In this document: positions 1-64,000 of the stretch, piece by piece
How the letters are laid out: each line of letters opens with the position of its first letter
Numbering within the stretch: position 1 is the first letter of the stretch
Source of the DNA: a virus
Taxonomy: Duplodnaviria > Caudoviricetes
Virus record (IMG/VR): IMGVR_UViG_3300043960_000133
Location: 25,205-89,204 of that record
Strand: one strand, 5' to 3'
DNA length: 64,000 nucleotides
Notes under the pieces: generated by a model
What the model was told of the DNA's origin: nothing
Database searches by the model: none
The model's input: only the letters and a program-made list of their open reading frames with translations
Program-made: the position numbers and the translations under genes

Positions 1-84
1 ATGTATAAAAGGGACAAGGAAGCAGCCCTGGAGAGAATCCAGGCGGGAATTATGGAATTTAGGAAACGGTTTGGTGGTGGTTGA

Positions 85-1932
85 ATGTATGAAAAGGAAC
101 TGCGGGCCGCAAAGGTCCCCGCGGAACTCAAAAACTACATAGGCGACTATTACTGGGCGTTAGTTGAACGGGATAAAAAGGGACTGCTGGGGCGGGCAGA
201 GCTGTTATGCTTCACCCGTTTTTTAAACCTCGCGAAAAAATACCGTTTCGCCGCTGATGAAATGGCAACGATGTTTAAATTCCTGAATCTGCTGATTTAC
301 GTGGACCAGGACGGCAAAGCAAAGCACCTGGAGTTATATCCGGCACAAAAATTTATCATGTGCGGAATTTTCGGTTTGCGTCGCCCGGACGGCGGGTACC
401 TGGTGAATACAGCCAATATTTACGTTGCCCGGCGTAATGGGAAGTCGTTTTTATTGTCCGGTGTACTGCATTATTTAATGACCATGAGCAAATACCGGAA
501 TGAGAACATCATCCTGGCCAGCTGCAAGGGGCAAAACGCGGAAATCTGTTTCGATGAATTTGTAAAATTTATCGACAATGACCCATACCTGGCGGAAACA
601 TACACTAACGTAAACCGGACGGCCTGCTGGGCCAAAAGCCGGATTACTAACAACAAGTTGGACATGTTCCGGACGGGCAGCGGTGCCAAGAAATCCCTGG
701 ACGGATTTACGAACCGTGTGGCCGTCATTGATGAAGAAATGTTGTGCGACGAAATCATCACCAAAACCATCCAAGATGGGCAAGGGCATTATAAAGACAA
801 GTTACTTGTGACCATGAGCACGGCGCAGTTTGAAATCGGCGGGACGAACCATAAAAAATGGTTGAGCTTAGAAAAGAACCTGTTCGAGGGAACCCTGCCG
901 GACGAAAATTTCCTGTTTTTGTGCGAACCGGATAAAGAGGATATAGCGAAAAAAGATTTTGCCTCTATCAAGGTGTGGGGAAAGGCAAATCCGATCCTGC
1001 TTTTTCAGCAGGACGGATACACCGTGAAAGACTATATCAAAAAATCCTACACGGCAAAGGCGCGGGCAGCGAACGAGGTTAAAGGGTTTGAGCTGCAATC
1101 ATTCGCCACAAAGCAATGTAACGTATGGTATTCCGCGGAGGACCGCGGCTTATGCACATTCGAGCAGATGAAAGCCTGCGGCGCGCCCGTTGGTTTTGCC
1201 GATGTTGTGGGCAAGGGCTATAAAGATTGGTATTTAGGGATTGATCTGTCTCACACCCTGGATTTAACATCCGTCTGGTTCGGGGCCGTCGTCAAGGAAC
1301 AGAATGGGAAAATTTTAAAAGCCGGGAGTCTGAAAGGAACCCCGCGGATGTTTTGCCACGTCGTTAGCTGGATGCCTAAAAATAAATTGCAGATGCACGT
1401 GGACGCCGATAAATTTCCCTACCGGGATTATGTGGACAAGGAATTATTTTTATGTACCGGCGGGGGCGGCGAAAACATCGACGCCGGGCAGGTCCTGGAA
1501 TATATCCAGGCTACGATGGATAAATACGGCCTGCATTATGTGACCATTGCCGCCGACCCCTACGGGATTGCTGGCATACAAGAGCACCTGGCCGAAATGT
1601 GCGACACCTTCATTTTGCAAAATCAAAGCCCCAAGGCGTTGAGCCAGTACATCGAAATTTTGTCCGGACTCTGGAAAGACAAATCCATTATCTACAGCGC
1701 CGGGAACGAGGACATACTGGAAAAAGCTATGATGAACGCCGTAATGGTCAAGAATCCGACGGGCTATTATAGCCTGGAAAAAATCAGCCTACGAGCTGAC
1801 AGCAACGTGCGCATTGACCCGGTGGACGCAATGTTAACAGGGTTTATCGCACCGTATATCGACTGGAACCGGGGCGACGTTGACGGCAACGAAGCCGTGG
1901 ACGATTGGTTGGAATTAGTAAGGGGTGATTAA
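85..1932 (+). CDS. terL: Terminase large subunit (phage 1)
   Basis: Walker A ARRNGKS, Walker B VAVIDE, nuclease motifs GIDLS and DPVDAM; 615 aa. Confidence 0.92.
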   Translation: MYEKELRAAKVPAELKNYIGDYYWALVERDKKGLLGRAELLCFTRFLNLAKKYRFAADEMATMFKFLNLLIYVDQDGKAKHLELYPAQKFIMCGIFGLRRPDGGYLVNTANIYVARRNGKSFLLSGVLHYLMTMSKYRNENIILASCKGQNAEICFDEFVKFIDNDPYLAETYTNVNRTACWAKSRITNNKLDMFRTGSGAKKSLDGFTNRVAVIDEEMLCDEIITKTIQDGQGHYKDKLLVTMSTAQFEIGGTNHKKWLSLEKNLFEGTLPDENFLFLCEPDKEDIAKKDFASIKVWGKANPILLFQQDGYTVKDYIKKSYTAKARAANEVKGFELQSFATKQCNVWYSAEDRGLCTFEQMKACGAPVGFADVVGKGYKDWYLGIDLSHTLDLTSVWFGAVVKEQNGKILKAGSLKGTPRMFCHVVSWMPKNKLQMHVDADKFPYRDYVDKELFLCTGGGGENIDAGQVLEYIQATMDKYGLHYVTIAADPYGIAGIQEHLAEMCDTFILQNQSPKALSQYIEILSGLWKDKSIIYSAGNEDILEKAMMNAVMVKNPTGYYSLEKISLRADSNVRIDPVDAMLTGFIAPYIDWNRGDVDGNEAVDDWLELVRGD

Positions 1933-2229
1933 ATGGTCACACTAGACGAAGTGAAAGAATACTTGAATATCGTCGGGGACGACGACGACCGGATTTTAAA
2001 CCGGGAAATTGTCGCCGGGTACGGCTACCTGGGGGACGCCGTGGACGACTTCCAGGAAATTTATGACAGCAACGAAAGTTTTAAGACAAAGGCCGACGCC
2101 TGGGTGCTGGATTTTTGGCTGCCGGATGCCTACGACAACCGGGAAGGCGGATGGGCTGAGGGCGGCGCCGGGATGGACCCCCGCGCCCGTGCCATGATTA
2201 CCCAATTGCAGCTTTATAGAAAGGAATGA
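1933..2229 (+). CDS. Head-tail connector (HK97 gp6-like)
   Basis: N-terminus MVTLDEVKEYLNI-DDDD typical of gp6 connectors; YDNRE motif. Confidence 0.8.
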   Translation: MVTLDEVKEYLNIVGDDDDRILNREIVAGYGYLGDAVDDFQEIYDSNESFKTKADAWVLDFWLPDAYDNREGGWAEGGAGMDPRARAMITQLQLYRKE

Positions 2230-2233
2230 GGGA

Positions 2234-3004
2234 ATGGAAAATATTGCTTTAATCGGGCCGGTTTATGATTGTCTTGAAACGGATGAGCTTGTCGCTAGTA
2301 TCCAGGGGGCCGCGGAAGATTACAGCCTGGACATTAACAGCCCGGGCGGCGATGTATTTGCTGGCTTGACCATTGTAAACGCCATCCAAAACAGTGAGCA
2401 CAAGGCAACGGCGAACGTCCATGTCATGGCTGCTAGCATTGCCGCCATCATCGCCCTGGCTTGCGACGAAGTGGTGGTGGATGAAAACAGCGTTGTGATG
2501 CTGCACAACTGCTGGACTGTTGCCGACGGAAACAAGGAAGAGCTACAGAACGCCGTGGAAGCGATGAAGCGGATTGACGCCATCCAGCGGAACATCCTGT
2601 CCGCCCATTGCCGGGACATTGATAAGGTGAGCGCGGCCATGGACGCCGGGGATTTTTGGATGACAGCCGACGAAGCCGCGGAATATTTTGACAACGTGGT
2701 AGTTAAAAAGGTGGAGCGCCCCGAAGGTTCCCTGGCCGCCGTCGGGAGCTTGTGCGGCCTGGTTATTAAATCTAGGGCAAAAGCCGAAGAAAACAAAGAC
2801 GACGAACCGGAAGGGGGCGGCGACGATGAACCCGCGGAACCTGATGAAGGCGAACCGGAAAACCATGAACAGGGTGATAATGAGGACGGCGAAAAGAAGC
2901 CGGATCCGGATTCCGGCGAGGATGATAAAAAGCCGCAGGCGTACGTTGTCCCACCCGCCCTGAAGGCGCTTTTTGCGGACGTTGACCGGGAACTGGAGGG
3001 CTAA
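2234..3004 (+). CDS. ClpP-type prohead protease with acidic low-complexity C-terminus
   Basis: INSPGGDV, AASIAA, MLHN motifs of phage Clp proteases; D/E/G/P-rich tail. Confidence 0.88.
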   Translation: MENIALIGPVYDCLETDELVASIQGAAEDYSLDINSPGGDVFAGLTIVNAIQNSEHKATANVHVMAASIAAIIALACDEVVVDENSVVMLHNCWTVADGNKEELQNAVEAMKRIDAIQRNILSAHCRDIDKVSAAMDAGDFWMTADEAAEYFDNVVVKKVERPEGSLAAVGSLCGLVIKSRAKAEENKDDEPEGGGDDEPAEPDEGEPENHEQGDNEDGEKKPDPDSGEDDKKPQAYVVPPALKALFADVDRELEG

Positions 3005-4237
3005 ATGTTTGAAAAAATAAAAGCCTATATCCGCGGGTATCCCCCGGCAAAACAGTACCAGAACCTGGCACCGGTGGGATACGGCCGCGCGTTTAACATC
3101 AGCCCGAACGCGGATGTGATTTTTGCAACGTGCGTTAAAATCCTGGCACAAAACCTGGCCCAGTTCCGGTGGACGGTTTACCGTCCTGATTCCACCGCGG
3201 AACCTGCTGCCGTGCCGGGAAGTGCAAACGTCCTGAATTATCAGCCATATCCTGGAATTAATGCGTATACGTTTTGGGAATACATGGAAAAACAACGGCT
3301 TTTATATGGCAATGCGTTTGCGTATATCAACTGTGACCGTACAACGGCACTGGCCGCCCTGGTGCCCCTGGACGCCGGGAGTATGCAGGTAGTGTGGGAT
3401 GATGCCAATATCCTGGATGGGCAGAGAAAGCTGGTTTACCGGTATACCGACCCGCGGAACGGGGAAACGTATACCATCCTGCCGGAGGAAATATTACATT
3501 TCCGGGCATTTTCCACCAACGGAATTTTAGGCCGCCCGGCGGGCGTCGTATTGCGCGACACCCTAGCGGCGAACGCGGAAGTGGAGGGCGCCATTAGGAG
3601 CACGATTTCCAACGGTTTTTCCGGGACTATCGTCTTGACGTATACGTCCGACTTGAGCAAGACGAAACAGAAAGAGCTGCAAGCACAGATCAAGGAGCTG
3701 CTGTCCAACAGCAATGCCACCATTTTGCCGCTGCCTGCCGGAATGGAAGCAAGCAACATCACAAACGACGTGGGAAATTATTACCAGCTCGTTAAGGAAT
3801 CCAAAGCGGAAGACATTTCCGCCCTGTTTGGTATCCCGCTGGCCATGTTAAACCGGATGGGCGGCACCGGCACGGCAACGTTTTCCGCGTCTCAAATGAT
3901 GCAGTTCTTTTCCCAAACCATTGCCCCGATTTTAGAGCAATACGCCGCGGAATTATCCGTCAAGCTGCTGTCCGAACGGCAGCGGAACGCCGGGCTGAGG
4001 TTTGGAACCGTGAATGATGTTTTTGACACCCTGGATGCCCAAAGCAAGGCGTCCGTCTTGTGCAGCTACACCGGCGCCGGGATTTTGACGCCGAACGAAG
4101 CCCGGGCCAGTCTGAAATATCCGCGGTTGGACAGCCCGGAGGCTGATATGTTGACCCAACGGGGCGGCACTGGTGCCCTGGGGGACAGCCCGGGCGACGA
4201 ACAGGGTAATGAAGGAGGAGAAAATGGCAACGATTGA
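3005..4237 (+). CDS. Portal protein (HK97 family)
   Basis: LLYGNAFAYI, EEILHFR, ISALFGIP, LTPNEAR motifs. Confidence 0.9.
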   Translation: MFEKIKAYIRGYPPAKQYQNLAPVGYGRAFNISPNADVIFATCVKILAQNLAQFRWTVYRPDSTAEPAAVPGSANVLNYQPYPGINAYTFWEYMEKQRLLYGNAFAYINCDRTTALAALVPLDAGSMQVVWDDANILDGQRKLVYRYTDPRNGETYTILPEEILHFRAFSTNGILGRPAGVVLRDTLAANAEVEGAIRSTISNGFSGTIVLTYTSDLSKTKQKELQAQIKELLSNSNATILPLPAGMEASNITNDVGNYYQLVKESKAEDISALFGIPLAMLNRMGGTGTATFSASQMMQFFSQTIAPILEQYAAELSVKLLSERQRNAGLRFGTVNDVFDTLDAQSKASVLCSYTGAGILTPNEARASLKYPRLDSPEADMLTQRGGTGALGDSPGDEQGNEGGENGND

Positions 4238-4574
4238 TAAAACCGTAAAATTTAAAGCGGGCGGCAAAGAGTACGCTGTGTGTTATCCGTTGAAAGCCGT
4301 CATGGGAGCCGAACAGGAACTGCCCGGAAACAGCTTGTTTAAGGCCGTAGCCGTGGCCAGCCTGACGAATTTTTACATCATGCTAAAATGGGGACTTATC
4401 GGCGGCGGGATGCCCGAAAACACATCGGCGGAAACGTTTGACGAAATCTGGGGCGCGGCCCTGGCTGAAATGAGCGCGCAGGACCTGTACATGAAGGTGT
4501 TGGTGCCCGCGCTGATGAAGTCCGGGACGTTTGGGAAGGTCCCAAAAAACCTGCCCCAGGGGACCAAAAAATAA
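4224..4574 (+). CDS. Tail assembly chaperone (gpG-like)
   Basis: RBS GGAGG before ATG 4224; chaperone-like size and sequence; slippery site C-CCA-AAA-AAC near the 3' end. Confidence 0.7.
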   Translation: MATIDKTVKFKAGGKEYAVCYPLKAVMGAEQELPGNSLFKAVAVASLTNFYIMLKWGLIGGGMPENTSAETFDEIWGAALAEMSAQDLYMKVLVPALMKSGTFGKVPKNLPQGTKK

Positions 4575-4948
4575 AATCCTATGAATCTGTTACAGAACTT
4601 GCAACGGAACTGGAAAAAATCGCTTTTGGGGAACTGAACCTAAAGCCGTGGGAATTTGAGCGGCTGACGGTTGGGGAGCTGGACGCCCTGTTTGAGGGGT
4701 ACATGCGGAGGGTAGATCGGGAGGAAGATTTACTAATCAGACGCGTATCCCTGCCCGTGTATCAGTCAATGCTAGGAAAACACGCTCCCACCTATGAGCA
4801 ATTGACCGCCTACAGGCGGAAGAATAAAGCGCCGGGGAAAATGGACCCCGCCCTGGCTGAGAAATGGAGGAAAATATTTAATGTTACACTCCCTGGAGTT
4901 AAAAAGGGAGCTGGCCGCAATCAGGGCCAGCCTGAAAAAGAAGGTTGA
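4544..4948 (+). CDS. -1 frameshift extension of tail chaperone (gpGT-like)
   Basis: The -1 frame is open from AAAAAAC (4544-4550) to 4948 and reads KKPAPGDQKIKSYESVTELATELEKIAFGELNLKPWEFERLTVGELDALFEGYMRR..., with a gpT-like PWEF motif. It includes listed ORF 4703..4948. Confidence 0.72.
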   Translation, partial: KKPAPGDQKIKSYESVTELATELEKIAFGELNLKPWEFERLTVGELDALFEGYMRRVDREEDLLIRRVSLPVYQSMLGKHAPTYEQLTAYRRKNKAPGKMDPALAEKWRKIFNVTLPGVKKGAGRNQGQPEKEG

Positions 4949-6011
4949 AAACCAGGAGCCGGTGAGCGCCGAAGAACAGCAGCGCCTGCAGGCCGCACTG
5001 GACGAATATAAAAACGCCGTTACCGCGGAGATCGCGGAGAAAGGAAAGAAACCGATTATGGAAAAAGTAACTAGAGGAATGATTAACGCAGCCCTGAAAG
5101 ATTTCTTGCGCGGTGATCGCGAAAAAATGAACGCCCTGGACGCCACCATGAAAGCAGCGTTCCAGGCAGCGGCCACCGGGCAAAATGGGGCCGTGTCTGC
5201 TGACGGCGGGTTCCTGATTCCCGAAATCCTGCTGCCCGTCGTGGAAAATGACCGTCAGGGCGTCGACCTGCGGTCCATCGTAACCGGTGTTACCGTTGGG
5301 ACCCGTTCCGGCAAAATCCCCGTCATTGATTATGCCAACCAGGCAGGCGTGACACTGGAAGCCTTTGACGAAAATAACAGCATTAAAGAGGGCAAGGCCG
5401 CATTTACCCAGCTGGCATTTACCCTGGCTAGCAAAGGCGCACTCATTCCCGTGTCCAACGAGCTGATTCGAGACAGCGCCACCGATATTGTGGCGCTGAT
5501 TACCACCCTGTTTAACCGGATTTACATTAACGATGTAAACAAAGACATTCTGACCCAGGCCGTTGCCCCGTCCGACGTGAAGAAAAACACCGTCGCCGAT
5601 TTCGGGACCGTTGCCGCCATCGACGCCATCAAAAAGGCCATCATTACCTGCCCGCTGGACGCCGGGGCCAACGCGTCCGTTGTCGTCAACCAGAACACGT
5701 TCGCCGCAATGGCCCTCGCCAAAGACACCCAGGGCCGTTACCTGCTGGCACGTGATGCAAACAATGAAACCGTACGGCAGATTGAAAGCCGTCCTATCCA
5801 CGTTGTAGAAGGTGCCGCCCTGGCTGATAATACGGCCGTCATTGGTGACTATAGAGCACTGTACCACATCGCGTACCCCGCTCTGGAAGTACAGTCCAGC
5901 ACCGAAGCCGGTTTCCGGACCAACAGCACCATCGTTCGCGCCGTCGCCCGCTTTACCGACCTGAATACCTACGGCAAATGCTTTACTGTCCTGAGCAAGG
6001 CCGGAGCATAA
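4881..6011 (+). CDS. Major capsid protein (HK97 fold, N-terminal delta domain)
   Basis: ADGGFLIP, PVSNELIRDS, AVIGDY motifs; coiled-coil N-terminus. Confidence 0.92.
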   Translation: MLHSLELKRELAAIRASLKKKVENQEPVSAEEQQRLQAALDEYKNAVTAEIAEKGKKPIMEKVTRGMINAALKDFLRGDREKMNALDATMKAAFQAAATGQNGAVSADGGFLIPEILLPVVENDRQGVDLRSIVTGVTVGTRSGKIPVIDYANQAGVTLEAFDENNSIKEGKAAFTQLAFTLASKGALIPVSNELIRDSATDIVALITTLFNRIYINDVNKDILTQAVAPSDVKKNTVADFGTVAAIDAIKKAIITCPLDAGANASVVVNQNTFAAMALAKDTQGRYLLARDANNETVRQIESRPIHVVEGAALADNTAVIGDYRALYHIAYPALEVQSSTEAGFRTNSTIVRAVARFTDLNTYGKCFTVLSKAGA

Positions 6012-6012
6012 A

Positions 6013-6375
6013 ATGTTCCGGCGAAATCCGGGCCGATTTACGGAAACTGTGAAGCTGATGAAGCCTAGCGTCCCTAAACGGGACGCCCTGGGCGGCGTCA
6101 GCGCAACGACTTATACGGATTTTTTAAAGCTACGGGCGCTTGTAACCGTCAAGAGCCAAAGCAAACAGCAGATCATCGGCGATTATGTGACCGTTGACAC
6201 CCGTTATTTTTTGGTGCGGGACACCCGCAAAACGTGCCCGGACCTAGACAGCACCTGGCGCCTGGAGTGGGGCGGGAAGGCGTATAAAATCAACGATGTT
6301 TTGTTGATCGACGAAAGCCGCCCGCCCTATGTGCAGATCACGGCAACGGCCATTACGGGAGGCGGTAAGTTATGA
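6013..6375 (+). CDS. Head closure / head-tail adaptor (SPP1 gp16-like)
   Basis: NPGRFTETVKL N-terminus; size and position. Confidence 0.7.
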   Translation: MFRRNPGRFTETVKLMKPSVPKRDALGGVSATTYTDFLKLRALVTVKSQSKQQIIGDYVTVDTRYFLVRDTRKTCPDLDSTWRLEWGGKAYKINDVLLIDESRPPYVQITATAITGGGKL

Positions 6376-6833
6376 CGTACAAATTACCGTTTACCGCTAT
6401 CAGCAAAGCCCTATATGCCACGTTAAACGGGCAAGGACTGGAATGGTTTGACAGCGCGGTGCCGATTTCGGAAATCGAAGATTATTTTCGGAGCCAGGCT
6501 GAATTTGCCTATGGGATTTTGGGCGCGGCCGACATGGACGCACGGGACACCAAGACGGGCCCCGTGTGGACCATGACCATTAATCTGCAAATTTACAGCA
6601 ATTATCGCGGGAGAAAAGACGTTGCACAAAAGTTGGAAGCTACGTTTTGCCTCCTGGCAAGTCCGGAAGGGCGCGCGGCGTTAAACAAGAGCTTAAACGA
6701 CGACGGTTTTACCCTGGTGGACCTGACCATCGGTGCTGTATCTATCAGCTTACCGATCGTAGGCGACGCCGGGGAGTGGCAAAACGGCAGCATTAATTTA
6801 AAAATTCGTGTAGGACAGTTAAAGGAGGACTAA
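6372..6833 (+). CDS. Tail completion/terminator protein (SPP1 gp17/DUF3168-like)
   Basis: Position before major tail gene; INLQIYSNY-GRK motif. Confidence 0.6.
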   Translation: MTYKLPFTAISKALYATLNGQGLEWFDSAVPISEIEDYFRSQAEFAYGILGAADMDARDTKTGPVWTMTINLQIYSNYRGRKDVAQKLEATFCLLASPEGRAALNKSLNDDGFTLVDLTIGAVSISLPIVGDAGEWQNGSINLKIRVGQLKED

Positions 6834-6838
6834 TTTAA

Positions 6839-7339
6839 ATGAGCGTGACAATTACTGCGGAAAATTTGCCGCAATTTGACGGCGCGGCCGGGATTTCCGG
6901 CAAGAAACGCCTGTTATATGTAAACTACGGGACCGGCGCCACCGCCGACTCCCCGAAATGGACCCTTATTGGCGGGGCCGAAGATTTTACCATGAGTCCG
7001 ACGGTTAACACCCAAAGCAAGACCACCAAAGACAGCGGCGGCTGGTCCATCGCGGCCCCGACCGGTAAAAGTTTTGAAATTTCTTCTAAACTGGTGGCAA
7101 TCGCGGGCGATGTGGGGCAGAACGTCCTGAAATCTTTCGTCTATGACGATAAATGCACCGACAAAAACGCGTTGCAGTTTGCCTATGTAGACGTAGACAG
7201 CAAGGATTTCATGCAGTTTACCGCCGTAGTAACGAGTTTCGAAGAAACCAGTGCCGCCGAAGACCTGGTGGAATACAGCATGAAGGCTACCGGGACCGGG
7301 AAGCCGGAAATGAAAACCGGGTTTACCGCTGGTGAATAA
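6839..7339 (+). CDS. Major tail (tube) protein
   Basis: SKTTKDSGGW, VEYSMKATGTG motifs of siphovirus tube proteins; followed by a terminator. Confidence 0.8.
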   Translation: MSVTITAENLPQFDGAAGISGKKRLLYVNYGTGATADSPKWTLIGGAEDFTMSPTVNTQSKTTKDSGGWSIAAPTGKSFEISSKLVAIAGDVGQNVLKSFVYDDKCTDKNALQFAYVDVDSKDFMQFTAVVTSFEETSAAEDLVEYSMKATGTGKPEMKTGFTAGE

Positions 7340-7345
7340 CTGAAC

Positions 7346-7372
7346 AGGGCCGCCACCGCGGCCCTTCTTTAT
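7346..7372 (+). terminator. Intrinsic terminator after major tail gene
   Basis: AGGGCCGC-CACC-GCGGCCCT hairpin followed by TCTTTATT. Confidence 0.7.
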
Positions 7373-7389
7373 TATTATGAGGTGAGAAC

Positions 7390-7803
7390 GTGGAAACCAT
7401 TGCAGAGCTACAAGCAAGGATACAAAAATATACCGATGCAGGGTTTACCGCGGACGTCGTTAAAGCCGCCCGGGAAGCGCAAAACGCGACCTGCGACTAT
7501 ATCCGGCGTACCCATCCCCAGACAGGGTTCGGCGGGATGGAAATATCGAAATATATACAAAAGGGAAAATTTACAGTTGAAAACGTAGGCGTGGTTAACG
7601 CCACGGTTTACGCAAATTATTTTGCCCGTTGGTACAACACGGGGGCATATGGCCGGGCAATCCGCAAGAGAGGACCGCGGCAAGGAATGAAAGGCCCTGA
7701 ATATGCACCACACGGGAATTATTTTGAAAAGAACGCGCAAGCGATTGAACAATATTTTACTGATTATCTTTTGAATTACTTGAAAGAACACATTGACCTG
7801 TAG
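7390..7803 (+). CDS. Putative HK97 gp10-like neck/tail component
   Basis: RBS GAGGTG; ARWYNTG motif; size. Confidence 0.45.
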   Translation: METIAELQARIQKYTDAGFTADVVKAAREAQNATCDYIRRTHPQTGFGGMEISKYIQKGKFTVENVGVVNATVYANYFARWYNTGAYGRAIRKRGPRQGMKGPEYAPHGNYFEKNAQAIEQYFTDYLLNYLKEHIDL

Positions 7804-7814
7804 GAGGTGGGGAA

Positions 7815-10562
7815 ATGGCCGACGCAAAAATCAATCTTGAAACCTTTACAAACGACGAAGGGTTAAAGCGCTTGAACAGCGCCCTGGCTGAGGGCACCCA
7901 GGCCGCCGCCGCCATGCAAAAGGAACTGCGGGACCTGGAAAAGGCAACGCAATCCGGAACGAACGCCACTGCCGAACAGGCCAAGGCCATGCAGGATTTA
8001 CGGGAAAAACTGAACGCCCAAAAGCAGGTCAACGCGGAATACAACAAGGCCATTAAGGAAACCGTTAGCAGCCTGGGAAAGGTTGAAGAAAAACACAGTG
8101 CCCTGGGACAGCTGATGGACAACGTAGCCGGAAAACTGGGTGTGAACACCGCGGCGTTTACGTCCCTGGATGTTGCCGCCGGGGCATTTGCTGGTACCCT
8201 GGCCGTCAAGGTGGCCTCCGCCATTGCTCAATTTGTCCAGGACGTAGCCGCCATGGGGGCGGCGGCTGAAAAATCCGCGGCCATGTTTGCAGCCTGGAAA
8301 CCGGCGGCGGAAGACGCGGCGGAAGCCGGTAAACTGTTTAATGCCGTTGGACGCGATACCAATTACGACCTGTCCGCCGTTAAGCAGTGGGGCATGGACC
8401 TGGTTAACCTGGGGTACAGTGCAAACAACGCCGCCTACATGATTAAACTGTGTGCTGATACGGCTGCTGGGTTAGGCAAAGGGCAAGCAGGGGCGGAAAC
8501 ATTAATCCGAACCCTGGCCAGAATCCAGGCGACCGGGGAAGTGTCCAGCCGCCAGATGAAAGAATTGCAGCAGTCCGGGCTGGATATGGATAAAGCGTTT
8601 GAATCCGTGGGCATGACCGCCGAGGAAGCCATGCAGGCTATGGACGATGGCACACTGAACGCCCAGGACGCCGTGGCTAGCCTGACCGACTACATGCACA
8701 CGTTTGACGGGTCTATGGCTGAATCCAAGCAGAACATCATCGACGAATGGGGCGATGTCGAAGGAAACATGGTGACCATCTGTGCCAGCATTGGGGGCGC
8801 CATCTTTGAGGCGTTTGATAAATCCGGGATTGTGCAAACCCTGGTGGATTTTACCCAGGATTTACTGGACCTTGTGTGGAGTGATGGAACCAGCGCGTTT
8901 AGTGAATTTGGGAGCATTGCACAGTGGGCGTTGGATATCATCGATGACGGGCTGGAAGTTGTTCGGACGGCCGTAAAAGCTGTAATCATTATTTTTTACA
9001 AGTTAAATGACGCAGCCCGGAACATTGGGAGTGCCATTGCCGGATACCTGGCACCCATCCTCCGACCGCTGCAAGCAATCTGGGACAAGATTAAATCCAT
9101 CATTTCCACCCTGGGCGGTGCTGTCCAGGAATACGTAGGAACCGCATGGGATGAACTGGTGGGGCCACCGAAAGGCGTACCCCGTGAATACAACGAGGAC
9201 GACAACCATTTCCACACCGCTGTTCGCGCGCCGAAAACGTCCGGCGGCGGCGCGGCCGCCAGCACGCCCCACCAGAGCGCCCCGAAAATGAGCCAGGAAG
9301 AACGGGAGCTACAACGGCAAACGGAAGCGCTCATTAAAAAATACACGGACTGGACCGCCATCAGACAGGCGAACGAAAAGGCGGCCATCGAGGAAATGAA
9401 GGTCCGGGCAACGATGCTGACCGGCGAGGCTAAAGCAGACGCCGACCGGAAGGTCAAGCTGGCCGAGTACAAAAAGACCTATGACGATTTAATCGACAGC
9501 TACGAAAAGGAAATCAAGCTGGCTGAAAACATCCAGGACGACGGGACCCGGCAGGCCGTTGCGGACCGTATCAGCGAGCAGGAGCGGGACGCCAAAGAGC
9601 TTTACGAAGCTCAAATCGAAGCCTTGCAATATGCGGAGCGTCTGAAACAGCAGCAGGCAAATAGCAAGGAATTGATGGCCACGTTTGGTGCCGACCCCAA
9701 CAGCATTAAAGCTTATGTGGCCGCCATTAAAACGACCGTGACGGACGCAATGGCCGAAATCGACCAGGCAATGGCTACAGCGGGCGAAGATCAGGAAGCA
9801 GGCATTAACGGCCTGGCGAAGGTCCTGGGCATGAGTCCGGAAGCCATCAAGGACGAAATGGCCGCGAAAAACGAAACGTTGCAGGAATTTGTCGACAACT
9901 ACAAACAAAAACTAGTTGACGCCGGGGAAGCTGAAACCAACCAGGTTAAAAACACGAAAAACTGGAAGGACGCAATGGTGAGTTACTGGCAAGAGGCTGG
10001 CAAATCCATGGGCGAGGCTTTTAGCAGCATTTTGACCGGGACGAAATCCGCGGGTGCTGCCCTGGGTGATTTCGTCAAGACGATTTTCCAGAACGCGTTA
10101 AAAATTGCCACGGAATGGCTGGGCTTGTTCGCTATTTATTCCATCGTGGGCGACCCGAAACTGGCCGCCCGTTGGGCAGGACATACCCTGTTTGGTATGG
10201 ATTTCGGCGGTGTGACCAAGGGCAAGTTTGGTTTTGCGACCGGCGGCTACGTTGCCGGTCCTGGAACCGGAACAAGCGACTCCATTCCGGCAATGCTGAG
10301 CAACGGGGAATACGTCATTACGTCTCAAGCGGTTAACCGCGTTGGGCGGGATAACCTGGATGCAATCAACGCCGGGCGCGTGCCGGACCTGGGCACCGGC
10401 GGCGGCGTTACCGCAATTTCCGGCGGAAACGTTACGTTAAATGTGTCCGCGGTTGACGCGTCCGGATTCAGTGCATTTTTACAGCGCGGCGGCCTGGATG
10501 CAATCAAGCAGGCATTGTTTGATAACAATCGTAATTTTGCCGCAGATAGCGGGGTGTGGTAA
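7815..10562 (+). CDS. Tape measure protein
   Basis: 915 aa, Ala-rich and helical; C-terminal FATGGYVAGPGTGTSDSIPAMLSNGEYV typical of tape measure proteins. Confidence 0.92.
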   Translation: MADAKINLETFTNDEGLKRLNSALAEGTQAAAAMQKELRDLEKATQSGTNATAEQAKAMQDLREKLNAQKQVNAEYNKAIKETVSSLGKVEEKHSALGQLMDNVAGKLGVNTAAFTSLDVAAGAFAGTLAVKVASAIAQFVQDVAAMGAAAEKSAAMFAAWKPAAEDAAEAGKLFNAVGRDTNYDLSAVKQWGMDLVNLGYSANNAAYMIKLCADTAAGLGKGQAGAETLIRTLARIQATGEVSSRQMKELQQSGLDMDKAFESVGMTAEEAMQAMDDGTLNAQDAVASLTDYMHTFDGSMAESKQNIIDEWGDVEGNMVTICASIGGAIFEAFDKSGIVQTLVDFTQDLLDLVWSDGTSAFSEFGSIAQWALDIIDDGLEVVRTAVKAVIIIFYKLNDAARNIGSAIAGYLAPILRPLQAIWDKIKSIISTLGGAVQEYVGTAWDELVGPPKGVPREYNEDDNHFHTAVRAPKTSGGGAAASTPHQSAPKMSQEERELQRQTEALIKKYTDWTAIRQANEKAAIEEMKVRATMLTGEAKADADRKVKLAEYKKTYDDLIDSYEKEIKLAENIQDDGTRQAVADRISEQERDAKELYEAQIEALQYAERLKQQQANSKELMATFGADPNSIKAYVAAIKTTVTDAMAEIDQAMATAGEDQEAGINGLAKVLGMSPEAIKDEMAAKNETLQEFVDNYKQKLVDAGEAETNQVKNTKNWKDAMVSYWQEAGKSMGEAFSSILTGTKSAGAALGDFVKTIFQNALKIATEWLGLFAIYSIVGDPKLAARWAGHTLFGMDFGGVTKGKFGFATGGYVAGPGTGTSDSIPAMLSNGEYVITSQAVNRVGRDNLDAINAGRVPDLGTGGGVTAISGGNVTLNVSAVDASGFSAFLQRGGLDAIKQALFDNNRNFAADSGVW

Positions 10563-11131
10563 TGGCACTAAAAAAATTCCCCCAGGAAATTAAGCACCTG
10601 ACATGGAACAGCAAATTTAAACAAAAGTGGAATACACAGGTGCAAACGTCCGGATCCGGAATGGTCCGGACGTTGACCAATCAGCTGTATCCGCAATGGA
10701 CCATCACAGAAACGTTCGGTCTGCTGGACGACGATACCGCGAATAAGCTAATGGCATTTATTGCCAGCGTCAAGGGCGGGTACGAGCCGTTTTTGTGGCT
10801 GGACCACACGTTAAACCGGGAAACCGGGCGGGCGTTGCCAGTTATCGTGCCGGGAAAATACCAGGCGGTTTGGAGCCTGGATGGATACGTGGAACCGGCG
10901 GACTACATCGAGGATGTGACCGTCTACGTGGACGGCAAAAAGCAGACAAGCGGTTACAGCGTGTCCGGCGGCGTCATCAGCTTTTCCACGGCACCGGCAA
11001 CGGGGGCCGTGGTGACAGCTGATTATACGTACTGGTTTAAAGTGCGTTTTTCCGACGATGGGGGAGAGTTAACTAGAGTTTTCGAAAACGTTAACAATTC
11101 CAGTAGCTTTAAAATGGATGTGGTACGATGA
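10556..11131 (+). CDS. Distal tail protein, DUF2460/GTA-like
   Basis: KWNTQVQTSGSG, APATGAVVTADY, VRFSDD motifs. Confidence 0.75.
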   Translation: MVMALKKFPQEIKHLTWNSKFKQKWNTQVQTSGSGMVRTLTNQLYPQWTITETFGLLDDDTANKLMAFIASVKGGYEPFLWLDHTLNRETGRALPVIVPGKYQAVWSLDGYVEPADYIEDVTVYVDGKKQTSGYSVSGGVISFSTAPATGAVVTADYTYWFKVRFSDDGGELTRVFENVNNSSSFKMDVVR

Positions 11132-11709
11132 AACAAGTAGACGCCAGTCTGACGGCCTATTTAAACACACAAAAACAAATACAGAGTTGTGATTTATACG
11201 ATATTATCCTGGCTAATGGCAATCACTATTACTATACGGATGCCGATATTGACATCAACAACGGCGGGACGGTTTACCAGCACGGTAAACTGCTGTTTAA
11301 ACGGCAGCAGATTAAATTAAATTCCACCCTGACCGTTGACACCCTGAGCGTGACCATTTACGCCGGAAAAACCGATATGATCGAGAGCAAATCCGTGATG
11401 AAGGCCGCGCTAGACGGGACCATGGACCGGGCGCGTCTGCACCTTAAACGGTGCTTTTTCCGTGACGGTGCCGTCGTGGGCACCGTGGACCTGTTCGCGG
11501 GGAAAATCGAAATCAAAAACGCGGGCGGTTTGCAGCTGCAACTGTCCATCAAGGCGGAAACGAGCGGCCTGAACATGAATTTCCCCATCCGGAAATATTA
11601 CCCCCAAGGGAGCTTTTCCACCGGTTCCGGCGGCGTCGTCACGGCGTCAAGCACGGACAGTAGCGCGGTGATCGCGCCGTACATTCCGCGCAAGGAGGTG
11701 CTGCTATGA
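11128..11709 (+). CDS. Baseplate hub, DUF2163-like
   Basis: CDLYDIILANG-YYYTDAD motif; position between DUF2460-like and NlpC/P60 genes. Confidence 0.7.
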   Translation: MKQVDASLTAYLNTQKQIQSCDLYDIILANGNHYYYTDADIDINNGGTVYQHGKLLFKRQQIKLNSTLTVDTLSVTIYAGKTDMIESKSVMKAALDGTMDRARLHLKRCFFRDGAVVGTVDLFAGKIEIKNAGGLQLQLSIKAETSGLNMNFPIRKYYPQGSFSTGSGGVVTASSTDSSAVIAPYIPRKEVLL

Positions 11710-12182
11710 GCGAGCAAGGCGACCGAATTGCGGCTGCTGCTTTAACCTGGTTGGGGACGCCCCACGTAAACGAGGGCAAGGCCAAAGGGCACGGAGTGGA
11801 TTGTGGGATGCTGCTAATTTGCAGCCTGGAGGACGCCGGACTGGTAAAACGCGGCGAAATCAAGGTTAACCATTACTCCAACATGTGGCACCTGAGCCAC
11901 GGGGAAGAGTGGTTTAAATCCATTGTGGAGCGGTATTGCGACAAAGTGGATACCATGGAGCGGGGCGACTTTTTACTGTATCAGTATGGCCGGTGCGTCA
12001 GTCACGGCGGCGTTTATATGGGCAACGGCGTTGTATGCCATGCCCGTGTGGAGCAGGGCGTTATCCTGTCATCTGTAAATGACGTTGATTTTTTGGACGC
12101 CCGCGGAAACAGCCGCCTCCGGGGGATTTATCGGTTTAGCATTAAAAAACGAGACGAGGTGAGAGCGAATGGGGCTGTTTAG
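11706..12182 (+). CDS. Tail-associated NlpC/P60 cell-wall peptidase
   Basis: WLGTPH...GVDCGML...SHGGVY catalytic Cys/His pattern. Confidence 0.85.
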   Translation: MSEQGDRIAAAALTWLGTPHVNEGKAKGHGVDCGMLLICSLEDAGLVKRGEIKVNHYSNMWHLSHGEEWFKSIVERYCDKVDTMERGDFLLYQYGRCVSHGGVYMGNGVVCHARVEQGVILSSVNDVDFLDARGNSRLRGIYRFSIKKRDEVRANGAV

Positions 12183-15100
12183 AGGGCGGACCGTTACCAC
12201 GCGGGCCAATAAAATCAGTGATTTTACCGTTGCAACGGCCAGTTACGGCGGAGCTGTCCCAGTGGTCTACGGCACCAGCCGCCTGGCTGGCAACGTGATT
12301 TACTACGACGATTTTACTGCCCACGAACATAAAGAGACACAACGGACCGGGAAGGGCGGTAAAAGCAAATCCGTGTCCATTACGTACACGTATACCGTTG
12401 CCGTTATCCTGGGTTTATGTGAGGGGCCTATCCACAGTATCGGCAAAGTGTGGTTAGGCAAGGACGTATACCAATATCCCTCCGATCAGATCGGTATGAC
12501 GCTATACGACGGGAGCCAAAAAGCCCCCTGGCCGTACGTAAAGGGCAAGCACCCCGACAAAGCGTTGACCTATGAAAACCTGGCTTATATGGCGGGCGTT
12601 ATCGACCTGGGCGACAGCGGGTCTATGCCTGATTATAATTTTGAGGTCCGCGGGATGTTGACTGACACCGGCGACGGGACCGATGCAAACCCGGCGGATG
12701 TAATCCGGGACATCCTGGATAAAGTAGGATTATCCAGCGTCGAGATTATCGGCCTGGACAACTACCGCAAGTATTGCCGTGAAGCGGATTTACTGATTTC
12801 CAGCCCGACGGACACCACAGAGGCAAAGGCTGCACACGATATTATCAACGAGCTTATGACGCTAACCAATGCGTATATGTTTTGGAGCAATAATAAATTT
12901 AAAATCGTTTGCAAGGCTGACCGCCCCGTGGGCAGCTGGACGCCAGACACCACCATCCAATACGACTTAACCGCGGACGACTTTTTGGAGAGCAACGGCG
13001 CCCTTGTGACATGCCAGCGCAAGGACAGTTCAGAAATTTATAATCGTTTTCTGGTAGAATTTATTAGCCGGAAAAACAGCTACGAAACTGAAACCGTGGC
13101 TTATGAGCTGAAAGACGACATTGCGGAATACGGACTCCGTCAGGCCAGCAGTACAACGGCGCACTGGTTTTATACGAAGGAGCGGGCCGTAAAGGTTGCT
13201 GAACAGCTGGCAAGGGACGCCCTGTACGGCCGCAACAAATTTACGTTTAAACTTGACTGGGCGTTTTGCCGCCTGGAAGTCGGCGACCAGGTGACACTGA
13301 CGGACAGCGCCCTGGGGCTGGATAAAACGCCGGTAATGATTGACAGCGTGACCGAAAACACGGACGGGACGTTGACGTTTACCGCCATCAGCCGCCCGCC
13401 GATGCAAGCAAGCAAACCTGCTTATGATGTGCACGAGGGCGACCGGCCATACATCGACTATAACGCCGACGCGCCGGACACAGACACGCCGCTTATCATG
13501 CAGCCGCCCGCGGAACTGACTACAAGCGGCCTGGAAGTATGGATTGGAGCAAAGGGCAAGGGCGACCTATGGGGCGGTTGTGAGGTCTACGTTGCCGATG
13601 ATGGGACCAACTACAGGGCGGCCGGAACCATTGCTAGCAGCGCCCGGGTGGGAACCCTGGCCAAAAGCGTCAAGGCCGCGGACACCAGCGTGGAAGTGTC
13701 TTGCAACGGCACGTTTTTGTCCGGCACCGCCCAGGATGCAGAGCGGGGCAACACCCTCTGCTGGGTAGATGGGGAGTGTCTGAGCTATCAGGGCGCCACG
13801 TTGCTAGACAACGGGCATTGGAGGCTTGACGGCTGTATCCGCGGACAGCATACCACCACAGCCGCGGCTCATGACGCCGGGGCACAGTTTGCGCGCCTGG
13901 ATGCAGGTCTGCTCCGTATCCCGTTTTTGTCTGAGGACGTAGGCAAAAAGGTGTATTTAAAATTTGTGTCCTTTAACGTTTTCGGGGCAGGGGTGCAAGA
14001 CCTGGCCAGCGTAAAGGCGTACGAATACACCATCAAAAAATACCATATCCCGGCCGTAAAAAACGTACGGGCTTACAACCGCTACCGGCACCTGGCTGAC
14101 GGCGTTAGCAGATACGACGTAATGGTCCAGTGGGACCCGCCGGATTTAGAGAGTTACGCCGCCGGGCAGGTGTGGTACAGGACCAACGCCGGGCAGGTGC
14201 AGGATTTAACGGCAGTTAACGGCGTACCGGCAAGCGAGCTGGGCTATTACGGTAAATGGACTTTTGGTGGGCAAGGCAAAAACGAGGTTGTAATCCCCCA
14301 GGCTGTAGTGGGGGACACCTACGAAATCGCAGTTACGACCGTTGATAAATGGGCCGCAAGTACGGATCCCGACCTTGCCCCAAAGGTCAAGATTACCGTT
14401 GCCATGCGCACCATGGTACCCAACACGCCGGACGGCTTTACCCTGGCATTTGGCAAGACAGCAACGGCCGCGTGGAATGAAGTCACGAATACGGACGTCA
14501 TGTACTACGAAATCCGGCGGGATAACGCACCGGGAGCTGAAACCGCTGGCCTGCTAGCACGAACGAGCGGAATGTCTGCAACCGTTGCTCTAAACGCCCG
14601 GTCTGGGCGGCTGTATCTGTTCGCCCGAAACGCCCTGGGTAAATACAGCGTTCCGGCGGTGCTGGATTACAACAAGACGGCACCGGGAAAACCAGATGCA
14701 CCGACGCTTAAGAACACTATGACCGGATTTTCCGTTGCCGGGCAAGGTATCCCGGCGGACGCCATCGGGATGATGGTATACATCAACGACGGCGACGCCG
14801 TAAAGACGGAAAACGCGGTCATGAGCTATAACTGCGAGCCGGGTGTCTATGATGTAGCTATTGCATACTATGATATGTTTGGAGCCGGGGGGCGGTCCGA
14901 AACGACCCGGACAACGGTAAAAATCATCATTGACGAAACCAACATCAAGGACGAGGCTATCAGCCTAGCGAAGGTTGATAAGACCATCCAGGACGCCGTA
15001 AAAGAAGCCCAAGGAATATCCGGCAAGGTTGCCGAAATCAAGCAGACCACGGACAGCATCCAAGCGACCGTTGCCGACGATAAAAAAGAGCTGGCCAGCC

Positions 15101-16272
15101 AGATTACGCAAAACAGCGATAAAATTACCAGCGTGGTTACTAACCTGGGAGACAGTGCAAAAGCGAAAGAAGCCTATAGCGCAATTGCCCAGATGCAAGA
15201 TGATATTGCGTTAAGGGTTAAATCTGGGGAAGTTGTGTCCCAGATTAATCTGAGCAAAGAAGGCGTACAGATTGACGGCAAGCTGCTGCACGTAACCGGG
15301 GAAACGGTGTTTGATAACAACGTCGTAACTAGTAAGATGCTACAAGCGGCCAACATTTCCCTGGAAGGCGCCCTGGCTATTACCGGCGGAAACGTTTTTC
15401 TCAACGAAGATGGTATGCAGGTTAAGCAGAGCAATGGCGAATCCATTATGTTTGACGGGAAAGGTATGACGTTTTTTGACGCGTCCGGTAACGCCTACAA
15501 CAGCGTCCGCCGTATGATTATCGGCACGGCAAAGCATAACCAGTACGTAAAATTCCCCGTGGCGTGGCCCGCCGCCCCGAAAGTCCTTGTAACCCCGCTG
15601 TCTGTAACCACAGCAGACAATAATAAAAGCGGGGCCATTATCCGTATCCACTGCCGGGCAACCGACGTAAGCACAAACGGTTTCCGGGTTATGTGTTATT
15701 CCGGGATAGACAACACAAGCTACTGGCAGAGCGTAAACACGGATTTAGGCTCTTTTTCCGGGGCAAGAGGGTATACTGACGACTCAATCCGTCAGACGTT
15801 TTCGTGGACGCAAAATATTAGCGTGGACAGCCGGGCAAGACTTATCCGGCTGAACCTGTATTTTAGCGGTATTTGGCACGCCAAAGGTACGGGTATTGGA
15901 ATTGGGAAAAGCAGCAAGAACGACGCCCCCTTTACCCGTGTAACGGTAACGGCAGCGGGTAAAACCGTGCTGTCCGAAGATGTGGGCGGCACGGACGGCG
16001 ACTACTTTGATAACTGGAGCGGGCAGAGCGTCCAGACCTCCCAGTTTCAGATCCCGTCGGTAAGCACTATTACGGTAAATATCCAGTGGCGCCCTCGGGC
16101 TGACCACATGGGGAATAGCAACGATGCGGGAGATGTTGGAGATGGCAGATGTACCCTGCAGAGCATTGAAGGCATAATGCAGGGCGACGACTCTACTCAA
16201 GTTATTGACAGTGACGGGACGGCCCTGTTTTTGGCAATCGACCAGTCCACTCAGAATTACTCAGTAAGCTAA
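12169..16272 (+). CDS. Large central tail / host-specificity protein with FN3-like domains
   Basis: 1367 aa; VPVVYGTSRLAGNVI N-terminus, LEVGDQVTL, FN3-like segments, coiled coil and VSQINLSKEGVQIDG motif. Confidence 0.82.
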   Translation: MGLFRGRTVTTRANKISDFTVATASYGGAVPVVYGTSRLAGNVIYYDDFTAHEHKETQRTGKGGKSKSVSITYTYTVAVILGLCEGPIHSIGKVWLGKDVYQYPSDQIGMTLYDGSQKAPWPYVKGKHPDKALTYENLAYMAGVIDLGDSGSMPDYNFEVRGMLTDTGDGTDANPADVIRDILDKVGLSSVEIIGLDNYRKYCREADLLISSPTDTTEAKAAHDIINELMTLTNAYMFWSNNKFKIVCKADRPVGSWTPDTTIQYDLTADDFLESNGALVTCQRKDSSEIYNRFLVEFISRKNSYETETVAYELKDDIAEYGLRQASSTTAHWFYTKERAVKVAEQLARDALYGRNKFTFKLDWAFCRLEVGDQVTLTDSALGLDKTPVMIDSVTENTDGTLTFTAISRPPMQASKPAYDVHEGDRPYIDYNADAPDTDTPLIMQPPAELTTSGLEVWIGAKGKGDLWGGCEVYVADDGTNYRAAGTIASSARVGTLAKSVKAADTSVEVSCNGTFLSGTAQDAERGNTLCWVDGECLSYQGATLLDNGHWRLDGCIRGQHTTTAAAHDAGAQFARLDAGLLRIPFLSEDVGKKVYLKFVSFNVFGAGVQDLASVKAYEYTIKKYHIPAVKNVRAYNRYRHLADGVSRYDVMVQWDPPDLESYAAGQVWYRTNAGQVQDLTAVNGVPASELGYYGKWTFGGQGKNEVVIPQAVVGDTYEIAVTTVDKWAASTDPDLAPKVKITVAMRTMVPNTPDGFTLAFGKTATAAWNEVTNTDVMYYEIRRDNAPGAETAGLLARTSGMSATVALNARSGRLYLFARNALGKYSVPAVLDYNKTAPGKPDAPTLKNTMTGFSVAGQGIPADAIGMMVYINDGDAVKTENAVMSYNCEPGVYDVAIAYYDMFGAGGRSETTRTTVKIIIDETNIKDEAISLAKVDKTIQDAVKEAQGISGKVAEIKQTTDSIQATVADDKKELASQITQNSDKITSVVTNLGDSAKAKEAYSAIAQMQDDIALRVKSGEVVSQINLSKEGVQIDGKLLHVTGETVFDNNVVTSKMLQAANISLEGALAITGGNVFLNEDGMQVKQSNGESIMFDGKGMTFFDASGNAYNSVRRMIIGTAKHNQYVKFPVAWPAAPKVLVTPLSVTTADNNKSGAIIRIHCRATDVSTNGFRVMCYSGIDNTSYWQSVNTDLGSFSGARGYTDDSIRQTFSWTQNISVDSRARLIRLNLYFSGIWHAKGTGIGIGKSSKNDAPFTRVTVTAAGKTVLSEDVGGTDGDYFDNWSGQSVQTSQFQIPSVSTITVNIQWRPRADHMGNSNDAGDVGDGRCTLQSIEGIMQGDDSTQVIDSDGTALFLAIDQSTQNYSVS

Positions 16273-16281
16273 GGAGGAAGC

Positions 16282-17772
16282 ATGAAGCAAACGACATTTC
16301 AGCACCCCGAACTGAGGGATGCCAACGACAACATCATCCAGGAGGGGACCTACGGCAAGGCATCCCCTCTAGTCAACAGCGATAACACCGGGGTACTGGA
16401 CTACATCAACAATAACCTGATGTATCTCTACAACAACACCATGGGCGGAACCGGCGGGGAAATCAACGCCGAAACGATTACCGGCAAGACGGGGACTATC
16501 ACCAACCTGACAGCAACGACGGTTAATGCTGGCACAGTGACAGCCGACGCCCTGAACGGGCCGTTGACCGGCAATGTGACAGGTAACTTAACCGGGGATG
16601 TTACCGGTAATTTAATAGGTGATGTTACAGGTAATTTAAGCGGTAATGTAACGGGTGATGTTACAGGTAATTTAACTGGAGATGCTACGGGCAATCTAAC
16701 CGGCACCGCTGACAAAGCCATTGCAGACGGGAGCGGAAACAACATTGCCAACACCTATGTTACAAAATCGGCTCTTGCATCCAGCGTTACCACAGCAACG
16801 GGGAATGTCACAACGTTAACGGCAACCGACACAACGTTAACCAACGTCACGATTACCGGTGAAACCTCTGTCCCCACGGCCAACGCAGGAAACTCTAGCA
16901 AGGCCATTGCAAACACCGAATTTGTAGCCAAGTCCCTTGCGGCCCTGGTAGACTCTGCCCCGGCGCAGCTGAATACCTTGAACGAGCTGGCAACGGCTCT
17001 GGGCAACGATGCTAACTTTGCCGCCACCATCACAGCGGAACTGGCCAAAAAGCTGAACAGCGCCGAAGCCGAAAGCACATACGCCACCAAGACGGAAGCC
17101 GGGGTGCCGTACCAGATTAAACGGAACACGGCGTACAAAGTCGGCGACGTGCTGACCTCTCCGTCCTTGCCTCCCGGCTGTGTAATCGTTGTCACGCAAG
17201 CAGGGACAACGGGTAGCACCGAACCGGACTGGGCAACCATTAAAAGTAACATGGGGGGGGTAATAACTGATAATACTGTAACGTTTTATATAAACGATAC
17301 ACTGAGCAAGCACAGTGTAGGGGATATTGTCTATAAGCCTATGACAAAGGTAACGGAACATGAATACCTTCTGCCGCTGGACGGACAGACGATTGATGGG
17401 GTGACGTATAAACGGCTGGTGGATTATCTGGGAACCAACGTGCTACCGAACCTTAACGGTAGGTATCTGAGAGCTGACACCACACCGGGGAAAATGGTGG
17501 AAGCGGGATTGCCGAATATCACGGGGAATTTTGGGAGTGCTAACGGTGCTATATTGTCGTTTTTTAACATAGGCGAAGGAGCGTTCTCTGCTGAAATACC
17601 GGGCAAAGATTCTCGTTCCTATGACGGTTTGCCCGCTAATACCACTCCTTACGCAAAAGGTTACACGAACACGATTAATTTTAATGCTTCCAGTTCGTCC
17701 TCTATCTACGGCAAATCCACCACCGTTACGCCCTTAACCTACACCGTACGAGCCTACATTGCATACGCATAA
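16282..17772 (+). CDS. Tail fibre / receptor-binding protein
   Basis: TG(N/D)(V/L) repeats, APAQLNTLNELATALGNDANFA fibre motif, collar-like LPNLNGRYLRA-GLPNITG. Confidence 0.85.
   Translation: MKQTTFQHPELRDANDNIIQEGTYGKASPLVNSDNTGVLDYINNNLMYLYNNTMGGTGGEINAETITGKTGTITNLTATTVNAGTVTADALNGPLTGNVTGNLTGDVTGNLIGDVTGNLSGNVTGDVTGNLTGDATGNLTGTADKAIADGSGNNIANTYVTKSALASSVTTATGNVTTLTATDTTLTNVTITGETSVPTANAGNSSKAIANTEFVAKSLAALVDSAPAQLNTLNELATALGNDANFAATITAELAKKLNSAEAESTYATKTEAGVPYQIKRNTAYKVGDVLTSPSLPPGCVIVVTQAGTTGSTEPDWATIKSNMGGVITDNTVTFYINDTLSKHSVGDIVYKPMTKVTEHEYLLPLDGQTIDGVTYKRLVDYLGTNVLPNLNGRYLRADTTPGKMVEAGLPNITGNFGSANGAILSFFNIGEGAFSAEIPGKDSRSYDGLPANTTPYAKGYTNTINFNASSSSSIYGKSTTVTPLTYTVRAYIAYA
16567..16704 (+). 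repeat. 12-bp-period coding repeat, about 11 units of TG[ND][VLA]
   Basis: Translation TGNV TGNL TGDV TGNL IGDV TGNL SGNV TGDV TGNL TGDA TGNL TG. Confidence 0.9.
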
Positions 17773-17826
17773 AGCCGTTCTACACATTGGCGTATATCAT
17801 GAAATTGTAAACAAGGAGATTACAGC

Positions 17827-18120
17827 GTGAACGATATCATCATCGAGGGATTAAGCACCGTATTGAGCCTAGCCATTGGCGGGCTTATCGGCTACGTCGT
17901 GGCCTACGTTACCGGCCTTAAAGCAATCCGCAAGGGGATGCAGTTAATCTTGCGTGCGTCCCTTAACGATATGTACATCTGTTTCCAGCAACAGCCGCCA
18001 ACGGCTGACGATAAACAGGCGTTCGAGGAAATGTTTTCGGTCTACGAAAAATTAGCCGACAACGGCGTAATGGATGTGAAGCATAAAGCCGTATTGCGGA
18101 TGAAAGAGGCGGTAAAATGA
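17827..18120 (+). CDS. Holin-like membrane protein
   Basis: N-terminal hydrophobic helix; first gene after the tail fibre; RBS AAGGAG. Confidence 0.5.
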   Translation: MNDIIIEGLSTVLSLAIGGLIGYVVAYVTGLKAIRKGMQLILRASLNDMYICFQQQPPTADDKQAFEEMFSVYEKLADNGVMDVKHKAVLRMKEAVK

Positions 18121-18485
18121 TAAAACGATTCCTCCGGCGTTTACAGCGCTGGAAAGCCGCCGCATTGTCCCCCATGGGGTTTATTATGATAATCGCCTCG
18201 GCCTTGCTGTTTGAGTTATGCCTTATGCCCATGGCCTGGACAACGGGGTGGATTTATCATCTGTCATCTGACTGGTATTTCCGTATGTTGGACGAATTGC
18301 GAAAAAACGTAAATACGAGTTTTGCCCCGGCGGTCATATCCGGGGCAATTTTAATTGCGGGATACCTGGTGAATCGTAACCATGATAAAATCCCGGATAA
18401 AATGGAAGGAGATCAGAAAAATGCTGCAAGAAATCCAGTTCCAACGGAACAAACAAAGGATTTATGCAATGGACGAAAATTATAA
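18117..18485 (+). CDS. Two-TM membrane protein, putative holin
   Basis: Two hydrophobic segments; in the lysis cassette. Confidence 0.5.
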   Translation: MIKRFLRRLQRWKAAALSPMGFIMIIASALLFELCLMPMAWTTGWIYHLSSDWYFRMLDELRKNVNTSFAPAVISGAILIAGYLVNRNHDKIPDKMEGDQKNAARNPVPTEQTKDLCNGRKL

Positions 18486-18828
18486 TGTAATTGCGTCCTG
18501 GGAGTGCCGGAGCGACTTTTTCCCGGGCTACAACGAGCAAGGCGACCCGCGGGGCAGCTTGCCCAACGGCGACTATACCCATGTGAGCGCGGAAATCACG
18601 GACGGGGCGTACGGTCCGGCGTACGGAAATTTTTATATCACGAGCGGCGACCCGCGCGGCCGGGACATCCACGGCGGCGGCAGCGACCTGGACGACCCCT
18701 ACGCGGATTATCAGGGATGGGAGCCGACATATGGGTGCCTGCGGATGCAAAACGCGGACGGCGTAGAATTGTCCAGAATGATTATTGATAACGGCAACGA
18801 TGTATTGTTAACCGTGAGGGATGAATAA
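18421..18828 (+). CDS. YkuD/L,D-transpeptidase-like protein, putative endolysin
   Basis: IHGGG...PTYGCLRM matches the His/Cys catalytic motif of the YkuD fold; RBS GGAAGGAG supports start 18421. Confidence 0.65.
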   Translation: MLQEIQFQRNKQRIYAMDENYNVIASWECRSDFFPGYNEQGDPRGSLPNGDYTHVSAEITDGAYGPAYGNFYITSGDPRGRDIHGGGSDLDDPYADYQGWEPTYGCLRMQNADGVELSRMIIDNGNDVLLTVRDE

Positions 18829-19297
18829 ATGGGGGTTGAAGAAATTGCTGAAATTAAAAACCGTTTGCGCTGCCTGCTGCCTGTCATTGCTGCTGTGTGC
18901 ATTGCCCTGTTATGCGGCGCCGCCATTGGATACCAGTACCGCGCCAGGGAAGATGTATACGTTGAGCGAGCAGGAGTTAACGACGTTGGAAACGAACTCG
19001 AACGAGTTGGCGAAAATCAACGAACAATTACGGAAAACCTGCAACGGGCAGGAAGTACAGTTAACGACCTTGCGGGAACAGTTAACGCAAGCGCAGGAAC
19101 TGTCACTGAAATTGAAAAGTCAAATCGACAGCTTGACAGCGCAATCAGCAGAGCAACAGAACTTAATCGAGAAAACCAACAGATTATTGCAAAAATCCGC
19201 GCAAGAGGAAAAACGAACCCGGCGTCGGATTAAACGGCAGCGGAACGCCTGGGAAGCCGCTGCCGCCCTGCTTGCTTGCGTTGCAATCAAAAAATAA
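18821..19297 (+). CDS. Overlapping signal-peptide + coiled-coil protein, second spanin-like candidate
   Basis: Basic N-terminus + hydrophobic signal (CYA|APP), long coiled coil, C-terminal hydrophobic AWEAAAALLACVAIKK; fully contains 18829..19233 in another frame. Confidence 0.55.
   Translation: MNKWGLKKLLKLKTVCAACCLSLLLCALPCYAAPPLDTSTAPGKMYTLSEQELTTLETNSNELAKINEQLRKTCNGQEVQLTTLREQLTQAQELSLKLKSQIDSLTAQSAEQQNLIEKTNRLLQKSAQEEKRTRRRIKRQRNAWEAAAALLACVAIKK
18829..19233 (+). CDS. Putative i-spanin-like protein (N-terminal TM + coiled coil)
   Basis: TM LLPVIAAVCIALLCGAAIGY followed by a heptad-rich region; GAGG 9 nt upstream; starts right after the upstream stop. Confidence 0.6.
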   Translation: MGVEEIAEIKNRLRCLLPVIAAVCIALLCGAAIGYQYRAREDVYVERAGVNDVGNELERVGENQRTITENLQRAGSTVNDLAGTVNASAGTVTEIEKSNRQLDSAISRATELNRENQQIIAKIRARGKTNPASD

Positions 19298-19361
19298 TTC
19301 GTTGCAACGAAAATGCAACGAGAAAATTGAATTGAATTGAATTGAGCAGAATAACGTATTA

Positions 19362-19390
19362 CGCCCGCATAAAGCGGGCGCTTTTTTATT
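19362..19390 (+). terminator. Intrinsic terminator ending late/lysis operon of phage 1
   Basis: CGCCCGC-ATAAA-GCGGGCG + CTTTTTTATT. Confidence 0.8.
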
Positions 19391-19541
19391 TCCCGCGAAA
19401 AAAAATCGCGCGTTTAAATCGTTTTACAGCATTTTTATTTTTTGCCCGCTTGTGATTCATCGCATAAAACGGAAAACGCGTCAAAAAGCGTTCAAAAGCG
19501 CAATAGGGGCAAACGGCAATTTTCAGAATTGTTTCAGAAAA

Positions 19542-19608
19542 TATACGTATAAAATTTTAAAAAATATACGTATAAACTCTTGTAATTTATACGTATATGT
19601 GGTACTAT
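19542..19608 (+). promoter_or_regulatory. Sigma70-type promoter with three palindromic operators
   Basis: TTGTAA (19580-85), 17 bp, TACTAT (19603-08) with TGn extension; TATACGTATA at 19542, 19565 and 19588. Confidence 0.8.
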
Positions 19609-19689
19609 ATAGTCACAGGGAAGAAGAAAAGCCCTGAAGAACTTGAGAACGGCACCGGAAAACGGAAGCCGTCAAAGGAGGACAAAACC

Positions 19690-19935
19690 ATGAAGGAAAT
19701 CAAAGGATTGCAGGAAGCATGGGAAGAAATCAAAAGCTGCCCGAAGAGAAGAGATTGCTATTACGAAGTGTTTTTAAATCGGCAGACCGGAGAGGTTTCC
19801 GCCAACTTCCAGGTTTCCCTGGGGGCAAACAGCTGGGTCGAATACAAAAACAAAAACGTCGTCAAGGTTGGTGACTTTAACTGGCAGACAACTAAATCCG
19901 AATTTATCCACGCGATCGACATCGTTGAAAAGTAA
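19690..19935 (+). CDS. Small hypothetical protein (81 aa), first gene of accessory operon
   Basis: RBS AAGGAGG; AT-rich relative to the structural genes. Confidence 0.75.
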   Translation: MKEIKGLQEAWEEIKSCPKRRDCYYEVFLNRQTGEVSANFQVSLGANSWVEYKNKNVVKVGDFNWQTTKSEFIHAIDIVEK

Positions 19936-19938
19936 CAA

Positions 19939-19958
19939 GGTGGGGCGAAAGCCCCACC
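19939..19958 (+). promoter_or_regulatory. GNRA-tetraloop intergenic hairpin
   Basis: GGTGGGGC-GAAA-GCCCCACC, no U-tract (processing, stability or antitermination site?). Confidence 0.5.
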
Positions 19959-19981
19959 ACCATTTGAAAGGAGAGCAAGCC

Positions 19982-20482
19982 ATGGAAGTGAAAGACCTTA
20001 TCAAAAAGTACAACCTGCAAGCTGTCGAGAAAGACGGAAAAATGATGGTGCACACTAGGGCAAGGGTCCCGGCAAAAGACGTTGCAGCCATCAAAGAACA
20101 CCGGGATGAAATCCTGAAAGAAATCCTGGATGCCAAAGAACAGGCAAGAAAGGCCTACGAAGAACGCCAGGCAAAGATTAACGCCATCCCTGGCCTGTCC
20201 GAAATTAAGGCTGAACTGGAAAAAGCTGCCGACTGGCGTAGACGGTTTAATGCCAGTTTTGAAACTGAGGACGGTGGCGGATGGGGTGTGGGGCCTAGAC
20301 CTAACTATGATTTTGACGCAGCCTATAAAAAATACCCACAAGCCCACGCTTATCTGATCGCCGAACAGGAAGCCTATAAAGACAACTATGAACTGGCTGA
20401 AATTGGGCGGAAGGCGCTGGAAAAGGTCATCAACGGCCAACGGGAAGAAGCCGAATTTTGTGAAAAGCACATGTGGGACTAA
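19982..20482 (+). CDS. Hypothetical helical protein (166 aa)
   Basis: RBS AAAGGAG; open frame with plausible composition. Confidence 0.75.
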   Translation: MEVKDLIKKYNLQAVEKDGKMMVHTRARVPAKDVAAIKEHRDEILKEILDAKEQARKAYEERQAKINAIPGLSEIKAELEKAADWRRRFNASFETEDGGGWGVGPRPNYDFDAAYKKYPQAHAYLIAEQEAYKDNYELAEIGRKALEKVINGQREEAEFCEKHMWD

Positions 20483-20498
20483 ATGGGGGGTATAAACC

Positions 20499-20858
20499 AT
20501 GAGTATCGACAAGAAATACGTTTTAGAAATGAAAAAGCTCGCAAGAGCGGAAAAATACAAAGATTTTTACAAATATTGCACAATGAGCGCCGGCGGCAGC
20601 GACATCGCCTCCCTCAGCTACCGGACCAGCGATCCTAAGGAAATCGGAGAAATCGCATTCGGCGAAGATGGCGATTACAAAGCCCATCTGATCGCCGGAG
20701 ACACCGAGGTCCCCAGCCATTACAACCTGGTCTTTGATACGGAATCATCATGGTTGTGGGTTTACGATGACGATGGAAAGATTCTTGATCTGACTAATGA
20801 TGCGGGGTTCCAGATTTATCGGGCGGGGGAAATGGGCCTGCTGATCAGATTCAAATAA
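20499..20858 (+). CDS. Acidic hypothetical protein (119 aa)
   Basis: RBS GGGGGG; D/E-rich; GSDIASL and FGEDGDYKA motifs. Confidence 0.75.
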   Translation: MSIDKKYVLEMKKLARAEKYKDFYKYCTMSAGGSDIASLSYRTSDPKEIGEIAFGEDGDYKAHLIAGDTEVPSHYNLVFDTESSWLWVYDDDGKILDLTNDAGFQIYRAGEMGLLIRFK

Positions 20859-20872
20859 AGGAGCTTAAAATC

Positions 20873-21208
20873 ATGAAAAAAACCATATACGTGAATGACC
20901 CATTAATCAAGCTGAACGAACAAACCACCAACGGCGGGTTTTCCCGCCGCCTGGGGGAAATCGTGGAGCGGTACGACATAATCATGAAATTAACGCCGGA
21001 GCCGCCAAAATTTTCCCCGGAAGAAATGCACGTTTTGGCCGAAGTCCTTGCTGGTGCAAAGATTTCAGCGGGCTTTATTTACTCCCTGGGGTTTGAGGTC
21101 CAGGACAGCGTCCTGGAAACGCCGGAAATCCGGGAAGCTCTTGCAAAAAAAATCGACGGCATGACAGCCGCGGAAAAAATAAAAATGATCGAGGTGTTTC
21201 TCAAATAA
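20873..21208 (+). CDS. Putative ribbon-helix-helix DNA-binding protein
   Basis: N-terminal alternating strand KKTIYV followed by helix-turn-helix-like ...GGFSRRLGEIVERY; last gene of the operon. Confidence 0.5.
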   Translation: MKKTIYVNDPLIKLNEQTTNGGFSRRLGEIVERYDIIMKLTPEPPKFSPEEMHVLAEVLAGAKISAGFIYSLGFEVQDSVLETPEIREALAKKIDGMTAAEKIKMIEVFLK

Positions 21209-21212
21209 AGCC

Positions 21213-21238
21213 AGCCGCCGGGTTGTCCGGCGGCTTTA
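21213..21238 (+). terminator. Probable terminator after accessory operon
   Basis: AGCCGCCGG-GTTGT-CCGGCGGCT + TTA; short U-tract. Confidence 0.55.
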
Positions 21239-21414
21239 TACATTGTTATGCATTTTGGCAAATTGGGCTGGGATTGGGCAAAAATCCCGCAAAAAGTCCA
21301 CACGAGCCAGACGTTTTCGAGAGACGAAACGACGGAAAACGGCGTATTTCCTAGCGTTCCGACGTTTTTCGTATTATCCCGATAGGACGTTCCGGCATGC
21401 CGGAGATGATGTAA

Positions 21415-21774
21415 ATGCCCAGAAGACCGAAGACGCCCTGCAAATATCCGGGCTGCCCCAGGCTGGTGCCGTATGGAAGAAAATATTGTGAGGAACATGA
21501 ACGGCAGTGCCAGGGCGACCGGGCTGATGCAGAAACACGTGGCTACGGATGGGAGTGGCAGAAGGCCAGGAAGTTTTTCCTGAAACGTCATCCCTGGTGC
21601 ATCCGCTGCAAAGCAAAAGGCCGTCTCGTCCCGGCAACGGTCGTTGACCATATCAAACCGCATCGCGGTGATGCGAAACTGTTCTGGGACGAAACGAACT
21701 GGCAGCCCCTTTGCAAGAGCTGCCATGACCATAAGACGATGACCGAAGACCGGAACATCGAGTACAAGTACTGA
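21415..21774 (+). CDS. Packaging-associated HNH endonuclease
   Basis: CKYPGC...CEEH; WCIRC...VVDHIKPHRGD...NWQPLCKSCHDHKT. Confidence 0.92.
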   Translation: MPRRPKTPCKYPGCPRLVPYGRKYCEEHERQCQGDRADAETRGYGWEWQKARKFFLKRHPWCIRCKAKGRLVPATVVDHIKPHRGDAKLFWDETNWQPLCKSCHDHKTMTEDRNIEYKY

Positions 21775-21780
21775 ATCCGT

Positions 21781-21875
21781 CCGTAGGGCGGGGGGATGCA
21801 AATCTCTGCAGCCCTTCCGTCCATGACCGCCGCCCCCTCAAACGTGAAAAAACGCGAAATTCCATAGGGGGGATA
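21781..21875 (+). other. Putative cos/packaging-initiation region of phage 2
   Basis: GC-rich GGGCGGGGGG...ACCGCCGCCCCCTCAAAC...CGCGAAATT tract just after HNH, where HK97-like cos sites usually lie. Confidence 0.4.
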
Positions 21876-21959
21876 CCAGCGGATTTTTAAATGAAATTTT
21901 GGACAGCTCCAAGCGATGAACGCCTGGAGCTTTTTTGTTGTTGGAAAGGAGCCAGCTTT

Positions 21960-22148
21960 ATGGATGACTGTCAGCGTCGGCAGATAGAAACGATGCGAAA
22001 AAAGGGGATGGGCTATAAAGCCATCGCCCGGGAAACAAAGCTGTCACGGGACAGCGTACGGAATTACTGCCGCTGGCATCACCTGAACGGGTACGGCGCT
22101 GCCGTTGCCGCGGCATTCGGAAAGGAAACGGTACATGAAGACATCTGA
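21960..22148 (+). CDS. Small HTH protein
   Basis: KGMGYKAIARETKLSRDSVRNYCR helix-turn-helix pattern. Confidence 0.65.
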   Translation: MDDCQRRQIETMRKKGMGYKAIARETKLSRDSVRNYCRWHHLNGYGAAVAAAFGKETVHEDI

Positions 22149-23373
22149 TATGGAATGGAAAACCCTGCCCATCGGGCAGCTGAAACCTGCGGCCTACAAT
22201 CCCAGGAAACAGCTGAAGCCCGGCGACAAGGAATACGAAAAAATCAAGAACTCCATCAAGGAATTCGGCTACGTGGAACCCATCATCGTCAACTACGACA
22301 TGACAGTCATCGGCGGCCATCAGCGGCTCAATGTGCTGAAGGACTTGGGGTATGAAGATGTCCAGTGCGTGGTTGTCCATATCGAGGACGAACACAAGGT
22401 CAAGGCCCTTAACATCGCGCTCAATAAAATCACAGGTGCCTGGAACGAACAGCTACTGGCTGACCTTATCGTGGATTTGCAGAGTGTCGATTTTAATGTG
22501 GATTTGACGGGTTTCGAGACCCCGGAAGTAGAACAGCTCTTTTCCAAAGTCCACAACAAGAAAGTCAAGGAAGATGACTTCGATGTGGATGGGGAGCTGG
22601 AAAAGCCGACTTTTTCCAGAAGCGGCGATATCTGGCTCCTCGGTGAACACCGCGTCATCTGCGGGGATGCCACCCTGCCGGAAACCTATGCAAGGCTGAT
22701 GGACGGGAAGAAGGCAAACCTGGTACTGACGGACCCGCCGTACAACGTCAACGTGGAAGAAACGGCCGGGAAAATCAAGAACGACAATATGCCGGATGAT
22801 AAGTTCTACCAGTTCCTGTTCAGCGCTTTTGTAAACATGGAACAGAATATGGAGCCTGATGCTTCCATCTATGTGTTCCATGCCGATACACAGGGCCTGA
22901 ATTTCCGTAAGGCTTTCAAGGATGCCGGCTTTTACCTGTCCGGGTGCTGCATCTGGAAGAAGAACGCCCTGGTTCTGGGCCGGAGCCCGTACCAGTGGCA
23001 GCACGAGCCGTGCTTGTTCGGCTGGAAACTGAACGGGAAACACCAGTGGTATTCTGACCGCAAACAGACGACTATCTGGGAATATGACCGGCCGAAAGTC
23101 AGCAAGGAACATCCGACCATGAAGCCGGTGTCCCTGATGGCCTATCCCATCCAGAATTCATCCATGAGTCACTGCATTGTCCTAGACCCGTTTCTCGGGT
23201 CCGGATCCACCCTTATGGCCTGCCAGCAGACAGACCGTATCTGCTACGGCATCGAATTGGACGAGAAGTTCGTTGATGTCATTGTGAAACGGTACATCGA
23301 ACAGGCAGGAAGTGATGGTGTATTTGTGGTACGTGGAAATGAGAAAATTCCCTATGATAAAGTGCAGAAATGA
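22135..23373 (+). CDS. ParB-N domain + N6/N4 DNA methyltransferase (orphan)
   Basis: N-terminal YNPRK...FGYVEPIIVN...GGHQR (ParB-like); TDPPY and DPFLGSGST MTase motifs. Confidence 0.9.
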   Translation: MKTSDMEWKTLPIGQLKPAAYNPRKQLKPGDKEYEKIKNSIKEFGYVEPIIVNYDMTVIGGHQRLNVLKDLGYEDVQCVVVHIEDEHKVKALNIALNKITGAWNEQLLADLIVDLQSVDFNVDLTGFETPEVEQLFSKVHNKKVKEDDFDVDGELEKPTFSRSGDIWLLGEHRVICGDATLPETYARLMDGKKANLVLTDPPYNVNVEETAGKIKNDNMPDDKFYQFLFSAFVNMEQNMEPDASIYVFHADTQGLNFRKAFKDAGFYLSGCCIWKKNALVLGRSPYQWQHEPCLFGWKLNGKHQWYSDRKQTTIWEYDRPKVSKEHPTMKPVSLMAYPIQNSSMSHCIVLDPFLGSGSTLMACQQTDRICYGIELDEKFVDVIVKRYIEQAGSDGVFVVRGNEKIPYDKVQK

Positions 23374-23434
23374 CTTGCTATTATCGGCGTTCAGAGTGAT
23401 ATATGTACTAGCAAAACAAGGAGGTACATAGCCC

Positions 23435-24268
23435 ATGACAATCCATACCAATCTGAATGACCGAAAAGAACTGGCCAGACGGCTGATTCCATTTAACCAT
23501 AACGAAAAGCTTCACTACGCGGGAACGCCGACCTTCGCCTTCGAAGGGCATGGCTTCCGCATCCTGCGCAGCGGAGAAATTGAATGTGATGATGAAAAGA
23601 CAGAAACTGCCATCACGACTTTCCTGCAGAACGAAGGCCTTCTGCCAATGCCGGAAACAGCACAAGAACCGGAATCAGAATCCATTACAGTGGCGGCACC
23701 CCGGTATGAGCCGGATGTGATGAAAGTCAGCGTCCCGGCGGACGGGATGGGTGGAACGCAGATGCGTAATCTGGTGTTCATGCTCCATGCCCAGCAGTAT
23801 CTGCTGAACCGGGCCGCGGAACACGACAACTTCTGCGTGCCGGACAGTCTGATTGAGGAGCTGAAACGGGAGCCGATAACGGACCCGACTTCCTTCTTTA
23901 CCATCTACCAGAATTACGCAAAAGAAGTACGGGGCTTTACCATTACGTCAGACATGGTGACGTTTCATTTCGCCCTGACCGGGGATGCTGTCAAGAACCG
24001 CGCCCTCGTGGAACTGGCTGCCTTCATGGTTTCCGCAGCAAGGAAAGCGAAACGGATTAATCCCGCCACACGGAAACCGGAGAACGAGAAGTACTATCTG
24101 CGGATGTGGCTCCTGCGCATCGGCATGGGGACGAAGGGGAGCCACGAATCCCGCATGGCGCTCCTTAAGGGGCTCAGCGGCTTCAGCGCCTTCCGCTCGG
24201 AAGAAGAAGCCAGGAAGCATGCGGAACGGCAGAAAGAACGCCGTCAGTTACGGACGGAAAGAGTGTGA
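23435..24268 (+). CDS. Hypothetical protein (277 aa) of phage accessory cluster
   Basis: RBS GGAGG; C-terminal NEKYYLRMWLLRIG resembles the amidoligase C-terminus NEKYAFRCWMLRLG. Confidence 0.7.
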   Translation: MTIHTNLNDRKELARRLIPFNHNEKLHYAGTPTFAFEGHGFRILRSGEIECDDEKTETAITTFLQNEGLLPMPETAQEPESESITVAAPRYEPDVMKVSVPADGMGGTQMRNLVFMLHAQQYLLNRAAEHDNFCVPDSLIEELKREPITDPTSFFTIYQNYAKEVRGFTITSDMVTFHFALTGDAVKNRALVELAAFMVSAARKAKRINPATRKPENEKYYLRMWLLRIGMGTKGSHESRMALLKGLSGFSAFRSEEEARKHAERQKERRQLRTERV

Positions 24269-24394
24269 AACAACGGATAAATTATCAATTTAATTCATAA
24301 TTATTCTCAAAATGACTTGCTATTATGTGCGTTTAGAGTGATATATACAGTACCGAAAGAACACACATACATTTAGGAAGGATGGAGAATAATT

Positions 24395-25288
24395 ATGAAA
24401 ACACTGCACTTTGGAATCGAAATGGAAATGACAGGGATTACAAGAAACCGGGCGGCAAGCCTCATGGCCCGCTTCTTTGGAACAGAAAGCCGCCATGAAG
24501 GCGGAGCCTACGATACCTACACCGCCAAGGATGACCGGGGACGGAAATGGAAAGCCATGAACGACTCCAGCCTAATTCCGCAGAAAAAAGTGAATGGCGA
24601 AATCCTGGATGCGTCCACGAACTACCGCACCGAGGTGGTCAGCCCCATCCTTTCCTACGAAGACATTCCCAAACTGCAGGAGCTGGTGCGGACGCTCCGC
24701 AAGGCCGGGGCCTTCGCCAACAAGTCCTGCGGCATCCACATCCATGTCGGGGCCGAACGGTTCACGGCAAAGACCCTGCGGAATCTGGTAAACATCATGG
24801 CGAGCAAGGAGGACATGATTTACCGCGCTCTCCAGATTAACCCCTCACGGGAACATCGATACTGCCGGAAGACGAACACTCTCTTTCTGAAGGATCTCAA
24901 CCGGAAAAAGTCGGATACGCTCAGCGGCATCGCCGACCTCTGGTATCAGGAAGATCCCTACGGACGGGACCATCACTACAACAGCACCCGCTACCACGGA
25001 CTGAACCTGCATGCCACCTTTACCAAGGGGACGGTCGAGTTCCGCCTTTTCAACGGCACTTTACACGCCGGAGAAATCAAGGCCTACATCCAGTTCTGCC
25101 TGGCGGTTGCCCATCAGGCCCTGACGCAGAAAAAGGCCTCGGCACGGAAGACGGAAACGGACAATGAAAAATACGCCTTCCGATGCTGGATGCTCCGGCT
25201 GGGACTCATCGGTGACGAATTCAAGACCTGCCGGCTCCACTTCCTCAAACACCTTACGGGAAACTCCGCATGGCGCAACGCCGCCTGA
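24395..25288 (+). CDS. Phage amidoligase (COOH-NH2 ligase type 2)
   Basis: FGIEMEM, NDSS, EVVSPIL, SCGIHIHVG, RYHGLNL, TVEFRLF motifs. Confidence 0.85.
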   Translation: MKTLHFGIEMEMTGITRNRAASLMARFFGTESRHEGGAYDTYTAKDDRGRKWKAMNDSSLIPQKKVNGEILDASTNYRTEVVSPILSYEDIPKLQELVRTLRKAGAFANKSCGIHIHVGAERFTAKTLRNLVNIMASKEDMIYRALQINPSREHRYCRKTNTLFLKDLNRKKSDTLSGIADLWYQEDPYGRDHHYNSTRYHGLNLHATFTKGTVEFRLFNGTLHAGEIKAYIQFCLAVAHQALTQKKASARKTETDNEKYAFRCWMLRLGLIGDEFKTCRLHFLKHLTGNSAWRNAA

Positions 25289-25355
25289 AGGGGATAGCCT
25301 CACGGGCAGCTTCAGCTGCCCTTAGGGTGGTAGAAGGGTATTCCCTTCAGAAAGG

Positions 25356-25976
25356 ATGATTGTAATGAACGAAAGATTCTACATTGCCTATGGCAGCAAC
25401 ATGAGCGAAGACCAGATGGCGCGGCGCTGCCCTGACGTCGCCCTGATAGGGACTGGACGGGTAGGCGGATATGAGTTGCTTTTTAAAGGTTCCCTGACCG
25501 GATGTTACGCCACCATCGAGAAGAAAGCGGATGCCTTCGTGCCGGTCGTCTTCTGGCGCATTTCCGCGGCAGACGAAAGACGGCTTGATGTGTACGAGGG
25601 CTTTCCCAAGTTCTACTACAAGAAAACCATTCCCGTTGAAACGGACAAAGGGATCATCCGCGGCCTCGTGTACATCATGCATGAGGAACGGAAATTCGGT
25701 GAGCCAATCGACTGGTACTACCAGAACATGGAGCGGGACTACCGCAAGTTCGGTTTCGACCTCTCCATCCTGCGGAAAGGGCTGACAGAAAGCCGGGTGC
25801 GGACGAAAGGCGCACGTGTGAGGCTGATTTCCATGGACGATGTGCAGGCCCCGCCTGCGGGGACGGAAGGCACAGTCCAGTATGTCGATGATGCCGGCAC
25901 CATCCATGTGCAGTGGGACACGGGCGGCAGCCTAGGCCTTGTGCCGGGAGCAGACGAGTGGGAACTTGTCGAATAA
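25356..25976 (+). CDS. Gamma-glutamylcyclotransferase fused to DUF4314-like domain
   Basis: YIAYGSNM and LDVYEGFP (GGCT); C-terminal RVRLISMDD-QAPPAGTEGTV-VDDAGTIHVQWD. Confidence 0.8.
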   Translation: MIVMNERFYIAYGSNMSEDQMARRCPDVALIGTGRVGGYELLFKGSLTGCYATIEKKADAFVPVVFWRISAADERRLDVYEGFPKFYYKKTIPVETDKGIIRGLVYIMHEERKFGEPIDWYYQNMERDYRKFGFDLSILRKGLTESRVRTKGARVRLISMDDVQAPPAGTEGTVQYVDDAGTIHVQWDTGGSLGLVPGADEWELVE

Positions 25977-26094
25977 TTGTCAGATAATCATCGAAAAATG
26001 ACTTGCTATTATGTCCATTCAGAGTGATATATATACACAACGAAGGGGGCAAGCCCCAGAGATTACAAAGGCACATGAAAGTGAGGAACTTACG

Positions 26095-26289
26095 ATGACG
26101 AGATTCGAAAAAGACTACCACGAAATGCTGAAAGGCGCAGGATTGTACATTTTACAGGGATGCAGAGCTGAAATCCAGAAGCTGAAGAAAGAACAGCGGG
26201 CCTGCAAGAACCGCTTTCGGTTTCAGTGCATCTGCCAGGAACTCAGCCGGCTGGAACGGGAATACGAAGCCCTCGAAGAACTGTACTGA
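26095..26289 (+). CDS. Small coiled-coil hypothetical protein (64 aa)
   Basis: ATG after cassette RBS GAGGAA; followed by a terminator. Confidence 0.65.
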   Translation: MTRFEKDYHEMLKGAGLYILQGCRAEIQKLKKEQRACKNRFRFQCICQELSRLEREYEALEELY

Positions 26290-26303
26290 GGTAAGGGAAA
26301 AAG

Positions 26304-26325
26304 GAGGCCGGAAGGCCTCTTTTCT
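26304..26325 (+). terminator. Intrinsic terminator
   Basis: GAGGCC-GGAA-GGCCTC + TTTT. Confidence 0.65.
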
Positions 26326-26450
26326 CGTAGAAAAAACGCATAAATATCCGAAAAACGACTTGCTATTATGTGCATTTAGAGGGATATATATACACGAAGA
26401 AGGGGACAAGCCCCAAAGAACACGAAGCACATGAAAGCGAGGAATTCACC

Positions 26451-26780
26451 ATGACAAACATCTACACGCTCCGCAACCATTTCGAACTCCATGAATACCA
26501 GACAGCCATCACCAGAGCTGACTTTGAAGCCCATTTCAAGGCCACGAAGGAAAAGGTGACCTTCACCTTCAACGGCTGGGACGGCAAGAGCTACGATGGC
26601 GAAAGCCGCACGGCACGGGTCTATCGGACAGATGTAAAAGGCTATGAAAACGCCCGGTTCATCAAAGTCGGAAAGGGACTGCACTATATCGAAGAAAACA
26701 GCCGAATCCTTGAAAAGGCAACGGGAGAATACCATGTCAGAGCCGAATGGCTGGTCGATGTCTTAAAGGGCATAAAATAA
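26451..26780 (+). CDS. Hypothetical protein (109 aa)
   Basis: ATG after cassette RBS GAGGAA. Confidence 0.7.
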   Translation: MTNIYTLRNHFELHEYQTAITRADFEAHFKATKEKVTFTFNGWDGKSYDGESRTARVYRTDVKGYENARFIKVGKGLHYIEENSRILEKATGEYHVRAEWLVDVLKGIK

Positions 26781-26935
26781 GGAATGTTTGAAGACGGGGT
26801 CGTAAGGCCCTGTTCTCTATTATGAATAAATATCCGAAAAATGACTTGCTATTATGTGCGTTTAGAGTGATATATATACACGACGAAGGGGACAAGCCCC
26901 AAAGACAAAAGGCACATGAAAGCGAGGAACACACC

Positions 26936-27202
26936 ATGAAAACCACAACAAACACCTACAGACTTCCACAAACGACAACACCGGAACAGCTCGAAATGAA
27001 CGGAATCCGTATTTTGAACTTTGGCGACCAGGTTCTCCTGGCCGGCCATTACTTCAGCAAGGGCAGGGATTACTGGTACGGAGCAGCCTATACATTCACG
27101 ACTAAGGACCATACCTGCGAAGGAGAAATCAGACTGACGGCAGTCAGCGACAAACTTTTTGAAGACGATGGCCACGCTATCGAGTGGCCCATGAAACACT
27201 GA
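26936..27202 (+). CDS. Hypothetical protein (88 aa)
   Basis: ATG after cassette RBS GAGGAA. Confidence 0.7.
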   Translation: MKTTTNTYRLPQTTTPEQLEMNGIRILNFGDQVLLAGHYFSKGRDYWYGAAYTFTTKDHTCEGEIRLTAVSDKLFEDDGHAIEWPMKH

Positions 27203-27223
27203 AACTGAACACGAAACCAACAG

Positions 27224-27248
27224 GGGACCGCACAGCGGTTCCTTTTTT
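27224..27248 (+). terminator. Intrinsic terminator closing the cassette array
   Basis: GGGACCGC-ACA-GCGGTTCC + TTTTTT. Confidence 0.7.
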
Positions 27249-27280
27249 GATACATTTTTTTTTGAAGGAGGTGAACGGCC

Positions 27281-27751
27281 ATGGCTATTCGCGGAAGGAA
27301 ACCGAAACCCACAGCGCTCAAAGTGCTGGAAGGCAATCCAGGCCATCGGCCGCTCAACAAGAAAGAACCCCTGCCCAAAGGCAGGCTGCCGCGCTGTCCG
27401 GACTGGCTGGAAGATGACGCCAAGAAAGAGTGGAAACGGCTCGGCAAAGTGCTGGCGGAAATGGGGATGCTGACCAATCTGGACATGATGGCTTTTGCCG
27501 GCTACTGCCAGGCCTACGCCCGGTGGAAAGGGGCCGAGGAATTCATCACTCAGCACGGGGATATGGTACGGACGCCGAACGGCTACCTGCAGCAGGTGCC
27601 GCAGGTGTCCATCGCCCAGACGAACCTGAAAATCATGCTGAAGTTCTGCGAGCAGTTCGGCCTGACGCCGTCCGCCCGGAGCCGCATGGTCGGAGAAGAA
27701 AATGGGGCGGAAAAAGAAATGGATGAAATGGAATTGCTGTTAAGAGGGTGA
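27281..27751 (+). CDS. terS: Terminase small subunit (P27 family)
   Basis: RGRKPKPTALKVLEGNPG N-terminus; FGLTPSARSR. Confidence 0.92.
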   Translation: MAIRGRKPKPTALKVLEGNPGHRPLNKKEPLPKGRLPRCPDWLEDDAKKEWKRLGKVLAEMGMLTNLDMMAFAGYCQAYARWKGAEEFITQHGDMVRTPNGYLQQVPQVSIAQTNLKIMLKFCEQFGLTPSARSRMVGEENGAEKEMDEMELLLRG

Positions 27752-29349
27752 CGAATTTGGCATTTGTATATAAACCGTCAGCATTCATGCTGCCGACATC
27801 CCATTACGACAAGGACAAGGCCGACCGGGCGGTCGCCTTCATAGAGAACCTGTGCCACACAAAAGGGAAATGGGCGGGGAAGCCGTTCCTGCTCCTTCCC
27901 TGGCAGGAACAGATTGTCCGTGACCTGTTCGGCATCGTAAAGGAAGACGGAAACAGACAGTTTCTGACGGCTTATATTGAGATAGGAAAGAAGAACGGGA
28001 AGAGCGAACTGGCGGCAGCTGTTGCTCTGTATCTTCTGTACGCTGATAACGAACCGAGCGCGGAAGTCTATGGCGCGGCCTGTGACCGCAATCAGGCGTC
28101 CATCGTGTTCGATGTGGCAAAGCAGATGGTGGAGATGAGTCCGGCTCTTCTGCGCCGTTCCAAGATACGGTCGGCAGGCAAGCGGATCATCAACTACAGA
28201 AACGCCGGGTTCTACCAGGTGCTTTCAGCGGAGACTGGCACGAAACACGGCCTGAATGTGTCCGGACTGATTTTTGATGAAATCCACGCCCAGCCGAACC
28301 GGAAACTCTACGATGTCCTGACCAAAGGCTCTGGGGACGCCCGTGAACAACCACTCTTTTTCATCATTACCACGGCTGGCAACGACAAGAACAGCATCTG
28401 CTACGAACTGCATACCAAAGCACTCGACATTATGCACGGCAGGAAGAAGGACTATACCTTTTATCCTGTTGTGTATGGCCTGGAAGAAGGCGAAGACTGG
28501 ACGGACGAAGCCAACTGGTATAAGGCGAACCCGTCTCTCGGTTACACCATTAACATCGAGCGTGTCCGGGAAGCATACCGGAACGCCATCGAAAACCCTG
28601 CCGAGGAAAATGTGTTCAAGCAGTTGCGCCTGAATATCTGGACTTCGGCCAGTATCCGCTGGATTCCGGAGCAGGTCTACGACAAAGGCAATCTTCCTAT
28701 CAATCGGGAGTCTTTACGCGGACGGATGTGTTACGGCGGATTGGATTTGTCTAGTACCTCGGATATTACGGCCCTGGTTCTGGCTTTTCCGCCCCGGACG
28801 GAAGATGAGAAATATATACTTCTGCCGTTTTTCTGGCTGCCGGAAGACACATTGGAACTTAGATGCCGGCGTGACCATGTGCTTTATGATGTCTGGCAGA
28901 AACAGGGATTCATTCAGACGACCGAAGGAAACGTTATCCACTACGGCTTTATCGAAAAATTCATCGAACGGCTTGGCGAAACCTACAACATCCGGGAAAT
29001 CGCCTATGACCGGTGGAATGCTACGCAGATGGTGCAGAATCTCGAAGACATGGGCTTCACCATGGTTCCTTTTGGCCAGGGCTTCAAGGACATGTCGCCG
29101 CCTTCCAAGGAACTGTTCAAGCTCCTGATGGAGGGGAATATCATTCATGGTGGCAACCCTGTCCTCAAATGGATGGCAGGAAACGTGGTCATGCGGCAGG
29201 ACCCGGCGGGGAACATCAAGCCGGATAAAGAAAAATCCGTCGAAAAAATCGACGGAATCGTAGCGTCCATCATGGCGCTGGACCGCTGTATCCGTAACGG
29301 GACAGGCAGCGGCAGTGTCTATGATGAACGAGGTGTTATAGCTTTTTGA
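27748..29349 (+). CDS. terL: Terminase large subunit (phage 2)
   Basis: KKNGKSEL, LIFDEIH, GGLDLSSTSD, KIDGIVA motifs. Confidence 0.95.
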   Translation: MTNLAFVYKPSAFMLPTSHYDKDKADRAVAFIENLCHTKGKWAGKPFLLLPWQEQIVRDLFGIVKEDGNRQFLTAYIEIGKKNGKSELAAAVALYLLYADNEPSAEVYGAACDRNQASIVFDVAKQMVEMSPALLRRSKIRSAGKRIINYRNAGFYQVLSAETGTKHGLNVSGLIFDEIHAQPNRKLYDVLTKGSGDAREQPLFFIITTAGNDKNSICYELHTKALDIMHGRKKDYTFYPVVYGLEEGEDWTDEANWYKANPSLGYTINIERVREAYRNAIENPAEENVFKQLRLNIWTSASIRWIPEQVYDKGNLPINRESLRGRMCYGGLDLSSTSDITALVLAFPPRTEDEKYILLPFFWLPEDTLELRCRRDHVLYDVWQKQGFIQTTEGNVIHYGFIEKFIERLGETYNIREIAYDRWNATQMVQNLEDMGFTMVPFGQGFKDMSPPSKELFKLLMEGNIIHGGNPVLKWMAGNVVMRQDPAGNIKPDKEKSVEKIDGIVASIMALDRCIRNGTGSGSVYDERGVIAF

Positions 29350-29355
29350 TTTTTG

Positions 29356-29634
29356 TTAACCAGCTACAGCAACCTGGAGTTTCAGGTCGAGGGCTTGCAT
29401 GAGCTTGACGAGTGTATCGAGTTTTGGCGTTGTTTTCAGCGTTTCGATACGGGCTATCGAGGATTGGGGGATGCCGCACCGTTCTGCAAGGGTGCGCTGG
29501 CTGATGCCAAGCTCCTGCCTCCGCCGGATGATGGAAGAAACAATATTGCTCACTTCTTCGATTTCTTCCATATTGCGGCGTTCTTCTTCACTGATTGCTT
29601 TTACATGATTTTTATAGTCTTCCCAAGTTCTCAT
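29356..29634 (-). CDS. XRE-family HTH antitoxin (HigA-like)
   Basis: RRQELGISQRTLAERCGIPQSSIARIE; downstream of the toxin gene. Confidence 0.8.
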   Translation of the reverse strand: MRTWEDYKNHVKAISEEERRNMEEIEEVSNIVSSIIRRRQELGISQRTLAERCGIPQSSIARIETLKTTPKLDTLVKLMQALDLKLQVAVAG

Positions 29635-29999
29635 TGTTCTCCCTCCTTCTGACGGATGTAATCATCACGTTCTGCCTTAGCACGGGTGATTTCCCGTTTT
29701 GGTGTTTTCTGTGATTTTTTTCGGAAATGATGGAGCAGTACATACTGGCTCTCATCATAGTAGAAATAAAAGACCCGGTTATTTCCTGGACGCAGTTCCC
29801 ATATATCTTCTTCTAGGTGTTTTGTGATGTTGACTGGCAGATTGGTACCGTTTTTAGCGAGCAGGTCGATGTAGAAAAGAATCTGGTTGTACTGGATACG
29901 GGCATCTTTACTGGTTTTGCTTTTCACCCGCAAGGTTTCCAAAAAATCCCAGACTTCTGATTCACCACGCTGGTTCTCATAAAATTCAATCTTGTACAT
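29631..29999 (-). CDS. RelE/HigB-family toxin (Gp49-like)
   Basis: IWELRPGNNRVFYF...LLHHFRKKSQKTPKREI. Confidence 0.8.
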   Translation of the reverse strand: MYKIEFYENQRGESEVWDFLETLRVKSKTSKDARIQYNQILFYIDLLAKNGTNLPVNITKHLEEDIWELRPGNNRVFYFYYDESQYVLLHHFRKKSQKTPKREITRAKAERDDYIRQKEGEQ

Positions 30000-30111
30000 C
30001 CTAATCTCCTTTGTGTTCCTATTTAAATGATAGCATAGATGCTATCAAAAGGCAAGAGAGGCAAAGACGCATTGATTCATCATACTTTTGATTTTATTTC
30101 AGGAGGTTTCT

Positions 30112-30882
30112 ATGCATATTCCATTCTTATCCCAATTCTTCAAATCAAGGGACAAGCCTCAGAACTATTACATCGGTACAGACTTCCGTTACCTGTTCGG
30201 CCCGTCTACGAGCGGCAAGACGGTGAACGAGTTCACGGCTATGCAGACTACAGCTGTATATGCCTGCGTCCGCATCCTGGCGGAAACTTTGGCCGCCCTG
30301 CCGCTTCAGATGTACCGTTACACGCCGGGCGGCAAGGAACGGGTCTACGACCACCCGCTGTACCATTTGCTCCATGACGAGCCGAACCCGGAGATGACAT
30401 CATTCATCTTCCGGGAAACGCTCATGAGCCACCTGCTCATCTGGGGCAATGCCTACGCGCAGATTATCCGCGACCGTCTGGGTCGGGTACAGGGACTCTA
30501 TCCCTTGCGGCCGGACAAGATGAGTGTGTGCCGGGATGACCGGGGCCGGATTTTTTATCTGTACACCAAGACCAGCGATGAGAATCCGAACATCAAACCG
30601 TATGGGCAGGTGGCTCTGCCCAAGGAAGAAGTATTGCATATTCCCGGTCTTGGTTTTGATGGCCTGGTCGGGTATTCTCCTATCGCCATGGCCCGCAATG
30701 CCGTGGGTATGACCATGGCCTGCGAGGAATATGGTGCGTCATTCTTTGCCAACGGGGCCAGTCCCAGCGGGGTACTGGAACACCCCGGCGTCCTGAAAGA
30801 CCCGGCTAAGGTACGGGATTCGTGGAATGCCGTTTATCGTGGCAGTGGCAATGCCCATAAGGTGGCCGTACTTGAGGAAGGC
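30112..30882 (+). CDS. Portal protein, exon 1
   Basis: RBS AGGAGG; HLLIWGNAYAQI, GLGFDGLVGYSPI; ends ...VLEEG at the intron GTGCG. Confidence 0.9.
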
Positions 30883-33342
30883 GTGCGCCCAGATGGGCGT
30901 CATTGATAGTAGTGTTTGGTACTACCACCCACAATCATGGGTGAGTTGACCTGTCTTACCGCAAAGTGAAAGCTGATACGGGAACATAGCACGACAGGGA
31001 AGCGGTAAGTTACTCAAAGGCTAAAGGGTACGACTGAACCGCCACAACAATCGGATATGAGGTTTAAGGTATCTACTGAACGTGAGACTTGAGTGTCCAT
31101 TTCCGAGGGGAATTGGGAAATTAGCCTGTTACCCATTCCGTGACTGACTGTCTTTACATCCTTCAAAGGCGGCATGATTGCGAATGTCACGGCACGAGCA
31201 GGAGAACCTGTGTTAAAGAGTCTAAAGCGGAACCGATAATTCGAGCATACCAAGCAATGACGCTAACTGGGGATACCCTAAAGGCGGATGCCGAAAGGCT
31301 ATAGTCTATAGGACTTGAATACCGCCCATGGGTACGGAGCGTTCGTAGTAGTCCGAGAGAGTTAATAGCTCTTACATGGCGAAGGAACGCAGCTTATGCA
31401 ACTCTAAAAGGAAAGGTGAAAGGGAGGAGAAACCTCAATGAAACCAACATCTGAAATTTTAGAACGAATGTACAGAAATTCTGAAGAGCATTCAGACGGT
31501 ATCTACACGCGGCTCTATAGGTATCTTTTGCGAGAGGATATTTACATGACCGCATACAAGAACCTTTACGCAAACAAGGGCGCAGGAACTGAGGGTGTGG
31601 ACAATGATACGGCTGACGGTTTTGGAAAGGAATATGTGAATCAGATTATTGATGAACTGAAAAACCAAACCTATGAGCCAAAAGCGGTAAAACGTGTCTA
31701 CATTCCTAAGCGCAACGGAAAAATGCGTCCATTAGGTATTCCGTCATTCAGAGACAAACTGATACAGGATGCGATACGGCAGATACTTGAAGTAATCTAT
31801 GAGCCTGTTTTCAGTACTCATTCGCACGGATTCAGACCGAATAGAAGCTGTCACTCAGCGCTGAAAGAAATCAGCCGTTCTTTCCGCAGTACGAAATGGT
31901 TTGTCGAGGGAGACATTAAGGGATGCTTTGACAACATTGACCACACGGTTCTGCTGAATCTGCTTTCTGAGAAGATTAAGGACAGCAAGTTCATAAATCT
32001 GATAGGAAAGTTTCTGAAAGCGGGCTACATGGAAAATTGGGAGTACCACAAGACATACAGCGGAACTCCGCAGGGCGGCATTCTTTCCCCGATTCTTGCA
32101 AATATATATCTGCATGAGTTGGACAAGAAAGTAGAAGCCATGCAGAAAGAATTTAATGCGCCTGCTGATTATGCCTATACACCTGCATACGGCAAAAAGG
32201 TGAGAGGAATTGTCAAATTGCAAAAGCGTTACGGCGAATGCGTTGATGAAGCGGAAAAGAAAGAACTGTTAAAACAGATTCATAAGCTTGAAGTGGAAAA
32301 GCGCAGATTGCCATACAAGGACGCTTCCGACAAGAAAATCGCCTATGTACGCTATGCTGATGATTTTATTATCGGTGTCAGCGGAAGCCGTGAGGATGCG
32401 GAGCGTATAAAGCAGGAGCTTACGTTGTTTGTGGCAACAAGATTAAAACTGGAATTGTCTGACGAGAAAACAAAAATCACGCACAGTTCCGGCAATGCTC
32501 ATTTTCTCGGATATGACATCAACGTGCGCAGATGTCAGGAATCCAAAAGGAAAACCAATGGGGTTTTACAGCGGACGCTTAATAACTCTGTGGAATTGCT
32601 TATTCCCATGGAGCGGATTGAGAAGTTCATGTACGACCGTGAGATTGTCATTCAAGGTAAGGACGGCAAACTCATCCCATGGCAAAGAAACTCAATGGCG
32701 GGTCTTACTGACCTTGAAATTGTAGATACCTATAACTCGCAGACTCGTGGAATCTGTAATTATTACTGCCTAGCCAGTAATTTCTCAAAGCTGACGTATT
32801 TCGTTTATCTGATGGAATACAGCTGTCTGAAAACACTTGCTAAGAAGCATAAAACCAGAATATCAGGCATAAAGAGGATATTCAAGTGCGGAAAGTCGTG
32901 GGGCATTCCTTATAAAACGAAGAAAGAGAAAAAGCGCATGATGATTGTGAAATTCTCGGACTTCAAACGAGGAACTGTCTTTGACGAACCAAGCATTGAT
33001 ACGGTGAAGAACCATATCCATTTCAACACAAGAAATTCTCTTGAAGCCAGGTTGAAGGCTTGTAAATGTGAATTATGCGGTGCGGAAGGTGATGGCATTG
33101 CTTTTGAAATTCATCACATCAACAAGATGAAAAACCTCAAAGGTAAGGAGCAATGGGAAATGGCGATGATTGCAAGAAAGCGGAAAACACTTGTTGTTTG
33201 TAAAGAATGCCATAAGAAAATCCATCATTCGTCATAGTGTAAATGGAAAGCCGTGTACATCGAGAGGTGTAAGCACGGTTTGGGGAGAGGCTTGTGCAAA
33301 CCGACATTGGAAACAATGCACGGCGGCACTTGCCTACTCTAC
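30883..33342 (+). mobile_element. Group II intron (IIA, Ll.LtrB-like), 2460 nt
   Basis: 5' GTGCG; domain V AAGCCGTGTACATCGAGAGGTGTAAGCACGGTTT (33248-33281); domain VI ending CCTACTCTAC; removal restores portal EEG|MKYQQIG in frame. Confidence 0.95.
31438..33237 (+). CDS. ltrA: Intron-encoded RT/maturase/HNH endonuclease
   Basis: MKPTSEILERM...TRLYRYLLR N-terminus like LtrA; GTPQGGILSP; YADD; C-terminal CELC...HHI...CKECH. Confidence 0.93.
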   Translation: MKPTSEILERMYRNSEEHSDGIYTRLYRYLLREDIYMTAYKNLYANKGAGTEGVDNDTADGFGKEYVNQIIDELKNQTYEPKAVKRVYIPKRNGKMRPLGIPSFRDKLIQDAIRQILEVIYEPVFSTHSHGFRPNRSCHSALKEISRSFRSTKWFVEGDIKGCFDNIDHTVLLNLLSEKIKDSKFINLIGKFLKAGYMENWEYHKTYSGTPQGGILSPILANIYLHELDKKVEAMQKEFNAPADYAYTPAYGKKVRGIVKLQKRYGECVDEAEKKELLKQIHKLEVEKRRLPYKDASDKKIAYVRYADDFIIGVSGSREDAERIKQELTLFVATRLKLELSDEKTKITHSSGNAHFLGYDINVRRCQESKRKTNGVLQRTLNNSVELLIPMERIEKFMYDREIVIQGKDGKLIPWQRNSMAGLTDLEIVDTYNSQTRGICNYYCLASNFSKLTYFVYLMEYSCLKTLAKKHKTRISGIKRIFKCGKSWGIPYKTKKEKKRMMIVKFSDFKRGTVFDEPSIDTVKNHIHFNTRNSLEARLKACKCELCGAEGDGIAFEIHHINKMKNLKGKEQWEMAMIARKRKTLVVCKECHKKIHHSS

Positions 33343-33828
33343 ATGAAATACCAGCAGATCGGCATCCCGCCGGAAGAGGCACAGTTCCTGGAAACACGGA
33401 AGTTCCAGCTGGATGAGATTGCCAGACTGTACCGCATCCCGCCGCACATGATTGGCGATTTGGAGAAAAGCTCCTTCAATAATATCGAACAGCAGTCCAT
33501 GGAATTCGTGAAATACACGCTGGATCCCTGGGTCATCCGCTGGGAGCAGGCTATGCAGAAAGCCTTGTTCTTGCCGGAAGAGAAGAAGCAGTATTTCCTG
33601 AAATTCAATGTGAACGGCCTCATGCGCGGCGACTACGAGAGCCGTATGACCGGCTATAGCATCGGCCGGCAGAACGGCTGGCTGTCCGCCAATGATATCC
33701 GGGAGATGGAAGACATGAATCCCGTGCCCGATGAGGAAGGCGGCAACCTGTACCTGGTGAACGGCAGCATGACCAAACTCAGGGACGCCGGGGCTTTTGC
33801 ACAGAAGGGAGAAACGAATGAAACATAA
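33343..33828 (+). CDS. Portal protein, exon 2
   Basis: MKYQQIGIPPEEAQFLETRKFQLDEIARLYRIPPHMIG; spliced product about 418 aa. Confidence 0.9.
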   Translation: MKYQQIGIPPEEAQFLETRKFQLDEIARLYRIPPHMIGDLEKSSFNNIEQQSMEFVKYTLDPWVIRWEQAMQKALFLPEEKKQYFLKFNVNGLMRGDYESRMTGYSIGRQNGWLSANDIREMEDMNPVPDEEGGNLYLVNGSMTKLRDAGAFAQKGETNET

Positions 33829-34522
33829 ATTTTGGAAGTGGGTGACCAATGTTGCCCCTGATGCCTTTGCCAGCGGACGGACGCTGTACCTGGACGGCCA
33901 GATTTCGGACGAGACCTGGTGGGGCGATGAAGTGACGCCGAAGGCTTTCAAGGATGAACTGAATGCGGGCAGCGGCGACATCACTCTCTGGATCAACAGC
34001 CCGGGCGGTGACTGTTTTGCCGCCGCTCAGATTTACAACATGCTCATGGATTATCCGGGGAACGTCACCGTCAAGATTGATGGTCTGGCGGCTTCTGCGG
34101 CTTCCGTCATCGCCATGGCCGGAACGAAGGTCTGCATGTCGCCAGTGGCCATCCTGATGATTCACAATCCGGCAACCCTGGCTTACGGAGACAAAGCCGA
34201 AATGGAAAAGACCATCGGCATGCTGAGCGAGGTCAAGGAGAGCATCATCAATGCCTATGAAATCAAGAGCGGCCTGGCCCGCACAAAGATTTCGCACATG
34301 ATGGATGATGAAACATGGCTCAATGCCCGCAAGGCCGTGGAGCTGGGCTTTGCGGATGAAATCCTTTTTGACCAGAAAGAAGGAGAGGAACAGCCAGAAG
34401 CCATGCTGTACAGCCCGGTTACGGTGACGAATTCCTTTGTACAGAAAATAAAACCGAAGAAACCTTTACAGAAAGTGCCAGCCGCTGATCTGGAAAAACG
34501 GCTGGCACTGCTCATTCATTGA
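33818..34522 (+). CDS. ClpP-type prohead protease
   Basis: WINSPGGD, DGLAASAASVI, MIHNP, ETWLNA. Confidence 0.92.
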   Translation: MKHKFWKWVTNVAPDAFASGRTLYLDGQISDETWWGDEVTPKAFKDELNAGSGDITLWINSPGGDCFAAAQIYNMLMDYPGNVTVKIDGLAASAASVIAMAGTKVCMSPVAILMIHNPATLAYGDKAEMEKTIGMLSEVKESIINAYEIKSGLARTKISHMMDDETWLNARKAVELGFADEILFDQKEGEEQPEAMLYSPVTVTNSFVQKIKPKKPLQKVPAADLEKRLALLIH

Positions 34523-34538
34523 CAGGAGGACAAATACT

Positions 34539-35729
34539 ATGGATACGATTTTAGCACTGCGTGAGAAGCGCAAGAATCTCTGGGATGCGGCGAAAGCCTT
34601 CCTGGATACGGCCCGTGATGAGAACGGCATGATTTCCGCTGAAGATGCCGTCCGTTATGACAAGATGGAAGCGGATGTAGTGAACCTGGGAAAAGAAATC
34701 GACCGTCTGGAACGTCAGCAGCGTATGGATGCCGAAATGGCAAAGCCCACGAGTGTTCCCATTACCGAGCAGCCGGGAAATCCAACATCTGAAAATGAAA
34801 AGAAAGGCCGTGCATCCATGGCCTACCAGAAAGCTTTCTGGGACAGCATCCGCCATAAGAACTTCATCGATGTACAGAATGCCCTGAGTGTGGGTACGGA
34901 TGCCGATGGCGGTTATCTGGTGCCGGATGAATTCGAGCATCAGCTCATCGACAAGCTTCAGGAAGAAAATTTCTTCCGCAGCCTGGCGACAGTCATCCAT
35001 ACCAGCGGCGACCGCAAGATTCCAGTCGTGACGGGGCATGGCGAAGCCGCCTGGATGGAAGAAAACGGCCTCTATCCGGACAGCCAGGATACCTTTGGTC
35101 AGCAGTCCATCGGGGCGTACAAGCTGGGCACGGCCATTCGTGTGTCGGAAGAACTCCTGAACGACAGCGTCTTCGACCTGGAAAGCTATATCGCCGGCGA
35201 ATTCGCCCGCCGTATCGGCACCAAGGAAGAAGAAGCCTTCCTCACGGGCGATGGAAAAAGCAAGCCGACTGGCGTATTCCCGTCCGCCGACCCTGGCGTT
35301 ACGACGAATGGGGCTTCCATCACCTTCGATGACGTCATCGACCTGTATCATTCCCTGCGCATCCCGTACCGCCGCAAGGCCGTATGGCTCCTGAATGATT
35401 CCACCATCAAGGCCCTGCGCAAGGTCAAGGACAACAACGGGAACTATATCTGGCAGCCGTCTGTGACGGCCGGCACTCCGGATACTATCCTGAACCGTCC
35501 CTGCTACAGCACATCCTTCGCCCCGGAACTGGCTGCCGGCAATCGTCCTTTGATCTTCGGCGACTTCAGCTATTACTGGATTGCTGACCGGGAATCTCGC
35601 TCCTTTAAGCGCCTCAATGAACTGTATGCTGCCAACGGCCAGATCGGCTTCCTCGCCAGCCAGCGCGTCGATGGTATGCTGATGCTGAAGGAAGCGGTCA
35701 AGGCCCTCGAAGTGAAAGCGAAGGCGTAA
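34539..35729 (+). CDS. Major capsid protein (HK97 fold)
   Basis: DADGGYLVP, VSEELLNDS, FGDFSYY, RVDG. Confidence 0.95.
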   Translation: MDTILALREKRKNLWDAAKAFLDTARDENGMISAEDAVRYDKMEADVVNLGKEIDRLERQQRMDAEMAKPTSVPITEQPGNPTSENEKKGRASMAYQKAFWDSIRHKNFIDVQNALSVGTDADGGYLVPDEFEHQLIDKLQEENFFRSLATVIHTSGDRKIPVVTGHGEAAWMEENGLYPDSQDTFGQQSIGAYKLGTAIRVSEELLNDSVFDLESYIAGEFARRIGTKEEEAFLTGDGKSKPTGVFPSADPGVTTNGASITFDDVIDLYHSLRIPYRRKAVWLLNDSTIKALRKVKDNNGNYIWQPSVTAGTPDTILNRPCYSTSFAPELAAGNRPLIFGDFSYYWIADRESRSFKRLNELYAANGQIGFLASQRVDGMLMLKEAVKALEVKAKA

Positions 35730-35732
35730 GCC

Positions 35733-36014
35733 ATGCTGGTCAGTCTGGAAGAAGCCAGGGAATATCTGCGGATTGATGAGGATGACACATCGAATGATGA
35801 CGTCATCCTGTCATCCCTGGAAACGGCCCAGGCGCTGTGCCTGGACCTGGCCCAATGCGAGGAAGCAAATGCCGAAGAGAATCCCGTCGTGTTCCATGAG
35901 GCCATTCTCTATGCTGCCGCCTTTTTATATGAGCATCGGGAAGAAGCGGATTATTCCGGTCTTCTGAAGATGTTGCGGTGGCTGCTGTTCGGTGTGCGGC
36001 GGAGCTGTTTTTGA
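35733..36014 (+). CDS. Head-tail connector (gp6-like)
   Basis: VSLEEAREYLRID...LYEHRE. Confidence 0.85.
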   Translation: MLVSLEEAREYLRIDEDDTSNDDVILSSLETAQALCLDLAQCEEANAEENPVVFHEAILYAAAFLYEHREEADYSGLLKMLRWLLFGVRRSCF

Positions 36015-36027
36015 AAGGGGGATGCCC

Positions 36028-36363
36028 ATGAAGACCGGGCTTTTGAATAAACGGATTGAGATCCTGGGGAAGCAGGCGGCAACGGATGGATACGGCTTCG
36101 ACACCCAGACCGACGTCGTGGTGTACCGCTGCTGGGCTTCCATCGAGCCGGCCCGCGGCAAAGTGTTCTATGAGATGGAACGCAAGGCAGATACGGAGTA
36201 TAGCAAAATCACCATCCGCTGGCGGCCGGGCATTACCCATGATATGAAAGTGAAGTATCAGGATCATCTGTACGACATCGACACTATCGTGGATTCGTAC
36301 ATGCGCCACGAATCCCTGGAACTGTACTGTACGGAAGAAATCAGGGGGCAGGACAATGAGTAA
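36028..36363 (+). CDS. Head closure protein (SPP1 gp16-like)
   Basis: LNKRIEI...WASIEP...ITIRW. Confidence 0.8.
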   Translation: MKTGLLNKRIEILGKQAATDGYGFDTQTDVVVYRCWASIEPARGKVFYEMERKADTEYSKITIRWRPGITHDMKVKYQDHLYDIDTIVDSYMRHESLELYCTEEIRGQDNE

Positions 36364-36775
36364 CGGAGATTTGGAACTTCACGGCCTTGACGAATTGTCG
36401 GGAAAGCTGCTTTCTGCCATTGAAGAGTTTCCCGGCACTGCTGAAAAGGGCCTGGTGACGATTGGAAACAAGCTCAGGAAGGAATGCGTGAACCAGACTC
36501 CGGAAGGCAGTACGGGCAAGCTGAAGAAGGGATGGAAACACAAGGTAAAAGGCTATAACGGCTCGGAGCTGACCTACGAGCTGGTCAACAAGCACCCCGT
36601 CCATCACCTGCTGAACAACGGGCATGTCAAGAAAACGCCCGGCGGTCGGACGGTTGGCTATTACGAAGGCCAGCATTACACGGAAAAAGCTGTGAAGCTG
36701 TTTGAATCGCAGGACTTGCAGCCCGGCCTTGAAAAACTCACGAAGAAACTCATCAAGAAAGCAGGCGGCACATGA
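36356..36775 (+). CDS. HK97 gp10-like protein
   Basis: TGKLKKGW, HLLNNGH motifs. Confidence 0.75.
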   Translation: MSNGDLELHGLDELSGKLLSAIEEFPGTAEKGLVTIGNKLRKECVNQTPEGSTGKLKKGWKHKVKGYNGSELTYELVNKHPVHHLLNNGHVKKTPGGRTVGYYEGQHYTEKAVKLFESQDLQPGLEKLTKKLIKKAGGT

Positions 36776-37236
36776 TCCATGATATCGACATCCTGCAGGC
36801 CGTACAGGAGAAGCTGAAGGAGCGGTTCCCGTATCCCGTGTATCTGCAGGAGGTGAAGGAAGGGTTCCGGCCGCCTGCATTTTTCCTGAAGTCCATGACG
36901 GTCACTTCGCCGCAGGGCGGTCAGGCAGTATACCGGGATACGGATATTTACATCACTTATATACCACAGAAACAGGCAGCCAGCACATCCATATATGGCG
37001 TACTGGCTGCCGTTGAAGACCTGTTCCGTGACGGGATTGCCGCCCAGGACAGGTTTTTTGCTGTCCTCTCTATGAGTGAAGAACTCATGGGGCCGGATAA
37101 TGACGGCGGACGGGTGACGCTGACCGTCCAGTACTATGATTCCGCCGATGAAACGGAAGCAGCCGAACGGATGAAGGTGCTGCATCAGCGGTATCAGGGA
37201 AAGGAGACAACGAAACATGAAAATGCCATCCATTAA
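36772..37236 (+). CDS. Tail terminator-like protein
   Basis: Position before sheath; EVKEGFRPPAFF motif. Confidence 0.55.
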   Translation: MIHDIDILQAVQEKLKERFPYPVYLQEVKEGFRPPAFFLKSMTVTSPQGGQAVYRDTDIYITYIPQKQAASTSIYGVLAAVEDLFRDGIAAQDRFFAVLSMSEELMGPDNDGGRVTLTVQYYDSADETEAAERMKVLHQRYQGKETTKHENAIH

Positions 37237-38299
37237 TGTCGTGTTCAAGGAAAAAGGCATCAGCGCCATCGAGCGCAGTGAACGCGGCATTGTTCTGATG
37301 ATTCTGAAGGAAGAAACACTGCCTTCGGTGACGGAAGTGAACCTGTACACGGCAGATGACATCCCCAAGGAGCTGTCCGACAGCAACCGGGAGCAGCTGG
37401 AACTGGCGCTCCGGGGCTATGTGAACAGTCCGAAGAAAGTTATTGCTGAAATCATCAGCAGTGAAGCCGAAGACTATACAGATATTCTGAAGGTCATCGA
37501 GAATAAGCGCTTTGATTATCTGGTCATCCCGGATATTGAAACGTCGCACATTGATACCATCGCCACCTGGGTCAAAGGAATGCGTACCAATAAAGACAAG
37601 ATGATTAAAGCCGTGCTGCCGGACTGTACGGCAGATACGGAAGGGGTTATCAACTTCGTCAACAAGACCATTCAGACCAAAGCGAAGACGTACACGACAC
37701 CCCAGTACTGCAGCCGCATTGCCGGCATCATTGCCGGGACGCCCATGACGATTTCCTGCACCTACGCGCCGCTGCCGGAAGTCATCGGCTGCGATGTGTG
37801 GACGAAAGAGGAAATGGACACCATGGCCGGAGCAGGGAAGCTGTTCTTCTTCTTTGACGGCGAAAAGGTGAAACTGGCCCGGGGCATCAACTCCCTGGTG
37901 ACCACCGTCCAGGACAAGGGGACGAGCTTCCAGAAAATCAAGCTCGTGGACTTGATGGACATGATGCACGACGACATCCGCACGACGGCCCAGGACCATT
38001 ACCTCGGGAAGTACGCCAACAGCTATGCGAACCGCTGCCTTCTGGTGACGGCCATCCAGGGGTATCTTGACCAGCTGGCCAAGGAGGGGCTGCTGGAACA
38101 GGACCAAAACACAGCCTATATCGATGTGGAATCCACGAAGATATGGCTGGAATCCAACGGCAAATACACCAAGGCGGAACTGGCGGACATGTCCGATATG
38201 GACATCAAGCTGGCCAATATCGGCAGCAATGTGTTCATCGCCGTCAAGGCATCGCTGCTGGATGCCATGGAAGATGTCACGATTACCATCAATATCTGA
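37217..38299 (+). CDS. Tail sheath protein (XkdK-like)
   Basis: KLARGINSL, KIKLVDLMD; precedes the tube gene. Confidence 0.85.
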   Translation: MKMPSINVVFKEKGISAIERSERGIVLMILKEETLPSVTEVNLYTADDIPKELSDSNREQLELALRGYVNSPKKVIAEIISSEAEDYTDILKVIENKRFDYLVIPDIETSHIDTIATWVKGMRTNKDKMIKAVLPDCTADTEGVINFVNKTIQTKAKTYTTPQYCSRIAGIIAGTPMTISCTYAPLPEVIGCDVWTKEEMDTMAGAGKLFFFFDGEKVKLARGINSLVTTVQDKGTSFQKIKLVDLMDMMHDDIRTTAQDHYLGKYANSYANRCLLVTAIQGYLDQLAKEGLLEQDQNTAYIDVESTKIWLESNGKYTKAELADMSDMDIKLANIGSNVFIAVKASLLDAMEDVTITINI

Positions 38300-38313
38300 G
38301 GAGGTGAAGCCGG

Positions 38314-38742
38314 ATGAACAGTATGGAAGCCAAACGGGTCATGAACGGCAAGTATGCCGATCTGTATATCGACGGCGACCTCATGGCCGAAGCAACGGCA
38401 TTCAAGGCCGAGGTCACGCTGACCAAGGAAGAAGTGAAGATGCTCCGTCATGTGGGCAAGGGCTACAAGGTCACAGGCTACGACTGCAAAGGCCAGCTGA
38501 AGCTGCACAAGGTATCGAGCTACATGATCCGGAAGATGAACGACAACATCAAGGCGGGCAGGCAGACTGTCGTGACCATCGTCTCCGTCCTGGATGACAA
38601 GGATGCCATCGGCAGCGAGCGTATCGTCATCAAGGATGCGACCTTTGACAGCCTGATCCTGGCCGACTGGGAAGTGGACAAGATGGGCGAGGAAAGCTAC
38701 AGTTTCACCTTCTCGGACTGGGATTTACTGGATTTAGCATAA
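38314..38742 (+). CDS. Tail tube protein (XkdM-like)
   Basis: RVMNGKY...LDDKDAIGSERI...FTFSDW. Confidence 0.88.
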   Translation: MNSMEAKRVMNGKYADLYIDGDLMAEATAFKAEVTLTKEEVKMLRHVGKGYKVTGYDCKGQLKLHKVSSYMIRKMNDNIKAGRQTVVTIVSVLDDKDAIGSERIVIKDATFDSLILADWEVDKMGEESYSFTFSDWDLLDLA

Positions 38743-38755
38743 GGAGAACAAGCAC

Positions 38756-39172
38756 ATGAATATGGTAGACCGGCTGCTGAAAGCCGACGTAGTGAACAAG
38801 CTGGCCGAACGGCCTGAGAAGAAAGTGAAGATGGAACGGCTCTCGAAGCTGTTCGGGTTCGATTTTGTCATCACGCTCCGGGCCATCGACCCGGAACGCT
38901 ATGCGGATATCCAGAAGATGGCCGTGGACTTCACCAACGGCAGTGCCGATAACATCGATATTTATCAGATGCAGACCCAGACGCTCCTGGCAGGGATTGC
39001 CGACCCGGACCTCAAGAACAAGGACCTGCTGGAAAAATTCGGGGCCGTACTCCCTGGTGATATCATCCGCAAGCTCTTCCTGGCAGGCGAAATTGCCGAC
39101 CTTACGGCACAGATTACGGAGCTCAACGGTTATACGACCCAGGAAAAGGCAGACAAAGCCGTAAAAAACTGA
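38756..39172 (+). CDS. Tail assembly chaperone (XkdN-like)
   Basis: KLFLAGEI motif; ends GTA-AAA-AAC-TGA with slippery AAAAAAC. Confidence 0.85.
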   Translation: MNMVDRLLKADVVNKLAERPEKKVKMERLSKLFGFDFVITLRAIDPERYADIQKMAVDFTNGSADNIDIYQMQTQTLLAGIADPDLKNKDLLEKFGAVLPGDIIRKLFLAGEIADLTAQITELNGYTTQEKADKAVKN

Positions 39173-39333
39173 TCCGGACCGATGGCGAAGTGCAGGCGAT
39201 GTATCTCCTGTTCCGGGAGCATCACCTGCTGCCGTCAGCGGTCATGAAACTGGGCTATGGCGAACGGCAAGTACTGTACGCTTTTATCCGATATGAGATG
39301 GAAGAACGGGAAGAGAAAAAAGTTATCTCCTAG
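39163..39333 (+). CDS. -1 frameshift extension of XkdN-like chaperone
   Basis: The -1 frame after AAAAAAC (39163-69) reads LIRTDGEVQAMYLLFREHHLLPSAVMKLGYGERQVLYAFIRYEMEEREEKKVIS*. Confidence 0.75.
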   Translation, partial: KKLIRTDGEVQAMYLLFREHHLLPSAVMKLGYGERQVLYAFIRYEMEEREEKKVIS

Positions 39334-39820
39334 AGTATTTATCTTCCCATTCAAGGTCATCTTGATTTTCTTCTTCTAGAGAAGATGTTCCTTCTGAAAA
39401 ACCATCTTCATAACCATCCATATAATCATCGTTTTCATATTCTGGGTCGTACCCTAAATCAAAATAGCCGTCTTCGTGGCCCTTATCATATCCTTCGTCA
39501 TAGGTTCCTTCATTAGTATTATAGTAATCATCGTAGTAATCGTAATTATTGTTATCACTAGAGGTACTGCTGTGAGCTTTAATAGACTCTTCCTTGAGTC
39601 TTTTCAGTTCCTTTTTATATGCTTCACCATCAGCTTTTAACTCAGCTTCGAAATCAGTTTTTGAAGATTCAATTTGTTGTGGTTTTGTTTTGTGGGTACT
39701 GTTTGTGGTAGTGGTGCTGCCACAGCCCGACATAAAAAAAATGATAGCCGATAAAAAAATGGTTAACGATACTTTATGAAAAACGATGAAACCATTTTTT
39801 CCTGCTTTTTCAGGCTTCAT
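39323..39820 (-). CDS. Acidic lipoprotein moron (165 aa)
   Basis: Start MKPEKAG 9 nt after AAAGG; signal peptide ending FMSG-C; Y/D/E/G repeats; AT-rich; antisense to the tail operon. Confidence 0.7.
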   Translation of the reverse strand: MKPEKAGKNGFIVFHKVSLTIFLSAIIFFMSGCGSTTTTNSTHKTKPQQIESSKTDFEAELKADGEAYKKELKRLKEESIKAHSSTSSDNNNYDYYDDYYNTNEGTYDEGYDKGHEDGYFDLGYDPEYENDDYMDGYEDGFSEGTSSLEEENQDDLEWEDKYSRR

Positions 39821-39923
39821 AACCATCATCCTTTCTGCGTAATGTCTTTTTTCTTTTATTGTACACGATTCTGGCTGCTTGAAAAGCGGCAGGATGGATT
39901 CTTTTGAAGTGAGGTGAAACAGC

Positions 39924-42044
39924 GTGGCCAATAACGTTATCGATGCCGCCATCCGGCTGCGGGATTTGTTCACGCCGACGGTACGGAGCGTCAATGCCAG
40001 CTTGGGAAGCATGAAGGCCCAGATGGCGGCGGCGAAACAATCGGTCAGCGGCCTGTCGGACAAGCTGACGGAGCATGAGCGCATCCAGAAGCGGACGGCA
40101 AAGAGCATCGAGCAGACGGGAAGCAAGATTTCCAGCCTGTCGGACAAGATGGCCCTGCTGTCAGCCCCCATCCTGGCAGCCGCAACGGCAGGCTTCAAGC
40201 TGCACAGTGACTTTGCGGGTGGCATCGCCAAGATTTCTACCCTGGTGGATACGACGGTCGTTTCCATGCAGAAGGTCAGTGATGAGATCCGTGCTGTCAG
40301 CGATGAAACCGGGGCAGGCGTTGCCGACCTTTCTGAATCGGTCTACCAGGCCATCTCGGCAGGTGTCGATGCCGGCCATGCTGTAGGCTTTGTCAAGGAT
40401 ATGACCATCGCCGCCAAGGCCGGGTTCACGGATACGACAACTGCCGTAAACGGTGTCACGACTGTCCTCAATGCCTATGGAAAATCGGCAGAAGAGGCTG
40501 CGGCGGTGACGGACCAGATGCTCCTGGCACAGAACTTCGGCAAGACATCCTTTGGCGAGATGGCCCAGTCCATGGGCAACGTCATCCCCATTGCCGCCCA
40601 GCTCAACGTTACTACGCAGGAACTCTTTGGCTCCATCGCTGTCCTTACCAAAAACGGTATCGCTACGAGCGAAGCCATTACGGGACTCAAGGCGGCTTAC
40701 AGCAACATCCTGAAGCCGTCTTCTGAAGCGGCGAAACTGGCTCAGTCCCTTGGCCTTGAGTTCAACGCGGCTCATTTGCAGAGCGTAGGATGGGTGAAGT
40801 TCCTGGACGAAGTGAAGCGGGCCACCGGCGGTGATGCCGAACAGATGGCCCAGCTCTTTGGTTCCGTCGAAGGATTGAACAGCATCCTGGTTCTGACAGG
40901 CAAGGGAGCCGGGGATTTCGATAAGGTCATGAATCAGATGGCCCAGTCTGCCGGCATGACCCGGGAAGCCTATGAGAAGATGCTGACCCCGTCGGAGCAG
41001 ATGCAGATTGCCATGAACCAGCTGAAGAATGCCGGGATGGACCTGGCGGTTTCGTTCACCCCTTATTTCAAGGCCATGTCCCTGCGGGTGAAGGAACTGG
41101 CGGCCTGGTTCCGGTCCCTGACGCCGGAGCAGAAGGCCCTGATCGGCCAAGTGGCTTTCGGCATCGTGACCTTCCAGATCTTCGGTTCCACCCTGGGCCG
41201 GGTGCTGACGATAGGCGGACGGGCCTTCGGGACGTTCAGCTCCATCGCCGCGGGCATCAGCAAGGCCGGGAGCGTATCGAAATACCTGGCTGTCCAGTTC
41301 AAAGGACTCGTCACGGTGGCGAGAGGCATCGCCATTGTTGCCAAAGGCATGGGCAGTACCTTCCTGACCGTGGGCAGGATGATGATTACGGTCATCCGGG
41401 CAGTCGGCGCAGCAGCGATGGCCAATCCCATCCTTATCGTCATCGCTGCCCTCATCGCAGGGCTGTATCTCCTCTGGAGCAACTGGGATACGGTTTCGCA
41501 GTATATCGAACAGGCCGTCCGGGCGGTGTCGGATGCCGTGGATGCCGGGATGCAATGGATTGCTTCGGCCTGGGACGGGGCCATGAACGGCATCAGCGAG
41601 ACGGCTTCCAGCATCTGGGAAAGCATCAAGGATACTTTCCGGAGCGGCGTGAACTGGGTCATTGACCAGGTGAACGGACTCATTGCCAGCATCAACGGCC
41701 TGTCCATCGACATCCCGTCTCTGACGGGCGGGGCGCCGACTCATGTGGGATTCAATATTGAACCCATCAGTCATTTTGCCAGAGGCGTCGAGAACTTTGA
41801 CGGCGGCTTTGCGGTCATCAACGAAGACCACCGGGGCGAACTGGTCCACCTGCCAAACGGCAGTACCGTGGTCCCGCATGATGAAAGCATCCGGCAGGCC
41901 ATGAACGCAGGGAGCCGCTCTATTACTATCCGCATCGATACGATGAACGTCCGCAGCCAGCAGGACATCGATGCTGTAGCCGACAAGCTGGTAGAAAAGA
42001 TCCGGCTGTACGGCATGAACCGCATGAAAGGAGCGACCATCTGA
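39924..42044 (+). CDS. Tape measure protein (TP901-like core)
   Basis: 706 aa; GKTSFGEMAQSMG; C-terminal HFARGV...NEDHRGELVHLP. Confidence 0.92.
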   Translation: MANNVIDAAIRLRDLFTPTVRSVNASLGSMKAQMAAAKQSVSGLSDKLTEHERIQKRTAKSIEQTGSKISSLSDKMALLSAPILAAATAGFKLHSDFAGGIAKISTLVDTTVVSMQKVSDEIRAVSDETGAGVADLSESVYQAISAGVDAGHAVGFVKDMTIAAKAGFTDTTTAVNGVTTVLNAYGKSAEEAAAVTDQMLLAQNFGKTSFGEMAQSMGNVIPIAAQLNVTTQELFGSIAVLTKNGIATSEAITGLKAAYSNILKPSSEAAKLAQSLGLEFNAAHLQSVGWVKFLDEVKRATGGDAEQMAQLFGSVEGLNSILVLTGKGAGDFDKVMNQMAQSAGMTREAYEKMLTPSEQMQIAMNQLKNAGMDLAVSFTPYFKAMSLRVKELAAWFRSLTPEQKALIGQVAFGIVTFQIFGSTLGRVLTIGGRAFGTFSSIAAGISKAGSVSKYLAVQFKGLVTVARGIAIVAKGMGSTFLTVGRMMITVIRAVGAAAMANPILIVIAALIAGLYLLWSNWDTVSQYIEQAVRAVSDAVDAGMQWIASAWDGAMNGISETASSIWESIKDTFRSGVNWVIDQVNGLIASINGLSIDIPSLTGGAPTHVGFNIEPISHFARGVENFDGGFAVINEDHRGELVHLPNGSTVVPHDESIRQAMNAGSRSITIRIDTMNVRSQQDIDAVADKLVEKIRLYGMNRMKGATI

Positions 42045-42778
42045 TGGCCTCATTCTTAGAATCCATCCTGAACGCCATCGGGCAAGCGTCACAGGACCTG
42101 ACAATTTCCCTGGCCGCGGGCAGCTCTGTCGTGACCTTTCCCGTGCTTCCTTCGGAACTGATGGTTTCTGTCAATACGAACCATGGTACGGTGAACATCA
42201 ACAACTACGGGGAGTATCTCATGAAAGGCAGGACCGGGCTGAAGTCCCTGACACTGGCGGGATTTTTCCCGGCCCAGGATTATCCCTTTGCCGTGATGAC
42301 GCTGTCGCCTTATACCTATATTGCCGAACTGGAAGCCATGCGTACAGGCGGCGAGGTCTGCCAGCTCACGGTATCGGACACGCCCATCTCCATGCCCTGC
42401 CTGATCAGCTCCTTCAAGTTTGGGGAGAAGGATGGAAGCGGGGATGTGTATTATGAACTGGGACTGATGGAATACCGCTATGTCACAGCGGCGGAAACAG
42501 GGAAAACGGACCCGGCAACGGGGCTGAAGAAACGCCCTGGGTCGTTCTGGCAGAAGCTGAAGAAGAATATCACCTATTATCCGGGCGACAGCATCGGCAA
42601 TGTCGTGGGCCGGGCCGTCGGAAAATCGGTCACGCTCAATAAGGAGCAGTTCTCCAAGTTCCAGGTCTACCGCAGCATCATCCGAAACGGCGGCCTGAAA
42701 ACGGGTGACATCATCCGGCTGACGACCATGAACCTGAAAAGGAATGATGAAAATGTTCCAGTTGGCAAAGATAAATAA
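42044..42778 (+). CDS. Tail tube initiator (XkdP-like)
   Basis: FPVLPSEL, GEKDGSGDVYYELGLMEYRY. Confidence 0.7.
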   Translation: MASFLESILNAIGQASQDLTISLAAGSSVVTFPVLPSELMVSVNTNHGTVNINNYGEYLMKGRTGLKSLTLAGFFPAQDYPFAVMTLSPYTYIAELEAMRTGGEVCQLTVSDTPISMPCLISSFKFGEKDGSGDVYYELGLMEYRYVTAAETGKTDPATGLKKRPGSFWQKLKKNITYYPGDSIGNVVGRAVGKSVTLNKEQFSKFQVYRSIIRNGGLKTGDIIRLTTMNLKRNDENVPVGKDK

Positions 42779-44267
42779 GGCAGATACGGAAAACCAGCAG
42801 GCAGGCAAGCTGCAGAACACGGACTTGTCTGCTTACGTCCTTTCCTATACCTGGTCGGGCGATGTGGAGCAGGCCGGGAGAAAACTGGAATTTGACATCG
42901 CCTATACCACGAAAGACAAGGACTGGACGAATGCCGTTCTGGAGCTGGGCGATGAAGTGTGTTTTTCCTATACCGATGAGGTCACGCAGGAGACGTACCC
43001 CGTTTTCCAAGGGCGCATCTTTTCCCGGAGCCGGGACAGCGAGTCCTATGCTATGCGCTTTGTGGCCTTTGACAATATCATCTATCTGGCCAAATCCCGC
43101 ATTACCCGGAAGTACGCCAGCGTGACCGTTGCCGATGCCATCCGGCAGACCATCCATGACTTTACCATCGAAGCCGGGACGATGCCGGACCTTTCTGTGG
43201 TGTGCAGTTTCATTGCCGATGACATCTCAGCGACCGATGCCATCAAGCAGGCGCTGTCTTACCAGTCGGCACAGGATGGCAAGGGGTATCACATCTACAT
43301 GACGGACGGTAAGCTGAATGTGGTCTGTACCAATGATCAGGTGGTGGAGGACTTCCTCATCAGCGATGAAACGAATCTTACCGGGGCGTCCGTGTCTGAG
43401 TCTATCGAAGACATGGTGTCGAAAGTAGTCGTGGTAGACAGCGCAGGCCAGACGAAAGGCGAGATGCCGAATGGCACCGACATCGAACGCTTCGGCACCA
43501 TCCAGGCCATCTGCAAGGCCGACCCTAAGCAGGACGATGCCTCGCAGGCCCGGGCCATGCTGAAGACCGTTGCCCATGACATGGCTGTCAAGGCGCTCGG
43601 CCATATCCAGTGCATCGCCGGATTTTCCGTGGACATCCAGGAAGAACAGCTCAAAGGGCGTTTCTTCATCAAGTCGGACAGCCATCGGATCGAGGGGAAC
43701 AGGCACACCATGGATCTGCACCTGGTCTTCAACAAGCTGCTGGATGAGCAGAAGCAGGAACTGGACAGTGCATCGTACAACGCCAACCCGGATTACGTGC
43801 CGCCTGCATCGGCCGCTTCAGGAAGTAAGAGCGGGGCGTCCATGAGCGGGAATGCGGCCGGAGGCGATGTGGTGGATTCGTGCATGGAGAATTTTGATGG
43901 CACCGTTTCGCCTTATGGCTCCAATGGCTGTGTGGACCGGGCGACGGTTGCCGCGGCTGGTTATTCGCCCTTTGCTGCCCGGGAATACAACAACAACGTC
44001 AAAGGCTGCGACCAGCTCCGGGCCGATGCCGAAGCCCAGGGACTGGCGATTCCCTACGACCCGGCACAGCTGGAGAAAGGCGACATCATCATGTACAACC
44101 GCTACAGCAAGCCGGACCCGAACTGGCATGTGGTGGTCTATGACGGCAACGGCGGCTGCTGGGGCAACAGCTCCAATGTGTACGGCTGTTTCCATCATTA
44201 CGAAGGGAGCATCGACATGGGGAGCGACTACTATCCGGCGACCATCATCAAGACGTCGAGGGGGTGA
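42753..44267 (+). CDS. Baseplate hub (XkdQ-like) with C-terminal papain-like Cys peptidase domain
   Basis: WSGDVEQAGRKLEF hub motif; C-terminal NGCVD...GDIIMY...WHVVVYDG. Confidence 0.75.
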   Translation: MFQLAKINKADTENQQAGKLQNTDLSAYVLSYTWSGDVEQAGRKLEFDIAYTTKDKDWTNAVLELGDEVCFSYTDEVTQETYPVFQGRIFSRSRDSESYAMRFVAFDNIIYLAKSRITRKYASVTVADAIRQTIHDFTIEAGTMPDLSVVCSFIADDISATDAIKQALSYQSAQDGKGYHIYMTDGKLNVVCTNDQVVEDFLISDETNLTGASVSESIEDMVSKVVVVDSAGQTKGEMPNGTDIERFGTIQAICKADPKQDDASQARAMLKTVAHDMAVKALGHIQCIAGFSVDIQEEQLKGRFFIKSDSHRIEGNRHTMDLHLVFNKLLDEQKQELDSASYNANPDYVPPASAASGSKSGASMSGNAAGGDVVDSCMENFDGTVSPYGSNGCVDRATVAAAGYSPFAAREYNNNVKGCDQLRADAEAQGLAIPYDPAQLEKGDIIMYNRYSKPDPNWHVVVYDGNGGCWGNSSNVYGCFHHYEGSIDMGSDYYPATIIKTSRG

Positions 44268-44273
44268 CGGGAG

Positions 44274-44693
44274 ATGCAGAAAAATCCATACATCAGCCTG
44301 CTGAACCTCATGGAGCAGGTGTCAAGGAGCAGCAACAGCCCGTCTATCCAGATTGGCGAGATACTCCAATCTCCGCCGGACATCCAGGTGAAATACAATG
44401 GCATCGTCCTGACCAAAGAGGAGCTGTGGATTTCCCATTACCTTCTGGCAGGCTACGGCAGGACGGCCCGGGGCCATCTGGTATCGGCTACGCAGAACCG
44501 GGCAGGCGGCAGCGGGGATGCGGCGTATCAGTCGCATAACCACGACATCCATAACGACTACACCGATTCGGTGATTACCACGGATACGCTGAAGCCGGGC
44601 ATGAAAGTCGCCATCATGCCCATGCTGGTGAACGGGAAAATCCAGCAGTATGTGATTTTAGATGAGATTGTGAGGTTGGACGGATATGGCTGA
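44274..44693 (+). CDS. Baseplate spike-like protein (DUF2577-like)
   Basis: IGEILQSPPDI...LKPGMKVAIM...QQYVILD. Confidence 0.7.
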   Translation: MQKNPYISLLNLMEQVSRSSNSPSIQIGEILQSPPDIQVKYNGIVLTKEELWISHYLLAGYGRTARGHLVSATQNRAGGSGDAAYQSHNHDIHNDYTDSVITTDTLKPGMKVAIMPMLVNGKIQQYVILDEIVRLDGYG

Positions 44694-45135
44694 TCCTTTT
44701 GTGGCCTTGGCATCCGGAGCGGATGCCAGTTCCAGAGAAACATTGCCGCTCCTTTCGGAATACGGCTATGACTTTGAGAAGCATCGGTTCCGCTATGACG
44801 AGAACGGGAACAACATCACTGTGACGGAAGACGAGGCCCTCAGGGTGTGGATTTATAAAGCCCTGATGACGGAACGATATCGGTATCTGGCCTACCATGA
44901 TGAATACGGCATTACCATTGAACCCTATCAGGGAACGATGCCCAACAGCGTCTATACAGCAGACCAGATCTGCCAGAACATCCGGGAGGGGCTGGCCGTC
45001 AATCCCTATATTGCACGGATCAACCGGGTGGACGTGGAAAGGCGGGAGAAAGATGACTTGTTCATTTTGGTGGATGTGACATCTATTTACAGCGATGAAA
45101 ACATCACGATTACCGCAGAAAGGAGCCTTGCATGA
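44686..45135 (+). CDS. Baseplate wedge (DUF2634/XkdS-like)
   Basis: ALRVWIYKALMTERYRYLAY...YG. Confidence 0.8.
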   Translation: MADPFVALASGADASSRETLPLLSEYGYDFEKHRFRYDENGNNITVTEDEALRVWIYKALMTERYRYLAYHDEYGITIEPYQGTMPNSVYTADQICQNIREGLAVNPYIARINRVDVERREKDDLFILVDVTSIYSDENITITAERSLA

Positions 45136-46199
45136 GCAATTTGTTTGATGCCCAGACAAAAGACCAGATTGAGAACCGCATGGTGCAGACCCTGCACACG
45201 CTGACCGATACGGATAAGACGGCCATCGAGGGTTCTTTTGCCCGGGACATGATTGATACCAATGCCGTGGAATTCGAGAACAGCTATGCCGAGATAGCCA
45301 TGCTGCGAGACGCGGCTTTTGCCGAGACCGCCTGGGGCGACTATCTGACGCTCCGGGCTGAGGAGTTCGGCATCCAGCGGAAACAGGCCGTGCAGGCTAA
45401 TGGCAGTGTCACGGTCACCGGCCAGTCCGGGGCCTACATCATCCGCGGCAGCCTATTCCAGACCAAAGACGGACTGCGGTTTTATACTACGGAGTCGGCA
45501 ACGATTCCAGCGGATGGAACGGAAGTGGAAATCGCTGTCCAGGCAGCAGAGGCGGGCGTGAATGGTAACGTGGCGAAGGGAACGATTACGGAAATCCCCT
45601 ATTCCATTCCCAATGTGTACAGTGTGACCAACCCAGAGAAATGCACGGATGGGGCCGATGAGGAAACTGACGCGGCTCTTTTGACACGGCTTCTGTTCCG
45701 GGTCCGCCAGCCGATTACTTCCGGTAATGCCAATCATTACCGCTCTTGGGCTATGTCCGTGGACGGTGTGGGAAACTGCAAGGTCATCCCGCTCTGGGCT
45801 GGAAATGGCACGGTGAAAGTCATCATCGTGACGGCAGAAAATGAATCAGCCTCGAACGAGCTGATCCAGAAAGTGGCCCAGTATATCGAGACCCAGCGCC
45901 CTATCGGGGCCACCGTAACGGTGGTTTCACCGGCACCTCTGGCAGTGGATATCACCGCAGAAGTGTACGGCACAGCCAACGTGGCGGCTGTGGCTGCTGT
46001 TGTGTCTGACTATTTCAAGAACACAGGTTTCAGCTTGTCCTACGTCAGCCTGGCCCAGATTGGCCGGCTTATCCTTGGCGTAAACGGGATTACAGATTAT
46101 CGGAACTTGAAACTCAATGGCAAGGCGGAAAACATCAGCCTGACCAATGAACAGATTCCAGTAGCCGGAAAGGTGGTGCTGAGCATTGTCAGCGAATGA
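45132..46199 (+). CDS. Baseplate J-like protein (XkdT-like)
   Basis: GADEETDAALLTR, SGNANHYRSWA, GNGTVKV. Confidence 0.9.
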   Translation: MSNLFDAQTKDQIENRMVQTLHTLTDTDKTAIEGSFARDMIDTNAVEFENSYAEIAMLRDAAFAETAWGDYLTLRAEEFGIQRKQAVQANGSVTVTGQSGAYIIRGSLFQTKDGLRFYTTESATIPADGTEVEIAVQAAEAGVNGNVAKGTITEIPYSIPNVYSVTNPEKCTDGADEETDAALLTRLLFRVRQPITSGNANHYRSWAMSVDGVGNCKVIPLWAGNGTVKVIIVTAENESASNELIQKVAQYIETQRPIGATVTVVSPAPLAVDITAEVYGTANVAAVAAVVSDYFKNTGFSLSYVSLAQIGRLILGVNGITDYRNLKLNGKAENISLTNEQIPVAGKVVLSIVSE

Positions 46200-46752
46200 G
46201 TGGATGCGCCAAAGTGAAGTCAACGTATTGGACTATCTGCCCCGGTTCCTGGCGAAAGACCCGATGTTCAAAAAAGCGGCGGATACCTGCAGCACGGAGC
46301 ATAACCGTTTGCGGCTAGCTTTGCAAAATCTGGCGGATAACTTCTTCGTGAACACGGCCACCTGGGCGTTGCCGCTCTATGAATCATTCCTTGGCATCAA
46401 GCCCGGTGACGGGGATACCGATGAGTTCCGCAGACAGCGGATTCTGTTCAAGTTGCAGCATGTGGATGTGTCCACGGTGGATTTTATGAACTCTATCATT
46501 AATTTGTACAGCGTTGGGCATATCGAGGAAGTGAACGAAGAATATTATTTCAAGGTGTACTGCATTATGAATGACACGGATACCGAAACGCTCTCGAAGC
46601 TGATTGCCCAGCTCGATATCTACAAGCCGGCCCATCTGGGCTATGCTATCTATCTGGGCTATTCCTGGAACGGGAAGATCCACTGGGATGGCGAGGCGAC
46701 GTTCTCGACAGCGACCATCGTATCCGGGAAAGGAGTGAAGGCAAGTGGCTGA
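46186..46752 (+). CDS. Baseplate protein (DUF2313/XkdU-like)
   Basis: TATWALPLYE, YKPAHLGY. Confidence 0.8.
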   Translation: MSANEWMRQSEVNVLDYLPRFLAKDPMFKKAADTCSTEHNRLRLALQNLADNFFVNTATWALPLYESFLGIKPGDGDTDEFRRQRILFKLQHVDVSTVDFMNSIINLYSVGHIEEVNEEYYFKVYCIMNDTDTETLSKLIAQLDIYKPAHLGYAIYLGYSWNGKIHWDGEATFSTATIVSGKGVKASG

Positions 46753-47728
46753 GTATATCAAGGAGAAGTGGTCGGAGGATTTCCCTGACCGTGCCGGACA
46801 GGAAGTACGTCCCACAGAAGCGGTGGATAATACCCTGGATTATGATGTGCTGTTTCCGCAGTATCTTTCAGAAGACCCGGTGGTATTCAACCAGCAGAAC
46901 AAGACGGTGTCTCAGCTGGTCAGCAATGATGCCCGGCTCTATGAGCGAATTTCTGCTACGGCAGCCGACATCAATGCCCATCTGACCGATGCCAAGGCCC
47001 ATGCCAGCGGCATTAGCGGCAATGCAGCCAGTGCCTCGAAGCTGCAGACGGGTCGGAAGATTCACCGGGTTCTGTTTGACGGCACGAAGGATATTACCCT
47101 GCCAGATTTCAGCGGCTGCGGTGAAAAAACAGCGGGTCAGAGCGGGATGGTCCCTGCACCGGCTTCCGGGAAGCTGAATACGGTCCTGCACAGCAACGGA
47201 AGCTGGGGCAAGGTTACCTACGCTGATATGGATGAGGAAGCTGTGGCCAAGATTCAGGCCTGCCCGTTTCCCGTCAATGCTATCTATATTTCTACAGACG
47301 GGAAGAATCCCGCAAACTATTGGCCGGGAACGACCTGGGTAGCTTTCGCTATGGGGCGTTGTCTGATTGGGGCTGGGTCAGCCGACAGCGGAGTCATGTA
47401 TAAGGCCGGGGACAAGCTGGGTGAAGAAAAGCATACCCTTACGATTCCAGAAACTCCTGCCCATGGACATGCCGTGGGCAACAGTGGGAATCATCGGCAC
47501 TGGTCTTCGGGTGCACTTCCCAGGAACCTTCAGTGGGATGCTTGTGACGGGAATGATGCGCCAACGGCTATCGGGTATGGTGATGGCTGTTGGCATGGAA
47601 ACCAGGTAGACGGGCATACTTCATGGGATGGAAATCATTCCCATAGTCTTTCTTCGACAGGTGGCAACCAGGCCCATAACAACATGCAGCCGTCTATCGT
47701 CGTGTACATGTTCCAGCGTACAAAATAG
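46745..47728 (+). CDS. Tail fibre protein
   Basis: PFPVNAIYIS...GRCLIGAG...GEEKHTLTIPETPAHGH...HNNMQPSIVVYMFQR. Confidence 0.85.
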   Translation: MAEYIKEKWSEDFPDRAGQEVRPTEAVDNTLDYDVLFPQYLSEDPVVFNQQNKTVSQLVSNDARLYERISATAADINAHLTDAKAHASGISGNAASASKLQTGRKIHRVLFDGTKDITLPDFSGCGEKTAGQSGMVPAPASGKLNTVLHSNGSWGKVTYADMDEEAVAKIQACPFPVNAIYISTDGKNPANYWPGTTWVAFAMGRCLIGAGSADSGVMYKAGDKLGEEKHTLTIPETPAHGHAVGNSGNHRHWSSGALPRNLQWDACDGNDAPTAIGYGDGCWHGNQVDGHTSWDGNHSHSLSSTGGNQAHNNMQPSIVVYMFQRTK

Positions 47729-47740
47729 GAGGTGAGAAGT

Positions 47741-47998
47741 ATGGCTGAATGGGTACAGATGGTGGGCTCCCTGGTATCCGTCTTGATGCTTTGCGGCATC
47801 ATTTTTAACTTTAGCGTCATCAAGCCGCTGAACCAGTCGGTGCGGAGCCTTCAGGAATGCATCGACCATCTGCGGCGTCAGCTTTCCGAAACGGAAGCCA
47901 AGCGCCAGGAGATGGCGGAGCGCCTTTCCCGCGTGGAGGAGGCAACGGATCATGTGCGGCACCGTCTGGATGTAATCGAGCAGCGGCAGATTGAATAA
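47741..47998 (+). CDS. TM + coiled-coil protein (holin- or spanin-like)
   Basis: One N-terminal TM then coiled coil; RBS GGAGGTG. Confidence 0.5.
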   Translation: MAEWVQMVGSLVSVLMLCGIIFNFSVIKPLNQSVRSLQECIDHLRRQLSETEAKRQEMAERLSRVEEATDHVRHRLDVIEQRQIE

Positions 47999-48010
47999 GG
48001 AGGTGGCAGG

Positions 48011-48379
48011 ATGGGCTTTTCAGTCATTCGGAACCGGATTTCCATTACCCGTGGGGATTCGGCACAGATTACGCTGACCATTCGGGACCGGGTGACGGGC
48101 AAACCGTTTGTGCCGGGAGCGGATGACCGGCTTACATTTACCGTCAAACGGGCAGTGACGGATAAGGAAGTCCTGATAATAAAGACGCTGGATAACGGCA
48201 TCATACGTCAGGAAAGTGACTGCCTTTTGCTTTTGTTGCCGGAAGATACGGCAGTACTTCCCTTCGGAACCTATCGGTACGATGTGGAATTAGTGCTGGT
48301 TTCCGGCTATACGGATACGGTCATCCCGCCCAGCCCGTTTATTGTGACCGGGGAGGTGACGGCCCGTGGAAAGGTATAA
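48011..48379 (+). CDS. BppU-like baseplate upper protein
   Basis: ITRGDSAQITL...GTYRYDVEL. Confidence 0.7.
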   Translation: MGFSVIRNRISITRGDSAQITLTIRDRVTGKPFVPGADDRLTFTVKRAVTDKEVLIIKTLDNGIIRQESDCLLLLLPEDTAVLPFGTYRYDVELVLVSGYTDTVIPPSPFIVTGEVTARGKV

Positions 48380-48596
48380 AGGAAGCCTGGAGGGAAAAAG
48401 CACGCTCTGCGGATTGTTTTCTCTGCCACAGGCCCCGTCTGGGGACTATCAGGAAAAACGTATCGTTCCGTCCGATGAGGAGCAGGTCATCACTGCCGAC
48501 AGCGGCTATGCGGCCCTTTCCCGGGTGACGGTATCTGCCATCCCGTCGAACTATGGTAGGATCAGCTTTAATGGCTATGAGTTGAAAGTCGAGTAA
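48366..48596 (+). CDS. Small tail-associated hypothetical protein
   Basis: Overlapping start/stop within the tail operon. Confidence 0.55.
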   Translation: MERYKGSLEGKSTLCGLFSLPQAPSGDYQEKRIVPSDEEQVITADSGYAALSRVTVSAIPSNYGRISFNGYELKVE

Positions 48597-48609
48597 AGGA
48601 GCAATCAGA

Positions 48610-49116
48610 ATGGCGAAAAATGTAAAAATCAATTCCGTTATCTATGCAGAGGTGCCGCAGGTCTCGATTCCTCTAGCAGAGGGGGAAGGTACCGCTGTCT
48701 TTTATGATACGACTGGGGCTACGGCGGCATCGGGCGATATCCTGACGGGGAAATCCGCTTTTATCGGGAACGGCTTTGTCGCGGGTTCCATGTCCAATAA
48801 CGGAGCCGTCAGCGGCAGTATCAGCAAGGCCGATGGCACGTATACCATCCCGGCCGGGTTCCATAACGGCAAAGGGGCAGTCCGCATCAGCAGCGAGGAA
48901 CAGGCCAAGCTGGTCAGCGGGAATATCAAGGCTGGCGTGACCATCCTCGGCGTGTCCGGCAAATCCAGTGTCGTCGATACGGGCGATGCCACAGCGGCAG
49001 CCGGCACCATCATCAGCGGCAAGACGGCCTACGTCAATGGCACCAAAGTGACCGGGAGCCTGACAACCGTGACCGTATCCCAGGACAGCCTGACCAAGGT
49101 GCTGACGGTCGAGTAA
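48610..49116 (+). CDS. Tail fibre/adhesin-like protein
   Basis: Repeated DATA-A-DI--GK-A-NG units. Confidence 0.6.
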   Translation: MAKNVKINSVIYAEVPQVSIPLAEGEGTAVFYDTTGATAASGDILTGKSAFIGNGFVAGSMSNNGAVSGSISKADGTYTIPAGFHNGKGAVRISSEEQAKLVSGNIKAGVTILGVSGKSSVVDTGDATAAAGTIISGKTAYVNGTKVTGSLTTVTVSQDSLTKVLTVE

Positions 49117-49129
49117 AGGGGATGAAGCA

Positions 49130-50284
49130 ATGAAAGTTGATGTGAAGATTGCCGGTGCCAGCTACAGCGAGGTGCCGGCTGTATTGCTTCCCCTGAAGAA
49201 CGGCGGCAGAGCGCGTTTTTGTGAAGTATCTGATACGACGGCGAAAGCCTCTGATGTAGCTGAGGGCAAGACCTTCTATGATGCAGACGGGAACTATACG
49301 GAAGGGACCAGCACGGGAAGCAGTGGCACCACAGTAGGAGCAGCACCATATCAAGTCACCATTCAGCAATCGGAGCATCAGACGATTTCCGCTGTCTTTA
49401 CGCCGCAGATTATCGGCTCGGTATCGTCCCTGGAACGGTCGGGCAGTACCTCTCAAAATCTGGCATCGGAAACGAAGGTGGCGCTGGGATATGCGTTCCA
49501 GATCCAGGTGAAAGCAGCTGAAGGATGGGTCAGAGGCAAGGCCACCGTATCAGGAATCTTGAAGAATGGCCTGATTTGCGGCGATGCAGTGATTACTGCG
49601 ACAGAGGCTACGGATATCACCGTTCCGGCTGGCTATATCCCGGTGTATCTGTACCAGAATCAGCTGTATATGGATGAATCCCTGGACAGTCCCTTGAAAT
49701 CCAAATCGCAGATTGCATCAGGGAGCAGTCTTTATGTAGTAGATGTTTCTCATGATGCTGTCTCCCTGCATCAGTTGCTGGTTCCATCCAGCGAAAACAA
49801 AGTGGGGATTGGCTATGATGAAATCTGCATAGATCTTAGCAATGTTACAAAAGATAATATTACCGATCTAGGGTCAGCATTTCTGGGCAACAGCAATCTG
49901 GAATCAGCTGATCTGAGCGGTTTCGGTGATATTGATACGATTTACAGTTTGTTTGCTTACTGTACTAGCCTGAAATGCGTATACTTTGATACCCTGTGCA
50001 ATGTCGGGAAGGGCGAGCTCAATACGTATCATACCCTTTCGACCTGCAAGAACCTGGAATACCTCGTCCTGGACAATGTGAACGTGGACTTTGTCGTAGA
50101 GGATGTGAACGATGCAGAACGCGGTATTCCTGCTGAGACCAAAATCCTGGTTCCCCGGGCTGCTTTGGATGCATATAAAGCAGACAGCCACTGGAGTTCG
50201 GCGGCAGACCGCATCCTGGCCATGGAGGACTTCGGTATCGTCCGCAAGGACGGAACCGTGACCGTCACACCAAAGGCGGTGTAA
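49130..50284 (+). CDS. Tail-associated protein with BspA-like leucine-rich repeats
   Basis: N-terminus similar to 48610 protein; C-terminal DLSNV...AFLGNSNLESADLS...FAYCTSLK; YKADSHW. Confidence 0.65.
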   Translation: MKVDVKIAGASYSEVPAVLLPLKNGGRARFCEVSDTTAKASDVAEGKTFYDADGNYTEGTSTGSSGTTVGAAPYQVTIQQSEHQTISAVFTPQIIGSVSSLERSGSTSQNLASETKVALGYAFQIQVKAAEGWVRGKATVSGILKNGLICGDAVITATEATDITVPAGYIPVYLYQNQLYMDESLDSPLKSKSQIASGSSLYVVDVSHDAVSLHQLLVPSSENKVGIGYDEICIDLSNVTKDNITDLGSAFLGNSNLESADLSGFGDIDTIYSLFAYCTSLKCVYFDTLCNVGKGELNTYHTLSTCKNLEYLVLDNVNVDFVVEDVNDAERGIPAETKILVPRAALDAYKADSHWSSAADRILAMEDFGIVRKDGTVTVTPKAV

Positions 50285-50287
50285 GGC

Positions 50288-50467
50288 ATGTTTGAGAAAG
50301 TGAATATCCCCGACTGCATCGTCATCATCGGGCTGGTCACAGCACTGATCCTGGCGATTTTTTATACCCTCAACGAGCTGGCCATGTCCATCGCCTCCGG
50401 CTTGCTCGGTTACATCGGCGGCACTGTGAAGTCCGCCGTTCATCAGAAAGGAGAAGAAAAGCAATGA
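50288..50467 (+). CDS. Holin (59 aa, two TM)
   Basis: MFEKVNIPDCIVIIGLVTALILAIFYTLNELAMSIASGLLGYIGG...; stop overlaps the amidase start; below the ORF-track cutoff. Confidence 0.7.
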   Translation: MFEKVNIPDCIVIIGLVTALILAIFYTLNELAMSIASGLLGYIGGTVKSAVHQKGEEKQ

Positions 50468-51021
50468 AAGTATTCCTGAACCCCGGCCATGCGCCGGGCG
50501 GCCATCCAGACCCGGGAGCCGTCAACCGTGAAACGAACCTGCGTGAATGTGATGTGGCTCTGGCTGTAGGTGAATCTGCCGCAAGCTACTTGAATGCGGC
50601 CGGAGCAGAAAACGAGCTGCTCCAGTCCGACAGCCTGGAAGAAATCTGCGAGGCCGCCAATACCAGTGATGCCGACATCTTCGTATCCATCCATTGCAAT
50701 GCCGCCGAAGCCGAGGAAGCCAACGGCACAGAAACCTGGGCCTGCGCCGGCAGTTACCGTGGCAGCATGCTGGCCAACTGCATCCAGAGCCAGCTGGTCG
50801 ATGCCCTTGGAACCACCGACCGTGGCGTAAAAATCGCTAGGCCTGGCGTCAACGGCCTGTATGTCCTCACGAACACGGACATGCCAGCCGTCCTGGTCGA
50901 GCTAGCCTTCATCACCAATCCCCGCGATGAAGATATCCTGGCCAATGCCCAGGATGCCCTGGCCAGGGCTGTCGCCAGGGGAGTGACAGATTATGAACAG
51001 CTGATCCTGGGAGGTAAATGA
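50464..51021 (+). CDS. N-acetylmuramoyl-L-alanine amidase (Amidase_3) endolysin
   Basis: LNPGH, E, SIHCNA, VLVELAF Zn-binding and catalytic motifs. Confidence 0.92.
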   Translation: MKVFLNPGHAPGGHPDPGAVNRETNLRECDVALAVGESAASYLNAAGAENELLQSDSLEEICEAANTSDADIFVSIHCNAAEAEEANGTETWACAGSYRGSMLANCIQSQLVDALGTTDRGVKIARPGVNGLYVLTNTDMPAVLVELAFITNPRDEDILANAQDALARAVARGVTDYEQLILGGK

Positions 51022-51290
51022 CTATGAACCGTGAAGAAATCAAGAAAGCCGTCGCCAATGCCGTCGTAGACTTTGCCAAAAGTGAAGCCGAAGCGGCCAT
51101 CAAGTCCATCGACCTGGATGATGTCCAGAAGTTGGTGGAAGCGCAGATGAAGAACCTCACAGACCCGCTGGAAGCCGAAATCCAGACCACCACCAGCTGG
51201 TGGGTCAAAATCCGTAACCGCCTCTACATCACCCTGATGCAGCAGGCGGAAAAAGCCATCGTGGCTGATGTAAAACAGAAGATTGCATGA
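51018..51290 (+). CDS. Small helical protein, last gene of lysis operon
   Basis: Translationally coupled to the amidase; followed by a terminator. Confidence 0.7.
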   Translation: MTMNREEIKKAVANAVVDFAKSEAEAAIKSIDLDDVQKLVEAQMKNLTDPLEAEIQTTTSWWVKIRNRLYITLMQQAEKAIVADVKQKIA

Positions 51291-51292
51291 GC

Positions 51293-51338
51293 AAAGCCGG
51301 TACGGAACATCGGGAGGGATGTTCTGTGCCGGCTTTTT
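51293..51338 (+). terminator. Intrinsic terminator ending late operon of phage 2
   Basis: AAAGCCGGTACGGAACATC / GATGTTCTGTGCCGGCTTT stem + T-run. Confidence 0.8.
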
Positions 51339-51750
51339 GTGTTATACTAAATTAGTTATACAGCACCTTACACCTTTTAGGCAGCATACCAAAACTCTTC
51401 GGACAATTTCACCAGCGTATTGAAAACACTTGTAGATTTCCCCATAGTTTCGGAGTTTGCCCTTATAGCAATTTCCTAAATTAAAATTTCTTAAGAAACT
51501 GATGATTAAATGAGAATCTTACTCTCTTATCTACCTTCCCTTAGGGTACCCTCTAGGGGAAGGTATGCTCTCATCTACTCAGTAGCAAGTGGCAAAACCT
51601 TGCATTAATCAGTGTTTCCTTGCAGAAATTCTGCGGTCCGTATTTTTTATTTATGTAAAAGGTCTTTCGTTTTGACCATATTTTTTCAATGGGGTTCATA
51701 TTCGAACTGTGAGAGGAAAAGATATTTCAGAAACCCGCTCTATGTGTACG

Positions 51751-51774
51751 AATAGTTGTCAGTGAGAGAAATGA
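51751..51774 (+). repeat. 24-bp direct repeat copy 1 (contains IS-like left end TGTCAGTGAGAGAAATGA)
   Basis: AATAGTTGTCAGTGAGAGAAATGA identical to 59782-59805. Confidence 0.9.
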
Positions 51775-51780
51775 AACTAT

Positions 51781-52920
51781 TTGGGGAGTGATATGATGTC
51801 CGGTAGGAAAAAAAGCATAATCAGTAAAGCAAGTCCTCATACGATTAAGAAATTTGAGTTAATTGAGGAATATATAAAATCGTGGGCACAGAAGTTGCTA
51901 CTGACTGACTCTTGCAATGGGGTGATCTTTATAGACTGCATGTGCAACAGCGGTGTATACACTGATGTTGCCGGACAATTGGTAAAGGGGACGGCAGTAC
52001 GCATATCAGAAGCACTTAGGGAAGTCGCAAGAACCTATACGGATAAAAATATATATATTTACTTGAATGATATAGATAAGGAACGAGTAGCTGAACTGGA
52101 AAGTCATCTTCCGCAGGATGAGCGTAACTTTAAGATTGTCACCTCATGTAGTGATGCGCACGAATTGCTCCGAACTATCGGACCACAGTTATATGGAACC
52201 GGGCACCTGCATTATTTCTTGCTTTACGATCCATATGATGCGAACATTGACTGGGAGGCACTTCTGCCTTTTTTCCGTAACTGGGGTGAAGTTATGATTA
52301 ATCACATGGCCTCAGACCCGGTGAGGGCGATTTCAAGCGCAAAAAAAAACACAACAAAGGAAAAGTATGCGAATACTTATCTGAAAGATTTTGAGGAGCT
52401 AGTACCGTACGGAAGCAATAAGAAAGCCTATGAGGACAGAGTGGAGAAAATTATAAAATCACTGAAAGGACCGCGTAGATACTACGTATCGGCATTTCCG
52501 TTCTATAATAGGCAGAATTCACTTGTCTATAATCTGATTCATTGCACGAGCAATATAGAAGGCTTTAAGCTATACAAAAAGAGCGCTTGGAAAGTTTTTG
52601 GAGCACAGTCCTCTACAAAGCATTTGGCTGCGACTAAGTACTGGTCAGTTAATCTTTTTGGAGAAATTTCGGAAGAGGAAGATAAATGCTGTTTGCAGGT
52701 TTTTGATATTGCGAAATATCTGCAGCGATGGCTGAAAGGCCGCAAGCAAGTACCTCTTGATGAGCTATGGAAAATTTTAGATAACCATCCGATTTTTCCT
52801 TCAGAGGGATTTCGTAAGGAGATAAAAAGTAATCTTATTGATTGCTTTGGTGCGAAAGTTGAGCAGATTGTTAATTCTGAGACAGGAAAGAAGAAAACAG
52901 TGATCTCTTTATCTTCGTGA
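51781..52920 (+). CDS. TcmP-like (three-Cys-motif partner) SAM-dependent protein 1 with C-terminal extension
   Basis: HTIKKFELIEEYIKSW, FIDCMCNSG, LLYDPY; likely start ATG 51793 or 51796. Confidence 0.65.
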   Translation: MGSDMMSGRKKSIISKASPHTIKKFELIEEYIKSWAQKLLLTDSCNGVIFIDCMCNSGVYTDVAGQLVKGTAVRISEALREVARTYTDKNIYIYLNDIDKERVAELESHLPQDERNFKIVTSCSDAHELLRTIGPQLYGTGHLHYFLLYDPYDANIDWEALLPFFRNWGEVMINHMASDPVRAISSAKKNTTKEKYANTYLKDFEELVPYGSNKKAYEDRVEKIIKSLKGPRRYYVSAFPFYNRQNSLVYNLIHCTSNIEGFKLYKKSAWKVFGAQSSTKHLAATKYWSVNLFGEISEEEDKCCLQVFDIAKYLQRWLKGRKQVPLDELWKILDNHPIFPSEGFRKEIKSNLIDCFGAKVEQIVNSETGKKKTVISLSS

Positions 52921-52945
52921 GACTGGATTCAAATAAATGAGGTGA

Positions 52946-53815
52946 TTGGAATATATGGCAACGTCGCAGAAATTTGGTGGCAATTGGACTGAGGAGAAGC
53001 TGAATATCTTTACCAGCTATCTGGACGCATACTTGATTGCACTGCAAAACCAGAAATTCAAGAAGATTTATATAGACGCTTTTGCTGGAACCGGAGAGAT
53101 TGAGACAAGCGACGGCGGGCAGTATCTTGTGGGCTCCGCTAAGCGTGCACTGGCGTCTGAGAAGAAGTTCGATCACTATTATTTTATAGAAGCGGACTCT
53201 CAGAAGGCAGGAGAACTTCAGGATATGATATACGCCGAGTTTCCGCGGATGGGACGAATTGTTACGATTTACTGTGGCGATGCGAATGATAAGCTCGCGG
53301 AGATTATTAGCAGCGTAGACTGGAGCTATAACAGAGGATTGCTGTTCTTAGACCCATATGCGACGCAGGTAAATTGGACTACGCTTGAAAATGTAGCGCA
53401 GACGAAATCGATAGATGCATGGTACCTGTTTCCGTTCTCCGCACTTGAACGGATGCTGCCGAAAAACGGAAAGTACGATAAATGGGAGGATTGCATAGAT
53501 CGATTGCTTGGAGATTCCGGATGGCGAGAGGAATTCTATAAGAAAGATCCTCAGATGACGCTTTTTGACCTATTCCCGGAGCCCGGACAGAGCGATGGTG
53601 AGCAGATGGTTAAAGACGCAAATCCAGATCACATAAAGGAGTATATCCTTTCTCGGCTTGGGACAATCTTTCCATGCGTGTCAAAGCATGCACGGATTTT
53701 CAGGAACAGCAGGAACTCGCCGATGTTCCTGTTCTGTTTTGCCATTGCGAGTGAGAGTCCGAAAGCGCAGGGACTTGCATTGCGGATGGCAGATTACATA
53801 TTAAAGAACAAGTAG
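52946..53815 (+). CDS. TcmP-like SAM-dependent protein 2
   Basis: GGNWTEEKL, YIDAFAGTG (motif I-like), LLFLDPY. Confidence 0.75.
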   Translation: MEYMATSQKFGGNWTEEKLNIFTSYLDAYLIALQNQKFKKIYIDAFAGTGEIETSDGGQYLVGSAKRALASEKKFDHYYFIEADSQKAGELQDMIYAEFPRMGRIVTIYCGDANDKLAEIISSVDWSYNRGLLFLDPYATQVNWTTLENVAQTKSIDAWYLFPFSALERMLPKNGKYDKWEDCIDRLLGDSGWREEFYKKDPQMTLFDLFPEPGQSDGEQMVKDANPDHIKEYILSRLGTIFPCVSKHARIFRNSRNSPMFLFCFAIASESPKAQGLALRMADYILKNK

Positions 53816-53833
53816 GCGGAGGATGATAGCGGC

Positions 53834-54598
53834 TTGAAGACGATAAAACGAAAATCCATGCTTTATCAAACAGGGGTAGAGTATGGTGACTACACAATGA
53901 ATCACGTGCAGGGCTGCGCACATGGGTGCAAATATCCATGTTACGCCTTCCTGATGAAAAAGCGATTTGGGCAAATTAAAGATTATGAGAGCTGGCTTGA
54001 GCCGGTTCTTGTATCAAACACGCTTGAATTGCTGGATAAAGAGATACCGAAACTCAGAGATAAGATTCAGTCTGTGCAGCTTTGCTTTACTACAGATCCG
54101 TTTATGGAGGGATATCCGGAGGTATCCCAGATGAGCATTGCGGCTATTCGTAAGCTAAACGAGGCTGGTATTAGATGCACCACGCTGACGAAGGGCCTGT
54201 TACCCATAGAGTTGTCAGAGCTTTCTCCGGAAAATGAATACGGGATTACACTAATTACCCTGAACGAGGCATATCGAGAACAGATGGAACCGGGAGCAGC
54301 TCCCTGCTCAGAGAGATTGGCAGCTTTGAAAGCCTTACATGAGGCTGGATGTAAGACATGGGTAAGCATGGAACCTTATCCTACACCGAACATGGTCAAG
54401 CAGGATCTGAAGGAGCTGCTGGAAGAAGTATCCTTCACAGACCGGATCATTTTCGGTAGGACAAACTATAGCAAGGTAGCAAACGCTTACGAAGGGCATA
54501 AGCATTTTTACAATGAGTGCGCAGCAGAGGTGATTTCCTTCTGTCAAGAGCGCGGCATTGATTACCATATTAAGAAAAAAACAATAACGGAAGAATGA
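53834..54598 (+). CDS. Radical SAM enzyme (SPL-like)
   Basis: GCAHGCKYPCY (CX3CX3C), FTTDPF, TLTKG, WVSMEP. Confidence 0.8.
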   Translation: MKTIKRKSMLYQTGVEYGDYTMNHVQGCAHGCKYPCYAFLMKKRFGQIKDYESWLEPVLVSNTLELLDKEIPKLRDKIQSVQLCFTTDPFMEGYPEVSQMSIAAIRKLNEAGIRCTTLTKGLLPIELSELSPENEYGITLITLNEAYREQMEPGAAPCSERLAALKALHEAGCKTWVSMEPYPTPNMVKQDLKELLEEVSFTDRIIFGRTNYSKVANAYEGHKHFYNECAAEVISFCQERGIDYHIKKKTITEE

Positions 54599-54607
54599 GG
54601 TGGCGTT

Positions 54608-56815
54608 ATGGCATTATTACAAGACCTGATTCAGCAGATCGACGACACAGCGCTTAAGGAGAGAATCCTGCAGGAGACAAATAAATTATTGAAGCAGAAG
54701 AAGTTCGGTTTGGTGTTTGAAGAGCATCTGCCGGAATGCACGTCGCTCTATGACGTCCCGATTCGTGTTGGCTCCAAGGTCGCTCTGAAGACCGGATACG
54801 TCAGCGATATCTATACTGTCGTAAAGATTGACGGCGATGAGGTGCAATGCGACCGAAGGGAGACACATGAGCAGAAAATATTCAAGCTGGATGAGCTGGT
54901 GACTGTGGCTGAGTTTGGTGAGCCTATTTATCCGACACTTAAACCTTTGGATACCGTGGAGAACGCTCCGGATAGTGGTCTTTGGCATACCCTGATTGAA
55001 GCGGATAATTACCATGCGCTGCAGCTTCTGGAATATCTCTATGCAGAGAAGGTGGACTGTATCTATATCGATCCACCATACAACACCGGTGCAAAGGACT
55101 GGAAATACAATAACGACTATGTAGATGGCTCTGATGCGTATCGTCATAGCAAATGGCTTTCTATGATGGAGAAGCGTCTGAAGCTTGCTAAGAAATTGTT
55201 AAATCCAAAAGACTCTGTATTACTCGTCACAATCGATGAGAAAGAGTATTTGCATCTTGGATGCTTACTCGAAGAAATGTTCCCTGATGCACGTATTCAG
55301 ATGATATCAACGCTTACAAATTCAAGAGGTGTAGCACGAGATAATGGCTTTGCACGCGTCGACGAGTACATTTTTGTTATTCAGTTTGGAAGTTCAAAGG
55401 TTAATAGACTGCCTCTGAGCGATGAGTGGCGTGTAAATGTCAATGAAAACGATACAAGGGTTACACACCTACGCTGGTCTATGCTGATAAGATCCGGATC
55501 ACATTTTTTACGAAAAGATAGCGTAAATCAGTTCTATCCTATTTTTGTTTTTAATAACGGGAAGAAGATTCATTCCGTCGGAGAACCTTATTATGGAACG
55601 AATCGTGAGGAGGTTGTGGCGCCAGAAGGAACTTTTGCAGTGTGGCCTCTTCGCCGAGACGGAGAAGAAGGGAACTGGCAGATTGCAAATACTAATTTGC
55701 GTGAGCTAATTAGGCAAGGTTTTGTAATGCTCGGAAAGAAGAAGGATAACAGAATTCCGGTCTATTATCTGAAAAAAGGTGAAATTGCTAAAGTAAAGTC
55801 AGGAGTTTATGAGATTACAGGATATCGCGAAGATGGCTCTATAATTTCAGATACCGAAGTGCGTTCTCTTGTTACGGGAACACAGTGGCGGATTGGGTCA
55901 CATGATGCAAGTACTGGCGGGACGAACCTTCTTAAATCGTTCTTTGGAACAAGTAGATTTACATTTCCAAAATCGATATATGCAGTTTATGATACTATCC
56001 GTTTCTTCTTGGCAAATAAACCGAACGCTCTTGTTGTTGACTTTTTTGCGGGTTCTGGAACGACGCTTCATGCTGTCAATTTGCTTAATGCGGTTGACGA
56101 TGGAAATAGAAGATGCATTTTAGTCACAAACAACGAAGTCTCAGTAGATGAGGCGAAAGAGCTTACACTGAAGGGACTGAAGCCCGGCGATCCCCAGTGG
56201 GATTCCCTCGGAATTGCTCGACATGTGACGTGGCCTCGTACTGTGGCCAGTATGACAGGCCGAAATATCGAGGGAAAACCTTTAGATGGTTACTATGGAT
56301 TTGAAAGCGATTGCTATGAAGTAGATGAATCAATAGCTGTTGTATCGAAAGCCACAGGAAAGCCGACAAAGGCAACTGTTTATCGTAAAGGTAAAAGGCA
56401 GATGTATCCGGAACTTTGTGAGATAAAAATGGCTGATGGGTTTAAGGCAAATGCTGCCTTCTTCAAACTGAGCTTCCTCGACAAAACCTCCGTTGCTCTC
56501 GGCAGGCAGTTCCGAGAGTTGCTTCCGGTGCTCTGGATGAAGGGCGGAGCTATTGGCAAGTGCCCGGCTCTTGAAAATGATGATCTCCCGAACATGTTGA
56601 TCTTGCCGAAAAACAAAATGGCAGTTCTGATAGATGAAATATATTATTCAGAGTTCGATGCCGAATTGAGCCAGCATCCAGAAATCCAGACAGTTTTCAT
56701 TGTGACGGATTCAGAAACAGCATATCGGTCGATGATTCGTACTTACGATGACAAAGACTGCTACCAGCTTTACAGAGACTATCTGGATAATTTCAGAATC
56801 AATACGGGGAGGTAA
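54608..56815 (+). CDS. mod: Type III-like adenine DNA methyltransferase (Mod)
   Basis: EADNYHAL, IYIDPPYN, FTFPK, DFFAGSGTT. Confidence 0.88.
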   Translation: MALLQDLIQQIDDTALKERILQETNKLLKQKKFGLVFEEHLPECTSLYDVPIRVGSKVALKTGYVSDIYTVVKIDGDEVQCDRRETHEQKIFKLDELVTVAEFGEPIYPTLKPLDTVENAPDSGLWHTLIEADNYHALQLLEYLYAEKVDCIYIDPPYNTGAKDWKYNNDYVDGSDAYRHSKWLSMMEKRLKLAKKLLNPKDSVLLVTIDEKEYLHLGCLLEEMFPDARIQMISTLTNSRGVARDNGFARVDEYIFVIQFGSSKVNRLPLSDEWRVNVNENDTRVTHLRWSMLIRSGSHFLRKDSVNQFYPIFVFNNGKKIHSVGEPYYGTNREEVVAPEGTFAVWPLRRDGEEGNWQIANTNLRELIRQGFVMLGKKKDNRIPVYYLKKGEIAKVKSGVYEITGYREDGSIISDTEVRSLVTGTQWRIGSHDASTGGTNLLKSFFGTSRFTFPKSIYAVYDTIRFFLANKPNALVVDFFAGSGTTLHAVNLLNAVDDGNRRCILVTNNEVSVDEAKELTLKGLKPGDPQWDSLGIARHVTWPRTVASMTGRNIEGKPLDGYYGFESDCYEVDESIAVVSKATGKPTKATVYRKGKRQMYPELCEIKMADGFKANAAFFKLSFLDKTSVALGRQFRELLPVLWMKGGAIGKCPALENDDLPNMLILPKNKMAVLIDEIYYSEFDAELSQHPEIQTVFIVTDSETAYRSMIRTYDDKDCYQLYRDYLDNFRINTGR

Positions 56816-56817
56816 CC

Positions 56818-59700
56818 ATGAGAGTAGAATTATTCCCTTTTCAGAAAAGAGCGCTTGCTGATATCCGTATGAAGACTGCGGAGGCAATGGGTAGCTATCA
56901 CAGAACACATGCGCCGCAGGTGGTTTCTTTCACTGCACCGACTGGCGCTGGAAAGACTATCATCATGTCTGCGTTGATTGAGGCTATTTTTTTCGGCGAC
57001 GAACAGTATATGGAGCAGCCTGATGCAATCATTGTCTGGCTCTCGGATTCGCCTCAGCTTAACGAGCAGTCAAAACAAAAGATCGACTCAAAAGCTGATA
57101 AGATCAAGCTGTCGCAGTGCGTAACGGTTTCCGAGGAATCCTTTGATAAAGAGATGTTTGAGGATGGTCATGTTTATTTCTTAAATACGCAGAAGTTGTC
57201 GGTTACCTCCAAGCTCACGAAAAACGGCGATGGCAGGACTTATACGATCTGGCAGACGCTTGCAAATACTGCCCGGGAAAAGAACGACCGGCTGTACTTT
57301 ATCATCGATGAAGCACACCGTGGCATGCAGGGACGTGAGGCCAGCAAGGCTACCACGATCATGCAGAAGTTCATCAAGGGCAGTGATTCGGATGGCATTC
57401 CGCCCATGCCGGTTGTCATCGGTATGTCCGCTACCACGCAGAGATTCAATGCGCTGGTCGAAGGCACATCCTCTACAATTCACAAGTCTATCGTGACGAC
57501 GGATGAGGTGCGAGCTTCTGGTCTATTAAAAGACCGGATCGTTATTACCTATCCGGAAGAAGGCACGGTCAATAATGATATGGCCATTTTGCAAGCTGCT
57601 GCGGATGACTGGAAGGAAAAGTGGGAACACTGGACGCAGTATTGCTTTGAGCAGCACTACGCCTATGTAAATCCGATCTTGATTATTCAGGTTTTGAACG
57701 GAACAGGTGATGCTCTGACGGATACCAATCTGGACGACTGTATTGCAAAGATCGAGGAACGTACCGGCTTTAAGCTGGAAAGTGGACAGGTGGTTCATAC
57801 TTTCAGTGGCACGACAGCCACATTGACCGTCAATGGGCTCGACGTGCGTTATGAAGAGCCTTCTAATATCGCCGAGGACAGAAATATCCGTGTGGTATTC
57901 TTCAAAGAGAATCTTTCCACAGGATGGGATTGCCCGCGAGCAGAGACCATGATGTCCTTTAAGCATGCTAATGATGCCACCTACATAGCGCAGCTTCTCG
58001 GTCGAATGGTAAGAACACCGATGCAGATGCATATTCAGGTGGACGACGTTTTGAACGACGTGCATCTCTATTTGCCGTACTTCAATGAGGATACCGTGAA
58101 GGACGTTGTGGAAGCCTTGCAGAGCACAGAAGGCGGAGATATTCCGACCGATATTTATGGCGAGCCCCTGTCTGGAAAGAAATTTGAAACACTGACTGTC
58201 AGGCCGAAGAAGAAAAAGGAAGAGCAGCAGATACCGGGACAGATGACTTTATTTGATGTGTTCTCTGGGCAGAACACAGGCGAACAGCAGTCTGCGGAAG
58301 CAACTTCGGAGCCAACTGGCAACACGACTCCGATAGCACAGCCTCAAGCTACTGGTGGACAAGCACAGCAAGCAGAAACGCCAGAACGGTGCCAGACACA
58401 GTCGAGTACAGATACAACACCTCCTGCCCAGTCTACACCGGTTACTCCACAGTCCTCTGGTATGGCAACACCGTCCGAGAATAATGCTGCGGGAAGTCAG
58501 CAGGCGGTTCAGACGGAAACTTCTGAAGAGGAAGATCTGTTTGATCGTGAAGAGGTTATGAAGTTTATAAATGATGCAGGTTTGCTTTCCTATAACGTCA
58601 GAGCGCTTAGGATCAATAACTACCTAAAATCTTTGTATAAGATGGCACATCTTCTTACGATGTCCAAATTGCACCGTGAGGCGATCCGGGAGGTTCAGGA
58701 TGAGATTGTTGAGATAATCCACAGCTATGTGGAAGGCCTCAAGGCAGATGGGAAATATGATGACCTTGTTCAGCAGGTCAAACAGTTCAAACTGGCGACC
58801 CAGATTTTTGATGCCTTCGGAGAAACTGTGGATAACTTTTCGGTGCATGATATGTTCACGACGACGGATACTGATATCGATCGACAATTTCAGATTGCCG
58901 AAGTAAAGCTCGGTCGAGAAGGTATCGGTATGGCTTATGGAAAGAAGTATATGGATATGTCCGATCTGTCGGCATTTAAAGTTGACGTTATTCTCTTTGT
59001 GGCAGATGAAGAGTGTATGAATCGGTTGCATTCCTATGCGGAGACGCGCTTTCATGGATTGAATGATGATTATCGCAGATATTTTGCAACTATAGATTCA
59101 GAGAAAATTCGTAAAGCGTATGACAGTATCGTTTCCGATGGCGATCCTGTAAGCAAGCACAATTTCCGTTTGCCAGAGACCATTCAGGTACCACATGAAG
59201 TGGGGGGCAAAGAATATAGGGATCATCTCTTTGTTAGTGATATAACCGGTGTTGCAACGATGAAGTTGAATACTTGGGAAGCCGGAGTTATTGAAGAGGA
59301 AGAAAAACGAGAAGACTTTGTCTGCTGGATTCGTAATCCATCCAGAGGCTCATGGGCGCTTTGCATTCCTTACGAAATCGATGGTGAAATAAGGCCTGCC
59401 TATCCCGATTTTATTATCGTAAGAAAAGATCGTGTACTTGGATATGTCGTTGATGTTCTTGAACCACATAATCCTGATTTCAAGGACAATCTTGGAAAAG
59501 CGAAAGGATTTACAGAGTATGCAAAACAGAATCCGGGTGTGGGAAGAATTCAGCTAATTCGTATGAGTAAAAATGCAGCCGGAAACCACAAGTTTAAAAG
59601 ACTGGATATGTCTAAAACAGCTATTCGAGAAAAAGTCTCTCATGCTATAAATACAGATGAACTCGATCACATATTTGATACGGATGGAGTTATCGAATAA
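56818..59700 (+). CDS. res: Type III-like restriction subunit (SF2 helicase + PD-(D/E)xK nuclease)
   Basis: APTGAGKT, IIDEAH, MSAT, GWDCPRA, GRMVR; C-terminal YPDF...LEPH. Confidence 0.85.
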   Translation: MRVELFPFQKRALADIRMKTAEAMGSYHRTHAPQVVSFTAPTGAGKTIIMSALIEAIFFGDEQYMEQPDAIIVWLSDSPQLNEQSKQKIDSKADKIKLSQCVTVSEESFDKEMFEDGHVYFLNTQKLSVTSKLTKNGDGRTYTIWQTLANTAREKNDRLYFIIDEAHRGMQGREASKATTIMQKFIKGSDSDGIPPMPVVIGMSATTQRFNALVEGTSSTIHKSIVTTDEVRASGLLKDRIVITYPEEGTVNNDMAILQAAADDWKEKWEHWTQYCFEQHYAYVNPILIIQVLNGTGDALTDTNLDDCIAKIEERTGFKLESGQVVHTFSGTTATLTVNGLDVRYEEPSNIAEDRNIRVVFFKENLSTGWDCPRAETMMSFKHANDATYIAQLLGRMVRTPMQMHIQVDDVLNDVHLYLPYFNEDTVKDVVEALQSTEGGDIPTDIYGEPLSGKKFETLTVRPKKKKEEQQIPGQMTLFDVFSGQNTGEQQSAEATSEPTGNTTPIAQPQATGGQAQQAETPERCQTQSSTDTTPPAQSTPVTPQSSGMATPSENNAAGSQQAVQTETSEEEDLFDREEVMKFINDAGLLSYNVRALRINNYLKSLYKMAHLLTMSKLHREAIREVQDEIVEIIHSYVEGLKADGKYDDLVQQVKQFKLATQIFDAFGETVDNFSVHDMFTTTDTDIDRQFQIAEVKLGREGIGMAYGKKYMDMSDLSAFKVDVILFVADEECMNRLHSYAETRFHGLNDDYRRYFATIDSEKIRKAYDSIVSDGDPVSKHNFRLPETIQVPHEVGGKEYRDHLFVSDITGVATMKLNTWEAGVIEEEEKREDFVCWIRNPSRGSWALCIPYEIDGEIRPAYPDFIIVRKDRVLGYVVDVLEPHNPDFKDNLGKAKGFTEYAKQNPGVGRIQLIRMSKNAAGNHKFKRLDMSKTAIREKVSHAINTDELDHIFDTDGVIE

Positions 59701-59787
59701 GGAGAATTTCCATTATGGAAAATGAGCGACACTCATTGTCGCTGCTCTTTCAAAATAGAGCCTTTCCCTATGTATCATCACAATAGT

Positions 59788-59998
59788 TGTCAGTGAGAGA
59801 AATGAGCTTTTGCGGTATAATTGAGGTACCATAGAACGAAGATGACAGCCATACAGTGTAGCAACGAACTCCGCAAAGCCATTCTTCGCCGTATCCTGCC
59901 GCCGAACAGTGAACCTATCAGCCGAGTCGTATCCGAGGAGGGAATCCCCAGCAGACTATCCGTTTTTCGTGAGAGAATGGCTCACTTTTTCACTGACA
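59788..59998 (+). mobile_element. Internally deleted IS3/IS481-like miniature element (about 211 bp)
   Basis: TG...CA ends; IRL TGTCAGTGAGAGAAATGAGC versus IRR (reverse complement) TGTCAGTGAAAAAGTGAGC; internal fragment SNELRKAILRRILPPNSEPISRVVSEEGI resembles a transposase OrfA N-terminus. Confidence 0.65.
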
Positions 59999-60067
59999 TT
60001 CACAACACTGCAACGAAGGCTGTTATAGGTATAACATAGCTGTACTTATTATTTAAGTGCAAGTAAT

Positions 60068-60105
60068 AAAAAACGGATGCTCATTACGGGCATCCGTTTT
60101 TTTTT
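60068..60105. terminator. Bidirectional terminator
   Basis: AAAAAACGGATGC...GCATCCGTTTTTTTTT. Confidence 0.75.
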
Positions 60106-60178
60106 GCCTTCATAGTACTTAACGATAGCCGTTTTGTCCTATTACTCCTGAAGACCAAAATTTCAGGAGGTGTCCATC

Positions 60179-60571
60179 ATGACGGACGAACAGAAACAAC
60201 AGATCATTGCCCTGCGCCGGGATGGGGCGGGGTATGGCAGGATAGCGGCGCAGCTCCAGATTTCCATCAATACGGTGAAATCGTTCTGCAGGCGGCACAG
60301 CTTGGCTGCGGAGATGACGGCATCGGTTTGTGAGCAGTGCGGCCAGCCGATTGAACAGAATCCTGGACGGAAGCGGAAACGGTTCTGCTCGGATTCCTGC
60401 CGGAACAAGTGGTGGAATGCTCATCTGGAGCTGGTGAAGCGGAAGGCAGTCTACACCTTCACCTGTCCGGCCTGCGGGAAAGAATTCACCGTCTACGGCA
60501 ACAGGCATCGGAAGTTCTGCTCCCACGCCTGCTATATCGCTTATCGGTTCGGAGGTGTACGCCATGGATAA
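60179..60571 (+). CDS. HTH + zinc-ribbon protein associated with recombinase module
   Basis: GAGYGRIAAQLQISINTVKSFCRR; CEQCG...FCSDSC; CPACG...FCSHAC. Confidence 0.8.
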   Translation: MTDEQKQQIIALRRDGAGYGRIAAQLQISINTVKSFCRRHSLAAEMTASVCEQCGQPIEQNPGRKRKRFCSDSCRNKWWNAHLELVKRKAVYTFTCPACGKEFTVYGNRHRKFCSHACYIAYRFGGVRHG

Positions 60572-60725
60572 GAGGTCGTTTCAAAATGAAACAGCCTTTC
60601 AGGTGGTGATGCATCTGGCAAGGCGGATGCTGGCCGGGAAGCTCATCACCGGGAAGGAGTACCGGGACTTCGAGCAGGAGATGCTCCGCCGATATCAGCC
60701 GTTTTCCGGGGATTTATACACTTGA
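60564..60725 (+). CDS. Small SHOCT-like protein (53 aa)
   Basis: RBS GGAGGTG; MDKRSFQNE...GKLITGKEYRDFEQEMLRRYQP; below the ORF-track cutoff. Confidence 0.6.
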   Translation: MDKRSFQNETAFQVVMHLARRMLAGKLITGKEYRDFEQEMLRRYQPFSGDLYT

Positions 60726-60751
60726 TAATTGTATCAAACAGAGTGATATAT
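60720..60751 (+). promoter_or_regulatory. Promoter-like motif related to the cassette promoters
   Basis: ACTTGATAATTGTATCAAACAGAGTGATATAT, same CTTG...AGAGTGATATAT spacing as the 23-27 kb copies. Confidence 0.55.
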
Positions 60752-60773
60752 AGTGTCGAAAGGAGCTGATTCT

Positions 60774-62447
60774 ATGCGGACTATCCGTAAGATTGAACGA
60801 AGCATACCTGATTTGAAACAAAGAAAGAAAGTCGCAGCCTATGCCCGCGTATCCATGGAATCGGAGCGGATGCACCATTCCCTTTCGGCGCAGGTCAGCT
60901 ATTACAGCAGTCTCATCCAGAAGAACCAGGACTGGGAATATGCCGGGGTATATGCCGACTATGGCATCTCCGGGACGGGGATGAAGAAGCGGCAGGAATT
61001 CCGGCGGATGCTGGAAGATGCCGAGGCCGGGAAGATTGACATTATCCTGACCAAGTCCATCCAGCGTTTTGCCCGCAATACCGTAGACCTTCTGCGTACC
61101 GTCCGGCATTTGAAAGAGCTGGGCATCGAAGTCTGGTTTGAAAAAGAGAATATCCATACCATGAGCGGTGACGGCGAGCTGATGATGACCATCCTGGCTT
61201 CCTTTGCCCAGGAAGAGAGCCGCTCCATCAGTGAAAATGTCCGGTGGCGCATCAAGAAACAGTTTGAGCAGGGAAACCCCAACGGCCGGTTCCGTGTCTA
61301 TGGATACCGCTGGGAAGGAGATAAGCTGGTGGTAGTCCCTGAGGAAGCGGCTGTTGTCAGACGCATCTTCCAGAATTTCCTTGATGGCAAATCCCGGCTT
61401 GAAACAGAACGGGAATTTGCTGCCGAAGGCATCAAGACCCGGAGTGGCTGCCGCTGGATGGATTCCAACATCAAGGTCGTCCTGACCAATATCACCTATA
61501 CTGGCAATATGCTCTTCCAGAAAGAATATGTGACGGATCCAATCCTCAAGAAACGGAAGAAGAATCGGGGCGAACTTCCTAGGTATTATGTTGAAAACAC
61601 GCATGAGCCTATCATCAACAAGGAAACCTTTGATTATGTGCAACAAGAGATGGCGCGGCGGAAGGAACTGGGGGCGCTGGCCAATAAGTCCTTGAACACG
61701 ACCTGCTTCACCGGAAAAATCAAATGCGGCATCTGCGGCCGGAGTTATATGCACAATCTCCGCACAGACCGGGGATTTGAAGAATTCTGGGATTGCGGCT
61801 CTCATAAGCTGAAAGGCCGGAACTGTGGCGCGAAAGGCAGTATCCCGCAGGCAGTCCTCATGAAGGAGTGTACGGAAGTCCTGGGCTTGGATGATTTCGA
61901 TGAACAGACTTTCCTTGACCAAGTCGAAAAGATAGTAGTGCCAGAATACCATGTGATGGTTTTCTGTATGAAAGACGGACGGAAAATTACCAGGCACTGG
62001 GTATCGACGGCAAAGAAGGATTGCTGGACCGAGGAATATAAGAATCGCCAGAGGGCATGGATGAAAAACTACATGGCCAATGGCAAGGGAACCCGCTTCT
62101 CCGCCTTTACGACCCGTATCCGGTGCGCCTTGTGCGGCTCCTCTTTCCGGCGATGCAAAGTGAAGAACGACCGAGCTGTTTATTGGCGATGCAGCAAAGG
62201 CGGTCAATGTGAATCGGTCAGCATCCGGGAAGATGACCTGAAGCGTGTGGCTGCAGAGGTTATTGGGTTAAAGTCTTTTGATGGAGATGTCTTCCGGGAA
62301 GAAGTGGAATATATCGAAGCCGGAAAGCAAAACTATTTGATCGTCCATTTCAAGGACGGGAGAATGGAAGAAACTTCCTATACGCCGTCTGGGCGGCGCT
62401 CCAAGGCACGGGGAAAGGAGAGCAGAGAAAAGTGGCAAAGACAGTAA
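60774..62447 (+). CDS. Large serine recombinase 1
   Basis: AAYARVS, YADYGISGT, TKSIQRFARN, recombinase domain, Zn ribbons. Confidence 0.92.
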   Translation: MRTIRKIERSIPDLKQRKKVAAYARVSMESERMHHSLSAQVSYYSSLIQKNQDWEYAGVYADYGISGTGMKKRQEFRRMLEDAEAGKIDIILTKSIQRFARNTVDLLRTVRHLKELGIEVWFEKENIHTMSGDGELMMTILASFAQEESRSISENVRWRIKKQFEQGNPNGRFRVYGYRWEGDKLVVVPEEAAVVRRIFQNFLDGKSRLETEREFAAEGIKTRSGCRWMDSNIKVVLTNITYTGNMLFQKEYVTDPILKKRKKNRGELPRYYVENTHEPIINKETFDYVQQEMARRKELGALANKSLNTTCFTGKIKCGICGRSYMHNLRTDRGFEEFWDCGSHKLKGRNCGAKGSIPQAVLMKECTEVLGLDDFDEQTFLDQVEKIVVPEYHVMVFCMKDGRKITRHWVSTAKKDCWTEEYKNRQRAWMKNYMANGKGTRFSAFTTRIRCALCGSSFRRCKVKNDRAVYWRCSKGGQCESVSIREDDLKRVAAEVIGLKSFDGDVFREEVEYIEAGKQNYLIVHFKDGRMEETSYTPSGRRSKARGKESREKWQRQ

Positions 62448-64000
62448 GGGCTATCCCGGCAACCATCAGCCGTTATACAGCGGCTCCGATTAACAGCCGG
62501 AAGAAACGGAGAGTAGCTGGCTATGCCCGGGTTTCCACGGATCATGATGACCAGGTTACCAGCTATGCCGCACAGGTGGATTATTACACGAATTACATCA
62601 AGGGACGGGATGACTGGGAGTTCGTCGGCATCTACACCGATGAAGGCATCTCGGCTACCAACACCCGGCACCGTGATGGCTTCAAGCGGATGGTCAGGGA
62701 TGCCATGGATGGGAAAATCGACCTCATCGTCACGAAATCGGTCAGCCGTTTCGCCAGAAACACCGTGGACAGCCTGACGACGGTACGCAAGCTCAAGGAC
62801 AAGGGCATCGAGATATATTTCGAGAAGGAAAACATCTGGACGCTTGATGCCAAGGGCGAACTTCTCATCACCATCATGAGTTCCCTGGCGCAGGAAGAAA
62901 GCCGGAGCATCTCGGAAAACGTCACCTGGGGCCATCGGAAGCGGTTTGCTGACGGCAAGGTGTGTGTGCCGTTCGGCCATTTCCTCGGGTATGACCGGGG
63001 GCCGGACGGGAATCTGGTCGTCAACCGGGAGCAGGCCAAGACGGTGAAGCTGATTTACCGCTTGTTCCTGGACGGGTATACCTTCCACTCTATTGCCAAG
63101 GAGCTGACTGCCAGAGGGCTGGAAACCCCAGCGAAAAAGAAACGCTGGTATCCGGGGACGGTAGAGAGCATCCTGACAAATGAGAAATATAAGGGCGATG
63201 CTCTGCTGCAGAAGCGGTTCACCATCAACTTCCTGACCAAAGAAACGAAGATGAATGAAGGGGAAGTGCCGCAGTACTATGTAGAAAACAATCACGAAGC
63301 CATCATCAGCCCGCAGGTCTTCGACTGGGTGCAGGAAGAAATCAAGCGGCGGCGTGAGGGCAGGAGCCGTTACAGCGGCGTATCCATCTTCTCCAGCAAG
63401 ATCAAATGCGGCCAGTGCGGCGGCTGGTACGGGGCAAAGGTCTGGCACTCGACCGATAAGTACCGCAGAACCATCTACCGGTGCAACGACAAGTTCAAGA
63501 GCCACTGCAAGACACCGCATCTGACGGAGGATGATATTAAGGAAGTCTTTATCCGGGCCGCCAACCGGCTCATCGAAAACAAAGCGGACGTACTTGACAG
63601 CATCACCCTGCTGAAGGAACGGCTTACCGACACAGAAGCCCTGGAAGAGGAGTGGGACAAGATCAGCACAGATTTAAACCTGCTGGCCGACAAGGTGCAG
63701 CAGCTCATAGCCGAGAATGCTCGGGTCGCGCAGAACCAGGATGATTATGACCAAAAGTACAGCGAGCTGGTCAGCCGATATGAAGCGGCGAAGAAGCAGT
63801 ATGACAAGACCTGTGATGACATCCAATATCGCAAGGCCCGGAGTCGTCAGATGGACAGCTTCATCAAGGAGCTTCAGGAGCAGGAACTCATCAAGGAGTT
63901 CGATGCCAGGCTGTGGGGCAGCCTGGTGGACTTCATCACGGTGTACAGCAAAGACGATATCCGGGTGACCTTCAAGGACGGAACGGAAATAAAAGGATGA
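62432..64000 (+). CDS. Large serine recombinase 2
   Basis: AGYARVST, YTDEGISAT, TKSVSRFARN, KIKCGQCG Zn ribbon, coiled coil. Confidence 0.93.
   Translation: MAKTVRAIPATISRYTAAPINSRKKRRVAGYARVSTDHDDQVTSYAAQVDYYTNYIKGRDDWEFVGIYTDEGISATNTRHRDGFKRMVRDAMDGKIDLIVTKSVSRFARNTVDSLTTVRKLKDKGIEIYFEKENIWTLDAKGELLITIMSSLAQEESRSISENVTWGHRKRFADGKVCVPFGHFLGYDRGPDGNLVVNREQAKTVKLIYRLFLDGYTFHSIAKELTARGLETPAKKKRWYPGTVESILTNEKYKGDALLQKRFTINFLTKETKMNEGEVPQYYVENNHEAIISPQVFDWVQEEIKRRREGRSRYSGVSIFSSKIKCGQCGGWYGAKVWHSTDKYRRTIYRCNDKFKSHCKTPHLTEDDIKEVFIRAANRLIENKADVLDSITLLKERLTDTEALEEEWDKISTDLNLLADKVQQLIAENARVAQNQDDYDQKYSELVSRYEAAKKQYDKTCDDIQYRKARSRQMDSFIKELQEQELIKEFDARLWGSLVDFITVYSKDDIRVTFKDGTEIKG

Follow-up and report, generated by a model that had tools for sequence, protein, structure and literature searches.

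A palindrome-overlapped accessory operon with a distant AcrIE10 homologue and candidate anti-defence genes in a temperate phage of Acidaminococcus

What controls a compact four-gene cassette whose promoter is overlapped by three evenly spaced palindromes, and what are the genes under that control for? The cassette lies in a 64,000-nucleotide stretch of an IMG/VR virus record, called here the window, and coordinates are those of the window unless the record is named. An earlier note, made from the sequence alone, had proposed that the last gene is an autorepressor and that the three genes ahead of it are anti-defence or host-takeover genes. Our reading is that the cassette is a moron, that ORF4, the last product, represses its own promoter through the palindromes, and that ORF1 to ORF3 serve counter-defence; for this statement as a whole we put the probability at roughly 0.55. 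The parts of the cassette and its immediate surroundings are as follows.

19362..19390, + strand: intrinsic terminator upstream of the cassette (stem 19362-19380, 7 GC pairs, T-run tail CTTTTTTATT)
19542..19551: putative operator 1 (distal), TATACGTATA; among relatives, only the Acidaminococcus clade has it
19565..19574: putative operator 2, TATACGTATA, separated by 5 bp from the -35 box downstream of it
19580..19608, + strand: promoter, TTGTAA (19580-19585), 17 bp, TACTAT (19603-19608), with TG at 19600-19601
19588..19597: putative operator 3, TATACGTATA, within the promoter spacer
19614..19689, + strand: structured leader, from an 18-leader alignment, compensatory pairs and single-sequence folds
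19616-19636, + strand: leader hairpin 1, at the predicted 5' end
19642-19647, + strand: leader CTTGAG box, whose CTT pairs partly with the Shine-Dalgarno sequence (19676-19681)
19649-19672, + strand: leader hairpin 2, two-tier
19690..19935, + strand: ORF1, 81 aa; helix, three strands, helix; the commonest recurring cargo family
19982..20482, + strand: ORF2, 166 aa, helical
20499..20858, + strand: ORF3, 119 aa, acidic, pI 4.8
20873..21208, + strand: ORF4, 111 aa, starting MKKTIYVN; predicted RHH-type N-terminal part and C-terminal five-helix domain
21213..21235, terminator-like both ways: GC-rich hairpin ending the cassette, with 8 GC pairs out of 9
21260..21280: attR core of the inner prophage, AAATTGGGCTGGGATTGGGCA; partner at record 8611-8645, near the integrase

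Anatomy and setting of the cassette

The coordinates bear out the earlier description of three perfect 10-bp palindromes at exact 23-bp intervals, start to start, with the third inside the promoter spacer. They are the only exact copies of TATACGTATA in the whole 89,204-bp record. With up to one mismatch allowed, the window holds eight matches against 0.72 expected, and none of 100 shuffles reached eight. The promoter had been called a near-consensus extended -10 promoter. Its position and its TG stand, and relatives carry TTGACA-17-TATAAT with TGn at the homologous place, which fixes the position; 'near-consensus' was generous, as TTGTAA and TACTAT each match the consensus at four of six positions, and the pair is absent from the list that a promoter scan of the window returned. 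Folded one sequence at a time, most of the 18 leaders form both hairpins. An Rfam search with the promoter and leader gave chance-level matches only and no family.

Upstream, the intrinsic terminator is predicted to close the lysis module and to shield the cassette from late transcription. The terminator that had been placed at the end of the operon is there as a GC-rich hairpin, of which the T-run is poor on the + strand (TTATACAT); a terminator scan listed it on the - strand only. The three small genes and the acidic character of the last of them agree with the open reading frames and with the pI of ORF3.

The cassette, the final element of an inner prophage, occupies the stretch between the lysis genes and attR/integrase, and some 25 bp separate it from attR. 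The attR core matches its partner at 19 of 20 positions (blastn-short, E 5e-4), and the integrase and CI-like genes of this prophage lie at record 9161-11660. An Acidaminococcus temperate phage bearing the cassette sits inserted in a second phage. Having its own promoter, flanking terminators, a base composition that differs from that of the phage (46% GC versus 53%) and a place outside the core modules, the cassette is an autonomous accessory operon, or moron. A blastn search of it against 50,697 phage records gave zero matches. The outer phage has repeated promoter-hairpin units of its own (window 23368 and 26353), which we considered as further examples of the same platform and rejected, as they are without the palindromes and have a different leader.

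ORF4 and its predicted operators

The RHH-like N-terminus that the earlier note had seen in the last gene turns out to belong to a homologue of AcrIE10. AcrIE10, from Klebsiella pneumoniae plasmids, is an Aca of the RHH type, which acts on an inverted repeat covering the -35/-10 region and so represses acrIE9.2-acrIE10 (PMC13530269); its structures (PDB 9m71, 9m7t and 8ji9) and operon have been described (PMC13530269, PMC11317147). A profile of 30 members of the ORF4 family, searched against the PDB with hmmsearch, retrieved the AcrIE10 chains 9m7t, 9uer, 9m71 and 8ji9 at E 1.4e-6, with profile positions 19-113 aligned to positions 22-114 of the 116-residue chain. A direct hhalign comparison with the Klebsiella plasmid AcrIE10 gave Prob 96.2 and E 2e-9 over 89 columns at 28% identity. 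The similarity is significant across both RHH helix 2 and the C-terminal helical domain, and on these alignments ORF4 is a distant AcrIE10 homologue. ORF4 also matches phrog_14350 over its full length (E 2.9e-18, residues 2-108 on positions 9-115 of 118). The phrog_14350 family carries no annotated function.

Structure prediction of ORF4, which the earlier note had suggested as a check, may point the same way. Foldseek placed the apo, DNA-bound and Cas7-bound forms of AcrIE10 at ranks 1 to 3 (prob 0.97-0.85, TM 0.55), and VIA-align gave them Z 7.2-7.5, which is below 8, over 76-86 residues, with the next chain at 3.6. Both comparisons were made with a mediocre AF2 monomer model (pLDDT 65), in which residues 1-8 are unstructured and the N-terminal strand is missing, as a monomer model is not expected to show that strand. 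Side by side, the N-termini read MKKEISRNPSF in AcrIE10 and MKKTIYVNDPL in ORF4. The invariant F23/S24 of ORF4 align with the phosphate-contact residues V28/T29 of AcrIE10.

The two operons share a layout. Each is short and ends in the gene of its regulator, a predicted one in the case of ORF4. An RHH-type N-terminal part, putative in ORF4, precedes a homologous five-helix domain, and the operators, likewise putative here, overlap the -35/-10 region of the promoter that drives the small upstream genes. Unlike AcrIE10, which is encoded on an Enterobacteriaceae plasmid, ORF4 belongs to a Negativicutes phage. For operators it would have 10-bp palindromes, two or three of them at a 23-bp spacing, where AcrIE10 has a single 20-bp inverted repeat whose 2-bp spacer is critical; its cargo varies, whereas AcrIE10 has the fixed partner acrIE9.2; and a conserved structured leader is present.

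We consider it quite probable that ORF4 is the autorepressor acting on the three palindromes. In the model that we propose, a sigma-70-type promoter would drive the structured leader and the four genes. ORF4 dimers would bind the three TATACGTATA palindromes, in the spacer, beside the -35 box and 23 bp further upstream, and would occlude RNA polymerase. The operon would then burst on entry, or on titration of ORF4, and shut itself off, as Acr-Aca operons do.

The cassette among ORF4 relatives

We compared 36 distinct loci with an ORF4 homologue, in phages of Acidaminococcus, Megasphaera, Selenomonas and Pectinatus. At least two TATACGTATA-like sites exactly 23 bp apart occur within 2 kb upstream in 30 of the 36, on the -35 box and the spacer, and the same 30 loci keep the position of operator 2; the other six keep ORF4 without the operators. 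The distances between paired TATACGTATA-like sites are sharply distributed, with 37 pairs at 23 bp, seven at 46 bp and one at most at any other distance. Elsewhere in the 165 kb of ORF4 loci there is no 23-bp pair. In the reverse direction, a search of IMG/VR for exact TATACGTATA-N13-TATACGTATA found only 11 loci, six of them beside an ORF4 homologue. Where the ORF4 strand reads RK(H/N)I(W/Y)MN, as in Paenibacillus BN12 and Heath and in two Megasphaera loci (L029 and L041), AAGTGT-type repeats replace TATACGTATA, and predicted operator specificity covaries with the residues of the strand.

In the relatives, the operators are followed by a conserved two-hairpin leader and, after it, by small genes that vary and are often very acidic. 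Between the promoter and ORF4 stand at least 12 small families without relationship to one another, many of them with a net charge of -11 to -23. The prophage of Acidaminococcus sp. LBK-2 shares only 155 aligned bases with ours, yet it has the cassette, with an ORF4 that is 90% identical. Inverted-repeat operators over the promoter and a co-encoded small regulator with diverse cargo across elements are also features of Acr-Aca systems. The Acr/Aca-like architecture proposed earlier is therefore upheld by an AcrIE10-homologous last gene, by palindromes that track the gene family and by variable genes between the two.

In other clades, a zinc-finger protein is translationally coupled downstream of ORF4, which suggests that the family may have a function beyond autorepression. 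The downstream partners of relatives are basic zinc-ribbon/AP2 DNA-binding proteins. When 20 cargo and neighbour proteins of the relatives were searched against Pfam and PHROGs, the only matches were to a zinc-ribbon and to the DNA-binding part of an 'HNH endonuclease', both in downstream partners. One neighbour gene, in locus L048, had the precomputed Pfam label AcrIF11_ADP_ribosyl; our Pfam search did not reproduce it, and we set it aside.

Cargo, host defences and known systems

Since the last gene resembles AcrIE10, the three genes ahead of it become candidate anti-defence proteins. They would be the cargo of the operon, with counter-defence against host immunity as their likeliest role and CRISPR-Cas as the obvious candidate target. 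Circumstantial evidence points this way, namely the variable acidic cargo, the sharing of cargo with other small regulators and the CRISPR targeting of the phage in its host genus. Unrelated small HTH regulators stand behind ORF1 and ORF3 homologues (L050 and L063); in L063 the gene after the ORF3 homologue, in the place of ORF4, is of the XRE-type HTH kind and overlaps it. The ORF1 family numbers 262 cluster representatives at E<=1e-3, and relatives of ORF2 occur in one of the compared loci (L013) and on two phage contigs, 131 and 145 kb long.

Searches with the cargo itself did not substantiate the anti-defence or host-takeover role that the earlier note had assigned to it. Against Pfam, PHROGs, PADLOC and NCBIfam, ORF1 to ORF3 gave nothing beyond noise; no known Acr resembling them was found in Pfam, PHROGs or the PDB; and PDB sequence searches with the three proteins and with the ORF1 family profile gave no credible match. 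The AF2 model of ORF1 is good (pLDDT 90), yet no known fold relative emerged: its comparison with the PDB (Foldseek) gave a best E of 0.58, that with 48,161 chains (VIA-align) a best Z of 4.8, and that with BFVD only uncharacterised viral proteins. The ESM Atlas gave nothing usable for ORF2 and ORF3.

The hosts do have the relevant systems. Cas12a, type I-E Cas7 and Cas9 were found in cassette-carrying hosts, the type I-E Cas7 in one of the five checked (Acidaminococcus sp. LBK-2), and host arrays hold spacers against the phage, one of which matches its integrase at 30 of 30 positions. In two Acidaminococcus lysogens we found no perfect self-targeting spacer against their own cassette-bearing prophages. 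The matches have two to four mismatches, so the classical Acr indicator is absent. We rate the chance that at least one of ORF1 to ORF4 inhibits a defence system as a little short of even.

The same ORF4-palindrome circuit might instead keep expression of ORF1 to ORF3 low and steady in the lysogen, these being genes for lysogenic conversion, superinfection exclusion, host takeover or defence, which is possible and, in our judgement, distinctly below even odds. Such a use would suit a cassette that is adjacent to attR and has its own promoter and flanking terminators, a classical moron/conversion site. The ORF4 homologues of Paenibacillus and Streptococcus prophages likewise lie in the lysis-to-integrase region, and ORF1 to ORF3 are tied to no Acr family. 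It fits less well with the platform standing just ahead of the terminase genes, and not in the lysogeny region, in other phages, with the fast turnover of cargo between near-identical platforms under a regulator homologous to an Aca, or with the lack of a PADLOC match. The three proteins are also small and acidic, unlike the usual membrane-bound exclusion proteins (their solubility and lack of a membrane segment were judged by eye). A different division of labour, compatible with our main model, would make ORF4 itself a bifunctional effector like AcrIE10, whose C-terminal domain binds a host defence protein such as Cas7 and so lifts repression, with ORF1 to ORF3 secondary. The homology spans the whole AcrIE10 'Acr domain', the Cas7-binding E78 of AcrIE10 corresponds to ORF4 E75, which is E or D family-wide and is neighboured by the invariant D78, and LBK-2, with its closely similar ORF4, is the host with the type I-E Cas7. 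We nevertheless think this unlikely, given an identity of only 28%, the scarcity of that Cas7 among the hosts and a family that extends to phages of Paenibacillus and Streptococcus; dimer-dimer contacts, which involve the same surface in AcrIE10, could account for the conserved acidic residues just as well.

Two further explanations concern the circuit rather than the cargo. That something other than ORF4 binds the palindromes (CI of the phage, a regulator of the host or an enzyme of the restriction type), or that they are non-regulatory, draws on the restriction-like palindromic cores of TATACGTATA. We hold it to be very improbable, because the CI/Cro region of the inner phage is without such a site and the record has no further copy, because the sites track ORF4 across unrelated phages such as the LBK-2 prophage, and because, relative to the -35 box and spacer, they hold exactly to the 23-bp register. 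Still harder to credit is a module of the toxin-antitoxin kind, in which ORF4 would be the RHH antitoxin and the toxin would be ORF3 or, in other clades, the zinc-finger protein encoded downstream. RHH antitoxins do regulate themselves through palindromes over their own promoters, and many relatives show translational coupling of ORF4 to the gene after it; yet Pfam, NCBIfam and PADLOC show no toxin family among ORF1 to ORF3 or the downstream partners of relatives, the neighbours of ORF4 are variable and acidic, the downstream partners look like DNA-binding proteins, and ORF4 in the window has no downstream partner at all.

Returning to the proposed autorepressed counter-defence operon, a distant relative of AcrIE10 is now found in temperate phages of gut Negativicutes, with its putative operators in a different, very regular arrangement and with a structured leader that is conserved. 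The ORF4 gene and its operator can serve together as a search key, which already gathers about 12 unannotated, mostly acidic small-protein families. AsCas12a is widely used, and its source genus, Acidaminococcus, is among the hosts, with arrays that hold spacers against the phage family; on these grounds it is reasonable to regard the cargo proteins as candidate native inhibitors of Cas12a, type I-E or type II. More speculatively, a unit of about 170 bp (paired operators in 23-bp register, a consensus promoter and a two-hairpin leader partly pairing the RBS) with an AcrIE10-like RHH gene could be a portable platform in Negativicutes phages, and with other operators in Paenibacillus and Streptococcus phages. 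It would mark at least 12 unknown anti-defence families, among which there might be natural inhibitors of Acidaminococcus Cas12a, type I-E or Cas9, and the C-terminal domain of its regulator would sense a host defence protein that lifts repression, as Cas7 does for AcrIE10; we regard this extension as doubtful. If the cargo proves to be something else, the platform would still be a mobile, self-limiting expression unit.

RHH-type Aca proteins were first reported in 2026, with AcrIE10 (PMC13530269) and Aca14 of Pasteurella (bioRxiv 10.64898/2026.07.27.740549). Aca14 of Pasteurella multocida is an RHH protein encoded last in anti-defence operons with diverse cargo, and binds, over the promoter, an inverted repeat rich in AT (bioRxiv 10.64898/2026.07.27.740549). 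Going by its description, it differs from ORF4 in a long helical extension, in having one inverted repeat over the -10 box and in that no conserved RNA motif was found. That preprint also reports structured 5' UTR motifs in Aca1 and Aca2 operons, the Aca2 motif being bound by Aca itself (bioRxiv 10.64898/2026.07.27.740549). A structured leader between the operator promoter and the first cargo gene is a shared feature, and our leader hairpins do not resemble the DNA operator.

In place and layout, the cassette also recalls the acrIIA loci of Listeria prophages, although their regulator is an HTH and not an RHH protein, the sequences are unrelated and our cargo is a candidate only. There, the space from the lysis genes to the end of the prophage is occupied by a short anti-CRISPR operon of varying content, which is under autorepression by its own bifunctional HTH protein, AcrIIA1. 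Listeria and Streptococcus prophages keep accessory genes at this same prophage-end place.

The probable operon regulator and its kinship with AcrIE10

The last gene of the cassette, ORF4, is probably the regulator of the operon, as the earlier note proposed in describing it as an autorepressor with an RHH-like N-terminus. Two lines of evidence speak strongly for this reading: the homology of ORF4 to AcrIE10, an RHH Aca characterised by experiment, and the co-occurrence of operators and gene among relatives. The palindromes, promoter hexamers, four ORFs and closing hairpin were all found where the note had placed them.

Elements of the cassette (window coordinates)
19362-19390, clean terminator bracketing the cassette on the lysis-module side
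19614-19689, conserved leader of about 80 nt, 3' of the -10 box (alignment A4; 3590-3665 in the Paenibacillus locus L001)
19690-19935, ORF1
19982-20482, ORF2
20499-20858, ORF3
20873-21208, ORF4
21213-21235, GC-rich hairpin closing the cassette

A Pfam search with ORF4 returned no family, and in PHROGs it matches phrog_14350. When a profile built from 30 members of the ORF4 family was compared with the PDB, it retrieved AcrIE10 chains over almost the full length (E 1.4e-6), and hhalign of the family against AcrIE10 of a Klebsiella plasmid gave a probability of 96.2% (E 2e-9). The structure prediction of 20873..21208 that had been suggested as a check produced an AF2 model with a pLDDT of only 65, yet its best three fold matches are AcrIE10 in the apo, DNA-bound and Cas7-bound states. 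For this model of pLDDT 65, Z is 7.2-7.5 against AcrIE10 and 3.6 for the next chain. The N-terminal eleven residues are similar in the two proteins, V28/T29, the pair through which AcrIE10 contacts phosphate, corresponds in the alignment to F23/S24, invariant in the ORF4 family, and the Cas7-contact residue E78 aligns with a position that is always acidic.

Work of 2026 showed that AcrIE10 combines the functions of an Acr and an Aca: through its N-terminal RHH it binds an inverted repeat that spans the -35/-10 region of the acrIE9.2-acrIE10 promoter, repressing this promoter about 80-fold, and with its C-terminal domain it binds Cas7 (PMC13530269). What is new here is a distant, phage-borne relative in Negativicutes. 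Whereas the AcrIE10 system has one tight inverted repeat, the ORF4 family has two or three palindromes in a fixed 23-bp register. It also differs in a structured leader that is conserved and, with operators and promoter, makes up the platform, in cargo that is exchanged freely and, for certain clades, in a zinc-finger partner.

Operators and promoter across relatives

The palindrome TATACGTATA occurs in three exact copies in the entire 89,204-bp record, all at the cassette and spaced 23 bp; the window holds 8 near-matches, against a mean of 0.72 in the shuffled window. The promoter had been called near-consensus, which is overstated: TTGTAA and TACTAT each match consensus at only 4/6 positions, with a TG extension present. 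Since relatives carry TTGACA-17-TATAAT at the homologous place, the position of the window promoter is nevertheless fixed.

In IMG/VR, GTDB genomes and metagenome contigs we gathered homologues of ORF4 with identities of 38-91%, giving 36 distinct loci. In 30 of them, the 2 kb upstream contain two or more TATACGTATA-like sites with a spacing of exactly 23 bp, one site adjoining the -35 box and the other within the spacer; the remaining six lack operators. Inter-site distances peak at 23 bp, with 37 pairs, and again at 46 bp, with 7; any other distance is represented by at most one pair, and across 165 kb of these loci no further pair spaced 23 bp was found. In the reverse search, the exact double site was found at only 11 loci in IMG/VR, 6 of which adjoin an ORF4 homologue. 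One operator-less locus, the sister prophage L014, has a deletion that brings the tail of the ORF2 homologue up against the lysis terminator (3880-4001), removing promoter, operators, ORF1 and most of ORF2 and keeping ORF4.

Homologues from Paenibacillus BN12 and Heath and from a Megasphaera prophage have the strand RK(H/N)I(W/Y)MN rather than K(K/R)TIYM, that is, H or N where others have T. At their promoters TATACGTATA is replaced by AAGTGT-type repeats; the Megasphaera ones (L029/L041) lie 22-23 bp apart, and those of Paenibacillus (L001/L003) are closely spaced. Such covariation is expected if the N-terminal strand reads the operator; two lineages do no more than hint at this and at a role of the H/N/T position in setting specificity.

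In Streptococcus phage Javan178 (L002 2600-2715), a second consensus promoter lies 3' of the ORF4 homologue, with two 16-bp palindromes of type TACAAATAnTTTTGTA and the shared leader start ATAATCAAG. It drives an A118 gp30-like gene and may represent a second operon controlled by the same ORF4-type regulator.

Leader and zinc-ribbon partner

The leader is conserved at every locus aligned, is common to phages of Acidaminococcus, Megasphaera, Pectinatus and Paenibacillus, and has no family match in Rfam. Hairpin 1 begins 2-3 bases past the predicted 5' end, and its stem shows a compensatory change between clades (CAGGG/CCCTG versus GGAAGG/CCTTCC). It is followed by a CTTGAG box and a two-tier hairpin 2 with conserved CACC and GGAAG, at whose base CTT pairs with part of the Shine-Dalgarno sequence. 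On plain readings, the 5'-terminal hairpin would stabilise the mRNA and the ribosome-binding site would be partly masked. A recent preprint describes Aca-bound structured leaders for other Aca families (bioRxiv 10.64898/2026.07.27.740549); because the hairpins here are unlike the DNA operator, we make no claim that ORF4 binds the leader.

The main loose end of the Aca reading is a basic zinc-ribbon protein, translationally coupled behind ORF4 in Megasphaera, Selenomonas, Pectinatus and Paenibacillus clades and absent from the Acidaminococcus clade, window included.

Zinc-ribbon partner genes (locus coordinates)
L028, 4351-4845
L024, 4357-4905
L008, 5327-6190
L001, 4349-4780

The only matches of these partners, to phage 'HNH endonuclease' PHROGs, are confined to the DNA-binding parts. 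Some appear by eye to have an additional AP2-like domain, for which a family search gave no match, and the Paenibacillus phage partner is annotated 'TnpX recombinase', yet has DNA-binding repeats only.

Nested prophage, host and cargo

The source record is an IMG/VR provirus, of which the window is bases 25205-89204. Replication genes of one phage lie 5' of the window, followed by an opposite-strand integrase and CI-like repressor and then by genes of a second phage for early functions, packaging, tail and lysis. This second phage is flanked by a 20-bp direct repeat:
record 8611-8645 and window 21260-21280, AAATTGGGCTGG(A/G)ATTGGGC

The repeat pair fits an inner prophage inserted within an outer phage, and the cassette is therefore the inner prophage's last element, between lysis module and attR. 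The insertion point in the outer phage lies between replication genes and an HNH/ParB-methylase/terminase block. With this location, its terminator and hairpin brackets and its deviating GC content (46% versus 53% for the phage), the cassette is by definition a moron. Relatives agree on position: two cassettes (L007, L039) adjoin host ahpC/greA/lysS and three (L010-L012) adjoin attP-integrase.

The nearest ORF4 genes are in Acidaminococcus massiliensis, which encodes Cas12a and carries three cas1 loci, and Acidaminococcus sp. LBK-2, with type I-E Cas7 and Cas9. Their arrays include spacers against the inner phage: spacer 17 of the LBK-2 type II array (L075) matches its integrase at 30/30 positions (record G000 9442-9471), and others match at 31/32 and 31/33. 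Its structural genes are matched by near-perfect I-E and I-F-like spacers. Spacer 30 of the LBK-2 type I-E array (L073) targets ORF1-like cargo of sister cassettes with 1-3 mismatches (L013 1334-1364; L007 4039-4071). These matches identify Acidaminococcus, the source of a major genome-editing nuclease, as the host genus and place the phage family under CRISPR attack. A perfect self-targeting spacer, the classical Acr indicator, was not found in the two cassette lysogens examined, whose own spacers match their own prophages with 2-4 mismatches only.

Between platform and ORF4, the loci carry one to three genes, which belong to at least 12 unrelated families, many encoding very acidic proteins (net charge -11 to -23 over 53-163 residues). 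ORF1-3 matched no family, defence model or solved structure, and it is reasonable to regard them as candidate anti-defence proteins. The ORF1 family is the most recurrent cargo (262 cluster representatives at E<=1e-3), accompanying ORF4 in prophages of Acidaminococcus and Selenomonas as well as in unassigned viral contigs that fall in one clade with Megasphaera prophages; its predicted model is confident (pLDDT 90), and structure comparison found no known relative. In L050 and L063, ORF1-like and ORF3-like genes are instead followed directly by small HTH genes that are unrelated. One cargo accompanied by differing small regulators is the pattern exploited for Acr discovery by association, and ORF4 with its operators offers a search key for candidate counter-defence genes.

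The commonest cargo of the Megasphaera clade (L028 3591-3944 and seven other loci) is a very acidic protein of 118 aa that has a net charge of -23 and weakly matches the N-terminal domain of ParB (GSHR motif).

Follow-up and report, generated by a model that had tools for sequence, protein, structure and literature searches.

A candidate accessory module of TcmP and radical-SAM genes ahead of a type III Mod-Res pair in the cargo slot of a phage

Introduction

Thousands of genomes and phages encode pairs of a TcmP protein and a three-Cys partner (TIGR04474 with PF07505 DUF5131, "phage Gp37/Gp68"); no experimental work on any such pair was found in the literature searched. Type III restriction-modification is complete with just the Mod and Res proteins, and spore photoproduct lyase, a radical-SAM enzyme to which we return below, acts on DNA. 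In the RadicalSAM.org classification, DUF5131 and spore photoproduct lyase are sister sub-clusters of Megacluster-5 (PMC9477430). The PADLOC candidates PDC-M30 and PDC-M41 were defined by their embedding in BREX, DISARM or type I systems; their authors discuss the logic of PrrC (bioRxiv 10.1101/2024.01.29.577857).

Here, we analyse a phage locus in which genes of both kinds, TcmP/radical SAM and type III, stand in one operon. An earlier note on this DNA had described it as a candidate new system, which overstates its novelty, as TIGR04474 and the PADLOC candidates PDC-M30/M41 already cover the pair.

Operon structure and the cargo slot

The window, i.e. the whole 64,000-nt stretch of DNA that was analysed, carries five intact, closely packed genes on the plus strand at positions 51781-59700, encoding two TcmP proteins (TcmP1 and TcmP2), a radical-SAM enzyme, and the type III subunits Mod and Res (Table 1). 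The intergenic spacings are 25, 18, 9, and 2 nt, each gene has the full length of its homologues, and the G+C content of the cassette is 0.40-0.49 vs. mostly 0.51-0.59 in the phage backbone. A terminator scan found no strong terminator inside the operon and strong ones flanking it on both sides. The earlier description of five co-oriented, tightly spaced genes of lower G+C content is thus borne out; the motifs quoted with it are all present in the translations, and the gene identities are correct according to profile matches to TIGR04474, PF04055, MTase_III, and ResIII.

Table 1. Features of the operon and its surroundings (positions in the window; a dot marks a feature without strand).
Feature	Coordinates	Strand	Basis or description
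Strong intrinsic terminator ending the lysis module	51293..51336	+	19-pair stem, then T-run
Inserted cargo, ~8.76 kb	51344..60099	.	blastn vs. 80 sister-phage loci
24-nt perfect direct repeat, left copy	51751..51774	+	two copies in window
ORFs 1-5	51781-52920, 52946-53815, 53834-54598, 54608-56815, 56818-59700	+	ORF calls
TcmP1, long TcmP paralogue, 375 aa from ATG	51793..52920	+	TIGR04474 104.5 bits; PDC-M30A E 5e-17
TcmP2, standard-length TcmP, 289 aa	52946..53815	+	TIGR04474 193 bits; PDC-M41A E 7e-87
Radical-SAM enzyme, 254 aa, spore-photoproduct-lyase-like group	53834..54598	+	PF04055 41.6 bits
Type III modification methyltransferase Mod, 735 aa	54608..56815	+	PADLOC MTase_III E 9e-185; PF01555
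Type III restriction subunit Res, 960 aa	56818..59700	+	PF04851 ResIII E 3.8e-15
Sixth-gene stub, first ~18 codons of a GmrSD/DUF262-type gene	59715..59768	+	L003 alignment
24-nt perfect direct repeat, right copy	59782..59805	+	8031 nt from left copy
Strong terminator, right cargo edge	60068..60102	+	15-pair stem, then T-run; backbone homology resumes (blastn)

The operon lies within an insertion whose left edge is just to the right of the terminator of the lysis module. The earlier note had placed the genes in a cargo slot, and the comparison by blastn with 80 sister-phage loci agrees: in 12 sister phages the slot is empty, with ~51343 fused to ~60100 (L126-130, L148, L152, L154, L160-162, and L193), and others carry 0.5-9 kb of unlike cargo, chiefly type II methyltransferases and nucleases. 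A direct repeat of 24 nt without mismatches, AATAGTTGTCAGTGAGAGAAATGA, occurs exactly twice in the window (chance expectation 0) and was found neither in the first 38 related viral loci fetched nor in IMG/VR. The 3' part of its left copy overlaps the start of cassette homology in other elements, and in L003 and L007 this homology begins inside the HTH gene, at most ~20 nt before its 3' end. On the right, the L003 alignment continues past the Res stop codon to ~59768, where a sixth gene is cut off in the window; its intact L003 counterpart is 1010 aa long and matches the PADLOC GmrSD-like models HEC-06/Orf5. The cassette in the window is a fragment of a larger element, with both ends cut.

The encoded proteins

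The first ORF opens at a TTG, and because homologues of TcmP1 measure 374-375 aa, its true start is probably the downstream ATG at 51793. Both TcmP proteins exceed the TIGR04474 cut-off of 53 bits, and they are distant paralogues of each other (28% identity over 119 aa). TcmP2, which is found in part of the family only, carries the canonical SAM loop DAFAGTG and the motif LDPY. The AF2 model of TcmP1 (pLDDT 86.7) shows a methyltransferase fold that includes a DCMCNSG loop and a YDPY motif, followed by a winged-helix-like C-terminal tail, and the residues D48, G54, D146, P147, E166, N170, and R178 are invariant among 34 relatives. Of its fold matches, RlmJ ranks first (Z 15.1, rmsd 3.5 over 214 aa), ahead of generic methyltransferases by only ~2 Z units; Trm1 is next, and MnmM is also among the matches. 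RlmJ and Trm1 are nucleic-acid amino-methyltransferases, and these two and MnmM act on rRNA or tRNA. As the best structural matches are RNA methyltransferases, the substrate of TcmP could be RNA rather than DNA.

The product of ORF 3 exceeds the PF04055 cut-off of 29.5 bits, and its AF2 model (pLDDT 96.9), a partial TIM-barrel fold, matches at least 87 solved radical-SAM-type chains at E <= 0.001, including RlmN. Spore photoproduct lyase ranks first among the fold matches (Foldseek, E 2e-7, TM 0.65-0.68), and a search of the PDB with the family profile gave the same enzyme (4fhc) as the sole significant match (hmmsearch, E 2.6e-4, residues 7-191). The DUF5131 model PF07505 falls short of its cut-off (22.3 vs. 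28.9 bits) and covers residues 12-107 only; the nearest NCBIfam families are of the "DNA repair photolyase" type (PA0069 and Rv2578c), with scores far under the cut-offs. The cluster motif is C28-x3-C32-x3-C36 vs. the canonical Cx3Cx2C, with C28, H30, C32, and C36 invariant in the family alignment. The non-canonical spacing pointed out earlier is therefore real, but it does not define a new type of cluster: the third cysteine lines up with that of Cx3Cx2C members of the same family, from which the motif differs by one inserted proline. Among 150 family representatives, 85 have the Cx3Cx3C and 20 the Cx3Cx2C form, and 45 are fragments without the motif. The catalytic H-donor cysteine of the lyase (4fhc Cys140) was not found in ORF 3 in the profile alignment, where its column holds Phe85 in the stretch LCFTTDP, and the adjacent Cys84 is variable across the family. 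Because of this replacement, the predicted chemistry of ORF 3 is not that of spore photoproduct lyase.

Mod has the SAM and DPPY motifs of the type III methyltransferase family and matches the solved type III Mods 6k0w, 7dsu, and 4zcf at E 1e-25 to 5e-19 (EcoP15I Mod, E 5e-19). Its identity among relatives ranges from 51% to 94% with conserved neighbouring genes, as expected from an exchange of specificity domains. Res consists of an SF2 helicase (GAGKT, DEAH), a low-complexity linker rich in Q, T, P, and S, and a C-terminal nuclease-like region whose nuclease motif was assigned by eye. The PADLOC REase_III models match it weakly (E 4e-8), and a search by sequence found no matching solved structure. 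Res follows Mod in all relatives (47-98% identity). Judged from their sequences, Mod and Res probably make up a full type III restriction-modification system of the usual kind.

Linkage, co-divergence, and modularity

The genome survey comprised the 80 best of at least 598 matches. In 76 of 79 loci of this best-80 set, from ~80 species, the gene immediately 5' of the radical-SAM gene is of the TcmP type, and natural fusions of the two proteins exist (P0247 and P0261, the former on 4 contigs from 3 independent sources). Based on this adjacency and these fusions, the two enzymes constitute a single unit. The upstream genes are linked to mod and res in other genomes too, in line with the model of the earlier note: a type III Mod lies directly 3' of the radical-SAM gene in 39 of the 76 loci whose downstream gene is readable, a figure that leans to close relatives because the survey holds the best 80 of at least 598 matches. 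The pairwise identities of Res are correlated with those of TcmP1 (Spearman 0.89), Mod (0.76), and the radical-SAM enzyme (0.73). Thus, the four genes co-diverged, and within the clade the TcmP/radical-SAM unit, after which Mod-Res come in the closest relatives, travelled and diverged alongside them, although the co-divergence could reflect hitch-hiking on one mobile element.

The unit is also modular, joining other restriction types and occurring alone. In other loci it is followed by restriction modules of type I, II, or IV or by unrelated genes; the downstream partners include a nicking endonuclease with two methyltransferases, GmrSD with a type II nuclease, type II pairs, type I methyltransferases, and HEC-07. 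A fused TcmP-radical-SAM gene is located between ABC-transporter genes with no restriction gene nearby, and a solo radical-SAM relative is found in a lytic-phage-like contig. At least six gains or losses of the type III link are needed on the radical-SAM tree, and in three loci (L038, L106, and L115) the pair adjoins unrelated type III families. Where the identity of Mod is down to 58% owing to changes in its specificity region, TcmP is still 84% identical.

Upstream of the unit, 23 of the 53 relatives with sufficient upstream sequence carry a gene for a Cro/C1-type HTH protein and/or an M78 (CapP/ImmA-like) peptidase, which fits an inducible defence-type operon. These regulator genes were not found with the copy in the window, and no LexA-type box was found upstream of its operon beyond the chance count. 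The occurrence of the genes is sporadic, with 11 of 301 genomes of the class.

Possible roles of the TcmP/radical-SAM unit

We propose that the operon contains an autonomous TcmP/radical-SAM accessory module embedded in a restriction operon, which does not supply the mark read by Res, a reading to which we give an even chance. It fits better than a set of enzymes making a mark for Res because the unit has type I, II, and IV partners, occurs on its own, and is conserved despite a swap of the Mod specificity. The ~8 kb operon would have been acquired horizontally into a restriction/defence cargo slot of a temperate phage, presumably with a gut-type Clostridia host. One half would be a self-contained pair of a TcmP protein, with an RlmJ/Trm1-like SAM methyltransferase fold and a DPY pocket motif, and a lyase-like radical-SAM enzyme; the other half would be the type III Mod-Res. 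TcmP may bind nucleic acid, most likely DNA, and present a flipped base, on which, or on whose neighbour, the radical-SAM partner would perform its radical chemistry. The unit would thereby act as an accessory layer that is expressed together with the restriction operon. A bolder reading, in which the two enzymes make an undescribed radical-SAM-dependent modification of DNA bases, as a self-mark or a lesion in phage DNA, in concert with the restriction module that follows, appears unlikely to us at present.

Four other explanations can be weighed against the accessory module. The lyase-like enzyme and TcmP might process a DNA lesion, being carried together with restriction genes on mobile elements or limiting self-damage. 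The nearest solved fold and profile as well as the nearest NCBIfam families point in this direction, as do the regulator genes upstream in relatives, since HTH plus M78 CapP/ImmA-like regulators are of a type that responds to DNA damage. Nevertheless, we regard a repair module as improbable: the position of the lyase's catalytic cysteine is occupied by a phenylalanine, the window copy lacks the HTH/M78 regulators and has LexA-type matches at chance level, and the sporadic distribution suits accessory mobile genes better than core repair.

The pair and the type III system could also be unrelated cargo on one successful cassette, without common regulation or function. The diversity of restriction cargoes in the phage slot, the truncation of the cassette at both ends, and the variable genes past Res (AbiU-like, GmrSD-like, and others) are consistent with such co-carriage. 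However, the order TcmP, radical SAM, Mod, Res remains constant as the outer genes change, the association with restriction genes recurs across clades and restriction types, and the genes lie on the same strand with very short spacers between them, so that mere co-carriage has, in our view, little probability.

In the model of the earlier note, the three upstream enzymes provide host DNA with a hypermodified base or with a second mark, which Res reads or by which it is blocked, making all five genes one composite system. Such a system would agree with the operon structure and its short gaps, the Mod-Res genes after the pair in about half of the readable loci (among the best 80 of at least 598 matches), the co-divergence of four genes, the unrelated type III families beside the pair, and folds typical of base-flipping nucleic-acid enzymes. 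The idea of a mark read by Res is weakened, however, by the type I, II, and IV partners, by the standalone fusion, and by the exchange of the Mod specificity region with no matching change in TcmP and the radical-SAM enzyme. The partners include GmrSD-type enzymes, which attack modified DNA, and Mod and Res alone suffice for type III restriction. We thus find the composite system quite doubtful. A back-up abortive infection, in which the pair modifies tRNA or rRNA and stops translation once the restriction system is inhibited, as PrrC does in EcoprrI, is very improbable, since the top radical-SAM fold match acts on DNA, TcmP has a winged-helix-like tail, and no sign of a latent toxin or of sensing of anti-restriction proteins was seen, although it would fit the rRNA/tRNA methyltransferases among the TcmP folds, RlmN among the radical-SAM folds, and the PrrC logic discussed by the authors of the PDC candidates, which are embedded in restriction-type systems.

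The operon provides a defined genetic frame for the pair: it is a single transcription unit, its partner system is known, and there are natural variants that lack each of the parts. TcmP1 has a close homologue (82% identity) on ~1000 contigs, including many of Agathobacter from the human gut, a count of the TcmP1 homologue alone. If the radical-SAM enzyme has a part in immunity of the restriction type or in the modification of DNA, phage defence would gain new chemistry and perhaps a new DNA mark. An undescribed base modification made by the two enzymes would add a new chemical class to modification-based immunity on phages and mobile elements. If they have no role in immunity or DNA modification, the pair would be common cargo of restriction islands.

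Comparison with known systems

The unit shares with the known TcmP/three-Cys pairs a TcmP gene directly before that of a small three-Cys iron-sulfur enzyme and a mobile, sporadic distribution. It differs in that the partner falls below the PF07505 threshold and is spore-photoproduct-lyase-like and a distant relative of DUF5131, and in that the window operon has two TcmP paralogues rather than one. PDC-M30 and PDC-M41 resemble the unit in their restriction context and in the matches of their A models to TcmP1 and TcmP2 (Table 1), whereas their B models match ORF 3 weakly and over the first ~80 residues (8.9e-5 at 20 bits and 4.8e-4 at 17.7 bits), and they are embedded inside their host systems, unlike the module in the window, which stands in front of the type III genes.

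ORF 3 has the fold, the profile, and several motifs (the Cys triad, T-K, and E-P...R) in common with SplB (4fhc). With 254 aa it is shorter than SplB (~340 aa), has the Cx3Cx3C spacing and a phenylalanine in the Cys140 column, and is found with mobile-element and restriction genes instead of in a sporulation context. Finally, Mod and Res correspond to type III systems of the EcoP15I type in gene order (Mod then Res in one operon), in the Mod family, and in the ResIII SF2 helicase; the window operon differs from these in its three additional upstream genes, the long low-complexity linker of Res, and the weak match to REase_III.

Insertion of the cassette into a variable phage slot

The window makes up the final part of a provirus record in IMG/VR. 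On its 5' side the cassette is bordered by a small gene and an endolysin of the amidase type, and on its 3' side by two large serine recombinases and a gene for an HTH/zinc-ribbon protein. A blastn comparison of the window with 80 sister phages, fetched via the endolysin, bore out the suggestion that this is a cargo slot. The slot is empty in 12 of these phages (L126-130, L148, L152, L154, L160-162, and L193), with position ~51343 abutting ~60100, and other sister phages carry 0.5-9 kb of differing DNA at this site. In ten of these cargoes, the largest genes encode mainly type II methyltransferases and nucleases, but also, once each, a PDC-S37/Mko-like protein and a YadA-type adhesin bearing an SLH domain. 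Because the slots of sister phages are empty or differently filled, positions 51344-60099 are an insert, placed in a slot whose usual cargo is restriction genes. Within the phage family (loci L124-L203), the slot follows the terminator of the endolysin and precedes the recombinase module.

Strong terminators mark both edges of the cargo, and none of comparable strength is found inside. A perfect 24-nt direct repeat also flanks the cassette; it is absent from the first 38 related viral loci and from the rest of IMG/VR, and may mark either a short-homology junction or a site of the attachment type. An origin as an IS-type element is unsupported, since no terminal inverted repeats were found and the two edges are not joined by any inverted pair of 14 nt or more; the flanking repeat is direct, not inverted. 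In alignments with the closest related elements, homology begins on the left within the final ~20 nt of an HTH gene, which in other elements lies ahead of TcmP, and on the right it extends ~50 nt into the next gene and ends at ~59768, so that the cassette is cut at both ends relative to these elements. The gene following Res in one relative (L003) is of the GmrSD/DUF262 type (1010 aa). A 72-aa ORF without Pfam match separates the right-hand copy of the repeat from the right terminator. When the 8.8-kb region was compared by megablast with GenBank phages and E. coli genomes, no matches were found.

As described in the earlier note, the five genes are co-oriented and tightly spaced (gaps of 25, 18, 9, and 2 nt in the ORF list), and the cassette is more AT-rich than the phage backbone (G+C of 0.40-0.49 vs. 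mostly 0.51-0.59). All five look intact, with lengths matching those of their relatives; TcmP1 probably starts at the ATG at 51793, since its homologues are 374-375 aa long. Res contains a low-complexity linker of ~130 residues (~470-600), rich in Q/T/P/S and placed between the helicase and C-terminal parts, which is unusual for a type III Res. A sequence search with Res against the PDB returned nothing useful.

Features of the cargo region (window positions)
Feature	Position	Strand	Evidence or remark
Left terminator	51293-51336		Strong
24-nt direct repeat	51751-51774 and 59782-59805		Perfect; 0 expected by chance
TcmP1	51781-52920	+	ORF list
TcmP2	52946-53815	+	ORF list
Radical-SAM gene	53834-54598	+	Pfam Radical_SAM, 41.6 vs. 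cut-off of 29.5 bits
Mod, type III	54608-56815	+	PADLOC MTase_III, E 9e-185; EcoP15I Mod, E 5e-19
Res	56818-59700	+	ResIII SF2 helicase domain; GAGKT and DEAH in translation
Res linker	58230-58620		Q/T/P/S-rich
72-aa ORF	59821-60039		No Pfam match
Right terminator	60068-60102		Strong

TcmP and the radical-SAM protein

The AlphaFold model of the radical-SAM protein (pLDDT 96.9) has spore photoproduct lyase as its closest solved structures (E 2e-7, TM 0.65-0.68). A search with the single sequence against the PDB yielded nothing useful; with a profile of 36 family members, spore photoproduct lyase was the sole clear match (E 2.6e-4). In the profile alignment, the two proteins have the Cys triad and the motifs T-K and E-P...R in common, but the catalytic Cys140 of the lyase aligns with Phe85, and the chemistry of the radical-SAM protein must therefore differ from that of the lyase. 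The match to DUF5131 (PF07505), the usual three-Cys partner of TcmP, is below threshold (22.3 vs. 28.9 bits), and RadicalSAM.org places DUF5131 beside spore photoproduct lyase in one megacluster (PMC9477430). C28, H30, C32, and C36 are invariant across this large family, for which searches found >7,600 close proteins and, in a separate search at E <= 0.001, 2,343 matching clusters (50% identity). The Cx3Cx3C motif pointed out in the earlier note is present, but it does not define a new cluster type: the spacing reflects a proline inserted ahead of the third Cys, and the motif of 150 cluster representatives is Cx3Cx3C in 85 and the canonical Cx3Cx2C in 20, the remaining 45 being fragments without the motif. 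One 49%-identical gene with the canonical spacing (L041:8001-8768) occurs alone, without TcmP, on a lytic-phage-like contig, where dozens of small genes surround it and ParB-like genes are also present. Several relatives are longer, including P0244 (1002 aa) with ~745 extra residues N-terminal to the radical-SAM domain. This extension matched no Pfam or NCBIfam family and no protein of the window, and the extra domains of P0244, P0246, and P0322 had no informative Pfam match.

For TcmP1, a class I SAM methyltransferase fold is predicted (pLDDT 86.7), with the rRNA N6-adenine methyltransferase RlmJ as top fold match (Z 15.1, rmsd 3.5 over 214 residues), followed by the tRNA enzyme Trm1 and, ~2 Z lower, generic methyltransferases. 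Its predicted C-terminal tail of three helices and two strands is of the winged-helix type. Invariant in 34 relatives of two subtypes are the DPY motif, the Asp and Gly of the SAM loop, E166, N170, and R178. TcmP2 is a distant paralogue (28% identity over 119 residues) with a canonical FAGTG loop; neither its sequence nor a TcmP profile found anything useful in the PDB.

TcmP and the radical-SAM enzyme belong together. In neighbourhood sets found via the radical-SAM protein, TcmP lies directly upstream in nearly all of 38 viral and 80 genome loci, the latter being the best 80 of at least 598 matches to a profile built from 10 closer radical-SAM sequences; among these best 80, a TcmP-type gene directly precedes the radical-SAM gene in 76 of 79 loci. 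This position is filled by three TcmP subtypes of 375, 400 (canonical FAGKG loop), and 289 aa. Natural fusions of the two proteins also exist (P0247, 634 aa; P0261, 592 aa), and four contigs, which come from three sources, encode P0247 in a single open frame. The P0247 gene (L223:5173-7077) has ABC-transporter genes on the other strand on either side and no restriction gene nearby. An even sample of 301 genomes from the class of one host, Faecalicatena, contained TcmP above cut-off in 11, and in 7 of 10 of these, excluding the query's own, its neighbour belongs to this radical-SAM family.

Association with type III restriction genes

The trio of TcmP1, TcmP2, and the radical-SAM gene is partly tied to Mod-Res. 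All nearest relatives with a radical-SAM protein at least 77% identical have the same five genes, and one step further out TcmP2 is absent, with TcmP1, radical SAM, Mod, and Res kept. Pairwise identities over 29 complete loci correlate at 0.89 for TcmP1-Res, 0.73 for radical SAM-Res, and 0.76 for Mod-Res, and the type III label is clustered on a quick radical-SAM tree (11 changes vs. 37.5 in shuffles). That the pair and the type III system are simply carried together is, in our view, improbable. The linkage of the trio to mod/res envisaged by the earlier note holds for some clades, with Mod directly after the radical-SAM gene in 39 of 76 loci among the best 80 of at least 598 genome matches, a sample biased towards close relatives, but other clades combine the pair with different partners. 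These include a nicking endonuclease with two methyltransferases, GmrSD with a type II nuclease, type II pairs, type I methyltransferases, HEC-07, a C5 methyltransferase, and unknowns. At least six changes of the type III label are required on well-supported branches of the tree, unrelated type III families adjoin the pair in three loci (L038, L106, and L115), and Mod identity falls to 58% through changes in the specificity region where TcmP1 is still 84% identical. Together with the fusion lacking a restriction gene and the solo L041 gene, these partners, tree changes, and Mod divergence argue against an obligate link.

Genes beyond Res vary (AbiU-like, GmrSD-like, and others). The genome loci span Lachnospiraceae, Oscillospiraceae, Negativicutes, Synergistaceae, Muribaculaceae, Chloroflexota, and Spirochaetales, and the unit therefore spreads by horizontal transfer. 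On the Mitsuokella multacida chromosome (L058), three ORFs of 216, 102, and 418 aa after the radical-SAM gene make up a split Mod ahead of an intact Res; this may represent a broken or phase-variable mod gene.

A Cro/C1-type HTH gene (76-100 aa) at the operon start and/or an upstream M78 (CapP/ImmA-like) peptidase gene is found in 23 of the 53 genome loci with enough upstream sequence among the best 80 of at least 598. The M78 gene (~645 aa) is divergently transcribed where seen, and many relatives among loci L003-L025 and L043-L116 have this arrangement upstream of TcmP. Together, the two could switch the whole restriction operon in response to damage or infection. The cassette in the window has lost both genes; no LexA-type box was found upstream of it, pattern matches in the window being at chance number, and Rfam gave no match over 51000-60300.

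Proposed function and comparison with known systems

We propose that the cassette represents an autonomous TcmP/radical-SAM unit joined to a standard type III system, in which TcmP would hold out a flipped base to the radical-SAM enzyme, and the latter would perform the chemistry. The substrate of the unit is most likely nucleic acid and probably DNA, as suggested by its lyase-like partner, by the winged-helix tail, and by the DNA-targeting systems that constantly accompany it. The unit has repeatedly become attached to restriction systems of different types, on the same strand and with tiny gaps, which fits the pattern of an embedded accessory defence. A DNA repair module might likewise employ a lyase-like enzyme, and we consider this unlikely. 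The model of the earlier note, in which Res reads a DNA mark made by the trio, would suit the clades with Mod-Res; it is the less economical reading and somewhat more doubtful still, as the pair also occurs with other partners. An abortive-infection module acting on RNA, which the RlmJ and Trm1 fold matches might recall, seems very improbable.

The pair itself is already catalogued, as the NCBIfam family TIGR04474 (TcmP) and the PADLOC phage-defence candidates PDC-M30/M41. The PADLOC authors defined 145 untested PDC candidates by the embedded-accessory pattern (bioRxiv 10.1101/2024.01.29.577857), and no functional study emerged from our literature search, which covered TcmP, DUF5131, PDC-M30/M41, and the combination of radical SAM with restriction. 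NCBI names close homologues of TcmP1 "TcmP" and those of the third gene "radical SAM protein". Compared with the catalogued TcmP pair, the cassette differs in having a lyase-like partner in place of DUF5131, in carrying two TcmP paralogues, and in the long-standing fusion of the unit to a type III operon.
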